DNA of 45,595 bases from Thermotogota bacterium. Its GTDB lineage: Bacteria; Thermotogota; Thermotogae; MWEM01. Where the stretch lies: assembly GCA_034659095.1 (NCBI GenBank), contig JAYEGQ010000209.1:1-45595 (forward strand). Direction: 5' to 3'. Both the position numbers and the translations under genes were made by a program. Position 1 is the first letter of the stretch; each line of letters begins with the position of its first letter. This document shows, piece after piece, positions 1 through 45,595 of the stretch. The notes beneath the pieces were generated by a model. The model did not search any database. It had not been told where the DNA came from and saw only the letters and a program-made list of their open reading frames with translations.

Positions 1-64
1 GGTTGGATCCCATTTTTAAAGATATTGATTATAAGGTTTATTGTACACAATAGAAAAGATAAAT

Positions 65-91
65 AATCCCTGCGGGAAAGCGGGGATTTTT
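65..91 (+). terminator. GC-rich hairpin, terminator-like, just upstream of the first ORF's RBS
   Basis: AATCCCTGC-gggaaa-GCGGGGATT stem (65-73/80-88) followed by a short T run. Confidence 0.45.
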
Positions 92-115
92 AAAACTCAA
101 TCAGGAGGAAAACAC

Positions 116-367
116 ATGTCCTTAAAAAACGAAGCTTTTTTGAAAGAACTTGCATCTAAAGAACCGGCAACATTCAACGAAGTATTTTTAAATTTTCAAA
201 TGGAGTTGTTGGATCACGAAAATGAATTAAAAAAACTAAAGGCGATTACAGAAACCAGAGGTGCTTTAACGCCTGAAGAAAAGAAATACGAATCGGTAAT
301 GAATGCCAAAAAAGGTTTACTTGAAGGTGTGGTAGAGGATTTATCAATTTACTATAAAAAAAGATAA
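116..367 (+). CDS. small helical hypothetical protein (83 aa)
   Basis: AGGAGG RBS upstream of ATG 116, which is preferred over the TTG at 41; charged coiled-coil-like sequence, no family recognised. Confidence 0.7.
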   Translation: MSLKNEAFLKELASKEPATFNEVFLNFQMELLDHENELKKLKAITETRGALTPEEKKYESVMNAKKGLLEGVVEDLSIYYKKR

Positions 368-436
368 AATGTTATAATTTGTTCGGATAGAGTAACAAAA
401 ATTATGAGTATACTTATTCTACGGGGAGGTTGAGAG

Positions 437-1453
437 ATGACAAAGGAAATGTATCCTGAGTTTTCTTTGGATTTTGTACGTGTTACAGAAGCCGCTGCAT
501 TGATGAGTAGTCGTTATTTGGGCTTTGGAGATAAAGAAGCAGTTGACGGGGCAGCTGTTGATGCTATGAGAGGGATGTTGGATTATATCGACATTAAGGG
601 AACCGTTATCATTGGTGAAGGTGAGAAAGACGAGGCCCCTATGCTGTTTGAAGGAGAAAATGTTGGTAGTTATGCTGATAATGCTCCTGAGATGGACATA
701 GCTGTTGATCCTATTGACGGTACTCGATTGGTTGCTTATGGATTGCCTAACGGAATTGCCGTCATGGCAGCAGCAGAACACGGAAAGATGTCAGCTTTAC
801 CGACCTTTTATTGTAAAAAATTGGCAGTTGGACCGGAATTAAAAGGTAGATTGGATATAAACGCGCCTATTAGAGAAAATTTAAAAGTTGCAGCAACTGC
901 ATTGAATGTGGAAGTCGGTGAGATCACCGTTGTTATTTTAAACCGTGATCGACACAAAGAAATCATTGATGATATCAAAATTGCAGGAGCAAGAATCAAG
1001 TTGATCAGTGATGGAGATATTGCCGGCTCCATCGCCACAGCTACACCAGAAAGTGGTGTCAATATTTGCATAGGTATTGGCGGTTCTCCGGAAGGTGTCT
1101 TGGCAGCAGCGGCGTTGCGAACCCTTGGGGGAGAATTACAAGCAAAATTATGGTCTCAAACAGAAGAAGAAAGAACCTTATTAACCGAGCAAGGTTGGGA
1201 TTTTGATAAAGTCTATCATACAGAGGATTTAGTAGGTGGTGAACATGTTATCTTTGCCGCAACAGGTGTTACAAAAGGGGACTTTCTAAACGGTGTAAAA
1301 TTCATACACGGAAAGGCTATTACGGAATCCATTGCCATGCGAATGCCCAGTGCCACAGTCAGATACATCATCACTCATCATGATTTGAAGAAAAAGACCA
1401 TCCGGCTTAAGTCTTCCAGCGGGGATGAAAAATACATAGATATAAAACATTAA
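437..1453 (+). CDS. glpX: class II fructose-1,6-bisphosphatase
   Basis: RVTEAAAL, VIIGEGEKDEAPML, DIAVDPIDGT, DGD and GGSPEGVLAAAA motifs; GGAGG RBS; TGTTATAAT extended -10 at 370-378. Confidence 0.95.
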   Translation: MTKEMYPEFSLDFVRVTEAAALMSSRYLGFGDKEAVDGAAVDAMRGMLDYIDIKGTVIIGEGEKDEAPMLFEGENVGSYADNAPEMDIAVDPIDGTRLVAYGLPNGIAVMAAAEHGKMSALPTFYCKKLAVGPELKGRLDINAPIRENLKVAATALNVEVGEITVVILNRDRHKEIIDDIKIAGARIKLISDGDIAGSIATATPESGVNICIGIGGSPEGVLAAAALRTLGGELQAKLWSQTEEERTLLTEQGWDFDKVYHTEDLVGGEHVIFAATGVTKGDFLNGVKFIHGKAITESIAMRMPSATVRYIITHHDLKKKTIRLKSSSGDEKYIDIKH

Positions 1454-1472
1454 AGATAGAAAAGTTTTTTTG

Positions 1473-1506
1473 AAAGGGACGAAAAAAATCGTCTCTTTTT
1501 TTTTTT
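1473..1506 (+). terminator. intrinsic terminator after glpX
   Basis: AAAGGGACGA/TCGTCTCTTT stem followed by a long T tract. Confidence 0.8.
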
Positions 1507-1574
1507 ACAAAAGCCCTCTTAAACGAGTGTGATATAATACTCTAATAAGAGTGTTGAGTTGAGGGTGGGGTATA

Positions 1575-2321
1575 ATGAGTGAGTTCTGGTTATTCGTTGT
1601 AGTGGGTTTTTTTGCACAAATTGTAGATGGTGCGCTTGGAATGGCATACGGAGTGACTTCAAATTCTATGCTTTTGGGGTTTGGTGTGTCACCAGCGATT
1701 TCCAGTGCGTCAGTGCATTTTGCAGAGATATTCACCACTTTAATATCGGGGGTTTCCCATTTTAAATTGGGAAACGTTGACAAAGCATTGTTTAAACGGT
1801 TGCTTATACCGGGAATCATCGGAGGGGTTTTGGGAGCCTATTTATTAACACAGATTCCTTCGAATATTATTAAGCCTATAATTGGAGTGTACCTGGGATT
1901 GATGGGATTCAGAATCCTTATGAAGGTTTTTCGTTCAAATGGAAAAATGAGGGAATTCTTTGTTAGAAAACGGCACTTTTTTATCTTGGGATTACTTGGA
2001 GGATTTTTTGACGCCATGGGTGGAGGCGGTTGGGGGCCCATCGTAACCACAACCCTAGTTGCTGACGGAAAATGTCCCCGCCATACCGTTGGAAGTGTCA
2101 ACGCAGCTGAATTTTTCGTTACTGTTGCAGAAGTAGCTGCGTTTTTGACACTTATCTCTCAATTTAATTGGTATGTTATTGGTGGATTGATTGTTGGTGG
2201 AGGTTGTGCAGCACCCCTTGCAGCTTTTTTTACCAAGAAAATCAAACCAAAAGCATTGATGATTATTTTGGGAATATTGATCATCGCATTAAGTATTCGA
2301 ACGGTTATTCTTTCTTTTTAA
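1575..2321 (+). CDS. sulfite exporter TauE/SafE family membrane protein
   Basis: AQIVDGALGMAYGVTS, ASVHFAE, GGGGWGP and VGSVNAAEFFV motifs; multiple TM segments; TGATATAAT at 1530-1538. Confidence 0.88.
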   Translation: MSEFWLFVVVGFFAQIVDGALGMAYGVTSNSMLLGFGVSPAISSASVHFAEIFTTLISGVSHFKLGNVDKALFKRLLIPGIIGGVLGAYLLTQIPSNIIKPIIGVYLGLMGFRILMKVFRSNGKMREFFVRKRHFFILGLLGGFFDAMGGGGWGPIVTTTLVADGKCPRHTVGSVNAAEFFVTVAEVAAFLTLISQFNWYVIGGLIVGGGCAAPLAAFFTKKIKPKALMIILGILIIALSIRTVILSF

Positions 2322-2377
2322 AAAACAAGCGGACGAATTTGTCCACGTACAATTTTCTGACTTTTTCGACTAAACCC

Positions 2378-2586
2378 AAATCAGAGGCTCCGCTTTTTCT
2401 CCCATGATAAGGATAAGCTGTGTCAATGTAAGTTACACCTTTGTCGATGGCATATCTGATCATCTTGATTGCCTCGGGTTCATCAATATCTTCAGGCTTC
2501 CCACTTTCTTTAAGGGGTAATCTCATGCATCCCATTCCGAAAATCGATGTTTCGATCCCCAATTTTTTAAATATCCTGTTTTTCAT
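2378..2586 (-). pseudogene. truncated aldo/keto reductase (N-terminal ~65 aa only)
   Basis: GAGGTGG RBS then MKNRIFKKLGIETSIFGMGCMRLP...MIRYAIDKGVTYIDTAYPYHG; similarity breaks down right after YHG and the frame runs into tauE. Confidence 0.8.
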
Positions 2587-2670
2587 TCTGCACCACCTCA
2601 TATCTATTTTACACAAAATAAAGTTAATTTCAAAACCGAAATAAAAATGTCCGGGAATCGAATAGCTATA

Positions 2671-2702
2671 TGTTATAATTCTTATTGTGAAATTTACCAC
2701 AA
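2671..2702 (+). promoter_or_regulatory. rex promoter (extended -10) with a Rex operator over the start site
   Basis: TGTTATAAT at 2671-2679; TTGTGAAATTTACCACAA at 2685-2702 matches the TTGTGAA-N4-TTCACAA consensus at 12 of 14 positions. Confidence 0.75.
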
Positions 2703-2714
2703 TGAGGTGAACGG

Positions 2715-3347
2715 ATGTTTGGAAAAATACCCAAACCGGTGGCCAGGAGATTGGCTATTTATTACAGGGTGTTAAAAGAACACAATAAAAACGGTGCGGA
2801 GACGGTTTCCTCATCTTACCTGGGCCGTATTCTTGATTTGAAACCCAGCCAGATTAGAAAGGACTTATCTTATTTTGGTGGTTTTGGAAAAAGAGGAACC
2901 GGTTATAACGTAATAGATTTAATGAAAAGCATTGAAAAGATACTTGGTATTGATAGGCATTGGAATGTTTTAATTATTGGCGCAGGTAGAATAGGAAGGG
3001 CGTTGGCGAATTATCCGGGACTGGTTCAGGATGGATTTACAGTCAAAGGGATTGTTGATGTAAGTGAAAAGAAAATAGGAAAAACGATTGATGAACAGTT
3101 AACGATAGAAAATGTGGAAGAGATGGAAAAAATCATTAGGGAAAGAAAAATTGATATCGGTGTCCTATGTGTTCCATCCGAAGTTGCTCAGAAAGTCTTG
3201 AATTCAGTTGTTCAATACGGAGTAAAAAGTATCGTTAATTTTGTACCTAAACGATTGAAAACCCCCAAGGATGTTATGATAGAAGATGTTCAAATTTCCT
3301 TATCATTTAAAGCCTTATCTTTTAGAATGGTCAACAGTCAAAGATAA
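2715..3347 (+). CDS. rex: redox-sensing transcriptional repressor Rex
   Basis: [29 protein letters not shown] wHTH, GAGRIG Rossmann motif, IVNFVP. Confidence 0.95.
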
Positions 3348-3414
3348 AAACGATTTTCCCCTCCTTCATGATATAATCGGTCAGTATTTTTTAACTTCTG
3401 CAGAGGTGACTGTT

Positions 3415-5154
3415 ATGAGATTTTCAAAGTTATATGCTCCCACTATAAAAGAGGCTCCGGCCGATTCTGATCTGATTAGTTACGAATATTTGATCAGAGG
3501 TGGTTTTATCAGAAAAGTAGCAGCCGGCATCTTTACTTATTTACCCCTCGGTAATCGAGTTCTTCAAAAAATTACTCAAATTGTGAGGGAAGAAATGGAT
3601 GATGCCGGTTGTCAGGAATTATTGATGCCCATTGTACAACCTGCTAATATCTGGAAAGAATCCGGAAGATGGGATGATTACGGTCCGGAAATGATGAAAC
3701 TGCAGGATAGACATAAAAGAGCCTTTACATTGGGTCCCACTCACGAGGAAATGATCACTGTAACGGTAAAAAATGAACTGGTGAGTTATAAAGAGCTTCC
3801 TAAAAACCTGTATCAAATCAATACAAAATATAGAGATGAAATCAGACCCAGATTCGGTTTATTAAGAGCCAGGGAATTTATCATGAAAGATGCTTATAGC
3901 TTTCATACTGACGAGGCTTCATTGGATGAGACTTATGAACAAATGTACAAGGCTTACGAAAAAATTCTTGAGAGAATGGGACTGGATTATATGGCAGTTG
4001 AGGCTGATTCGGGAGCTATCGGGGGTAGTGATACCCATGAGTTTGTAATATTGGCTGAAAACGGCGAATCACCGTTATTAACTTGTAAAACGTGTGGTTA
4101 TAAGGCAACGGATGAAAGGGCTGAGTACAAAGCAGATTATCATTATCCGCAAGAGCAAATGATTGAACGACAAGAGGTTAGTACTCCAGATCAAAAAACG
4201 ATAGACCAAATCTCTGAGTATTTGAATGTGGACAAGAAAAAAATCGTAAAATCTTTATTATTTAAAGGTAGAGAAGGATACATTTTGGCTTTGATCAGAG
4301 GAGATCTGGATATCAATATTGCCAAATTGAAGGCACATGTGGGTGATCAAACCATTGAATTGGCACAGCCTGATGAAGTATTAACAGATTTTGGAACACC
4401 TATCGGCTTTATTGGTCCTGTAGGTCTTAACAAAAAAGATGTGAAAATCATTGGAGATTTTAGTGTTAGAGGGTTGACCAATTTTGTGACGGGTGCCATG
4501 AAGCAGGACGCACATTTTATTCACACTAATTTGGAAAGAGATTTTCAGGTAGACGGTTGGCACGATATTAAAATGGTAACAAAGGGAGATGCATGCCCGG
4601 TTTGTTCCAATCCCTTGGATGAAACAAGGGGGATTGAAATGGGGCAGGTTTTCAAACTGGGCCAAAAATATTCAAAATCTTTGGATGCCAATTTTACAGA
4701 TGAATCCGGCAAACAATTACCCTTTCATATGGGATGTTATGGCTGGGGAATTTCGAGGAGTATTGCAGGCGTTGTGGAACAACTCCACGATGAGAATGGG
4801 ATTTTGTGGCCGATTGCTTTAGCCCCTTACCAAATTATTATTACTTTGATCAATCCAAAAAACGAAGAACAGAATAAAGCAGCCGAAACAATTTATAATC
4901 TATTAAAAGAAAAAGGCGAGGAAGTTCTTTTGGATGACAGGGAAAATTCTCCCGGATCCAAGTTCAAAGATGCTGATTTGATCGGTATTCCCATCAGGAT
5001 TACAGTTGGCCGAGGGGTTAAAAAATCAAAGGTTGAACTGAAATTGAGAAACGACTCACTAAAACGCGAAATCGATATTTCAGATGGTTTTGAAGAATTA
5101 TTAAAGGAAATTAAAGAGGCAAAAAAGGCATATGATCCCAGAAAAACAAAATAA
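3415..5154 (+). CDS. proS: prolyl-tRNA synthetase (with editing domain)
   Basis: [10 protein letters not shown] start after GAGGTGA RBS; [52 protein letters not shown]; own TGATATAAT at 3369-3377. Confidence 0.97.
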
Positions 5155-5809
5155 TCAAGTGATGACAACCCCTGAACACTTCTCTTATTTGTGTAAAGCA
5201 ACAAAAACAGGGGTTTTACGTTTTCTGTCACATCGAGAATGGATTACCGCAACGGAAAGAACCATGAGAAGAGCTTCTTTTCCCTTGTGGTTTACGCAAG
5301 GTTTTCACCCCAAACCAAAGTTAACCTTTTCAAGAGCCTTACCAACCGGTTTGATTTCTCAGGCCATTTATTTTGTTGTAAGACTTACCAAAACGGATCT
5401 TTCTACAGGTGAACTGATTAAAGCCTTTAACACCAAATCACCTCGGGGTCTAAAAATAAAGGGAATGTGGCAGATGAATCCGGGTGAAAAAATTAACAAG
5501 TATTTAGATTTTTGGTCTTTCCGAATCCTTATAAAGGATCAGTTGGATAGCAAAAAAACAGAGGAGATTACACAAATTATACAGAAACGAGCCTTCGATG
5601 ATCGTTGTGTGATTCTTGATAAAACCTTTTTTATGATAGAATATAAAACAGTGGAGAAAAAATGGCTGGATTACAGAGATATCATGCAAACCCTTTACGG
5701 CGAGAGGTTTCCAAGGTTGTTTTATTTACCTATATTGAGGGACGTATATCTTAAACGTGAATCCTGTATTCCCGTAAGTGATGTATTTGATTTACATAGG
5801 AGGCAATGA
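5132..5809 (+). CDS. DUF2344 / radical-SAM-linked family protein
   Basis: RFLSHREW...[28 protein letters not shown] motif; start uncertain (5132 or 5162). Confidence 0.78.
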
Positions 5810-6183
5810 TGTCGAAAAAGGTTTTAGTTGTAGATGATTCAGCAGTTTTAAGAAATATCATCGTTTTTAATTTAAAAAAAGCGGGATATGAAATACAACA
5901 AGCAGTGGATGGAATTGATGGTATCGAAAAGATGCGTGGATTTAAACCAGATATGATCGTTCTGGATATCATGATGCCAAGGCTTGACGGGTTTGGTGTT
6001 TTGATGGAAAAATCAAAAGATGATGCCATAAAGGGTATTCCAGTGATTATTTTGACGGCCAAAGGTGGAGAAGACGATAAGGATAAAGCGATTTCCTTGG
6101 GTGCTTTAGGTGTATTGACAAAGCCTTTTAGTCCAAAACAGCTTATTTCTTCCGTGAAAGAAGTGATTGGCGATGCCTCTTAG
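5806..6183 (+). CDS. single-domain response regulator (CheY-like receiver)
   Basis: VLVVDDS, LDIMMP phosphoacceptor, LTAKG, TKPF. Confidence 0.92.
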   Translation: MMSKKVLVVDDSAVLRNIIVFNLKKAGYEIQQAVDGIDGIEKMRGFKPDMIVLDIMMPRLDGFGVLMEKSKDDAIKGIPVIILTAKGGEDDKDKAISLGALGVLTKPFSPKQLISSVKEVIGDAS

Positions 6184-7618
6184 AAAAAGGCTTGAAAACC
6201 TTTTAAAAAGAATAGAACAGATTTCAGACGTGGAAGTTGAAGAGAAATCTGATGCAACAGTTCTACCAGATATGGGTGAGGATTACATTATTAAGATACT
6301 GGATCAGGGAATCGAAAAGCTAGAAAATGAGCTTGTAAACTACAAAAATCAGCTTGAAGAAAGTTCTATTATGTTGGAAACCCAGCTTGAGGAGATTTCC
6401 AAGACCTATGAAGAACTTTCGACTCTTTACGAAGTCACAAGAATTTTATCTCATACCCTTGATCCTGTTTCAGTCGTTGATCGTCTTATCGAATCTATTA
6501 AGAATTCAATTCCGGCTGAAGGGATTGGTATCTATTTTTCCTACCTGAGTGTGGAAGATTTTTTTTGTTCAGTTAATGATGATTCCAATTTAATGAGTAA
6601 ACTAAGAGAGTGCAAAAATTTTGTGATCGAATACCTAAAAAAAGACGATGTCAAAATTCTCATGCTTGAAAATGAAAAGTTGGAAGAATTTGGCATCTCC
6701 AAGGTTATCAAATCCATGATCATTATTCCCATCAGTTCAAACAACAAGTGTTATGGGGGAATAGTACTTGCAAACCGTGAGCTTGGTGGTATTTTTACAG
6801 CCGGTGACAGAAAATTATTGGAATCAATTGCCAATCAGATTCATTTCAGTATTGAAAACTTTATCTTCCTGGAACAAAAGATTGAACAGGAAAGGCTTAG
6901 AGAGCAAATAAGTATAGCAAAAGAGATTCAAAACAGTTTATTGCCTTCAGTCATTATACAACCTAAAAATACAGAGATTGCAGCCAGTTTTTCTCCAGCT
7001 GTAGAAGTAGCCGGAGATTATTACGATGTCTTTTTTCTCGAGGACAAAACATTTCTGATTGTTGCCGATGTTTCGGGGAAGGGAATACCGGCGTCGCTAT
7101 TGATGAGTAGTTTTCGATCCGCTGTAAGAATAATGGTTCAGGGTTCTAATTCATTACCCGAACTGGTATCAAAAGTAAATGATCATATCGCTCAAAGTGA
7201 GATTACCGATCGATTTGTGACTTCCATGTTTGTACTTATGGATACAAATGAGGGTAGCTTTAAGTATTCAAATGCCGGACATGATCCAATAATTCTTTAT
7301 CGAAAAGAAACGGACGAATTTTTTGAAATAAGCAATAACGGCATACCTATAGGGATTTTTCAAGATCAACTGTATGTTGAAGAAACGTTTAATTTAAAAC
7401 CCGGGGATGTCTTTGTCATTTATACTGATGGTATTCCCGAGGCCAGAAATGAGGGAAAAGAAGAGTTTGGGTTCGAAAGGTTAAAAGAGGTTATTAAAAC
7501 TAATTATAATCATTCTGCTACTGAGATTAAAAATGAGATTCTCTATGCTGTGGAAGAGTTTGTAGGTACTGCAAAACAACACGATGATACGACTTTTATT
7601 GTTGTAAGATATTTATAA
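6173..7618 (+). CDS. coiled-coil + GAF + SpoIIE/PP2C (RsbU-like) phosphatase
   Basis: AKEIQNSLLP, VAGDYYD, ADVSGKGIPASLLM, YSNAGH, YTDGIPEA, QHDDTT. Confidence 0.9.
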   Translation: MPLRKRLENLLKRIEQISDVEVEEKSDATVLPDMGEDYIIKILDQGIEKLENELVNYKNQLEESSIMLETQLEEISKTYEELSTLYEVTRILSHTLDPVSVVDRLIESIKNSIPAEGIGIYFSYLSVEDFFCSVNDDSNLMSKLRECKNFVIEYLKKDDVKILMLENEKLEEFGISKVIKSMIIIPISSNNKCYGGIVLANRELGGIFTAGDRKLLESIANQIHFSIENFIFLEQKIEQERLREQISIAKEIQNSLLPSVIIQPKNTEIAASFSPAVEVAGDYYDVFFLEDKTFLIVADVSGKGIPASLLMSSFRSAVRIMVQGSNSLPELVSKVNDHIAQSEITDRFVTSMFVLMDTNEGSFKYSNAGHDPIILYRKETDEFFEISNNGIPIGIFQDQLYVEETFNLKPGDVFVIYTDGIPEARNEGKEEFGFERLKEVIKTNYNHSATEIKNEILYAVEEFVGTAKQHDDTTFIVVRYL

Positions 7619-7645
7619 ATTGTAAAACTGAAGGAGGTTTTATCT

Positions 7646-8404
7646 TTGTCCGGACATAATAAATGGGCCAATATTAAACATCGAAAAGGGGCTCAAGATA
7701 AGAAACGTTCAGCCCTTTTTAACAAAATTATTAGAGAACTAACGGTTTCTGCCAGAGAAGGGGGCGGGGATCCGGATTCAAATCCCAGATTAAGGGTTGC
7801 CATGGACAAGGCAAGAGATGCCAATATGCCAAAAGACACCATGGAAAAGGCGGTTAAAAGAGGTACCGGTGAGCTTGAAGGTGTAGAATACGTTGAAATT
7901 ACGTATGAAGGTTACGGTTCAGCAGGAGTAGCCATGCTTGTAACAACTGTTTCAGATAACAAAAACAGGACAGCACAAGAAGTTCGACATGTATTCAGCA
8001 AGTACAACGGAAACATGGCAGAATCCGGAAGTGTTGCATGGATATTTGAGAAAAAAGGGTCTATGACGGTGAGTAAAGAAAAAATAGCGGATATGGATGA
8101 GTTCATGATGACCGCTATTGATTCTGGTGCTGAAGATATCGATGACAGTGGCGATCCCGTTTCAATAACCACGGCACCTGAAGATATGATGCAGGTGGCA
8201 GATGTCCTTAAAGAAGCCGGATATACACCGAAAGATATTGAGTTTTCCTATCTTCCAAAAAACACAGTAGCCATTGAAGGTAGAGATGCCGAAAAGGTGC
8301 TAAACCTTATCTCAAAATTGGAAGATCTTGACGATGTTCAAAACGTTTATGCCAATTTTGACATTGACGATGCAGAAATGGAAAGGATAATGGAAACCTT
8401 TTGA
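7646..8404 (+). CDS. yebC: YebC/PmpR family protein
   Basis: MSGHNKWANIKHRKG, YEGYG, DNKNRT, DDVQNVYANF; GGAGG RBS, TTG start. Confidence 0.95.
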   Translation: MSGHNKWANIKHRKGAQDKKRSALFNKIIRELTVSAREGGGDPDSNPRLRVAMDKARDANMPKDTMEKAVKRGTGELEGVEYVEITYEGYGSAGVAMLVTTVSDNKNRTAQEVRHVFSKYNGNMAESGSVAWIFEKKGSMTVSKEKIADMDEFMMTAIDSGAEDIDDSGDPVSITTAPEDMMQVADVLKEAGYTPKDIEFSYLPKNTVAIEGRDAEKVLNLISKLEDLDDVQNVYANFDIDDAEMERIMETF

Positions 8405-8411
8405 GGTTCAA

Positions 8412-9254
8412 GTGAATCCCCTTCCTGATTTGCATTTACACACCAGTTATTCGGATGGTGAAAAATCACCCGAGTCTCTTGTTAAGGTGTTAAAGGCTAA
8501 CAATGTAACACATTTTTCTATTACGGATCATGACAATATGGCTCCATATGAACAAATACAAAGGGCAACTCTCGAGAATGATATGCATACGTTACCCGGT
8601 ATAGAGATTTCTTCCTTGTACAACGGGTTGGAAGTTCACGTTTTAGGGTATCGATTTGATTGGCGTTCCCCACTTTTAAAGTCGTTTATCAAAGAACGTA
8701 TCACATTGCGAAAAGAGAGAGCCCTTTTGGTATTTGAAATGCTCAAGAAAAAAGGGTATGAATTTGATCAAAGAGATATTCAACGGATTATCAACGCCCA
8801 TTATGTAGGTAGACCTCATATAGCAAACTTACTCTTTGAATATGGGTATGTGGCTAATCCCCAAGAGGCCTTTAGTGAAGAATTAATTGGAGACTCAGGT
8901 GATAAAACCCTTACCCACAAATTAAAGCCCGCTGATGAAGTAATAACAATCATCAAAAAAGCAGGGGGATTAGCGTTTTTAGCACATCCGGGTTTGTTCA
9001 ACGGAAACGGATCTTATTCGGAGGGTATGAATAAATACGATATTCATCTGTTTACCGAGTTTGGCATAGACGGGTTGGAGGTATTTCATCCCAACCATAC
9101 CAAGCCGCAAATTCAAAGATACTTGTCTCTTGCAAGGGAAAAGAATTTGTTGATCAGTATGGGTTCCGATTATCATCGTGGTCTTTACAAAGCGAATCAT
9201 TACGCGTTGAATCATCATAAATATTTGAAGGATGTTTTGTCATGGTTGGAATGA
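8412..9254 (+). CDS. PHP domain phosphoesterase (YciV/TrpH-like)
   Basis: DLHLHTSYSDG, ITDHD, GIEIS, HVLGY, GRPHIA, LAHPG, GSDYH. Confidence 0.9.
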   Translation: MNPLPDLHLHTSYSDGEKSPESLVKVLKANNVTHFSITDHDNMAPYEQIQRATLENDMHTLPGIEISSLYNGLEVHVLGYRFDWRSPLLKSFIKERITLRKERALLVFEMLKKKGYEFDQRDIQRIINAHYVGRPHIANLLFEYGYVANPQEAFSEELIGDSGDKTLTHKLKPADEVITIIKKAGGLAFLAHPGLFNGNGSYSEGMNKYDIHLFTEFGIDGLEVFHPNHTKPQIQRYLSLAREKNLLISMGSDYHRGLYKANHYALNHHKYLKDVLSWLE

Positions 9255-10366
9255 AAAAAAAAATTATCAGAATCTTTTATGTTTTCCTTCTTCTTATGAT
9301 ACTAATAACTTATGGATACGCTCAAGATGAAGAATTTGAAGATTTGGATTGGGAACTGCTTTATCCGGAAGAGATTCTGACAGATGCCAACGCTGAGCTC
9401 GATATCTCTTCAGGTTTTTTTCTTACCGGAGAACCTGCCATGGGAGCTTTTGTGACACTAAATCCAAAGATGCATTTTCTTGTTTTTGACGGAAAATTCA
9501 ACATCATGGTGGAACAACGAAAAGATGATTTCGGCACTTACTTTCAGTTGGCGAATAAAGAAGTATCCGATTATTTTGAATTCACAAGGGTAAAATATAA
9601 AAATTTGATTTTTTATTTCGGATTGGACAACCGATTAAATTCCAAAATGGTCTTTCTTCCACGTGTTGATTTCTATAAAAAATATATTCATTTTGATTAC
9701 GATAATCAAGATTGGAAACTGGATGTCAAATCACCTGAATGGAATTCATGGGTATTTGATTTTTCATCGCCGTCTCTCAGTGCTGGAGAATGGGGTTTTA
9801 AAATCAATGCCGATGCATTTATTGATAATTCGTCCTCTACTACATACGCTCTATCGGCTGGGCCGGGTGTTGTTTTTAAAGGGTTTGAACTCACCCCGTT
9901 TGTGGGATACCAACATTTTGGGGTACAAACGGACAAACTGGGAAGTTACGATGAAATATTTGAAGAGGATTCTGAGCATTTGGTTTATGGGCTACTGGGA
10001 GAATACCAAAAAGGCGAATTTTATATAAGGGGTGGGATAAAAAACTCAGTGAATTTCTCTCCGTTTTTAACCGTTCACATAGGACCTTTGGAATTGAGTG
10101 CAGGGACAGCGTTATTTTTGGCGCATGAGAATTCTGGGAGAAGGACTTGGAGAGATGTATATTGGAATTTCGAAACTGACAATATAGTAACAAACATAGG
10201 TTTTTCAAATGAAACGAATTATAATGATGAAATGATTAATTCGCTTTTTGCCGATTTCGAATTTCGAGTATTAGATAATCTGTTCATGGATATACGTCTT
10301 GTAAAGAAAGAATATTGGTTATTCAGAATGGGAGTTAGATATAATTTTAAACTAGACTTTTATTGA
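9251..10366 (+). CDS. exported hypothetical protein, probable outer-membrane beta-barrel
   Basis: signal peptide MKKKIIRIFYVFLLLMILITYGYA; aromatic-rich alternating strands; C-terminal RMGVRYNF...FY. Confidence 0.6.
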   Translation: MKKKIIRIFYVFLLLMILITYGYAQDEEFEDLDWELLYPEEILTDANAELDISSGFFLTGEPAMGAFVTLNPKMHFLVFDGKFNIMVEQRKDDFGTYFQLANKEVSDYFEFTRVKYKNLIFYFGLDNRLNSKMVFLPRVDFYKKYIHFDYDNQDWKLDVKSPEWNSWVFDFSSPSLSAGEWGFKINADAFIDNSSSTTYALSAGPGVVFKGFELTPFVGYQHFGVQTDKLGSYDEIFEEDSEHLVYGLLGEYQKGEFYIRGGIKNSVNFSPFLTVHIGPLELSAGTALFLAHENSGRRTWRDVYWNFETDNIVTNIGFSNETNYNDEMINSLFADFEFRVLDNLFMDIRLVKKEYWLFRMGVRYNFKLDFY

Positions 10367-10398
10367 TGAACATTATGATGAAGACTGGAGGAAATGAC

Positions 10399-11190
10399 AT
10401 GATTGAAAAGATAACGGATCCGGAGTTTGACTGGTTTGTCACTGAAGTTAAAAAAAAGCTTGACTTGGACTTAAGCGGGTATAAACCACATAGGGTTAAA
10501 AGAAGAACAGATATTTTACTTAGAAAAAATCGTACTGAAACTTACAGGGACTATGTGAAGTTGATATTATCTGATGAGGATAAAAAAGAAGAGTTCCTGG
10601 ATAAATTGACGATAAACGTAACGGAATTTTTCAGAAATCCTGAAAAGTGGAAGGCTTTGGAAAAAAAGTATTTTCCTTTAAAATTAAAAGAAACCGGACC
10701 CAGGTTGAAGATATGGAGTGCCGGTTGTTCCAGTGGAGAAGAACCCTATACATGGGCGATTATCCTTGAGCAATTAAAAGCTTCTCAGGCAAAAATCACA
10801 GCAACAGATATTGATACCAGTGTTTTGGTTAGAGCCAAAGCCGGAGTTTATGAAAAACGCGCACTTGAAAGCACTGACCCGGCTGTAGTAGATAAGTATT
10901 TTAAAAAAATCGACAAAGAAAGCTACGAAGTAAAACCCGTCTTAAAAACAAGGGTTATGTTTAAAAAACATAACATGCTTCAAGACCCCTTTGAAAAAGA
11001 TTTGGATTTTATATCATGCAGGAACGTTGTTATCTATTTTGAGATGGAAACAAAAAACGTCTTGTATCAAAATTTTGTGAATGCGCTTAAACCCGGTGGA
11101 ATTCTCTTTGTTGGTAGTACAGAAAGGATATTCAATTATAGAAACCTTGGGTTAAAAGTCATAGAGCCATTTTTCTATCAAAAGATATAG
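10399..11190 (+). CDS. cheR: chemotaxis protein-glutamate methyltransferase CheR
   Basis: LTINVTEFFRN, IWSAGCSSGEEPYT, ATDID, ISCRNVVIYF, LKPGGILFVG; GGAGG RBS before ATG 10399. Confidence 0.93.
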   Translation: MIEKITDPEFDWFVTEVKKKLDLDLSGYKPHRVKRRTDILLRKNRTETYRDYVKLILSDEDKKEEFLDKLTINVTEFFRNPEKWKALEKKYFPLKLKETGPRLKIWSAGCSSGEEPYTWAIILEQLKASQAKITATDIDTSVLVRAKAGVYEKRALESTDPAVVDKYFKKIDKESYEVKPVLKTRVMFKKHNMLQDPFEKDLDFISCRNVVIYFEMETKNVLYQNFVNALKPGGILFVGSTERIFNYRNLGLKVIEPFFYQKI

Positions 11191-11203
11191 GCGGGAGAAT
11201 GAT

Positions 11204-12112
11204 ATGGGATTTTTTGATAAACTGAAAAGAGGTCTTAAGAAAACCAACGAAGCAACATTTGGGAAAATTAAAAAGATTTTAAGCTTTGGAAAACTGGATG
11301 AAGACACCTTGGAAGAGATTGAAGAAATTTTAATCATGGGTGACTTGGGTGTTGAATGTTCCGAGAAGATCATTGAAAGTCTTCAGGAGAGAAATAATGA
11401 GTTTGACTCTCCGGAACAAGCTCTCCAAGCTATCATGGTTGAAATGCTTGACGGAGAAATAGAATTGAATTACCCGCCAGAAGGACCATTTGTCATCAGT
11501 GTAGTGGGAGTCAATGGAGCGGGGAAAACGACTACTATAGGGAAAATCGCCAAAATCTTAAAGAACGATGGCAAAGAAGTGGTATTGGCAGCCGCGGACA
11601 CGTTCAGAGCGGCAGCCATTGACCAACTTCGGGTTTGGGCTCAGGAGAGGGCTGAAGTGACGCTTATCTCACATCAGCATGGTGCAGATGCTGGAGCAGT
11701 TGCTTTTGATGCTGTTCAGCATGCCAAATCTAAAAACAAAGATTGTGTAATCATCGATACAGCGGGTCGTTTACATACAAAAACCAATTTGATGAACGAG
11801 TTAGCGAAGGTTCATAAAGTGGTTAAAAAGGTTATACCCGAAGCGCCACATGAAATTCTTCTGGTCATCGATGCAACGACGGGACAAAATGGGTTGATGC
11901 AAGCTGAGAAATTCGCCGAGGCAGTGGGTGTAACCGGAATAGTCATCACAAAACTGGATGGAACAGCCAAAGGTGGTATTGCTCTATCCATCAAAGAGAG
12001 ATTCGGTATTCCCATTAAATTCATTGGTGTGGGAGAAGGGGTCGATGACTTAAAACCCTTTGATCCAAATGACTTTGTCAACGCATTGTTACAGGAAGCT
12101 GAGGATGAATAA
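11204..12112 (+). CDS. ftsY: signal recognition particle receptor FtsY
   Basis: GVNGAGKTTTIGK, DTFRAAAIDQL, DTAGR, TKLDGTAKGG. Confidence 0.97.
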   Translation: MGFFDKLKRGLKKTNEATFGKIKKILSFGKLDEDTLEEIEEILIMGDLGVECSEKIIESLQERNNEFDSPEQALQAIMVEMLDGEIELNYPPEGPFVISVVGVNGAGKTTTIGKIAKILKNDGKEVVLAAADTFRAAAIDQLRVWAQERAEVTLISHQHGADAGAVAFDAVQHAKSKNKDCVIIDTAGRLHTKTNLMNELAKVHKVVKKVIPEAPHEILLVIDATTGQNGLMQAEKFAEAVGVTGIVITKLDGTAKGGIALSIKERFGIPIKFIGVGEGVDDLKPFDPNDFVNALLQEAEDE

Positions 12113-12786
12113 TGGCTAAAAAAAAGTTCTGGTATAAAAAGATGGATTGTCCTTTATGTGAAGCAGAATTTGAATCGGTAAGGGTTTTTTCCAACGCCGT
12201 ATCCGTTAAAAAAAGGGATATATTCTTGCGGCCCACTTATCAAGATGTGGATCCGGATAGGTATTCCCTTGTGACGTGTCCTGAATGTTATTTTACCGCA
12301 TTTGAAAGTGATTTTGATAAGATACTAAACACGATGTCTTTTGACCGCTTAGACATGTTGAGAAACAGTCTGGTAAGGGCAAAACAAAATCTAACTTTGA
12401 ACTTGGAAGAAGATCGAACCCTTGATGATTCCCATAATATTCGAATTCTTGGAATATTAACGTATATACAAGCTGATATGCCCTTTAAAACAGCTCAGTT
12501 GTTTTTAAAAATGGGTTGGTATTACATGGATAAAAACGATTTGGAAAACGCAGCCATCAGTTATTCCAAGGCTCTTAAACAATTTGAAAGGGCGTATGCT
12601 GAAGATAAAAAAGGACAGCATAGTGACGGAATTATGTTTTACTTGTCATCGCTTAATATTCAACTTAACCACATCAAGGAAGGCTTTAAGTGGCTTGAAA
12701 GACTTCTAAAAGAATACAGAGGATCAAATTCTCACTATATTAAAGCTGCCCAGGAACTATGGGAGGAGGTAAGAGGATCCGAATAA
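12112..12786 (+). CDS. DUF2225 family protein (Zn ribbon + TPR-like helices)
   Basis: CPLC and CPECYF pairs followed by TPR-like helices; translationally coupled to ftsY. Confidence 0.8.
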   Translation: MAKKKFWYKKMDCPLCEAEFESVRVFSNAVSVKKRDIFLRPTYQDVDPDRYSLVTCPECYFTAFESDFDKILNTMSFDRLDMLRNSLVRAKQNLTLNLEEDRTLDDSHNIRILGILTYIQADMPFKTAQLFLKMGWYYMDKNDLENAAISYSKALKQFERAYAEDKKGQHSDGIMFYLSSLNIQLNHIKEGFKWLERLLKEYRGSNSHYIKAAQELWEEVRGSE

Positions 12787-12806
12787 CGATTGGCACAGCA
12801 AAGCGG

Positions 12807-14183
12807 ATGATTTTCATCCTTCTGGTTTTTATCGTTGTTTTCTTAACATCATGTTATGACAATACCAATGTATTCAGTGAAGAAGATATTTTATACACTT
12901 CTTTGAGTAATCTTGTGGAACAACTCCAATTACAGGTTGAAGAGTTTGTATGGCAGCAAAATCAAAACAAACTGGATATTGAAAAAAATAGCAGAGCTAT
13001 TCAAGCACTTTCAGAGGCATTAGAAAAAAATACACTGTTTGTTGATTCCCTTTATGCCAGTATGACTTATGCCTCTATATTCAATCATGACCTTGACTTA
13101 ACACAACAACAAAAAATACCTACCATGGAAGAGATTAAGAGGCTTGTTGAGGAGCAAAGCAGGAAAAAACTTGAAGCCTTTGAAAACACTTATATTCCCA
13201 CACTGACTTCCGACTCAACAGGAGAAGAAACGGAAAAATTACAAAAAGAGATTGCCTTATTAAGGGAGAATTTTAAAAGCTTGAAATGGCAACTCTATAA
13301 AAACGATCCCGAACCTTTTAGCAAAGATGACTATCTCGTTTACGATGATAAAGTCGTGTATCAAGTTCAATCCGGAGATACGTTAAGCCAAATAGCCAAC
13401 GCCTTTGGATTAGGACCCAACGGTGCTAATGAAATCATGGCATTGAACAATATCAACGATCCCAGGGCAATAAGAAGGGGACAAGAATTGATTATCCAGA
13501 GTCCTCCGGTATTTGAGCGCATTCAAATCCCCCTTTACGGACGAAAAAACCTGATACCCTCAGATATCCTTACATTTTATGCAGAAAATACTCAGGATGG
13601 TTTCTCACGGGGGTTAACATTTGTAGCACCTGATAATCAGGAAATTGTATCATGTTTACCCGGTAGAGTCATTGACAAGGGCATTTCTTATGTGGTGATC
13701 TATCATGGTAACGATATTAAACTTGTTTATTCCGATCTTCAAGATATCTTGATTGACAAAGGTGATTGGGTAACCGGTGGTCAAATAATCGGGACATCAC
13801 ATAACAACTCTTTCACGCTTGAATTTATTCTTAATGCCGAATACAGAGATCCTATGAAGCTTTTTTTAAAACAAATGGGGCAATTTAGAATAACGTTTTA
13901 TACTGAATGGGAAGATGGTAACTTACCGTATTTTCCATATTTTAGACGTGTCAAAGATGGTAGTTTTGCAAAAGAATGGTATTCCGTTGCAGCCGATCCA
14001 GCTTTGTTTGAAAAGGGAACGATGATTTACATCCCTGAGCTTAAGGGTACGCCTTCAAAAGGCCTGTTTATTGTTGAAGATGAAGGCAGTGCCATTAAAG
14101 GCAATGCCATAGACGTCTACATCAGGGATCTGACCCTTGCTTCGTTGCTTCAAACTTATTCGGTCGTATATCGATTTCCATAA
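12807..14183 (+). CDS. lipoprotein with coiled coil, LysM, degenerate M23 and C-terminal 3D domain
   Basis: lipobox FLTSC; YQVQSGDTLSQIA (LysM); VAADP...VEDEGSAIKGNAIDVY (3D domain); start uncertain. Confidence 0.8.
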   Translation: MIFILLVFIVVFLTSCYDNTNVFSEEDILYTSLSNLVEQLQLQVEEFVWQQNQNKLDIEKNSRAIQALSEALEKNTLFVDSLYASMTYASIFNHDLDLTQQQKIPTMEEIKRLVEEQSRKKLEAFENTYIPTLTSDSTGEETEKLQKEIALLRENFKSLKWQLYKNDPEPFSKDDYLVYDDKVVYQVQSGDTLSQIANAFGLGPNGANEIMALNNINDPRAIRRGQELIIQSPPVFERIQIPLYGRKNLIPSDILTFYAENTQDGFSRGLTFVAPDNQEIVSCLPGRVIDKGISYVVIYHGNDIKLVYSDLQDILIDKGDWVTGGQIIGTSHNNSFTLEFILNAEYRDPMKLFLKQMGQFRITFYTEWEDGNLPYFPYFRRVKDGSFAKEWYSVAADPALFEKGTMIYIPELKGTPSKGLFIVEDEGSAIKGNAIDVYIRDLTLASLLQTYSVVYRFP

Positions 14184-14212
14184 AAAAACGACCCTAAAAG
14201 GGCCGTTTTTTT
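14182..14212. terminator. bidirectional intrinsic terminator between convergent genes
   Basis: AAAAAAACGACCCT-aaa-AGGGCCGTTTTTTT, with A and T tracts on the two sides. Confidence 0.8.
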
Positions 14213-14226
14213 ATGAATATGATGAA

Positions 14227-14496
14227 TTATCTTCTTATCCCAAGTTTTACAAGCATTTCTTTGTAAACTTCTGGTCTTTTTTCCCTAAGGTACTTTAATA
14301 ATCTTCTTCTTCTACCAACCAACTTCATCAGACCTCTTCTGGTATGGAAATCCTTTTTGTGTCTTTTTAAATGCTCAGTCAACTGTCTGATTCTTGCGGT
14401 AAGCATTGCCACCTGAACTTCAACCGATCCGGTGTCGTGTTCGTTGATCTTAAATTCATCAATAATCATTTGCTTCTTGTCATAATCCAGAGCCAT
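14227..14496 (-). CDS. rpsO: 30S ribosomal protein S15
   Basis: [39 protein letters not shown]; GGAGGTG RBS before ATG 14496. Confidence 0.97.
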
Positions 14497-14504
14497 TATT
14501 ACAC

Positions 14505-14570
14505 CTCCAAAATTCGCCCCAAACAAAGTACAAGGAGGCTCAGCCCATGTCTTTGTACGGGGTAATATAC
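14505..14570 (-). promoter_or_regulatory. structured 5' leader of rpsO (putative S15 autoregulatory RNA)
   Basis: CCCC...GGGG closing stem, GUACAA/UUGUAC stem and GGC-UGA-GCC hairpin between the promoter and the RBS. Confidence 0.55.
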
Positions 14571-14576
14571 TGACTG

Positions 14577-14605
14577 ATTCTAACATAAAACGTTTTGTTA
14601 GTCAA
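14577..14605 (-). promoter_or_regulatory. sigma70-type promoter of rpsO
   Basis: TTGACT-17 bp-TAGAAT with TG extension on the minus strand. Confidence 0.7.
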
Positions 14606-14621
14606 TGTATCTTGAAATTGC

Positions 14622-15077
14622 CTAATAAATCATCTTTCCATCCAAATAAAGGCTGTTCTTTGTAATCCCAATCTTTTCCCCGTGATCGGTTATGATTTGC
14701 AAGATGAGATCAGCCGGAAGAGAGCTGTTTATCCAAATCTCCCTTAAGTCGATTTCTTTCTTTTCTGTTTCAGGTATCTTTTCAAAGGCCTTTTGAACTG
14801 CCAGGATATAACGTTCAATATTTTCTATGGTCCACTCGCTTTCGATTGTGGCTTTAGATATGAATTCCACTTCAGGTTTCTTTATTTCCTCGTTGTTCTG
14901 AGTGTGATTTTTTTCATTTCTTTTGAAGGGAGTAGGCTTTTTTGGAGGTCGCTTTGGTCCCTTTGAAGGCCTTCTTTTCCCTTGCTTCTGGTAATTGTTT
15001 TTCCTAACGCGGGAGTTTTCGGGTTTTTTAGGATTAGTTGTTTGCTTTTTCGAGTCTTCTTTATTTTTTGAATTCAA
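14622..15077 (-). CDS. hypothetical protein with basic disordered N-terminus and small helical C-domain
   Basis: GGAGGTG RBS before TTG 15077; TGATATAAT on minus strand at 15109-15117; K/R/P-rich first half. Confidence 0.7.
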   Translation of the reverse strand: MNSKNKEDSKKQTTNPKKPENSRVRKNNYQKQGKRRPSKGPKRPPKKPTPFKRNEKNHTQNNEEIKKPEVEFISKATIESEWTIENIERYILAVQKAFEKIPETEKKEIDLREIWINSSLPADLILQIITDHGEKIGITKNSLYLDGKMIY

Positions 15078-15155
15078 TGGACACCTCCGTGATTGTTCTT
15101 TCAATATGATTATATCAAAAAAGAGGAAAAATTAATCTAAACGTCATAAAGTGTC

Positions 15156-15184
15156 TTGAAATCAATGTACCATTCTGGTATAAT
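15156..15184 (+). promoter_or_regulatory. sigma70-type promoter of tRNA-Cys
   Basis: TTGAAA-17 bp-TATAAT with TG extension. Confidence 0.75.
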
Positions 15185-15196
15185 ACATGAGGTTTT

Positions 15197-15273
15197 GGCA
15201 ACGTTGCCAAGGGGTCTAAGGCAGAGGTCTGCAAAATCTCTATTCGTCGGTTCGAATCCGACCGTTGCCTCCA
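15197..15273 (+). tRNA. tRNA-Cys(GCA)
   Basis: acceptor stem GGCAACG/CGTTGCC; anticodon stem GAGGT/ATCTC with GCA at 15231-15233; GTCGG-TTCGAAT-CCGAC T arm; U73 and encoded CCA. Confidence 0.97.
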
Positions 15274-15282
15274 ATATCTAAT

Positions 15283-15310
15283 AATTGCCGGCTTAGTTAA
15301 GCCGGTTTTT
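15283..15310 (+). terminator. intrinsic terminator after tRNA-Cys
   Basis: GCCGGCTTA/TAAGCCGGT stem followed by a T tract. Confidence 0.8.
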
Positions 15311-15400
15311 ATTTGTTTTAAAGACGAAATAGGTGGGACGGTTTATGAAAAAAACCAAACATGATATAATAACAATGATAACAATTAAGGAGGTTTACCC

Positions 15401-16786
15401 TTGAAACAAGAATTGATTTCAAAAGAGAAGAATCTTGAAACCATCAAGTTTAAGTATGAAAACAGTGAATTTGAACCATTTATCTCACAAGAGATTCAAA
15501 AGGCAAGCAGGGAATACCAAATTCCCGGATTCAGGAAAGGAAAGGCACCGAAAGGTCTTATCAGAAAGATGATTGGAGAAGACCGTTTAAAGTCCCTCGC
15601 CTTAGAAGAACTGATTAAAAATGATATCGAAGAAACGATTAAAGACAAAGATACCCTTATGTTACCCAGTATAGAGAACCTTGAATTTACAGATGATAAA
15701 AACGCAGAGGTAACCGTACAAATTCATTTGAAACCTGAAGTAACGCTACCCGATTACAAAGATATAACCGTTGATAAATATGTTCCCAGCGAAGAAAATA
15801 TTCAAGAGATGATCAACGAGAGATTGAAACAGCTTCAAAATGAAAATGCCATTCTGGAGCCAAAAGTAGGAAAGGCAGAGATTGGCGACAATGTCAGGAT
15901 GTCCTATGTTGTCAAAAACGAAGAGGGTAGAGAACTTTTCAATCAGGAAGCTAAAGAGTATGATTTGTTGGAGGATGACCAAAGGGATATCATCCAAACA
16001 TGCATTGGCATGCAAGCCGGAGAAGAAAAAGAATACACAAGAGAATTTACAGCTGATGCTGATGGGAACAAATCAGGAAAAGAAATGAATTATATCTATA
16101 ATATTAAGGTTGAAGAGGTCTATAACAGGGTAATTCCTGAATTGTCCGATGATTTTGCCAAAGAGGTGAAAGAAGTCGAAGGAAACACCTTAGAAGAATT
16201 AAAGGCAAATATTCGCCAAGAGGCTATGGAAGCTATGGATGAAACGGTTAAGAATTCTATCAAAAACCAGATCATCAATGCTTTGGTGGAAGATTCAGAA
16301 ATTGAATTATCGGACGCAACCAAAAAGGAATTTTTAGAAAGTGCCGTTGAATCCATGAAAAAAGATAACAGCTATGATTCAGAATTGGAACGTGTGGGTT
16401 CGGAATCAGAATTAAATGATGCCATCATTGATTCAAACGTATATCAGCTGAAAAAATTATACGCAACAAGTAAAGTCTTTAAAGAATCCGGAGAAGAAAT
16501 TACGGATGAGATGTTTAAGGAGTATGTGGAAAAGATGGCACCTGCTTGGGGAATGATGGCTGAACAAGCGATGGGATTTCTAGAAAAGGATCATAACGTA
16601 CGTGCAAGAATCAGAGAAAACATGATGCAGGAAAAAGCAGCAGAATATCTTATGGATAAATGCAATATAGAAGAAAAGGAATTACCCACAAAAGAGGAAG
16701 AAAGAGAAGCGGAAGAACAAGCGGATAAAATAATTGAAGAAGTAGAAAAGACAGCCCAAAAAATCGAACAGGAAGACGAAGAATAA
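15401..16786 (+). CDS. tig: trigger factor
   Basis: IPGFRKGKAP ribosome-binding loop; PELSDDFAK; upstream of clpP-clpX; GGAGG RBS; TGATATAAT at 15362-15370. Confidence 0.93.
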   Translation: MKQELISKEKNLETIKFKYENSEFEPFISQEIQKASREYQIPGFRKGKAPKGLIRKMIGEDRLKSLALEELIKNDIEETIKDKDTLMLPSIENLEFTDDKNAEVTVQIHLKPEVTLPDYKDITVDKYVPSEENIQEMINERLKQLQNENAILEPKVGKAEIGDNVRMSYVVKNEEGRELFNQEAKEYDLLEDDQRDIIQTCIGMQAGEEKEYTREFTADADGNKSGKEMNYIYNIKVEEVYNRVIPELSDDFAKEVKEVEGNTLEELKANIRQEAMEAMDETVKNSIKNQIINALVEDSEIELSDATKKEFLESAVESMKKDNSYDSELERVGSESELNDAIIDSNVYQLKKLYATSKVFKESGEEITDEMFKEYVEKMAPAWGMMAEQAMGFLEKDHNVRARIRENMMQEKAAEYLMDKCNIEEKELPTKEEEREAEEQADKIIEEVEKTAQKIEQEDEE

Positions 16787-16801
16787 TCAAGAGGTGAAAA
16801 A

Positions 16802-17398
16802 GTGGAACCAACAAATCAAATTATACCAACAGTCATAGAGACAACGGGAAGATATGAAAGGGCTTATGATATTTATTCCAGATTGCTAAAAGACAGAATT
16901 ATATTCCTTGGAACACCTGTAAATGACAGCGTTGCAAATATCATAATTGCCCAATTACTTTTCTTAGAAGCCCAGGATCCCGATAAAGATATCAGTCTGT
17001 ATATTAACAGCCCCGGTGGATCAGTTTCTGCTGGATTAGCTATTTACGATACCATGCAGTACATCAAACCCAATGTTTCAACCATTTGTGTAGGACTTGC
17101 AGCATCTATGGGTGCGCTTTTACTCATGGCGGGTGAAGATGGTAAAAGATATTCACTGCCAAATTCAAAGATCATGCTACACCAACCCCTTGGTGGTGCT
17201 CAGGGACAAGCGACAGATGTGGAAATACAAGTACGTGAGTTAATGAACACCAAGAAACAATTGAACGAATTAATCAGTAAACATACAAAGCAAGATCTCG
17301 AGCAGATAGAAAAAGATACCGACAGGAACCATTGGATGACGCCAGCCGAAGCGCTGGATTATCATCTAATCGACAAAATTATAGAGAAGAAACAATAA
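16802..17398 (+). CDS. clpP: ATP-dependent Clp protease proteolytic subunit
   Basis: [34 protein letters not shown]. Confidence 0.97.
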
Positions 17399-17419
17399 TG
17401 ACCCGAAAGGTTGTGTAGC

Positions 17420-18637
17420 ATGAAAGTAGAAAAGAGATGCTCATTTTGTGGAAGACCTGAAAGTCAGGTTCAAAGATTGTTAGCGGGGCCAAATGTTTAT
17501 ATTTGTAATGAATGTATAGAGTTATATCATGATACCCTTTCAGAAGACCAGGCCATGCATTTTAGGGATATCAAAGAAGACCTTCCCACGCCTCTCGAGT
17601 TAAAAAGAGAGTTGGATAAATACGTGATTGGACAGGAAGCAACAAAAAAAGCAGTGGCTGTTTCCGTTTACAATCATTATAAGCGGATTATGTTGGGAAA
17701 ATCCGAAGGAATAGAGCTGGAAAAATCCAACATCATGATGATTGGACCAACAGGTTGTGGGAAAACATTAATCGCAAAAACACTGGCGAAAGCATTGGAC
17801 GTACCATTTGCAATTGTTGATGCAACACCTATCACAGAAGCCGGATATGTTGGCGAAGATGTGGAGAATGTTTTACTGAAACTCATAAGAGCTGCCAATT
17901 TTGACATAGAACAAGCTGAAAAGGGAATTATCTATTTAGACGAAGTGGATAAAATAGGCAAGAAGGGACCCAACGTATCCATTACCAGGGACGTATCGGG
18001 CGAAGGTGTTCAACAGGCCCTGTTGAAAATACTGGAAGGTGTGGAAGCAAATGTTCCGCCAAAGGGTGGAAGAAAGCATCCTTACCAGGATTTCATCAAA
18101 ATAGACACTACAAATATTCTCTTCATGGCGGGAGGTGCGTTTGATGGATTGGAAGAAATCATTAGGCACAGAATTGAAAGTTCTGCCATGGGATTTGGTT
18201 CCAAAATCGAGTCCAAGAAAAACAAAAGAATTGGCGAGATTCTCTCACACGCTAATCCGGAAGATTTGATTCAATTCGGATTAATCCCTGAATTCATCGG
18301 GAGATTCCCCGTATTTACCACGTTGAATAATTTGGATGAAAAGGCCCTAATAGATATCATGTTAGAGCCAAAGAATTCAGTCGTCAAACAATATCAAAAA
18401 TTGCTTGAGATGGATAATATCATCATTGAATACGAACACGAAGCCTTAGAAGCCATTGCAAAAAAAGCGATGAACAGAGGAACTGGTGCCCGTGCTTTAA
18501 AGAGTGTTTTTGAAGAAGTGATGATAGACATCATGTTTGAAGCACCCTCTTTGGAGAACGTGGAGCGCATTGTCATCACCAAAGAAATAGTGGAAGACAA
18601 ACACCGGGCAATAGAAATCGTCAAACAATCTGCATAA
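17420..18637 (+). CDS. clpX: ATP-dependent Clp protease ATP-binding subunit ClpX
   Basis: CSFCG...ICNEC Zn finger, [36 protein letters not shown]. Confidence 0.97.
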
Positions 18638-18653
18638 TTTTAAAACAAATGAT

Positions 18654-18680
18654 AACGGGAGGCTGATGGCCTCCCGTTTT
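18654..18680 (+). terminator. intrinsic terminator-like hairpin after clpX
   Basis: AACGGGAGGC/GCCTCCCGTT perfect 10-bp stem plus short T run. Confidence 0.75.
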
Positions 18681-18694
18681 GATTGGAGGAAAAA

Positions 18695-19246
18695 ATGAAC
18701 AGAGAACAAGCGTGGGAATTATTAAACGAATACACAAAAAAAGAAAATCTCATCAAACATGCGTTGGCTGTAGAAGCTGCAATGCGAGCATATGCAAGAA
18801 AATTCAACGAAGATGAAGAAGTCTGGGGAACAGTTGGTTTGTTACACGATTTTGACTACGAACGATTTCCCACCGCAGAAGATCACCCTTACAGAGGTGC
18901 AGAGATTTTGAGAGAAAAGGGTGTAGATGAGTCTTGGATCAAAGCCATCCTGGGACATGCCGATTATACAGGCGTTGAAAGAGATACCCTCATGGCAAAA
19001 ACCCTTTTTGCCGTAGATGAACTAACCGGCATGATAACAGCTGCCACTTTAGTCAGACCCTCAAAAAAGATAGAAGACCTTAAGGTAAAATCTGTAAAAA
19101 AGAAGCTGAAAGACAAATCCTTCGCTGCCTCAGTCAACAGAGACGACATCAAAAAAGGTGCAGAAGAACTTGGAGTAGATCTTTCCGAACACATCCAATT
19201 CGTCATCGACGCCATGAAATCAGTATCAGATGATTTGGGGCTTTGA
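18695..19246 (+). CDS. HD/HDIG domain metal-dependent phosphohydrolase
   Basis: KHALAVEA, GLLHDFDYE, DELTG, KDKSFAASVNR; GGAGG RBS before ATG 18695. Confidence 0.9.
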   Translation: MNREQAWELLNEYTKKENLIKHALAVEAAMRAYARKFNEDEEVWGTVGLLHDFDYERFPTAEDHPYRGAEILREKGVDESWIKAILGHADYTGVERDTLMAKTLFAVDELTGMITAATLVRPSKKIEDLKVKSVKKKLKDKSFAASVNRDDIKKGAEELGVDLSEHIQFVIDAMKSVSDDLGL

Positions 19247-19448
19247 ACTTCAAAACGATTAAGAAGTAAAATTAAACGAATCTAACTCACAGGTTTGTTT
19301 TAATTGTAAAAAATCAAAAAAAACACCCCTGAGCCAAACGTTATTACTTATTTTTATGTACTTTTTAACATATGATCCACAATTTGAAACAACCATTCAT
19401 TAAGATAACTCTGAAAGAGTCCCGGATTTAAAATCCCCATCTAAATAA

Positions 19449-20597
19449 CTATACAACCTCCAAGAGATACTCAAACGCTTCCCGATTATGAATAAAATAA
19501 TAATCATTCAATCTCAAATAACCATTTGATATAGTCATGTATTTCGAACCTTCAAGGATGCGAGTGATACTCTCAATCGAGGCATCAGGAAATTTAGTAT
19601 TTAATTTATTCAGAAATATCCCCTCTTTCAATCTCAGACCCATAAAAAGAAACTCTCTCAGATTCTCCTCCGGTGAATTAATTGCATGATAATCATAATG
19701 ACTTTCATTTTCAAAACCAGCGCTCAGGTATTCAGACAACGAATGCGTATTCACATATCTGAACCCTTCAAAAAAACCACCGCCGGAAACACCAAGACCC
19801 AGGTAGTTTTTGCTTTCCCAATAACAGTGGTTATGGAGGGATTCATGACCGGGTAATGCAAAGTTAGAAATTTCATATTGCCGATAACCTACATTTTTTA
19901 ATCTCCAAATCATCTGCTCAAAGATCTCAGTAGTATATTCAAATGAAGGGAGTTCTATGGCTCCCTTTCTGAATTGATCGCCTAACGGTGTTTCCTTTTC
20001 TGCTTCTAATATATAGATTGAGCAATGTTCCGGACCCAATTTCGCCACCAAATCACCACTTTTTTCAAGCCATTCCTGAAGGCTTTCGGGTAGGCCACAA
20101 ATCAGATCAATGTTCACATTTGAAAAATGTGCTCTGATTGTTGAGTAAGCACGCATAAATTGAGAAAGAGTTTGATGTCTGTTCACGTTTTCAAGTGTAT
20201 GATCATTTGGTGATTGCATCCCCATGCTGATTCTTGTGCAACCATAATCTTTTAAACCGTGTAAAAATTCAGCGGAAACACTGCCGGGATTGACTTCACA
20301 GGTAAATTCCACTGGCTGGTTGAACTGTCGAAGAACACTTTCTAAAAAAGGGTTATAGTATTTAAAGGGCACAACGGAAGGTGTACCACCGCCGATGTAA
20401 AGGGAGGATAATGAATAAGAAGAGGTTAGATGATCTTTTGTCCAATACATGAGTTCACGATTCAACGTAGAAAAGTATTCAGAAAAGCCTTTGCTTGCGT
20501 TTTTTGATATGGGGAATGAAGTAAAATCGCAATAATCGCATTTAGAAGCACAAAAAGGAATATGGATATAGAGTGAAAGAGGATTTTCTTTAACCAT
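19449..20597 (-). CDS. hemW: radical SAM heme chaperone HemW (HemN-like)
   Basis: YIHIPFCASKCDYCDF, GGGTPS, YEISNFA, HNHCYW (HNxxYW); ATG 20597 overlaps the upstream gene's stop. Confidence 0.85.
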   Translation of the reverse strand: MVKENPLSLYIHIPFCASKCDYCDFTSFPISKNASKGFSEYFSTLNRELMYWTKDHLTSSYSLSSLYIGGGTPSVVPFKYYNPFLESVLRQFNQPVEFTCEVNPGSVSAEFLHGLKDYGCTRISMGMQSPNDHTLENVNRHQTLSQFMRAYSTIRAHFSNVNIDLICGLPESLQEWLEKSGDLVAKLGPEHCSIYILEAEKETPLGDQFRKGAIELPSFEYTTEIFEQMIWRLKNVGYRQYEISNFALPGHESLHNHCYWESKNYLGLGVSGGGFFEGFRYVNTHSLSEYLSAGFENESHYDYHAINSPEENLREFLFMGLRLKEGIFLNKLNTKFPDASIESITRILEGSKYMTISNGYLRLNDYYFIHNREAFEYLLEVV

Positions 20598-21513
20598 TTG
20601 GAAAAAGGGTGGATAGATTAAAGATGTACTTGTTTTCGAAATAAAAACCATCCAAAGAACAATTAAAAATGACAGACAGTTGATTGGAATAGTTATATTG
20701 CCCTTGGAATGTCCAATAGGGTTCACCTGATACGGGAAGTAAAAGCATGGTATTTAGATTCAAAGTGGTGCGTTTATTCACAGCTGAATTGCTATGAAGT
20801 AGAAAAGCAAAAGAAATGGAATTGGTTTTTCTGGAATAACCGGTAGCGATTCTGGGTTTAAAGTGGGTATTTAGATCTTTTAAATCGATAATGGAAAAGA
20901 CACCCAACAGATCACCCATAACAAATCCAAAAGGTCTGGCATCAAAGAGCTTCAGACCAATTTCAGCCAGTCCGTTTTTTCTTTGACGATCACGATAGGT
21001 TTGAAAAAACACGTTTAACTCAACAGGGCCAAGATTTGTATATCCCACCCCGAAAGAATTTATCACGGGGTTTGAACCGCTGCCAAACGCCCTGAAATCG
21101 TAACTGAAAGTCAATGGAATACCTACATAAGGAGTAGAAAATCCGAAAAATCTTGCGATTTGGTCCACGTTGAAAGAATCGTTGTAGATATGTTGAAACT
21201 TAAATTCGAATAAGAACTCCTCGGAAAGACCCCACATTACTTTAATCCGTTTGATTTCAGCAGGTCGTTTGACAAAGAGGACAGTTTTCTCCCTTTTTTC
21301 TTCAGAAAAAACATAAAAATACCCAGCCGGAATAATATCGTTAAATCCCAGGCCAAAATCAACGGGCATTCCAAGGGTTAAAGGGATTTGAAACTGATAC
21401 AACCCATTTGATGTCATATCAAATTTTAAAGGAATCTCCATGCTTTCCTGTGAATAAGAAGTGTTCAAAAGAAACAAAATAGGCAAGAAAAGCAACAATA
21501 AAAACTTTCTCAT
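20590..21513 (-). CDS. exported hypothetical protein, possible outer-membrane beta-strand protein
   Basis: signal peptide MRKFLLLLFLPILFLLNTSYS; F/G-rich strands; GGAGG RBS; TGCTATAAT on minus strand at 21536-21544. Confidence 0.65.
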   Translation of the reverse strand: MRKFLLLLFLPILFLLNTSYSQESMEIPLKFDMTSNGLYQFQIPLTLGMPVDFGLGFNDIIPAGYFYVFSEEKREKTVLFVKRPAEIKRIKVMWGLSEEFLFEFKFQHIYNDSFNVDQIARFFGFSTPYVGIPLTFSYDFRAFGSGSNPVINSFGVGYTNLGPVELNVFFQTYRDRQRKNGLAEIGLKLFDARPFGFVMGDLLGVFSIIDLKDLNTHFKPRIATGYSRKTNSISFAFLLHSNSAVNKRTTLNLNTMLLLPVSGEPYWTFQGQYNYSNQLSVIFNCSLDGFYFENKYIFNLSTLFPNG

Positions 21514-21603
21514 ATCAAACCTCCGTTCATATGTAATTATAGCACGAGATGGGAAGTGATTATTGACTTTATAAAAGGCTTCCCATTTTTTCGTTATCTA
21601 ATG

Positions 21604-21633
21604 TTTTGACATTAATCACAAAAAGTGTATAAT
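21604..21633 (+). promoter_or_regulatory. near-consensus sigma70 promoter with a possible overlapping Rex site
   Basis: TTGACA (21606-21611), 16 bp, TATAAT (21628-21633); TTTTGACATTAATCACAA matches the Rex consensus at 11 of 14 positions. Confidence 0.6.
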
Positions 21634-21703
21634 ATTATGGCATAGAATGTATAAAGAAAAACACGGCAAGAAAACCGGATGATAAAAAGAGGAGGGCAAT
21701 AAA

Positions 21704-21798
21704 ATGAAAAAACACTGTTGTTTGGTTTGCTGATTGTGTGTTTGATTTTAAGCAGTACGTTGATGGCACAGGACATCAAAGGGGGTGGCTATGTCTAG
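21704..21798 (+). pseudogene. remnant of an exported-protein gene (frameshifted signal peptide)
   Basis: GAGGAGG RBS then ATG-A6; one extra A gives MKKTLLFGLLIVCLILSSTLMAQDIKGGGYV*, a typical signal peptide; as written it reads MKKHCCLVC*. Confidence 0.6.
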
Positions 21799-21921
21799 AT
21801 GACTCCCATGAAACAGGGGTGTAAATCCAAGGTTTTTGGATTATATTTTATAAGTGTTTGCTTCCAAAGAAAATAATGCTGAAAACTCTATTGTGATGAG
21901 GTATTTTATGATTTAGCAACT

Positions 21922-21955
21922 CAAAAATCCCCCCCAACGGGGGTGGGGGGGGTCT
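21922..21955. repeat. C-run/G-run inverted motif, partly repeated at 34144-34158 and 41712-41721
   Basis: CAAAAAT-C7-AAC-G5-T-G8-TCT; CAAAAAT-C5-AAC recurs at 34144 and G7-TCT at 41712. Confidence 0.4.
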
Positions 21956-22070
21956 GAACGTTCTTAAGGGAGCATCACTGTTGTTGAATTTTAAAAACCA
22001 GGAAGTATATTTTTAATTTAAGAACCAGTCCGAAAGAAAAACAAACAAGTTAATATAAAGGAGAAAAAAC

Positions 22071-22703
22071 ATGAAAATAATCGATCTAACACACACAATG
22101 GAAACGGGAATGCCGGTTTTCACGGGGACAAAAGATGCCAATATCAGCGACGAATTCACCTTGGAAAAAAACGGCTTCAACGAAAAACTCTTAACACTCC
22201 TCACACATACCGGAACCCATCTGGATTGCCCCAAACACATGCTGGATTCAAAAAAAACAACCGACACCGTGCCCCTGGACTCCTTTTACGGAACGGGATG
22301 GGTATTCGACTGCAGGCAAAGTGCAGTTGACGGCTTCATCACACCAGAAATGCTCTTGATGGACAAACTCCAACAAATTGACTTTGCCCTTTTTTACACA
22401 GGATGGGACAAATTATGGGGAGACGAGAAATATTTTCAAGGATTCCCGACATTTGCGGAAAACACCACGGAATTACTTATCAAAAACAAAATCAAAGCGG
22501 TAGGATTGGACTATATATCCGTTGACCCTTCCGATTCCACCGATTTCAAAAACCACAAAATATTATTGTCTAACGACTGTTTGATCATCGAGAACCTCAC
22601 CGGACTGGAAAAACTTTTAAATAAAGCATTCATTTTCTCATGCTTCCCCCTAAAAATAAAAGAAGGAGATGGCTCCCCCATCCGTGCCGTAGCTATAATA
22701 TAA
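22071..22703 (+). CDS. cyclase family protein (kynurenine formamidase-like metal hydrolase)
   Basis: IIDLTH, HTGTHLDCPKH, IIENLTGL, PLKIKEGDGSPIRAVA. Confidence 0.92.
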   Translation: MKIIDLTHTMETGMPVFTGTKDANISDEFTLEKNGFNEKLLTLLTHTGTHLDCPKHMLDSKKTTDTVPLDSFYGTGWVFDCRQSAVDGFITPEMLLMDKLQQIDFALFYTGWDKLWGDEKYFQGFPTFAENTTELLIKNKIKAVGLDYISVDPSDSTDFKNHKILLSNDCLIIENLTGLEKLLNKAFIFSCFPLKIKEGDGSPIRAVAII

Positions 22704-22821
22704 GATAAAACATAGAGTTTTTTTCTTCGATGATTTCTCCCCGTGCCACGTTGACAATGAATTGATCCATTCTTTCCTGAAAGTCATCGTAAAGATGTGT
22801 GTAAAATGTGATTTTTTCCAT
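22693..22821 (-). pseudogene. internally deleted D-2-hydroxyacid dehydrogenase remnant (42 aa)
   Basis: GGGGTGA RBS, then MEKITFYTHLYDDFQERMDQ joined directly to FIVNVARGEIIEE, the NxARG motif normally ~200 aa into such enzymes. Confidence 0.6.
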
Positions 22822-22862
22822 GAGTCACCCCATTTTCATCGGGTACAATGTTGTTGTTACTT

Positions 22863-24251
22863 TTATGCGTTTTCGTTTGCGACGATTCTGTTCCTTTCTT
22901 CAACTTGAGTGTATGTTTTTTTCATAAAGAAATAGAGCCAAATGTACATGATAATCACGACAGCATATTCAGAGATAGGAAAGGCATACCAAATATTTTC
23001 AAAGGCGGTGATCTTTGTCAAAAAGTACATAACAGGAAGAAGGATGCCAATCTGGCGGAGGAAGGAAATGATAAAACTGTTGATGCCTTTGCCCAATGCC
23101 TGGAAAGTCAAAGACCCTACAACGGATATACCGATAACGGGAAAACCGATAGCAATCCTTGATAGGACATCTTTACCGATTTGAATCATCTCCGGGTTTT
23201 TATTAAACAAACCGATCAACTGAGCCGGGAAGAATCGGAACAAGATAAATCCAATCGTTGTGAGAACTGATGCGATAATCATTCCCATCGTCAGTGCGTG
23301 CTTCATTCTCGTGGTATTTCCCGCCCCGAAATTATAGCCCATAATGGGCATGTAACCTTGACCGAGACCGAATACAGGCATGAGGATGAACGACTGCAGT
23401 CTGAAAAAGATACCAACCACTGCGATGGCGTAAATGTGGAATTGACCGGCAATGATGTTAATGAGAGCGATGGTTACACTTCCCATCATCTGCATGAACA
23501 TAGCTGGTAGACCTACTCTGTATATTTCTTTAATAATCCCGAAATTGATTCGGAAATTCTTCAAACAAAGGTCCATATCAACGATTTTTGTTTTGAGGCT
23601 GTAAATGAGAAAGATAGAACTGACTCCCCTTGCAATGACCGTAGCCAAAGCCGCACCGCGAACCCCCATTTCCGGAAAGATCCAGATACCGAAGATAAGA
23701 AATGGGTCTAAAACGATATTTGTTACAGCTCCGATAATCAAAGCGATCATTGGGGTAAATGTGTTGCCCTCTCCGCGAAAGATATTTTTTGATATCATGG
23801 AAAAGAACATAACGATGGAACCTGTCATGATAATACGGATATAATCACTTGCCGGTGCAATTAGAATATCTCGGTCTGAAAATAAGGCGATGATTTTATC
23901 TGAAAAGAAATAGCCAATGATGGCGATGATGATCCAATAGACAACGCTTAAAAAAATAGAATTTTCAGCTGCCAGTGTTGCTTCTTTATTGCGATGAGCT
24001 CCAAGCCTTCTGGAAACGAGAGAAGTCGTACCGATACCCGTTCCGGCACCCAGGGCAATTAAAACCAGTTGTACGGGAAAAGCCAAAGACAATGCTGAAA
24101 GGGCTTCTTCGCTGATTCTTCCCACATACATACTGTCAACAACGTTATACAAGGCTTGGATTAACATGCCGATCATTGCAGGTAATGCCAGTTTAAACAT
24201 AAGAGGAATGATCGGTTCCGTTCCCATCCTCTTTGAGCTCACTCTTTTCAA
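22863..24251 (-). CDS. MATE family efflux transporter
   Basis: LALPAMIGMLIQALYNVVDSMYVG, NIVLDPFLIFG, MGVRGAALAT, GYNFGAG; about 12 TM segments. Confidence 0.93.
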   Translation of the reverse strand: MKRVSSKRMGTEPIIPLMFKLALPAMIGMLIQALYNVVDSMYVGRISEEALSALSLAFPVQLVLIALGAGTGIGTTSLVSRRLGAHRNKEATLAAENSIFLSVVYWIIIAIIGYFFSDKIIALFSDRDILIAPASDYIRIIMTGSIVMFFSMISKNIFRGEGNTFTPMIALIIGAVTNIVLDPFLIFGIWIFPEMGVRGAALATVIARGVSSIFLIYSLKTKIVDMDLCLKNFRINFGIIKEIYRVGLPAMFMQMMGSVTIALINIIAGQFHIYAIAVVGIFFRLQSFILMPVFGLGQGYMPIMGYNFGAGNTTRMKHALTMGMIIASVLTTIGFILFRFFPAQLIGLFNKNPEMIQIGKDVLSRIAIGFPVIGISVVGSLTFQALGKGINSFIISFLRQIGILLPVMYFLTKITAFENIWYAFPISEYAVVIIMYIWLYFFMKKTYTQVEERNRIVANENA

Positions 24252-24278
24252 AAAATCACCATCACTTATTCATTATTT

Positions 24279-24644
24279 TTATGATTCAGAGTATTCTTTT
24301 AACGCCCTTTTTACAGCATTTAAAGGCATGGAGATACAAGTGAAGGATTCATCAATACCCAACTCATCAAATATCTTTTTTGAATCAAGTTGTAAAATTT
24401 CTTCTATCTTTTTACCTTTAATCAGTTCGGAGGTAAAGCTACTGGCGGCAATTGCCCTGGGGCATCCTTTTATCGTGTATTTCACATCTTGAAGGACATC
24501 ATCTTCCAATTTGAGATAGAATTTAACCCCATCTCCGTCACTTTCGTTAAACCCGGTTGCTGCCAAAGTGCTGTTTTCAATTTTTCCGATATTTTGAGGA
24601 TCGGTAAAGTGTTTCATTAAAGCTTTTGAATACCTCTCAGCCAT
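24279..24644 (-). CDS. IscU/NifU N-terminal-like protein, degenerate (2 Cys)
   Basis: YSKALMKHFTDPQNIGK, KGCPRAIAASS; first ligand CGD reads DGD; no LPPVK motif. Confidence 0.8.
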   Translation of the reverse strand: MAERYSKALMKHFTDPQNIGKIENSTLAATGFNESDGDGVKFYLKLEDDVLQDVKYTIKGCPRAIAASSFTSELIKGKKIEEILQLDSKKIFDELGIDESFTCISMPLNAVKRALKEYSES

Positions 24645-25797
24645 TTGACAACCTCCTTAATAGATTCACTTTTTCAACGAGTTTATCACAGAAAAAGTCA
24701 ATTTGCTCATCATCATTATCATGTCCCGTCACTACTCTGATGGTACCGTTGATAAATTCCTTTGAGCAATGCATGGCAGAAAGGACATGTGATCCGCCCT
24801 TTCTATGTGAATGTGAGCTGCAAGCGGATGCAGTAGAAACGGCAATATCCTCCATGCTCAGCATACCCATCAAAGCTTCACCGTTAACACCAGAAAAACT
24901 CAAACTTAATGAGCCTGGGGTTCTGTTTTCAGGAGCGCCGTTTATTTGAACACCTTCTAATTGTTTGCAAGCTTCTATGATTTGATCCGTCCATTTTGTA
25001 TATAAGTCATGTTTTTCCTCAATTTGATCAGTCACCATTTCAAGAGCCTTTGCCATGGCCGCCACTCCCGGGACATTTTCAGTTCCGGACCTGAGACCTT
25101 TTTCATGTCCGCCACCGTAAAAAACAGGTTCCAGAGGCGTTCCTTTTTTCACATAAAGAAAGCCCACACCTTTTGGTCCGTAAAACTTATGGGCACTGGC
25201 ACTGAGCATATCGACTCCAAGGTCTTGAACATCCATTTTAACCTTTCCCATGGCTTGAACTGCATCAGTATGAAAGATACATCCGGCTTCACGGCAGAGT
25301 TGAGAAATTTCCTTTATCGGCTGCAAAGTACCCACTTCATTGTTGGCGTACATAATGGAGCAAATAGCCGTTTGTTCATCAATGTTTTCCTTTAAGTAAT
25401 CAAAGTCAACGACTCCTTTTTCATCTACAGGGGCAAAGTAAACGTCATAACCCTGTTTACCCAATTCTTTAACTGATTCAATTACCGCTTCATGTTCGAT
25501 GGAACTGGTAATGACTTTTTTTCTATTGGGGTGTTCTTCTTTCGTTGCTTTTAGATAGCCAAAAAGAGCAATGTTGTCTGCCTCCGTACCGCCAGAAGTA
25601 AATACAATTTCATCGTAATTGGCATTAATACAATCGGCTACTTTTTGCTTTGCCCAATTGTAAAGCTCTCTGGATCGTTGCCCCTCAAAGTGTAGGCTGG
25701 ATGCGTTTCCTGGAAAATCTCTTAATACTTCTGAATAATAGGATAACACCTCCGGTAAAAGAGGGGTGGTTGCCGCGTGGTCCAAATACACGCTCAT
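24637..25797 (-). CDS. iscS: cysteine desulfurase, IscS/NifS group I (canonical motifs)
   Basis: YLDHAATT, FTSGGTEA, SSIEH, ANNEVG, HTDAVQA, SAHKFYGPKG, RSGTEN, STASACSS. Confidence 0.92.
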   Translation of the reverse strand: MSVYLDHAATTPLLPEVLSYYSEVLRDFPGNASSLHFEGQRSRELYNWAKQKVADCINANYDEIVFTSGGTEADNIALFGYLKATKEEHPNRKKVITSSIEHEAVIESVKELGKQGYDVYFAPVDEKGVVDFDYLKENIDEQTAICSIMYANNEVGTLQPIKEISQLCREAGCIFHTDAVQAMGKVKMDVQDLGVDMLSASAHKFYGPKGVGFLYVKKGTPLEPVFYGGGHEKGLRSGTENVPGVAAMAKALEMVTDQIEEKHDLYTKWTDQIIEACKQLEGVQINGAPENRTPGSLSLSFSGVNGEALMGMLSMEDIAVSTASACSSHSHRKGGSHVLSAMHCSKEFINGTIRVVTGHDNDDEQIDFFCDKLVEKVNLLRRLSNG

Positions 25798-26432
25798 TAG
25801 TATTCAACCACTTTAACTTCGATATCGTCAATTCCGTCAATTTCGTTTAAATGCTCATCTATTTCTTCCAAGACATTTTGCTTGTAAACATCGGTTTCAT
25901 CAAAGGAGATCTCAATTTCTACTTTTCCTTTCTCGTATTTCAGGTATTTCACCAGCTTTTCATCGATGATATTATTGCCAGTTTTGGGATAGATAACTGA
26001 TTTGAGTTCCTCGATGATACTTTGCTCATCAAGTCTCTTCTGGTGTTTGACCCCCAGTTTCTTTTCTTCATAATCTTCGATGGCTGCCTTCAGACCATCA
26101 ACCGCAAGAACTGAACAATGCACCTTTACGGGAGGAAGCCCTCCAAGTTCATCTACGGCATCTTTCCATGTCATTTTTTTGGCTTCTTCCACCGTTTTTC
26201 CTTTGGCCAGCTCCGTTACAATGGAGCCTGTTGCGATATTTGAAGCACAACCGTATGAGAGGAATTTGATATCCTCTATTTTTTTGTCCTTGACCTTCAA
26301 TGAAACGCTGACTTGGTCTCCACACGCTGGACTGCCTACCGTTGCATCTCCATCAGGGTTTTCAATTTCTCCAACATTTTTAGGGTTTTTAAAGTGCTCG
26401 ATAACCTCTTTGGTATATTTAATCACTGCCAT
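25797..26432 (-). CDS. iscU: IscU/NifU scaffold fused to a C-terminal DUF59/MIP18-like domain
   Basis: HFKNPKNVG, SPACGD, YGCASNIA, LPPVKVHCS; extra ~75 aa IIEELKSVIYPKTGNNII...IDGIDDIEVKV. Confidence 0.85.
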   Translation of the reverse strand: MAVIKYTKEVIEHFKNPKNVGEIENPDGDATVGSPACGDQVSVSLKVKDKKIEDIKFLSYGCASNIATGSIVTELAKGKTVEEAKKMTWKDAVDELGGLPPVKVHCSVLAVDGLKAAIEDYEEKKLGVKHQKRLDEQSIIEELKSVIYPKTGNNIIDEKLVKYLKYEKGKVEIEISFDETDVYKQNVLEEIDEHLNEIDGIDDIEVKVVEY

Positions 26433-26464
26433 TTTTTTCACCTCACTACTTTCGTTTATTCATA

Positions 26465-27628
26465 TTATTTAATGGTACTCTGTGCGCGTAATCTTTCTAA
26501 AATAGGAATCAACGCCTCTATGAATACATCCAAATCCTCTTTGGTGGTATCCCTTCCTGGGGTGATTCGTAATGAACCGTGTGCCATCTCGTGATCTCTT
26601 CCAATAGCACTTAAGACATAATTGACCTTCAAATCACTGGAGGCGCATGCGGAACCCGTTGCCACGACAATGGAATCGAAGTCCAAGAACATCATAATGG
26701 ATTCGCCTTCAATATGGCGGAAAGAGTAGTTGATATTATCAGAGGCTCTTTCATCAACGGGACCGTTGAGTTCCACCTTGTCAATTTTTTCTTCTGTTTG
26801 CTGCATCAGGTATTTTTGAAGTTCTTTCATCCTGGTGTTGTGTGCTTCTCTTTTGCTGACAGCACCCTCCACAGCGTAAGACAACCCCACAATCGCAGGA
26901 ACGTTGTCTGCACCCGGAGAATAGGGGGAAGTTACAACTGTACCAAACAAAACGGGTTTCATCTTAACGGGTTTTTTGGCAACGATCAGGCCAATGCCTT
27001 TGGGGCCGTATATTTTATGACCACTCAACGTTAAGAAGTCAGCATCCAATTCCTTGAAATCAATTTTCTGAGTCATAACCGCCATTGTGATATCCAGATG
27101 AATCAACGTTTTTGGATTTGCTTCTAGAATGATTTTTTTCAGTTCCTCGTATCGTTGTATTGTTCCGATGGTGTGATTCACCCATGTGATACTGACCAAT
27201 TTTGTTTTTTCGTTGATGGCTTCTTTTAACTGATCGGTTCTCCAAAATCCGTATTCATCTACTTTGATCTTTCTCACCTGGAAGCCCTTTTTCTTGTAAA
27301 AATCAAACACGTTGTTAATGGACGGGTGGTCAATCACCGATGTAATCATGCCCGTTTCTTCGGGCTTTTCATCCCTCATCACACCTTGTATGACCATATT
27401 ATTGGCCTGTGTCCCACTGCCTGTGTAGATGATCTCGGCATCTAAAGCGTTAAAGGCATTTTTAATTCTGTCAGTTGATTCATCAATAGCCTCGGCAATA
27501 TCCGTACCCATTTGCGTGAATGAAACGGGTAAATAAAAATTCTCATCCATATATGGTTTCATCTTTTCCATAACATATTTTGATGTCTTTGTGGTTCTGT
27601 AATTATCTAAATAAATAATATTATCCAT
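26465..27628 (-). CDS. cysteine desulfurase paralog, IscS/NifS-like with diverged motifs
   Basis: SGHKIYGPKG (PLP Lys) and TGSACASS (catalytic Cys) retained; YLDNYRTT, HLDITMA and SPGADN are non-canonical; GGAGG RBS. Confidence 0.85.
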   Translation of the reverse strand: MDNIIYLDNYRTTKTSKYVMEKMKPYMDENFYLPVSFTQMGTDIAEAIDESTDRIKNAFNALDAEIIYTGSGTQANNMVIQGVMRDEKPEETGMITSVIDHPSINNVFDFYKKKGFQVRKIKVDEYGFWRTDQLKEAINEKTKLVSITWVNHTIGTIQRYEELKKIILEANPKTLIHLDITMAVMTQKIDFKELDADFLTLSGHKIYGPKGIGLIVAKKPVKMKPVLFGTVVTSPYSPGADNVPAIVGLSYAVEGAVSKREAHNTRMKELQKYLMQQTEEKIDKVELNGPVDERASDNINYSFRHIEGESIMMFLDFDSIVVATGSACASSDLKVNYVLSAIGRDHEMAHGSLRITPGRDTTKEDLDVFIEALIPILERLRAQSTIK

Positions 27629-27705
27629 ATTTAACTACCTCCTACTGCTTAAGACGGAAAATTCATTTGCTTATTTTGTTTTTCGTATTATTCGTTCAAT
27701 TTCCT

Positions 27706-29061
27706 TTAAAGGGCTGTAATATCAGATTTTAACAAATTCACTGCTGTATCTTTGTCTATTTTTGAAATGGCACCAATAGGGGCAAAGATGTAATTAGAAT
27801 CTTTGTAAAGCTTGATATCTTCAGATGGCAACAGTTCGCTAACATGTCTTTTTGACAGGATCCTTGTAACAGAAAGCACTTCATCCGCATAAGGAGAACG
27901 GGACAATATCCCGCCTGTTCCCACCAATGCCTTGACTGCGGTTAAATCTTTTCCTTCAGCGATTTTTTGTCGACCTGTCGGACCATAAATATAACGTATT
28001 CTTCCTGCATGCCTTCTTAATCCGGCAGACAAACAATGCACGGCGAGCCTGGCCATAAACTGTTCCATCTTTTCTGTTTTAGGATATGGTGTAATTTCTT
28101 TCATGATTTGAGGAAAATCTGGATATTCCATCTCCAATTGGGCTTTCATGGATTCAACAACATTTGGGGCGTTAACAAAGACACCAAGATCGCCTTCCAC
28201 GGTTCGTTTGGCATAAGGTTCTGGTGAAATGCTGATCTCTTGTATTTCAGGGGTCCCATATGTGACAGAGTCAATATCCGTTGTGGCGCCACCTATATCA
28301 ACCGTAACCACATCACCCAACATATCGTAAAGCAATCGTGTGGTTAGCATAACAGCGGCTGGCGTTGGAATAATGGGGCGCTTGACTATTTTTTCGATTT
28401 TATCCATACCAGCAGCATGAATAATATGTTCGGAGAAAATCTGTTGGATCACATCTCTAATGGGATCCACATTCAATTCATCTACCTTGGGATAGACATT
28501 TTCAGTAGGATATACGAGTTTTCCCGATTGTTCAAGGATTTCGCACACTTCATCTCTGACGGCAATATTCCCAGCCACCACAAAGGGGACATTGACTGTG
28601 TCTTTGGCAAATTCTTTGGCGTTATGGAGAATGGTTTCTTTTTCTCCGTAATCCACCCCTCCGGCCAAAAGAATCATATTTGGGTTGATGGATTTTACCT
28701 TTTGAACTTCCCGCTGATCTACTTTACCTGCGGTTACATGGTGTATGATTCCCCCGGCTCCAAGAGCCGCTTCTTTTGCTGCTCTCACCGTCATATCGTA
28801 AACCAATCCATGAACGGACATCCTCAGTCCTCCAGCTGCGCTGCTTGTGGCTACGAACTCCTCCCAGTCAACATCTTCACCCATCTTTTTTCTGATATCA
28901 TCGAGACATTTGTTGATGCCTATGGTTACATCGCCTTCATTGACGGTGGAAAAATGTTCCGCTTGTGCCATTTTTTTCGTTTTTTTAGTTCCTATACCAT
29001 CAAATGCTGTGACAATAGTTGTAGTGGAGCCTATTTCTGCTGTAATCAGTTCGAATTTCAA
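27706..29061 (-). CDS. GlmL/MutL-family B12-mutase reactivating factor-like ATPase
   Basis: AEIGSTTT, SSAAGGLRM, LLAGGVDYG, VDIGGATTD, KRTVEGDLG; TTG start after GGGGTGA. Confidence 0.85.
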   Translation of the reverse strand: MKFELITAEIGSTTTIVTAFDGIGTKKTKKMAQAEHFSTVNEGDVTIGINKCLDDIRKKMGEDVDWEEFVATSSAAGGLRMSVHGLVYDMTVRAAKEAALGAGGIIHHVTAGKVDQREVQKVKSINPNMILLAGGVDYGEKETILHNAKEFAKDTVNVPFVVAGNIAVRDEVCEILEQSGKLVYPTENVYPKVDELNVDPIRDVIQQIFSEHIIHAAGMDKIEKIVKRPIIPTPAAVMLTTRLLYDMLGDVVTVDIGGATTDIDSVTYGTPEIQEISISPEPYAKRTVEGDLGVFVNAPNVVESMKAQLEMEYPDFPQIMKEITPYPKTEKMEQFMARLAVHCLSAGLRRHAGRIRYIYGPTGRQKIAEGKDLTAVKALVGTGGILSRSPYADEVLSVTRILSKRHVSELLPSEDIKLYKDSNYIFAPIGAISKIDKDTAVNLLKSDITAL

Positions 29062-29096
29062 TGAAGTCACCCCGTAGCATATTCTATTTGTCTAAT

Positions 29097-29540
29097 TTAA
29101 AGATCAGAGAGTATGTCCCTGACCATTTTATTCACCTGTTTCCCGTCAGCCCTTCCTTTGGCTTTGGGCATAACTGTTTTCATGATAAGTCCCAAACCGG
29201 ATGGAGAATTCACATTTTGCTCCTCAATAGCATCCAAAACAATGGTTCTCAGTTCATCCTCTCCCATTTTCTCAGGCAAATATTCCTTGATGATTTCCAA
29301 TTCCTCTCTTTCCGATTGAGCCAAATCTTCTCTATTCGCTTTTGTGTATTCTTCTATAGAATCTTTTCTTAGTTTTGCCTCTTTTGTCAGAATCTCAATG
29401 ACGTCCTCATCACCAAGGTCCTTCTTATCCACAAGTTTGTTTTTGATGGCCGCAACTACCATTCTGAGTGTTCTGACTCTAACCTCTTCCCTTGCTTTCA
29501 TGGCTTTTTTCAGGTCTTCAAAAATTTCATCTTTCAGCAT
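29097..29540 (-). CDS. GatB/YqeY domain protein
   Basis: DLKKAMKA, KLRKDSIEEY, YLPEKM, GRADGKQVN; GGAGG RBS before ATG 29540. Confidence 0.9.
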   Translation of the reverse strand: MLKDEIFEDLKKAMKAREEVRVRTLRMVVAAIKNKLVDKKDLGDEDVIEILTKEAKLRKDSIEEYTKANREDLAQSEREELEIIKEYLPEKMGEDELRTIVLDAIEEQNVNSPSGLGLIMKTVMPKAKGRADGKQVNKMVRDILSDL

Positions 29541-29611
29541 TTCAATCCCTCCAAAGATCATGTTCTTGATCTTTTCTGTTTGTCAGTTTTACTATGAGAT
29601 TTATATATTAA

Positions 29612-30064
29612 TCAATAGTCTCTGTATTTCATTTCTCTGGCTATATCCCGCTTGATGGCCTTGTCTTTAAGGTCTTCTCGCTTATCGTGAATATTCTTTC
29701 CCTTTCCCAGTCCAATTTCAAGCTTAATCAGGCCCTTATTGTTGAAATAGACTTTTAAAGGCACGATGGTGTATCCCTTTTGCATAACTTTGCTTTGCAA
29801 TTTTTTTAGTTCCCGTTTATGCAAAAGTAATTTTCTTTTCCTGTCCGGTTCATGATTGAAAAAAGATGAATGAGCATATGGGGAGATATTGGCCTTTAAT
29901 AAGAAAAGTTCATTGCCCTTGAACCGGCAATAGCTTTCTTTGATGTTGATGCGGCCTTCCCGGATGGATTTGACCTCAGTGCCCAATAATTCCAGACCGG
30001 CTTCAAACTTTTCTTCTACATTGTATATGCGATAGGCGTTTTTGTTTTTTTGTACGATTTTCAT
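29612..30064 (-). CDS. smpB: SsrA-binding protein SmpB
   Basis: EAGLELLGTEVKSIR, RKRKLLLHKRE, GKGKNIHDKRE. Confidence 0.97.
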   Translation of the reverse strand: MKIVQKNKNAYRIYNVEEKFEAGLELLGTEVKSIREGRINIKESYCRFKGNELFLLKANISPYAHSSFFNHEPDRKRKLLLHKRELKKLQSKVMQKGYTIVPLKVYFNNKGLIKLEIGLGKGKNIHDKREDLKDKAIKRDIAREMKYRDY

Positions 30065-30144
30065 CTAAATCCTCCAAATTTCGTTTTGCTTATAATGATA
30101 ACATATATTTTAACTACACAACCCCCAATATTGTATCAAATCTA

Positions 30145-31068
30145 ATGGAAACGAGTTCCATCTTATCCTTTATGGAAAAAGAGATTGCCATGAGTCGAAA
30201 ACTGGCTGAAGATCCCTTGGTTCGCAAATGGATGATCAACCAAAAGGATATGGACTTGACACAGCTGGTTCAAGAACAATTGGATAGCTATCGTGATTTT
30301 ATCAGTTCCGGTACCCATTTTATGGCTGTGAAGTCCAGTCTGAATTATTCTTTAGAAGACATTGAACAGCCTGCCAAAACATTAAAAAAGGATTTAACAG
30401 CTGACAGGTGGTTTTTCGAACCCCTTGATATCGTGGGAGGAGATTTTTACTTTCTAAAACAAACAAATGAAGACATTTGGCTTGCCGGAATCGATTGTAC
30501 CGGTCATGGGGTGTCCGGTGCCTTTATGACGATGATGGCGAATGTTCTGTTAAAGGATATTATTGAGGCTAATTCTAAAGTGGGACCGGATCAGATTTTA
30601 CAACAATTCCATTATAAGCTCAAAGATTCCTTGAAATCCTCATCCAACTTCGATCATTTGGATAATGGTTTGGACATGTCCTTATGCAAAATTTATGGGA
30701 TAAATGACCGTTTAGAGTTTTCAGGAGCAGGATTACCCTTCATCTACAGTGATGAAAACGGTGTGCACGAAATTCGAGGTGACTCTTTGCATATCGGGTA
30801 CAATATAGACAAAGATTATTCCTTTACCAAACACACTATCAAGATAAAGGCAGGGATGACAGGTTATTTGCTTACCGATGGCATTCTGGATCTACCGGGT
30901 GGGGAAAAAGGCTTTGGACTGGGACGTAGCGGTCTCATTAATATTTTAGAATCCGTTAGCAGGTTGCCTTTAAAGGAACAAGAAGAAGCCATTAAGAAAC
31001 AGCTTAAAACCTACAAAGGTAATTATCATAAAAAAGATGATCTTTTATTGATGGGGTTTAGATTATGA
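30145..31068 (+). pseudogene. siaA: SiaA-like PP2C phosphatase, N-terminally truncated and internally deleted
   Basis: SiaA-like sensor fragment (EIAMSRKLAED...LDSYR...DRWFF) fused at ~30417 to a PP2C domain (PLDIVGGDFY, DCTGHGVSGAFMTM, DNGLD, TDG, DD); no TM or HAMP; no clear RBS. Confidence 0.65.
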
Positions 31069-31196
31069 TATCTGAGCAAAAAAACAAGAAAGGAATGATG
31101 AAAAAGCATTATTTTCATCATATCTACGAAATCTGCTATAGACAAAGGGTCCATTTTTTTTAGCAGTGATGAATTACAAAAGGAGGTAAAAAAACG

Positions 31197-31740
31197 GTGG
31201 AAGATCTTTTAAAATTTAAGGAAACTTTAACCCAAGAAGGAGTTCTCATTAGCTTTAACGGTTCATTTTCTAACAGTATCATTGAAGAAATTGGACGTGC
31301 CATCCGAACCTATCTTCAAAAGGAAAAACTATCCGGTGGTATCATTTCAGATGTTTTTTCGATTTACATAGAGCAGACTCAAAATATTCGTAATTATATT
31401 GAATTGAACGGCATGGCAAATACACCCGCTGGTGAGGCGATGGTTACCATCGCGAAAAAAAGGCTATTACACCATCAGTTCAGGGAACAGTGTCAAAAAG
31501 AAAGATGTGCAAAAATTGGCGGACTATTTGGAAAAATTAAACAGTTTGGATAACAAAGAATTACGAAAATTGTACAAAGAACAGCTGAGAAAACCGGTTC
31601 ATCCTGAATCCAGAAGTGCCGAGTTGGGGCTGATAGAAATTGCAAGAAAGGCTTCTGAAAAGATGCAATATCAATTCCAAAATCAGAATGAAGCTTACGA
31701 TTTTTTCAACCTGTTTGTCACTGTAAAAGGCGGTGAATGA
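31197..31740 (+). pseudogene. siaB: SiaB-family (DUF6272) protein kinase split by a frameshift
   Basis: FNGSFSNSIIEEIG...FSIYIEQTQNIRNY in one frame and SGN...ELRKLYKEQLRK...AELGLIEIARKAS in the +1 frame; switch at A7 run 31455-31461. Confidence 0.8.
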
Positions 31741-32104
31741 TCAAATGAATATTGAGCACACTTCCACATCACCGAAGGTCTTCTTTGATGAAAAAAACCA
31801 CATTTTTCTTATAGAAGGGGAATCCTACCCGGAAAACTCATTTGAGTTTTACAAGCCGATTTTTAAATGGTTTGATGAGGTGTTTCCAACATTGGACAGC
31901 ATGGAGCTTCAATTAAAGATCAGTTACATGAACTCATCCAGTGTGAAATGTATCTTGGATATAATGACCATTTTGGAAGAAGCCTATGGAACAGGTAAAA
32001 ATGTTAAAATAAAGTGGTTTTATGAACTGGAAAACAGTCGATCATTTGAACTGGCAGAAGATTTCAAGGAAGATTTGGAATTGCCTTTTGAGGTGCTAAC
32101 TTGA
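31733..32104 (+). CDS. siaC: SiaC-family (DUF1987) phosphoswitch protein
   Basis: TSTSPKV, GESYPENSFEFYKP, YMNSSSVK, WFY...ELAEDFKEDL; start 31733 or 31745. Confidence 0.88.
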   Translation: MNDQMNIEHTSTSPKVFFDEKNHIFLIEGESYPENSFEFYKPIFKWFDEVFPTLDSMELQLKISYMNSSSVKCILDIMTILEEAYGTGKNVKIKWFYELENSRSFELAEDFKEDLELPFEVLT

Positions 32105-32125
32105 GTATTCTTATGGGAGAAGAGA

Positions 32126-33901
32126 ATGAGAAATCAAAAAGAAAATGAGCTTGCCCAAAAACTTTCAAAGTTATTACCAAAACTAAAAAGTGATGAATCT
32201 GAAATGGGTCAGCAATTCTATGAAACTGCTAAGGCCTATATCCGTAATTCCAAACAGCTCTATAAGATCATTGAGATATCAGATAAAAACCAGTCGGCCA
32301 TTATGGAGATGTCAAAGAAGCTTGAAAAATCCAGGGAGGAATTAGAAAAGGCAAAGGATATAGCTGAAGAAGCCAACAAGTCAAAATCCATCTTCCTCTC
32401 CAATATGACACATGAAATTCGAACACCTTTAAACAGTATTATAGGGTTTACGGATTTACTGGTGAACCTTCCAATGGGTAAGGTCCAGAAGCAATATGTT
32501 GAGAACATCAACGTATCCGCCCATTCATTGTTGGGGGTCATCAACGATATTTTAGACTTTTCAAAAATTGAGGCAGGCAAACTTGAACTGGAGCTGCTCA
32601 AAGAAGATATCGTCAAAGTAGCTGAAAATTCCCTAAACATAATCAAGTTCCAGGCTGACAATAAAGGGTTGACATTGGAACTGGAAACGCAACAAAACAT
32701 GCCCCGTTTCGCCATCATTGATGCCTTGAGATTACGGCAAGTTCTGGTTAATCTCCTTGGAAATGCCATAAAATTTACAGAAAAAGGAACGGTTGAATTA
32801 AAACTAACATTTAACAAAATCGATGGAAAGAAAGGCGTTTACACCCTATCTGTGAAAGATACTGGGATGGGCATTACAGAAGAGAAAAGGCAAAAATTAT
32901 TTAAAGCGTTTTCGCAAACGGATGTTTCAATCACCAGAAAATTCGGAGGTACCGGCCTGGGATTGGCCATATCCGCCATGCTGGTTAAGAAGATGGGGGG
33001 TAACATCGAAGTTGAAAGTGAACATGAAAACGGTTCAACCTTTTTCTTTTCTCTACTAACCCCGTATTTTTATGAAACCAAAAAAGCTGAATCTCACGAA
33101 GAAGGTGAGCCATCAGATGAGATTAAAACTGATAAACGACCTTCTACCCTTTTAATTGCCGAAGATGTGAACATTAATATGCAGTTGATCAAGGCCATTA
33201 TTGAGAAGTATTTTCCGAATTCAAAAACATTAGAAGCCCAAAATGGTGAACAGGCTTATCAAATAACCAAAACCCAACATATCGACTTAATCCTCATGGA
33301 TGTACAAATGCCAGTGATGAACGGGTTAGACGCCACAAAAAAGATCCGTGAAGACGAATTACAAACCGATAAACACACCCCAATCATTGCCCTGACTGCT
33401 GCTGCTGTGAAAGAAGGCATTCAAAATTGCCTGGATGCTGGCATGGATGATTTTTTAACAAAACCCATCAAACAAAAATTATTCCATGAAAAAATTGATT
33501 ATTTTTTAAGTCAAAGAAAAGATGCTAAAACGAATACAAAAAAAGAAAACGATGATCTGGGACAAATAGAGGGGATTGATTGCAAAGAAGGACTGGCTCG
33601 CCTTAGTCAAAAAAAGGATTTGTATTTATCTCTATTGTGTGAATTCGCCCAACAATCTTTCCAGGACTATGATGATCTCAAACGGACTCTGAAACAAAAT
33701 ACTGTAGATGCCATCACCATTGTCCACAGAATAAAGGGGGTTGCATTTAACCTTTCAGTTAGTGGCGTAGGTCAGGCCGCGGAAGAGATTGAAACGGCCC
33801 TGAAAAATGGGGATGAGGATTCCCTTGATGCGAAAGTCGAGCGTTTGAAGATAAAAATTGAAAACTTCAAAGCTTCGATTGAGAAATATTTGAAAAAATA
33901 A
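32126..33901 (+). CDS. cytoplasmic hybrid histidine kinase (HisKA-HATPase-REC-Hpt) with SiaD-like N-terminal stalk
   Basis: FLSNMTHEIRTPLN, NLLGNAIKFT, DTGMG, GGTGLGLAI, LMDVQMP, HRIKGVAFNL; no TM segment. Confidence 0.92.
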   Translation: MRNQKENELAQKLSKLLPKLKSDESEMGQQFYETAKAYIRNSKQLYKIIEISDKNQSAIMEMSKKLEKSREELEKAKDIAEEANKSKSIFLSNMTHEIRTPLNSIIGFTDLLVNLPMGKVQKQYVENINVSAHSLLGVINDILDFSKIEAGKLELELLKEDIVKVAENSLNIIKFQADNKGLTLELETQQNMPRFAIIDALRLRQVLVNLLGNAIKFTEKGTVELKLTFNKIDGKKGVYTLSVKDTGMGITEEKRQKLFKAFSQTDVSITRKFGGTGLGLAISAMLVKKMGGNIEVESEHENGSTFFFSLLTPYFYETKKAESHEEGEPSDEIKTDKRPSTLLIAEDVNINMQLIKAIIEKYFPNSKTLEAQNGEQAYQITKTQHIDLILMDVQMPVMNGLDATKKIREDELQTDKHTPIIALTAAAVKEGIQNCLDAGMDDFLTKPIKQKLFHEKIDYFLSQRKDAKTNTKKENDDLGQIEGIDCKEGLARLSQKKDLYLSLLCEFAQQSFQDYDDLKRTLKQNTVDAITIVHRIKGVAFNLSVSGVGQAAEEIETALKNGDEDSLDAKVERLKIKIENFKASIEKYLKK

Positions 33902-34166
33902 ACACTTGGATTGAATAAGATATACTGACTTTCGTTGAAATTTTCCATAGAAAAAGGTGAAGAAGTTTTTTGGGACTGTAGATATTTCAGAAAAAAACAC
34001 AAGCGACATTAGCATGAAGTATTTTTCAGCAAAACTACAAGATCAGTTTCTCAAGGCAACCTTTGGGGAGGGTATTTCTGCTTTCAGCAGCCCCTCATCT
34101 TAAAATCAAGATTTTCTAGGGTATAAAAAAAGAGCACCCAAACCAAAAATCCCCCAACAGTAATTA

Positions 34167-35525
34167 CTAAACCCTCTTCAACAAACAAACATTCTCCACA
34201 TGGGCTGTATGAGGAAAGTTATCCATCGGTTGGATGGTTTCAATCTCATAACCAGACTCAACTAACCTTGAGCAATCCCTTGCCAAGGTCCCCAAATTAC
34301 AGGAGCAATAAACGATCTTTTTCGGTTGAATGTCAATGATTTTTTCTAGAGCGCTTTTGTCAATACCGGCTCTTGGAGGATCGATGATCAAAGTGTCCGG
34401 TTTATCGTTTGGTTTGGAATACTCTACAAATTCTTCAACCGACTGTTCAACTACGTCAACGTTTGTGATCTTGTTCATAGAGCAATTTGAACGGGCGGCC
34501 TTTGCCGATTCGGAATGGGATTCGACCAGGATGACACGTTTATACAAAGGAGACAGGTAAATGGAGAAAAAACCAACACCTCCGTAAAGATCCATTAGCA
34601 CTTCTTCTTTATCGGGCTGTGCCATTTCTTTTACTGTGTTCAGGAAGCTTTTCAGCATCTTGTTATTGGTTTGAAAGAAAGAAGTAGGTGGAATATTGTA
34701 ATCGAACCAGTCGATATGTTCCATCAGCGTTCCACTACCGTATAGGGTTGTGTATTCACCGGAGAGCATGGATTTTTTTCTGGTATAGACGTTAATCAGT
34801 GAATCTAAAAAGGGCAAGTCTTCCTTTAATCTTGCCTTTAATTGTTTAGCCTGCCTTGTCATCTTCACTGAGGTAATGATAATCAGCATATACTGACCGG
34901 TGTATTCGGTTTTTCTAATTGAAATCCCCCGAAGGAATCCGGTTCTTTTTCTGGTTTGAAAGACATCATCGGGGGTGAAGATGTCGTTGAATATACTCTG
35001 AAGGGTTTTTCGAATATGCTCAAATTGTGAATCCACTACTTTGCAACCCAATGGTTCGATGATTCGATTTGTGCCTTTGGTTCTTAATCCCAGAACAAGT
35101 TTTCCCTTGTGAATGCCGCAGGCGTAGGTCATTTTATTTCTGGTTTGATAATGAGGTTGTGAAGGAAGAAGTGGTTGCAGAATCTTTGATATGTCCATAT
35201 TTCCCAATCGCATGAATTGTTCAGCGATGATATCTTTTTTAGACTGTAATTGGAACGGATAATCTAAATCCAGCCAGTCACATCCTCCGCATTCATTAAA
35301 AACAGAACAGACGGACTGTTTTCTTTCGGGGATTTTGTATTTATAGGTATGGACTTTTCCAATGTTAAAATGTTTTTTTTCGTTGACGATCTCTACATCA
35401 ACGATTTCTCCTGGATAGGCATCTGAAACAAAAACGGGTTTCCCGGTTTCGTCACGGCCTAATCCCTTGCCTCCGTTTAGGAATTTTTCAATAATGATGT
35501 CGTGTTTAATAGTATCGTCATTCAT
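34167..35525 (-). CDS. rlmD: 23S rRNA (uracil-C5)-methyltransferase RlmD/RumA family
   Basis: TRAM N-terminus, CSVFNECGGC Fe-S motif, SFFQTN, DPPRAG, SCNLGTLARD, FPHTAHVE. Confidence 0.9.
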   Translation of the reverse strand: MNDDTIKHDIIIEKFLNGGKGLGRDETGKPVFVSDAYPGEIVDVEIVNEKKHFNIGKVHTYKYKIPERKQSVCSVFNECGGCDWLDLDYPFQLQSKKDIIAEQFMRLGNMDISKILQPLLPSQPHYQTRNKMTYACGIHKGKLVLGLRTKGTNRIIEPLGCKVVDSQFEHIRKTLQSIFNDIFTPDDVFQTRKRTGFLRGISIRKTEYTGQYMLIIITSVKMTRQAKQLKARLKEDLPFLDSLINVYTRKKSMLSGEYTTLYGSGTLMEHIDWFDYNIPPTSFFQTNNKMLKSFLNTVKEMAQPDKEEVLMDLYGGVGFFSIYLSPLYKRVILVESHSESAKAARSNCSMNKITNVDVVEQSVEEFVEYSKPNDKPDTLIIDPPRAGIDKSALEKIIDIQPKKIVYCSCNLGTLARDCSRLVESGYEIETIQPMDNFPHTAHVENVCLLKRV

Positions 35526-36343
35526 AGATTTGTCCTGAACCAGCCAATGATATCCTGCCTGAATTGTTCTCCATGTTCCGGATCATAGATCGTTTCATGA
35601 TAAGCGCCGGGATATTTTGAAATGACCTTCTTTTCGCTGCTAATTCGATCAAAGTATTCATCGATATTATCCGGTGGAACCACTTTGTCAGACATTCCTT
35701 TTAACAGTAGCAGTGGTGTCTTGATTGCTCCGGCTTTTTCATTAACTGCTTTAACGTTTTTATGGATGCTTAAGGCCAGTTTCAAGCTGACTTTTGGATG
35801 AACCAGCTTGTCTTTTGAATAGGCAGCTACTTCAGAATGATTTCTTGAGATGTCTTCATGTTCAATGTTGTTGTCCAAAGTGATAAACGGCAACAATCTT
35901 GCCAAACCCGCATTTTTCTCCATTCTTTTTTCTGTTTCCTCGTCCAAAATAATAACCGGTGCGGATATTGCTGCGCAGTAGAACTCGGAGGGTTTTTCCT
36001 GTAAATAGCGTAATCCAATCAAACCTCCAAGACTGTGACCAAATAAGGCCATAGGGATATCAGAATGATTAGCTGACATTTTGTGAATCATCATATCAAT
36101 GATTAGAAAGGAATCCTCTATAGATGTATATCCCCTAATCCCTGTGCTTTTCCCATGTCCCAGATTATCAAATCCGTAAACATTCAAACGATGCTCGTTC
36201 ATTTGTCTGGCAAATCGTTCGTATCGATCAATGTGTTCACCCAATCCATGGACAATTAACACAGATGCCAACGGATCAGTACACTCATAAGCCACTGTAT
36301 AGATGGCTTTTCTTCTTAGCTTTATACTTTCTGTTTTTTTCAT
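35522..36343 (-). CDS. alpha/beta hydrolase (lysophospholipase/monoacylglycerol lipase-like)
   Basis: HGLGEH, GHGKS, GHSLGG nucleophile elbow, DKVV, YHE. Confidence 0.9.
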   Translation of the reverse strand: MKKTESIKLRRKAIYTVAYECTDPLASVLIVHGLGEHIDRYERFARQMNEHRLNVYGFDNLGHGKSTGIRGYTSIEDSFLIIDMMIHKMSANHSDIPMALFGHSLGGLIGLRYLQEKPSEFYCAAISAPVIILDEETEKRMEKNAGLARLLPFITLDNNIEHEDISRNHSEVAAYSKDKLVHPKVSLKLALSIHKNVKAVNEKAGAIKTPLLLLKGMSDKVVPPDNIDEYFDRISSEKKVISKYPGAYHETIYDPEHGEQFRQDIIGWFRTNL

Positions 36344-36563
36344 AGTAAAACCCCTTTTGTTATGTCAATTTTTTTTCGATTTTATGTGAGTCAATCATGA
36401 ATGGTACCAGTCAACACCTTTATTATCTCATACATAGGGAGAATTAGTTTAGTTTATGGTTAAGATAAGAATATATTTCGGTTAACAAATCCCGGGAAAT
36501 CTTTTATAAGTGTATAATAGTACGGGGTATAATAACAAGCTTTTTTTTCAATTGGAGTGATTT

Positions 36564-39500
36564 ATGGTGAAGAAGATATTTTTTATCTTATTCCCGGTTA
36601 TTGCAGCTATCGTTATCGCCCTTATTTCTTGTCAATTTATGGTATCCACTCCAGAATTGCCTGTATTGAAAACGCCTGGGGACAAGGCGGGGGATGTATC
36701 TTTAAAGCCATCATTTGAGTGGGGTAAAGACACAAAGCGTGAAGATACTTCCTATTCGTTGAATTTATACAGGATAACTGATGGGGGGACAGAATTAATA
36801 TCAACAGTTGAAGACGTTGAAGGGGCGCAATACACAATTTTTCAGGAGCTTAATCCTTCTGAAAAATATGCTTGGGAGATTGTTTACGAAACAAAAAATG
36901 ACAAGACCGGAAGCTCAGGTCTGCATACGTTTACCACCAGGAAACTGGCGGATCTTTCTTTTTCAATACCTGATTCAACAGTGAGGGAAAATAACACCAT
37001 CAACATCGACTTGAACCGTTTTTTAGAGGATAAAGAAAATCGACAAGTCAGTTTTGAGTTGCTATCCGGACCAGGGAGAATCGTTGATGATATCTACACC
37101 TATGAACCCGGATACGATGGCGCCGGCGCATGTGTTGTTGAAATTGCAGCAAAGGATCCTTATCGTGAGATAAAGACTACATTTGAATTAATCGTAAAAG
37201 ATGTGTATCGCCCACCTGTTGTAAAAAACCTTCAAGAAACATATCAGGTGAATCAGGGTCAACAAATTTCCGTTGATCTCAGAAATAAAATCGAAAATCC
37301 TGATTCCAACCCCTTAAAATTTAAAATAGCACAAGGACCCGGAGAAATCCGGGATGGCGTCTATTACATCCAACCTGATTTTTCGGAAAAAGGAAGACAA
37401 CAAGTGAAAATCATAATCGAAGATCCCGCCACACAATTGGAGATTGACTTTCATGTGGTGATTAATGAGGTGAATCGAAGTCCTTCATTTGGTTTTATTC
37501 CAGTGCAAAAAGAACGAGAGAATGAAAAGGTTGAAATTGATTTAAAAGAATACGTTACCGATCCCGATGGCGATTCCTTGACTTTTTTAAAAACGGGTGG
37601 ACCCGGTCAAATTTCAGCTGATGGTCTCTTTACATGGCAACCGGATTATGATACCAACGGTGATTATACAGTTGATTTCAAATTTAGTGACGGTGTAAAC
37701 CTGGTCAATGACAGCTTCTTGTTAACGGTTGAAAATGTGAACAGAAAACCGGTTGAAGAAAAGGATATGGGAAAAACATCTTATGAATTGAAAGAAGGAG
37801 AACCATTTAGAATAGACCTTTCGAAACAATACACCGATCCGGATGATGATCTTTTGACTTTTAAGCTCATTAAAGGTCCCGGTGCGATTAAAGACGGACA
37901 ATACACGTACCTTCCGGATTTTGATTCACAGGGGGAAAGTGAAATAGTCGTTGAGATCAGGGACGGCAAAGATACACTACTTAGCCGATACACATTTGAT
38001 GTAAAAAATGTCAACAGAAAGCCCGATCTCAGCCTTGAAACCAATTCAGTCAGTAATGCTTCCATAACAAGAGATGCCTTTAAGATTGATTGGGAATCAT
38101 CAGACTTGGACGGAGAAAAGCTTACTTATAATATTTATTTTGGCGAGAATGAATCACCAAATCTTTGTGCAACAAACTTAAAATCGACAAGCTGGTCACC
38201 ATATGAAACCGGTATCAAATTAAAGCCTAATCAAGAATATTTCTGGCAAGTGGAAGTAGTGGATGAGTCGGGTTCAAAGACCATCTCTGAATTACAAACC
38301 GTTGTGTTGGAAAACAGTCCGCCTAAAAGACCGTTGATAACGACTAAAGAACACGAAGAAAAGGCCATTGGAATGCCTTACAAGTTAGAATGGGTCTCTT
38401 CTGATGATGACGATGCCTTGGGACATACATATGATATCTTTTGTGGTGAAAGTACGAATACAATGCAATTAATTGCAAGCAACATCAATCAGGAATCATT
38501 CATATTAGACGATCTTCAACAGGGGAAAGAATATTTCGTGAAAATAAGGGTAAAAGACCCTCATGGCGCAACCAACGAATCAGATGTCTTTTCATTAAAG
38601 GTTAAATTGCCGCCCGAGCCACCTGAGTCTATAGCGCAAGAATATTATGAAGAACCAATGCCTGCTACAAACGTTGTACTCAAGTGGAATATTCCTGTAG
38701 ATAAAGAGGATGAAATATTAACTTATGATATATATTTAGGAACTTCAAAAGATTCATTACAGCTGATAGAAAAAGATGCAACTGAAACAACCTATAAAGC
38801 ACAAGGATTAACGGGGGGGACCAATTATTATTGGCAGGTTATTGTTAAGGACGAATACGGAGAAAAGGTACCCGGACCGGTTTGGGATTTTGAAACAAAG
38901 TTTGGAGCAGGTTCCCAACTATGGTCTTATCCGGTAAAATACGATATTCGTTCCAGTCCCGCGGTTTCCGATGACGGCATCATCTATTTTGGAGCAGATG
39001 ATGATTACCTCTATGCCATCGACAGAGAAGGCCAACTGATCTGGAAATTTGATTGCGGCAATTTCATCTATCCCAGTCCCACGATAGGGCCTGATGGAAG
39101 GGTGTATATTGCAGCGGGTCATAAGTACATTTACGCCGTTGATCAAACAGGCAGTCAGCTATGGCGTAAAGAGATAACTTCCGGATGCTATTCCAGTCCC
39201 GCAGTAGACCAGAATGGAATCGTGTATATCGGGGATTCTTCAGGAATTTTGCATGCTATTTCACCATCAGGTGAAACGCTGTGGACTTACCAGGCGGCTG
39301 ATGAAATACGTTCCAGTCCTTCTGTGGGAAAATCCGGAACGATTTATTTTGGATCGGATGATCAATCCATTTACGCCTTGAACAGGGACGGGAGTCTAAA
39401 ATGGTCTTTTAAAACTGATGGATTTGTCCGTTCCAGTCCGGCTCTTGACGAAGAGGAAAGGGTTTATGTGGGTTCTTTTGACGGTAAACTCTATGTGCTA

Positions 39501-39947
39501 AACAAAAACGGTGCATTGATCTGGGAATATGATACCGGGTCACAGTTACGCTCAAGTCCGTCGATTTATCACGATGGTACCGTTTATATCGGTGCCTTTG
39601 ATGGTAAATTGTATGCTTTTGACCACCTGGGGAAGAAAAAATGGTCATATTCAATTGAAGAAGGTCCGTTCTGGTCATCCAGTCCGGCCATTGGAGAAGA
39701 CGGGACGATTTACATTGGAACATGGGAAAGGCAGATTCTGGCGATTGATGCGAAAGGTAACCTTAAGTGGCGACTGGAGACCGATGATTATATCAAATCC
39801 AGTCCAGTTATCGATGAAAATGGTGCACTGTATATCGGGACATACGGTGCTCAACTGCTGTCAATTGCAACGGACAGCAAAGGTCTTTCAACAGATTCTC
39901 CATGGCCCATGTTCAGAAAAGACGCGAAACACACAGCCTGCCAATAA
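36564..39947 (+). CDS. large surface lipoprotein: FN3-like, 4 cadherin/Ig-like, 3 FN3-like and 8-bladed PQQ/BamB-type propeller domains
   Basis: lipobox LISC; four GPG...PDFD...VNRxP repeats; three W...TYDIY.G...YYWQV repeats; eight SSPA....G.IY.G blades; C-terminal SPWPMFR. Confidence 0.85.
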   Translation: MVKKIFFILFPVIAAIVIALISCQFMVSTPELPVLKTPGDKAGDVSLKPSFEWGKDTKREDTSYSLNLYRITDGGTELISTVEDVEGAQYTIFQELNPSEKYAWEIVYETKNDKTGSSGLHTFTTRKLADLSFSIPDSTVRENNTINIDLNRFLEDKENRQVSFELLSGPGRIVDDIYTYEPGYDGAGACVVEIAAKDPYREIKTTFELIVKDVYRPPVVKNLQETYQVNQGQQISVDLRNKIENPDSNPLKFKIAQGPGEIRDGVYYIQPDFSEKGRQQVKIIIEDPATQLEIDFHVVINEVNRSPSFGFIPVQKERENEKVEIDLKEYVTDPDGDSLTFLKTGGPGQISADGLFTWQPDYDTNGDYTVDFKFSDGVNLVNDSFLLTVENVNRKPVEEKDMGKTSYELKEGEPFRIDLSKQYTDPDDDLLTFKLIKGPGAIKDGQYTYLPDFDSQGESEIVVEIRDGKDTLLSRYTFDVKNVNRKPDLSLETNSVSNASITRDAFKIDWESSDLDGEKLTYNIYFGENESPNLCATNLKSTSWSPYETGIKLKPNQEYFWQVEVVDESGSKTISELQTVVLENSPPKRPLITTKEHEEKAIGMPYKLEWVSSDDDDALGHTYDIFCGESTNTMQLIASNINQESFILDDLQQGKEYFVKIRVKDPHGATNESDVFSLKVKLPPEPPESIAQEYYEEPMPATNVVLKWNIPVDKEDEILTYDIYLGTSKDSLQLIEKDATETTYKAQGLTGGTNYYWQVIVKDEYGEKVPGPVWDFETKFGAGSQLWSYPVKYDIRSSPAVSDDGIIYFGADDDYLYAIDREGQLIWKFDCGNFIYPSPTIGPDGRVYIAAGHKYIYAVDQTGSQLWRKEITSGCYSSPAVDQNGIVYIGDSSGILHAISPSGETLWTYQAADEIRSSPSVGKSGTIYFGSDDQSIYALNRDGSLKWSFKTDGFVRSSPALDEEERVYVGSFDGKLYVLNKNGALIWEYDTGSQLRSSPSIYHDGTVYIGAFDGKLYAFDHLGKKKWSYSIEEGPFWSSSPAIGEDGTIYIGTWERQILAIDAKGNLKWRLETDDYIKSSPVIDENGALYIGTYGAQLLSIATDSKGLSTDSPWPMFRKDAKHTACQ

Positions 39948-39968
39948 TAATGAATCCAATCAAAAGTT

Positions 39969-39998
39969 AAAGGTGGACGATTCTGTCTGCCTTTTTTT
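39969..39998 (+). terminator. intrinsic terminator after the lipoprotein gene
   Basis: AAAGGTGGAC/GTCTGCCTTT stem followed by a T tract. Confidence 0.7.
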
Positions 39999-40015
39999 CA
40001 TATCGGAGTGATTGT

Positions 40016-40888
40016 ATGCTTGAAGTGAAACAGTTAAAGAAATATTATGGTAAACACCGGGGAATCGAACAGGTTAGCTTCAACATTTCAAAAGGTGAAA
40101 TATACGGACTAATCGGACCCAATGGTGCCGGAAAAACAACGACTATCAGAATCATACTGGATCTTTTGTCCGCTGATACTGGTGAGATTCATTTAGAAGG
40201 AAAGGTACTTCCAAAATACCTGAATAGTATGAAGCATAGAATCGGTTATTTACCGGGTGAGATTAACCTTTACCCTCAAATGCGGGTTTCCAGATTTTTG
40301 AAATACAACAGTAATTTTTACAAGACATACGATGAAAAATATGAAGATGAATTATGTGATGATCTAGGCTTAGATAAAAAGAAACGATTTAAAGAGCTCT
40401 CAATGGGTAACCGAAAAAAGGTAGGAATCATTCAGGCCTTGGTTCATAAGCCGGATATACTGATTCTTGATGAACCCACAAATGGGCTGGATCCCCTTCT
40501 TCAGAAGAATTTTTATACATTAGTGGAGAAGGAAAGAGAAAGAGGATGTGCCATTTTGTTTTCCTCTCATAATCTTCTTGAGGTTGAACGATTAAGTGAC
40601 AGAGTAGGGATTATAAAGGAAGGTGTCTTGATCAAAGAAATGTCCATCAATCAGCTTTCCGTATACACACAGAAAGTGATTACCGTTCATGGCTTGAAGA
40701 ATGGGGAACAATTAGAAAAATTCGAAAAAAAAGAATCATCAAATAGTGCCAAGAGCTTTTTGATAAAAAAGAGCGAATTAAAAGGCTTTTTGACAATATT
40801 AAACAAGTTGGATTACACGGATGTAGAGATCAAAAATCCAACTTTGGAGGAAACATTTATGGCTTTTTATGATAGAGAGGATAAATGA
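40016..40888 (+). CDS. ABC-2 type exporter ATP-binding protein
   Basis: GPNGAGKTT, LSMGNRKK signature, ILDEPTNGLD, FSSH. Confidence 0.93.
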   Translation: MLEVKQLKKYYGKHRGIEQVSFNISKGEIYGLIGPNGAGKTTTIRIILDLLSADTGEIHLEGKVLPKYLNSMKHRIGYLPGEINLYPQMRVSRFLKYNSNFYKTYDEKYEDELCDDLGLDKKKRFKELSMGNRKKVGIIQALVHKPDILILDEPTNGLDPLLQKNFYTLVEKERERGCAILFSSHNLLEVERLSDRVGIIKEGVLIKEMSINQLSVYTQKVITVHGLKNGEQLEKFEKKESSNSAKSFLIKKSELKGFLTILNKLDYTDVEIKNPTLEETFMAFYDREDK

Positions 40889-40889
40889 T

Positions 40890-41696
40890 ATGTTTTTAAA
40901 TATTTTTAGGAATGAAATCAGAAATAATTTTTGGTTTTTTCTTATCTGGTTTGGAGTATTCATCGGGTTCATTTTTATGTACTTGCCCATGACCAATCTT
41001 ATCTTAGATGAGATGGACGAGTTGATGAAATTTGTTGAAAAGATGCCGGAATTTCTACTTAAAATGTTCAACTTTGAACCTGAAGTCTTTTCAAAACCCG
41101 AAGGCATTTTTGGCTCAGAGGGAATGAGCTTTATCTATATACTATCAGCGGTATTTGCTGCTAATCTTGCAGGAGCAGTTTTTTCAAGAGAATTTGAGGA
41201 GAAAACCATCGAATTTCTTCTGGTAAAACCCGTGAGTCGGAGTAAAGTGTTTTTTGAAAAGGCAAGTTTTATGCTGATCTTGATAGTTTTGCTGAGTGTC
41301 TTCTTTACTATTTTTGAATTTCTTGGGTTCAAATGGTTTATAAGACAGGATTACAGCGAAAAAATCTTGTTGTCATTTGGCATATACACCTTCTGTGTTC
41401 TCGCTTTTTTTGGAGGCCTATCAACCCTGATTTCGTGTATCACAAAAAAAAGCAATTTAAATATCTCTATCTCTGTGGGTATTATCATCTTTATGTATTT
41501 TGGTGATTCACTCGGAAGAAGCTTTGAAAGTATATCTTGGCTTTCCAAAATGACCATTTTCCATTATATACCCTTAGCTGAAACGATTATAAATGAACGT
41601 ATGTATCTATCAAACGCCATTATCATATCGTTAATCGGTGTGTTGTTATTTATCGCAGGTTTCTTTGTTTTCAAAAAAAGTGATATTGAGATATGA
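40890..41696 (+). CDS. ABC-2 type exporter permease
   Basis: about six TM segments; SREFEEKTIEFLLVKPVSR; FKKSDI C-terminus. Confidence 0.88.
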   Translation: MFLNIFRNEIRNNFWFFLIWFGVFIGFIFMYLPMTNLILDEMDELMKFVEKMPEFLLKMFNFEPEVFSKPEGIFGSEGMSFIYILSAVFAANLAGAVFSREFEEKTIEFLLVKPVSRSKVFFEKASFMLILIVLLSVFFTIFEFLGFKWFIRQDYSEKILLSFGIYTFCVLAFFGGLSTLISCITKKSNLNISISVGIIIFMYFGDSLGRSFESISWLSKMTIFHYIPLAETIINERMYLSNAIIISLIGVLLFIAGFFVFKKSDIEI

Positions 41697-41730
41697 GGTG
41701 GGGGTGTCGGCGGGGGGGTCTAAATATTCC

Positions 41731-41776
41731 GAGGGGACAGGGTTAGCGATACGGGAATCGCTTCACCAGTCCCCTC
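41731..41776. repeat. long imperfect hairpin between convergent genes (REP-like or terminator)
   Basis: GAGGGGAC/GTCCCCTC outer stem and AGCGAT/ATCGCT inner stem; no U tract. Confidence 0.55.
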
Positions 41777-41784
41777 TTACTCTG

Positions 41785-43146
41785 CTACAAAACTGATTTT
41801 GTGGCCTTTTTAATGATCTTCGATAACGTTCGCCCAAGGGCGCTAAAGGATAGTTTTTCTTGAGCAATTTTGAAATTTTTGTTGACCATATCGTAATAGA
41901 TTCCTTCGCTTTTTAGAATTTCTATTGTTTTGGTTGCCGCATCTTCCAATTTTTTTCTTTCAACAGAAACGTAGTCTCTTTCGTTATCATCCCTTTGGGT
42001 GAATGTATGTCCCAAGGATACGTTTTTAAAACCAAAGGGCATAATATCAGTTTTGAAGACGGGATATTCAAAAATGATCATAGGTTTTTTGGCAAAAAGG
42101 CCTTCCAAATATTGATTTCCCCACCCCTCAAGAATGGATGGATAAGTGATAAAATCTGAAATCACATAGGCATCCCAAAGGGAGTATTTTTTGATGTCTC
42201 TGTGACTCCTTGTGGCACCAAATAAATGCTCCGCCCAAATGATTTTGACGTCTTCTTCATCGGCAAGTTTCTTTAAGAACGTGATGTAATCACTGTCCGT
42301 TTCAATGAGTCCCGGCATGAAAAGAAGAATTTGATCTTCATCTGTAAATTCTCGTCCATCATAAATGGTTCCTATCAGCTGCTGTTTTCTTTTTTTGATC
42401 TCTCCGATAGTTTCAATACCCAATTCGATGGCCTTTCTGGTGGCCACACGGGTGGCCTGCAAAAAGACAATGTCTTTTTCTCCAATCCCCAAATGTTCTC
42501 TAAGATCACGATTATAATCATCGAGAGTCCATTCCTGGGCATGAAAATCAAAAACATTGGGGACCACTACAGAATTGCACCCTTTTCGTTTCTTTAATTC
42601 AGCCTGTGCTATTTTGTTGATGACCACCTGTTGATAATTGTCTCCAAGGGGTGGATAATATTTTTCAAGTGCTTTTTCAACAAAATCACAGGTGGGATGA
42701 TTCATATGAGATCTTTCCCAATAGAAATCATGATTATGATTGATACTCATTAAATTGTGTTTTTCTATAAAATTGTAAAAGCCTATTGCCACCGGGATGC
42801 CTGTCCCCAGGGAAAAAATATTGTTAGGGATAATGATATCAAATGGGTCTTTTTCAAAGATTTCATCCAACTCTGATTCGATTTCTTTAGCTACACGGTG
42901 GAGTTCTTTATAGAAGACCTCTTCGCTATCATAATCATCTAAAGATTTATAGCTATTTCTTTCCCATTTCTTAAAGAAGTCTTTGTGCAAATCCATCTCT
43001 TTGATGTAATAATCTCCATAATCTGAAGTACCAGAAATAAATATGACCCGATGCCCCATGTTTTCAAAAACATGCTTCCATTTTTCCATTTCAAGGGAAA
43101 CACCGTCTGTTTCACCAACTCTAAAATGTGCCAGGGCAATTTTCAT
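41785..43146 (-). CDS. mggS: GT4 glycosyltransferase, mannosylglucosylglycerate synthase-like
   Basis: MKIALAHFR..DGVSLEMEKWK, PNNIFSLG, HDFYWER, QATRV..RKAIEL, YPSILEGWGNQ match my recollection of Thermotoga MggS. Confidence 0.75.
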   Translation of the reverse strand: MKIALAHFRVGETDGVSLEMEKWKHVFENMGHRVIFISGTSDYGDYYIKEMDLHKDFFKKWERNSYKSLDDYDSEEVFYKELHRVAKEIESELDEIFEKDPFDIIIPNNIFSLGTGIPVAIGFYNFIEKHNLMSINHNHDFYWERSHMNHPTCDFVEKALEKYYPPLGDNYQQVVINKIAQAELKKRKGCNSVVVPNVFDFHAQEWTLDDYNRDLREHLGIGEKDIVFLQATRVATRKAIELGIETIGEIKKRKQQLIGTIYDGREFTDEDQILLFMPGLIETDSDYITFLKKLADEEDVKIIWAEHLFGATRSHRDIKKYSLWDAYVISDFITYPSILEGWGNQYLEGLFAKKPMIIFEYPVFKTDIMPFGFKNVSLGHTFTQRDDNERDYVSVERKKLEDAATKTIEILKSEGIYYDMVNKNFKIAQEKLSFSALGRTLSKIIKKATKSVL

Positions 43147-43147
43147 C

Positions 43148-44263
43148 TCAATCCCACTCCCCTTGTTCCTTACGAATTCTATTTTCTGTTTCCGGGTTAA
43201 AGAACATGATTCGATCATGCTCAAAACCAATGTGGACAATTTCCCCAGGATATACTTTTGGGAAAGGTGGTGCGACTATTTTAACGATTTGATTATCCAA
43301 CTCAATAGCCACAATCTGATGTGAGCCTTGTGGTTCTGTGACCAATACTTCCCGAGAAAAGACTGACTCAGCTTTCTTTTCTTTGAAAACCTGCATGCTT
43401 TCAGGCCTGACTCCCATAACAACTTGTTTGCCCGAGAAATTCTTAAGGATCTCGTAATTCTCCCCTATAGGTTCAAAAGAAAAAGCACTGTTGATTAACA
43501 ATAGTTTCCCGTTCTTTTCCTGTAATTCCATCGAAAGAAAATTAGTGGGGGGAGTACCGATAAATCCTGCTACAAACATATCTTCACAATCAAAATAAAC
43601 ATCATCAGTTGTACCCACTTGGACAATGGAACCGTCTTTCATGACCACAATTCGATCGGCCATGCTCATAGCCTCTGCCTGATCATGGGTAACAAAAACC
43701 GTGGTGGCCTGAGTCTTTTTGTGGATGGCTTTCATTTCAGTTCGCATTTTAACCCTGAGCTTAGCGTCCAGATTCGACAGGGGCTCATCCATTAAAAAGA
43801 CTTTGGGTTGAACGACCAATGCACGAGCCAATGCGACTCGTTGCCGTTGTCCTCCTGAAAGCTGTCTTGGGAATCTTTGTAGATATTCACCAATTTTGGT
43901 TAAATCCGAAACATCCTTAACACTTTTTTCAATCTCCGAGGTTTGAAGTTTTTTCAGTCTTAAGGGAAAGGCGATATTATCGGAAACAGTCAAATGTGGC
44001 CAAACGGCATAACTTTGAAAGACCATGGAAATATCCCTTTTTCTCGGTGGGAGGAAGGTAATATCATTATCATCTATATAAATTATTCCCTGGGTAACCT
44101 CTTCAAGCCCCGCAATCATACGCATCGTAGTTGTTTTGCCACAACCGGAGGGACCTAGTAATACGATAAATTCCTTATCATTTACTTCCAGGTTGATATC
44201 TTTTGCCCCCCAAACGGTTTTACCGTATCGTTTTGAGAGATTTTTAAGTTTAAGTGTCGCCAT
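43148..44263 (-). CDS. carbohydrate ABC transporter ATP-binding protein (MalK-like)
   Basis: GPSGCGKTT, LSGGQRQRVALARA, MDEPLSNLDAKLR, VTHDQ. Confidence 0.95.
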   Translation of the reverse strand: MATLKLKNLSKRYGKTVWGAKDINLEVNDKEFIVLLGPSGCGKTTTMRMIAGLEEVTQGIIYIDDNDITFLPPRKRDISMVFQSYAVWPHLTVSDNIAFPLRLKKLQTSEIEKSVKDVSDLTKIGEYLQRFPRQLSGGQRQRVALARALVVQPKVFLMDEPLSNLDAKLRVKMRTEMKAIHKKTQATTVFVTHDQAEAMSMADRIVVMKDGSIVQVGTTDDVYFDCEDMFVAGFIGTPPTNFLSMELQEKNGKLLLINSAFSFEPIGENYEILKNFSGKQVVMGVRPESMQVFKEKKAESVFSREVLVTEPQGSHQIVAIELDNQIVKIVAPPFPKVYPGEIVHIGFEHDRIMFFNPETENRIRKEQGEWD

Positions 44264-44280
44264 AAGCCCAGCTCCTTTTT

Positions 44281-45594
44281 TTAGACTTTTACTCCGCCCC
44301 ACATCTGCAGGATGTATTTTCTAATGAGAATGGTAAACAAAACAGCAGGTAATGCCATGGTAACACCACCAGCGGCAATGAGATTCACCATCCCCTTTGC
44401 GCCAACCATGGTTTGATACACCACCACCGGAAAAGTAGGGTTGAATTGTGTCAAAACAATGGCCTGTGCGGTTTCCGCCCAACTTCCTATAAAGGCATAC
44501 ATAGCGCTGGCTGCCAGTCCAGGTAAGGCCAGAGGTAATGTAATGTGAATGAAAGCACCCACTGGTGTTCTACCAAAGACCTGTGCCGCTTCTTCCAATT
44601 CCACGGGTATCCCCATAAAGATACTGGCCGTGATCCATATGGTCAGAGCAATTTGCCCCACTGAATAAACCAGCGATAAACCAATAGGTTTGTCATAAAA
44701 CCCCATTTCAGCCAGGATAATGACCATGGGCATGGCAATGGCTATCCCGGGAAACATTCTTACAAAAAGAGTACTCAATTTTAGGATAGTTTTTCCTTTG
44801 AAAACATATCTGGCAAAGGCATAACCGGACATCCCACCAATGGTTAAGGCTATGAAAACCGTTATCAATGCAACCTCGATACTTCTTATCAAGGCCGGTA
44901 TGGAATCTCTAGTCACCTTAAAGAAAGTCACATAATTGGCAAAGAGATTCTTGAAAACCCTGAAATTCGTTGAATTAAGTGGTGTGAGCTCTGTCTTTTT
45001 TTCTTCTATTTCAACTGTGACATTCTCCTTTTCAGTTTCATACTGTATTAAATCCGATCTTAATTGTTTCTCAACGGCTTCCATGGATTCTCGACCTTCA
45101 ACGATTGACAAATTGCGTTTTGCCTTAATAATATTTTGATTCAGAGCCAGGACATTCTTTTCCAGACTGCTGATTTCTTCCGTTAAAGCATTGATTCTGT
45201 CACTATTTGTTTCATAAAGGGTAGTAACCTCTGTAATCGCTTCATTGAGTTTTCCTTCAGTTACGTTGCAATTCGTTTTGTTCCTTAAAAATTCACTCAT
45301 TTGATCTATTTTCGATCCTTGAATTAGCGAAACATATTCCTCCTGTGAACGGGAATAAACACTGATCAAATATTCAGATGTCCCCAACACTGGTTCAATC
45401 TTAAATTCACCTTGGAATGACAAACCCAAAGGAATAGGCCAGTCATAGGCCTCCTGGTCCGACATGAATGAAATTGACAAAAGAAAATAAATGGGGAGTA
45501 AAATCACAATGATGATAAAGACAATGAACATATAAAAGATGGTTCTGCCGATGAGCTTTTTAGTTTGCTTTGCTTTGAGATCCTTATGACTCAT
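44281..45594 (-). CDS. carbohydrate ABC transporter permease (MalG-like) with a large extracytoplasmic coiled-coil insertion
   Basis: GYAFARY, ELEEAAQVFG EAA loop, TLPLALPG; ~170 aa hydrophilic insert after TM1; start lies at the window edge. Confidence 0.88.
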   Translation of the reverse strand: MSHKDLKAKQTKKLIGRTIFYMFIVFIIIVILLPIYFLLSISFMSDQEAYDWPIPLGLSFQGEFKIEPVLGTSEYLISVYSRSQEEYVSLIQGSKIDQMSEFLRNKTNCNVTEGKLNEAITEVTTLYETNSDRINALTEEISSLEKNVLALNQNIIKAKRNLSIVEGRESMEAVEKQLRSDLIQYETEKENVTVEIEEKKTELTPLNSTNFRVFKNLFANYVTFFKVTRDSIPALIRSIEVALITVFIALTIGGMSGYAFARYVFKGKTILKLSTLFVRMFPGIAIAMPMVIILAEMGFYDKPIGLSLVYSVGQIALTIWITASIFMGIPVELEEAAQVFGRTPVGAFIHITLPLALPGLAASAMYAFIGSWAETAQAIVLTQFNPTFPVVVYQTMVGAKGMVNLIAAGGVTMALPAVLFTILIRKYILQMWGGVKV

Positions 45595-45595
45595 T

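Follow-up and report, generated by a model that had tools for sequence, protein, structure and literature searches.

What does a SiaABC-type Ser/Thr partner switch control when the gene that follows siaC encodes a histidine kinase? In the available text of the reports on this protein (PMC8457831, PMC7647112, PMC12834913, PMC7278518), SiaC is characterised in one role alone, as activator of the diguanylate cyclase SiaD, a biofilm signalling enzyme, in Pseudomonas aeruginosa, and the authors' suggestion on DUF1987 proteins went no further than modulation of 'adjacent proteins'. No published description of SiaC control of a histidine kinase was found. The window analysed here, the whole stretch of 45,595 nucleotides, contains a locus of this kind.

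Gene content and state of the operon

The + strand operon at 30145-33901 was found to encode a SiaA-type PP2C phosphatase, a SiaB-family kinase, SiaC (DUF1987) and a soluble HisKA-HATPase-REC-Hpt kinase, in the gene order and at the coordinates given by the original prediction. Its statement that no GGDEF gene lies in the window also held: the contig (C209) carries none of the 14 GGDEF matches of the genome (91% complete, 17143 six-frame ORFs), and the gene after siaC has no GGDEF domain and is therefore not a SiaD-type output. The PP2C and SiaB-like assignments were correct as to family, but the deletions in the PP2C gene and the frameshift in siaB had been overlooked. The start codon of siaC overlaps the stop of siaB, and the siaC-kinase gap is 21 nt, with a GGGAGAAGAG ribosome-binding site. 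A promoter and terminator scan was uninformative: promoter-like sites numbered 14 (12.3 expected) and terminator-like sites 6 (3.7 expected). Between siaA and siaB there is an extra spacer of approximately 100 bp, of which no second copy was found in the genome. In locus L037, the genes after the kinase were considered as a source of a response regulator, and their 885-aa and 241-aa products proved to be SNF2 helicase and SWIM proteins.

The siaC product (31733..32104, + strand, 123 aa) scored 130.7 bits on PF09345 (cut-off 24.5) and matched the P. aeruginosa SiaC chains 6k4f and 6kko in the PDB with E values of 6e-24 and 8e-24, respectively, at 35-40% identity over 118 residues. On the NCBIfam SiaC equivalog model it scored 129.2, under the cut-off of 150. 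In the aligned YLNTSS/YMNSSS segment, Ser68 takes the place of Thr68, which is phosphorylated in P. aeruginosa SiaC, and the protein is thus a DUF1987 member with a phosphorylatable residue at 68.

The kinase gene (32126-33901, + strand) encodes four Pfam domains, each above its cut-off. The N-terminal stalk module (residues 1-86, 32126..32383), delimited by alignments and profile search, is followed by the kinase core (32384..33055), consisting of HisKA (87-151), with phospho-His96 (32411-32413) in the H-box MTHEIRTP, and HATPase_c (199-310); by a receiver domain (343-457, 33152..33496; PF00072, 92.4 bits) with Asp392 (33299-33301) in LILMDVQMP; and by an Hpt domain (503-583, 33632..33874; PF01627, 31.9 bits) with His534 (33725-33727) in VHRIKG. 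All elements of an unorthodox kinase are therefore present in conserved contexts. The best NCBIfam similarities were BarA, TorS and ArcB (405, 349 and 311 bits, respectively), all under the equivalog cut-offs. The domain order is that of these kinases, with His96, Asp392 and His534 in the corresponding places, but unlike them the protein has no membrane helices, periplasmic domain, HAMP or PAS domain. Its maximum 19-residue Kyte-Doolittle mean is 1.13, and therefore no membrane helix is predicted, in agreement with the proposed cytoplasmic location. Likewise, no recognisable sensor was seen: residues 1-86 matched no Pfam family at E<=0.01 except IFT57, which was sub-threshold. Since this 86-residue stalk is the sole region upstream of the DHp domain, the input is presumably a protein partner and not a ligand.

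The siaA-like gene (30145..31068, + strand) is a truncated allele encoding 307 aa, with a SpoIIE/PP2C match of 64.5 bits and a score of 209.6 bits on NCBIfam SiaA, under the 700-bit equivalog cut-off. In relatives, SiaA is a dCache-HAMP-SpoIIE protein of 657-705 aa that spans positions 10-657 of the SiaA model, and the same-genus relatives (88-91% nucleotide identity) encode a protein of 657 aa. When blastn against two of these (L033 and L034) and the junction sequences were examined, two deletions were found, which remove both membrane helices, most of the Cache sensor and the HAMP domain. Of the dCache sensor, 95 residues remain, and the reading frame continues from them into a complete PP2C domain, so the membrane-anchored sensor-HAMP-PP2C layout expected of SiaA is absent in the present strain. 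The highest 19-residue hydropathy mean is 1.26; the L033 protein has two hydrophobic segments at approximately residues 6-34 and 302-330. Deletion 1 (junction 30145..30148, + strand) removes 245 bp relative to the relatives, comprising 92 bp 5' of the start codon and the first 51 codons, and no Shine-Dalgarno-like sequence was seen by eye before the new ATG at 30145. It is bridged by a 12.4-kb Logan contig from run X1 and a 406-bp contig from X2; at the same site in X4, one contig continues into undeleted sequence. Deletion 2 (junction 30413..30428, + strand) removes 897 bp (299 codons, in frame), is flanked by two imperfect direct repeats of 13-16 bp, and is bridged by X2 record 7 (30060-30465). 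Across two runs, independent contigs bridge the deletions. At deletion 2, loose ends lead into the undeleted form, those of X4 lying behind 30428 and that of a minor X1 contig before 30413. Runs X5-X24 contained small shares only.

The siaB-family kinase gene (DUF6272; 31197..31740, + strand), identified with PF19788 and NF038262, is frameshifted in the assembly and is read as two ORFs in different frames, 31197-31553 and 31432-31740. These halves cover positions 1-52 and 51-134 of PF19788 and 2-88 and 87-177 of NF038262, on which they score 74.8 and 102.6 bits, respectively (cut-off 85), compared to 187.8 for the intact protein of relatives, where siaB encodes a single protein of 181-193 aa. 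The frame breaks at an A7 run (31455..31461, + strand), where relatives have A8-C (GCG-A8-C-GG, reading AKKNGYY). The sole contig that bridges this run (X4 record 19) has two extra A, giving A9 and an open frame, and the X1 contigs end and begin within the run, so no independent contig confirms the frameshift. A programmed frameshift was rejected because the frame is uninterrupted in relatives.

Homology, recurrence and register of the kinase stalk

The putative SiaC-docking motif spans kinase residues 40-60 (32243..32305, + strand; core KIIEISDKNQ), as located by a GGDEF-derived HMM and the predicted interface. The stretch singled out beforehand, QLYKIIEISDKNQ, corresponds to residues 44-56 and lies where it had been placed, at 32255-32293. 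When an HMM built from 58 stalk windows, exclusively of GGDEF proteins whose genes follow siaC in other phyla, was run against the 17143 ORFs of the genome, one was significant, namely kinase residues 36-68 (E 2.3e-4), compared to 0.075 for the next best and 0.87 for the best GGDEF ORF, on contig C36. Among the 3932 ORFs of all compared loci, every match at E<0.1 was the gene directly after siaC. In the reverse direction, a profile of 16 N-termini, taken from kinases only, was searched against 1.84 billion proteins and yielded, at E<=0.001, representatives of 371 clusters, the top 150 of which comprised 71 GGDEF proteins, 45 kinase cores, 2 PP2C proteins and 32 that matched none of five queries. 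Forward and reverse profiles, together with the predicted interface described below, place a putative SiaC-binding stalk motif on the output enzyme.

The match to the SiaD stalk is short, with a core of approximately 10 residues. With the six core columns of the HMM masked, the flanks failed to distinguish the kinase, which came fifth in the genome with E 1.6. In phmmer, residues 1-95 did not find SiaD among PDB sequences; the matches, all at E>0.1, were to coiled coils, designed helical bundles among them. Profiles were needed because one short sequence is too weak. A word-index homologue search with the same residues, in an index that reaches no further, returned 11 close relatives alone, at 65-100% identity. 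Kinases of five further types encoded beside siaC have N-termini that align with the stalk module from residue 1, with K47, I51 and D53 invariant. The SiaD stalk string given in the original prediction agreed with every contact residue named in the available text of PMC8457831, where the SiaD residues contacting SiaC include R74, K77, V78 and R80-Q86. Measured against that text, 4 of 13 contact positions are changed in the kinase (R74 to Q, R80 to E, Y85 to N and R90 to M).

In all 7 family-f1 loci the gene after siaC encodes the same motif-bearing kinase. In the 78 SiaC loci of other phyla, this position holds a motif-bearing kinase 8 times and a GGDEF gene 38 times. At E<0.01 the stalk HMM matched 36 of these 38 GGDEF proteins and all of the 8 kinases but one (L039, E 0.024), and motif-bearing kinases adjoining siaC were found in at least five lineages. 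The motif serine and the phospho-histidine are 44 residues apart in the Thermotogota f1 (Ser52 to His96), Cloacimonadota and Burkholderiales kinases and 23 residues, three heptads fewer, in the Azospirillum kinases; the two spacings are in one heptad register. These computations show that, on top of the domain content given above, the stalk motif is homologous to that of the GGDEF partners, recurs beside siaC on several kinase types and keeps a conserved register.

Modelled docking, proposed mechanism and alternatives

When SiaC and the kinase were modelled as a complex, ipSAE values of 0.79, 0.78 and 0.79 were obtained at the expected interface, compared to 0.25 for the best control, a result that may reflect the solved structure 7E6G. 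In the calibration of this ipSAE mark, 58 of 80 solved complexes attained it, as did 2 of 110 mismatched pairs; the use of our own alignments and a 2+2 stoichiometry departs from that calibration. At least 96% of contacts agreed between runs, and partner pLDDT was at least 88. The modelled interface comprised kinase residues 40, 43-45, 47-58 and 60 and SiaC residues 32, 37, 65-69, 71-72, 75, 79, 103, 106-107, 110 and 113-114, with SiaC 65-69 lying against kinase 43-58. The SiaC residues are those named at the SiaD interface in the available text of PMC8457831 (Y65, N67, T68, S69, I71, M75, D79, R103, L107, E110 and D114); the model may have reproduced an already solved structure, that of SiaC-SiaD.

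The proposal that a SiaC-binding stalk is the input of this kinase is thus supported by homology, by predicted binding and by its occurrence in other genomes. We infer that SiaC binds the kinase, that binding depends on phosphorylation and that it is activating, a sign taken by pure analogy with SiaD. In the proposed mechanism, two copies of unphosphorylated SiaC per kinase dimer would dock on the parallel coiled coil of residues ~40-60, Ser68 of SiaC entering between both helices at kinase Ser52/Gln56. A whole number of heptads separates the motif from His96 downstream of it, so that a clamp on the coiled coil would be transmitted along a continuous helix into the DHp bundle. If the sign is that of SiaD, docking would favour the active kinase and hence a His96 to Asp392 to His534 relay to a response regulator. 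SiaB would phosphorylate Ser68 and release SiaC, and the SiaA PP2C phosphatase would restore docking. The same docking helix on a sensor-less kinase means that the switch is probably its missing sensor. Taken as a whole, this explanation, in which a SiaABC-type partner switch acts on a soluble hybrid histidine kinase instead of SiaD and docking is activating, is given a probability of about 0.6. In the present strain, loss of the sensor, anchors and HAMP domain of SiaA, with siaB possibly broken, indicates that the switch is probably blind to signal and biased to unphosphorylated, docked SiaC.

The docking evidence would be identical if SiaC bound the stalk and turned the kinase off or to phosphatase mode, such that the unphosphorylated switch silenced the phosphorelay, and no computed result bears on sign. 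In many histidine kinases, a rigid coiled coil upstream of the DHp domain can favour either state. We consider such an off-switch unlikely, since SiaC activates SiaD, its sole characterised partner, by stabilising a parallel dimer, as described in the available text of PMC8457831, and the kinase too requires a parallel DHp dimer. A chance or generic coiled-coil likeness, with SiaC acting elsewhere, for example on one of the 14 GGDEF matches, is very improbable. The shortness of the core, the failure of flank-only scoring to reach significance and the presence of GGDEF genes in the genome would permit it, but no other ORF, GGDEF included, reached E<0.05 on the stalk HMM, the motif co-varies with siaC adjacency over phyla and output types, its register to the catalytic histidine is conserved, and the module aligns from residue 1 across all kinase classes.

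The damage to the upstream genes means that the module may not function as a switch in the present strain, and it brings in a further reading, that the cassette is decaying, with siaA and siaB reduced to pseudogenes and no regulated switch left between SiaC and the kinase. Two siaA deletions supported by independent contigs, a new ATG with no ribosome-binding sequence seen before it and a siaB out of frame in the assembly speak for it. We regard it as rather improbable, however, since deletion 2 preserves the exact reading frame and spares the PP2C domain entirely, neither SiaC nor the kinase is damaged, both being 88-90% identical to their counterparts in relatives, and the siaB frameshift is unconfirmed, its only bridging contig having an in-frame A9 and the X1 contigs breaking in the run. 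Moreover, undeleted alleles coexist within the same study, indicating that the truncation is recent strain-level variation.

Significance and comparison with known systems

Histidine kinases are usually regarded as self-contained sensors. If SiaC controls this one, a Ser/Thr kinase/phosphatase pair would set the state of a distinct phosphoprotein, and that protein would be the input of the histidine kinase, Ser/Thr phosphorylation thus preceding His-Asp transfer. The short docking motif and its conserved register to the catalytic histidine would provide a rule for which kinases are targets, with a coiled-coil clamp as a simple model for control of a DHp domain, and many sensor-less kinases would gain an annotated function. 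It is a little short of an even chance that the stalk, of ~70 residues, is a general, uncatalogued 'SiaC receiver' module with many outputs that always clamps a coiled coil in fixed heptad register. Its outputs, listed as tentatively as the reading to which they belong, would be GGDEF, plain and hybrid HisKA, Hpt-HATPase (CheA-like), HD/HD-GYP-type hydrolase and PP2C proteins. Were it so, SiaC targets could be predicted from sequence, seemingly sensor-less histidine kinases would have their sensor in trans, and the truncated siaA allele would be a natural signal-blind variant segregating in the population.

The locus shares with SiaABCD of P. aeruginosa the three upstream families in identical order, a SiaC homologue, with Ser at the Thr68 site, the sensor-HAMP-PP2C layout of SiaA in relatives, and an output protein that begins with a helical stalk in which K-[VI]-x-x-I-S-D-[KR]-x-Q corresponds to the SiaC-contacting residues of SiaD named in the available text. 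In contrast, the output here is a HisKA-HATPase-REC-Hpt kinase and not a GGDEF cyclase, there is a single stalk motif compared to two in SiaD, the expected product is a phosphorelay and not c-di-GMP, and the SiaA of the present strain lacks sensor, membrane helices and HAMP domain, with siaB frameshifted in the assembly. STAS-based switches on c-di-GMP enzymes, HptB-HsbR-HsbA-HsbD of P. aeruginosa and BgrSTUWV-BgrR of Sinorhizobium, are described in the available text of PMC8457831. In these, too, a PP2C phosphatase and a GHKL-type kinase control the state of a small phosphorylatable protein of STAS-like fold, which binds a signalling enzyme and regulates it, but according to that text their target is again a diguanylate cyclase. 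In the HptB-HsbR system as described there, a phosphorelay feeds the switch, whereas here the switch would feed a phosphorelay.

Gene content of the cassette and the stalk motif of the kinase

The source genome is a 2.72-Mb MAG in 331 contigs (91% complete). The cassette consists of four head-to-tail genes on the + strand, flanked by smpB in divergent orientation and by a methyltransferase-like gene in convergent orientation, and domain models recovered the gene order of the original prediction. The siaA-like gene (30145-31068, + strand) encodes a SpoIIE/PP2C domain and matched the SiaA model. The siaB-family gene (31197-31740, + strand) matched DUF6272 and the SiaB-family kinase model via two overlapping ORFs in different frames. 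It is followed by siaC (31733-32104, + strand; PF09345, 130.7 bits; P. aeruginosa SiaC structures, E 8e-24), whose Ser68 occupies in the alignment the position of the phosphorylated Thr68 in P. aeruginosa SiaC, and by a 591-aa hybrid histidine kinase (32126-33901, + strand) of the layout HisKA-HATPase-REC-Hpt with His96, Asp392 and His534. The proposed lack of a GGDEF gene in the window was confirmed, as none of the 14 GGDEF matches in the genome was located on this contig. The kinase also proved to have no recognisable sensor: no Pfam domain was recognisable in residues 1-86, and no membrane helix was predicted in the protein.

The peptide singled out at 32255-32293 corresponds precisely to kinase residues 44-56. 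According to the text available of PMC8457831, SiaC is contacted by SiaD residues R74, K77, V78, R80, I81, S82, D83, R84, Y85, Q86, M88, R90 and D91, and SiaC Thr68 is held by S82 and Q86. At corresponding contact positions the kinase resembles SiaD in K47, I48, I51, S52, D53, K54, Q56 and E61, whereas it differs at four, namely Q44, E50, N55 and M60. A forward HMM was built from 58 stalk windows of 36 residues, all from GGDEF partners of siaC in other phyla (80 SiaC loci were fetched and the gene after siaC was taken) and chosen by a pattern of six core residues based on crystal contacts. Among the genome's 17143 six-frame ORFs (minimum length 50 aa), kinase residues 36-68 were the sole significant match (E 2.3e-4, 20.6 bits) compared to E 0.075 for the runner-up ORF, and no GGDEF ORF was significant. 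When the 3932 ORFs from all the retrieved loci were searched, each match with E<0.1 was to the gene immediately following siaC. When the six core columns were masked, the kinase was not singled out (E 1.6, rank 5 in the genome), indicating that the stalk signal sits in the core motif.

A reverse profile was made by aligning the N-termini of 16 kinases and no other proteins. In a search of 1.84 billion cluster representatives it matched 371 proteins at E<=0.001, of which 40 reached E<=1e-10; this library carries no genomic context, so that adjacency to siaC is not implied for the matches. The best 150 of the 371 comprised 71 GGDEF proteins, 45 kinase cores (22 with a receiver) and 2 PP2C proteins, while 32 fitted none of the five domain queries; the last approximately 20 profile columns reach the start of HisKA and may inflate the kinase matches, not the GGDEF ones, which matched on stalk columns. 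The predicted stalk homology was thus supported in both directions. According to Pfam on eight reverse matches, the module also precedes HD/HD_5, SpoIIE and HATPase_c kinases; in P0088, P0114, P0149 and P0085 it stands before HD/HD_5, SpoIIE/PP2C, or HATPase_c with weak Hpt and CheX matches. Many two-stalk proteins (P0034, P0039, P0048, P0058, P0105, P0139) contain a conserved Cys-rich stretch between the stalk copies, C-x2-C-K-K-I-R-x-D-x-G-Y-W-x-Q-L-E-Q-Y, and P0048 had no Pfam match whatsoever.

Kinases beside siaC in other genomes

SiaC was found in 19 of the 151 species genomes of the phylum. The same hybrid kinase followed siaC in all seven loci of the window's family; in genus g27 its place was taken by a 515-537-aa HATPase kinase with a receiver protein after it, and in genus g31 by a GGDEF protein of 236 aa. 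The motif was present in all three enzyme types. Outside the phylum, 78 SiaC ORFs were surveyed, with the partner defined as a same-strand gene within 350 nt. The partner was a GGDEF protein at 38 loci (stalk HMM E<0.01 in 36), a histidine kinase at 8 (7), a PP2C protein at 1 (stalk match not counted) and another or unrecognised gene at 18 (2); at the remaining 13 there was no such gene and the stalk HMM was not applicable. Occurrence of siaC next to such kinases elsewhere, as anticipated by the original prediction, was therefore found both within and outside the phylum. The eight kinase loci belong to Cloacimonadota (L039, L040), Azospirillum (L045, L046, L049, L050), an Opitutia MAG (L061) and a Burkholderiales MAG (L071). 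In one siaABC cluster each of L045 (6393-8080), L050 (6411-8155) and L071 (2506-3243 and 6409-7401), both a small kinase and a GGDEF protein carry the motif, and one SiaC may have two targets there.

Several loci departed from these arrangements. In genus g16 (L022, 2297-5365) the gene after siaC encodes a 1022-aa TerB-ABC transporter fusion without the stalk motif, and its SiaC clusters with Bacteroidota proteins in a quick tree. An Aminicenantes MAG encodes SiaC and GGDEF fused in one 392-aa protein (L087, 6493-7671), and in two Pseudomonadota records SiaC forms the C-terminus of 352-357-aa proteins (L067, 5305-6378; L092, 5326-6384). In one g27 genome (L038, 6581-6856 and nearby) SiaC was matched by two separate segments covering model positions 1-82 and 66-119. 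The kinase region behind it likewise falls into shorter ORFs, and this cassette may be broken.

In a SiaC tree from a quick search, with SH-aLRT support only, the window SiaC grouped with its family (99) and next with two Cloacimonadota proteins (97), and this group was nested within a GGDEF-linked SiaC clade (97). The SiaCs of the other two Thermotogota lineages were placed elsewhere. Parsimony gave five changes of the kinase label, at least two of them forced by well-supported branches, from which we infer that the pairing of SiaC with a kinase arose more than once; transfer of the cassette between phyla probably took place as well. The distance from the motif Ser to the phospho-His was 44 residues in the kinases of the window's family, Cloacimonadota and Burkholderiales compared to 23 in those of Azospirillum. 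The difference of 21 residues equals three heptads, consistent with a single uninterrupted coiled coil that extends from the docking site into the DHp helix.

Predicted SiaC-kinase complex and proposed mode of action

Two copies of kinase residues 1-160 and two of SiaC were modelled together, each with its own alignment supplied. The complex scored 0.79, 0.78 and 0.79 compared to 0.25, 0.00 and 0.00 for three controls; of the pairs used for calibration, the same mark was met by 58 of 80 with a solved complex and by 2 of 110 that were mismatched. Between runs, at least 96% of contacts recurred, with a partner pLDDT of at least 88. The predicted interface lies on the motif and involves kinase residues 40, 43-45, 47-58 and 60 and SiaC residues 32, 37, 65-69, 71-72, 75, 79, 103, 106-107, 110 and 113-114, the latter being the set named for the SiaC-SiaD complex in the available text of PMC8457831. 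The model agrees with the binding originally proposed. It is a prediction, and because a similar complex has already been solved the score may stem from that structure, showing likeness rather than binding.

SiaC is best read as a trans-acting sensor of the kinase. Unphosphorylated SiaC would clamp the dimeric stalk, and analogy with SiaD suggests that this favours the active kinase state; phosphorylation of Ser68 by SiaB would release SiaC, and SiaA would restore docking. A chance resemblance between the kinase and SiaD stalks is unlikely in view of the stalk profiles, the recurrence beside siaC and the conserved register. The main rival is a clamp that inhibits the kinase, since the sign of regulation is the weakest step of the proposed mechanism. 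A full-text literature search returned no account of SiaC acting on a histidine kinase in the text it covered. The Sia work found there concerns P. aeruginosa SiaD; DUF1987 proteins have been proposed to modulate adjacent proteins (PMC8457831, text available), and PMC9239204 merely cites SiaABCD. The parts of the cassette are ordinary, its wiring is unusual and directly testable.

Deletions in siaA and the reading frame of siaB

In same-genus relatives (88-91% nucleotide identity) SiaA is 657-705 aa long, with dCache, HAMP and PP2C domains and two hydrophobic segments. Comparison with them placed two deletion junctions in the window gene, at 30145-30148 and 30413-30428 (+ strand). At the first, 245 bp are absent: 92 bp of upstream sequence together with 51 codons, among them those for the first membrane helix. 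At the second, an in-frame loss of 897 bp (299 codons) lies between imperfect direct repeats of 13-16 bp. The remaining product, 307 aa long, is soluble and keeps its PP2C domain intact. The junctions are spanned by independent Logan contigs from two runs of one brine-metagenome study (X1 record 1 the first, X2 record 7 both), showing that the deletions are not a bin artefact. Loose contig ends in a further run, X4, and a low-depth X1 contig reach undeleted siaA sequence, and both alleles are therefore present in the study. The siaA-siaB spacer (31071-31178) exceeds that of relatives, about 35 bp, by approximately 100 bp, and no second copy of the extra DNA was found elsewhere in the genome.

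The siaB frame breaks in an A7 run (31455-31461), where same-genus relatives read A8-C. Contigs of sequencing run X1 end and start within this A-run and none spans it, and the sole spanning contig (X4) reads A9, in frame, with Lys for Asn; the frameshift is thus unconfirmed. With SiaA truncated and probably cytoplasmic and siaB possibly broken, this strain is suggested to carry a signal-blind variant biased to docked SiaC; alternatively, its cassette may be at the start of decay. Further along the window, at 36564-39947, a translation read by eye gave a secreted-looking protein of 1127 aa that contains many internal repeats.
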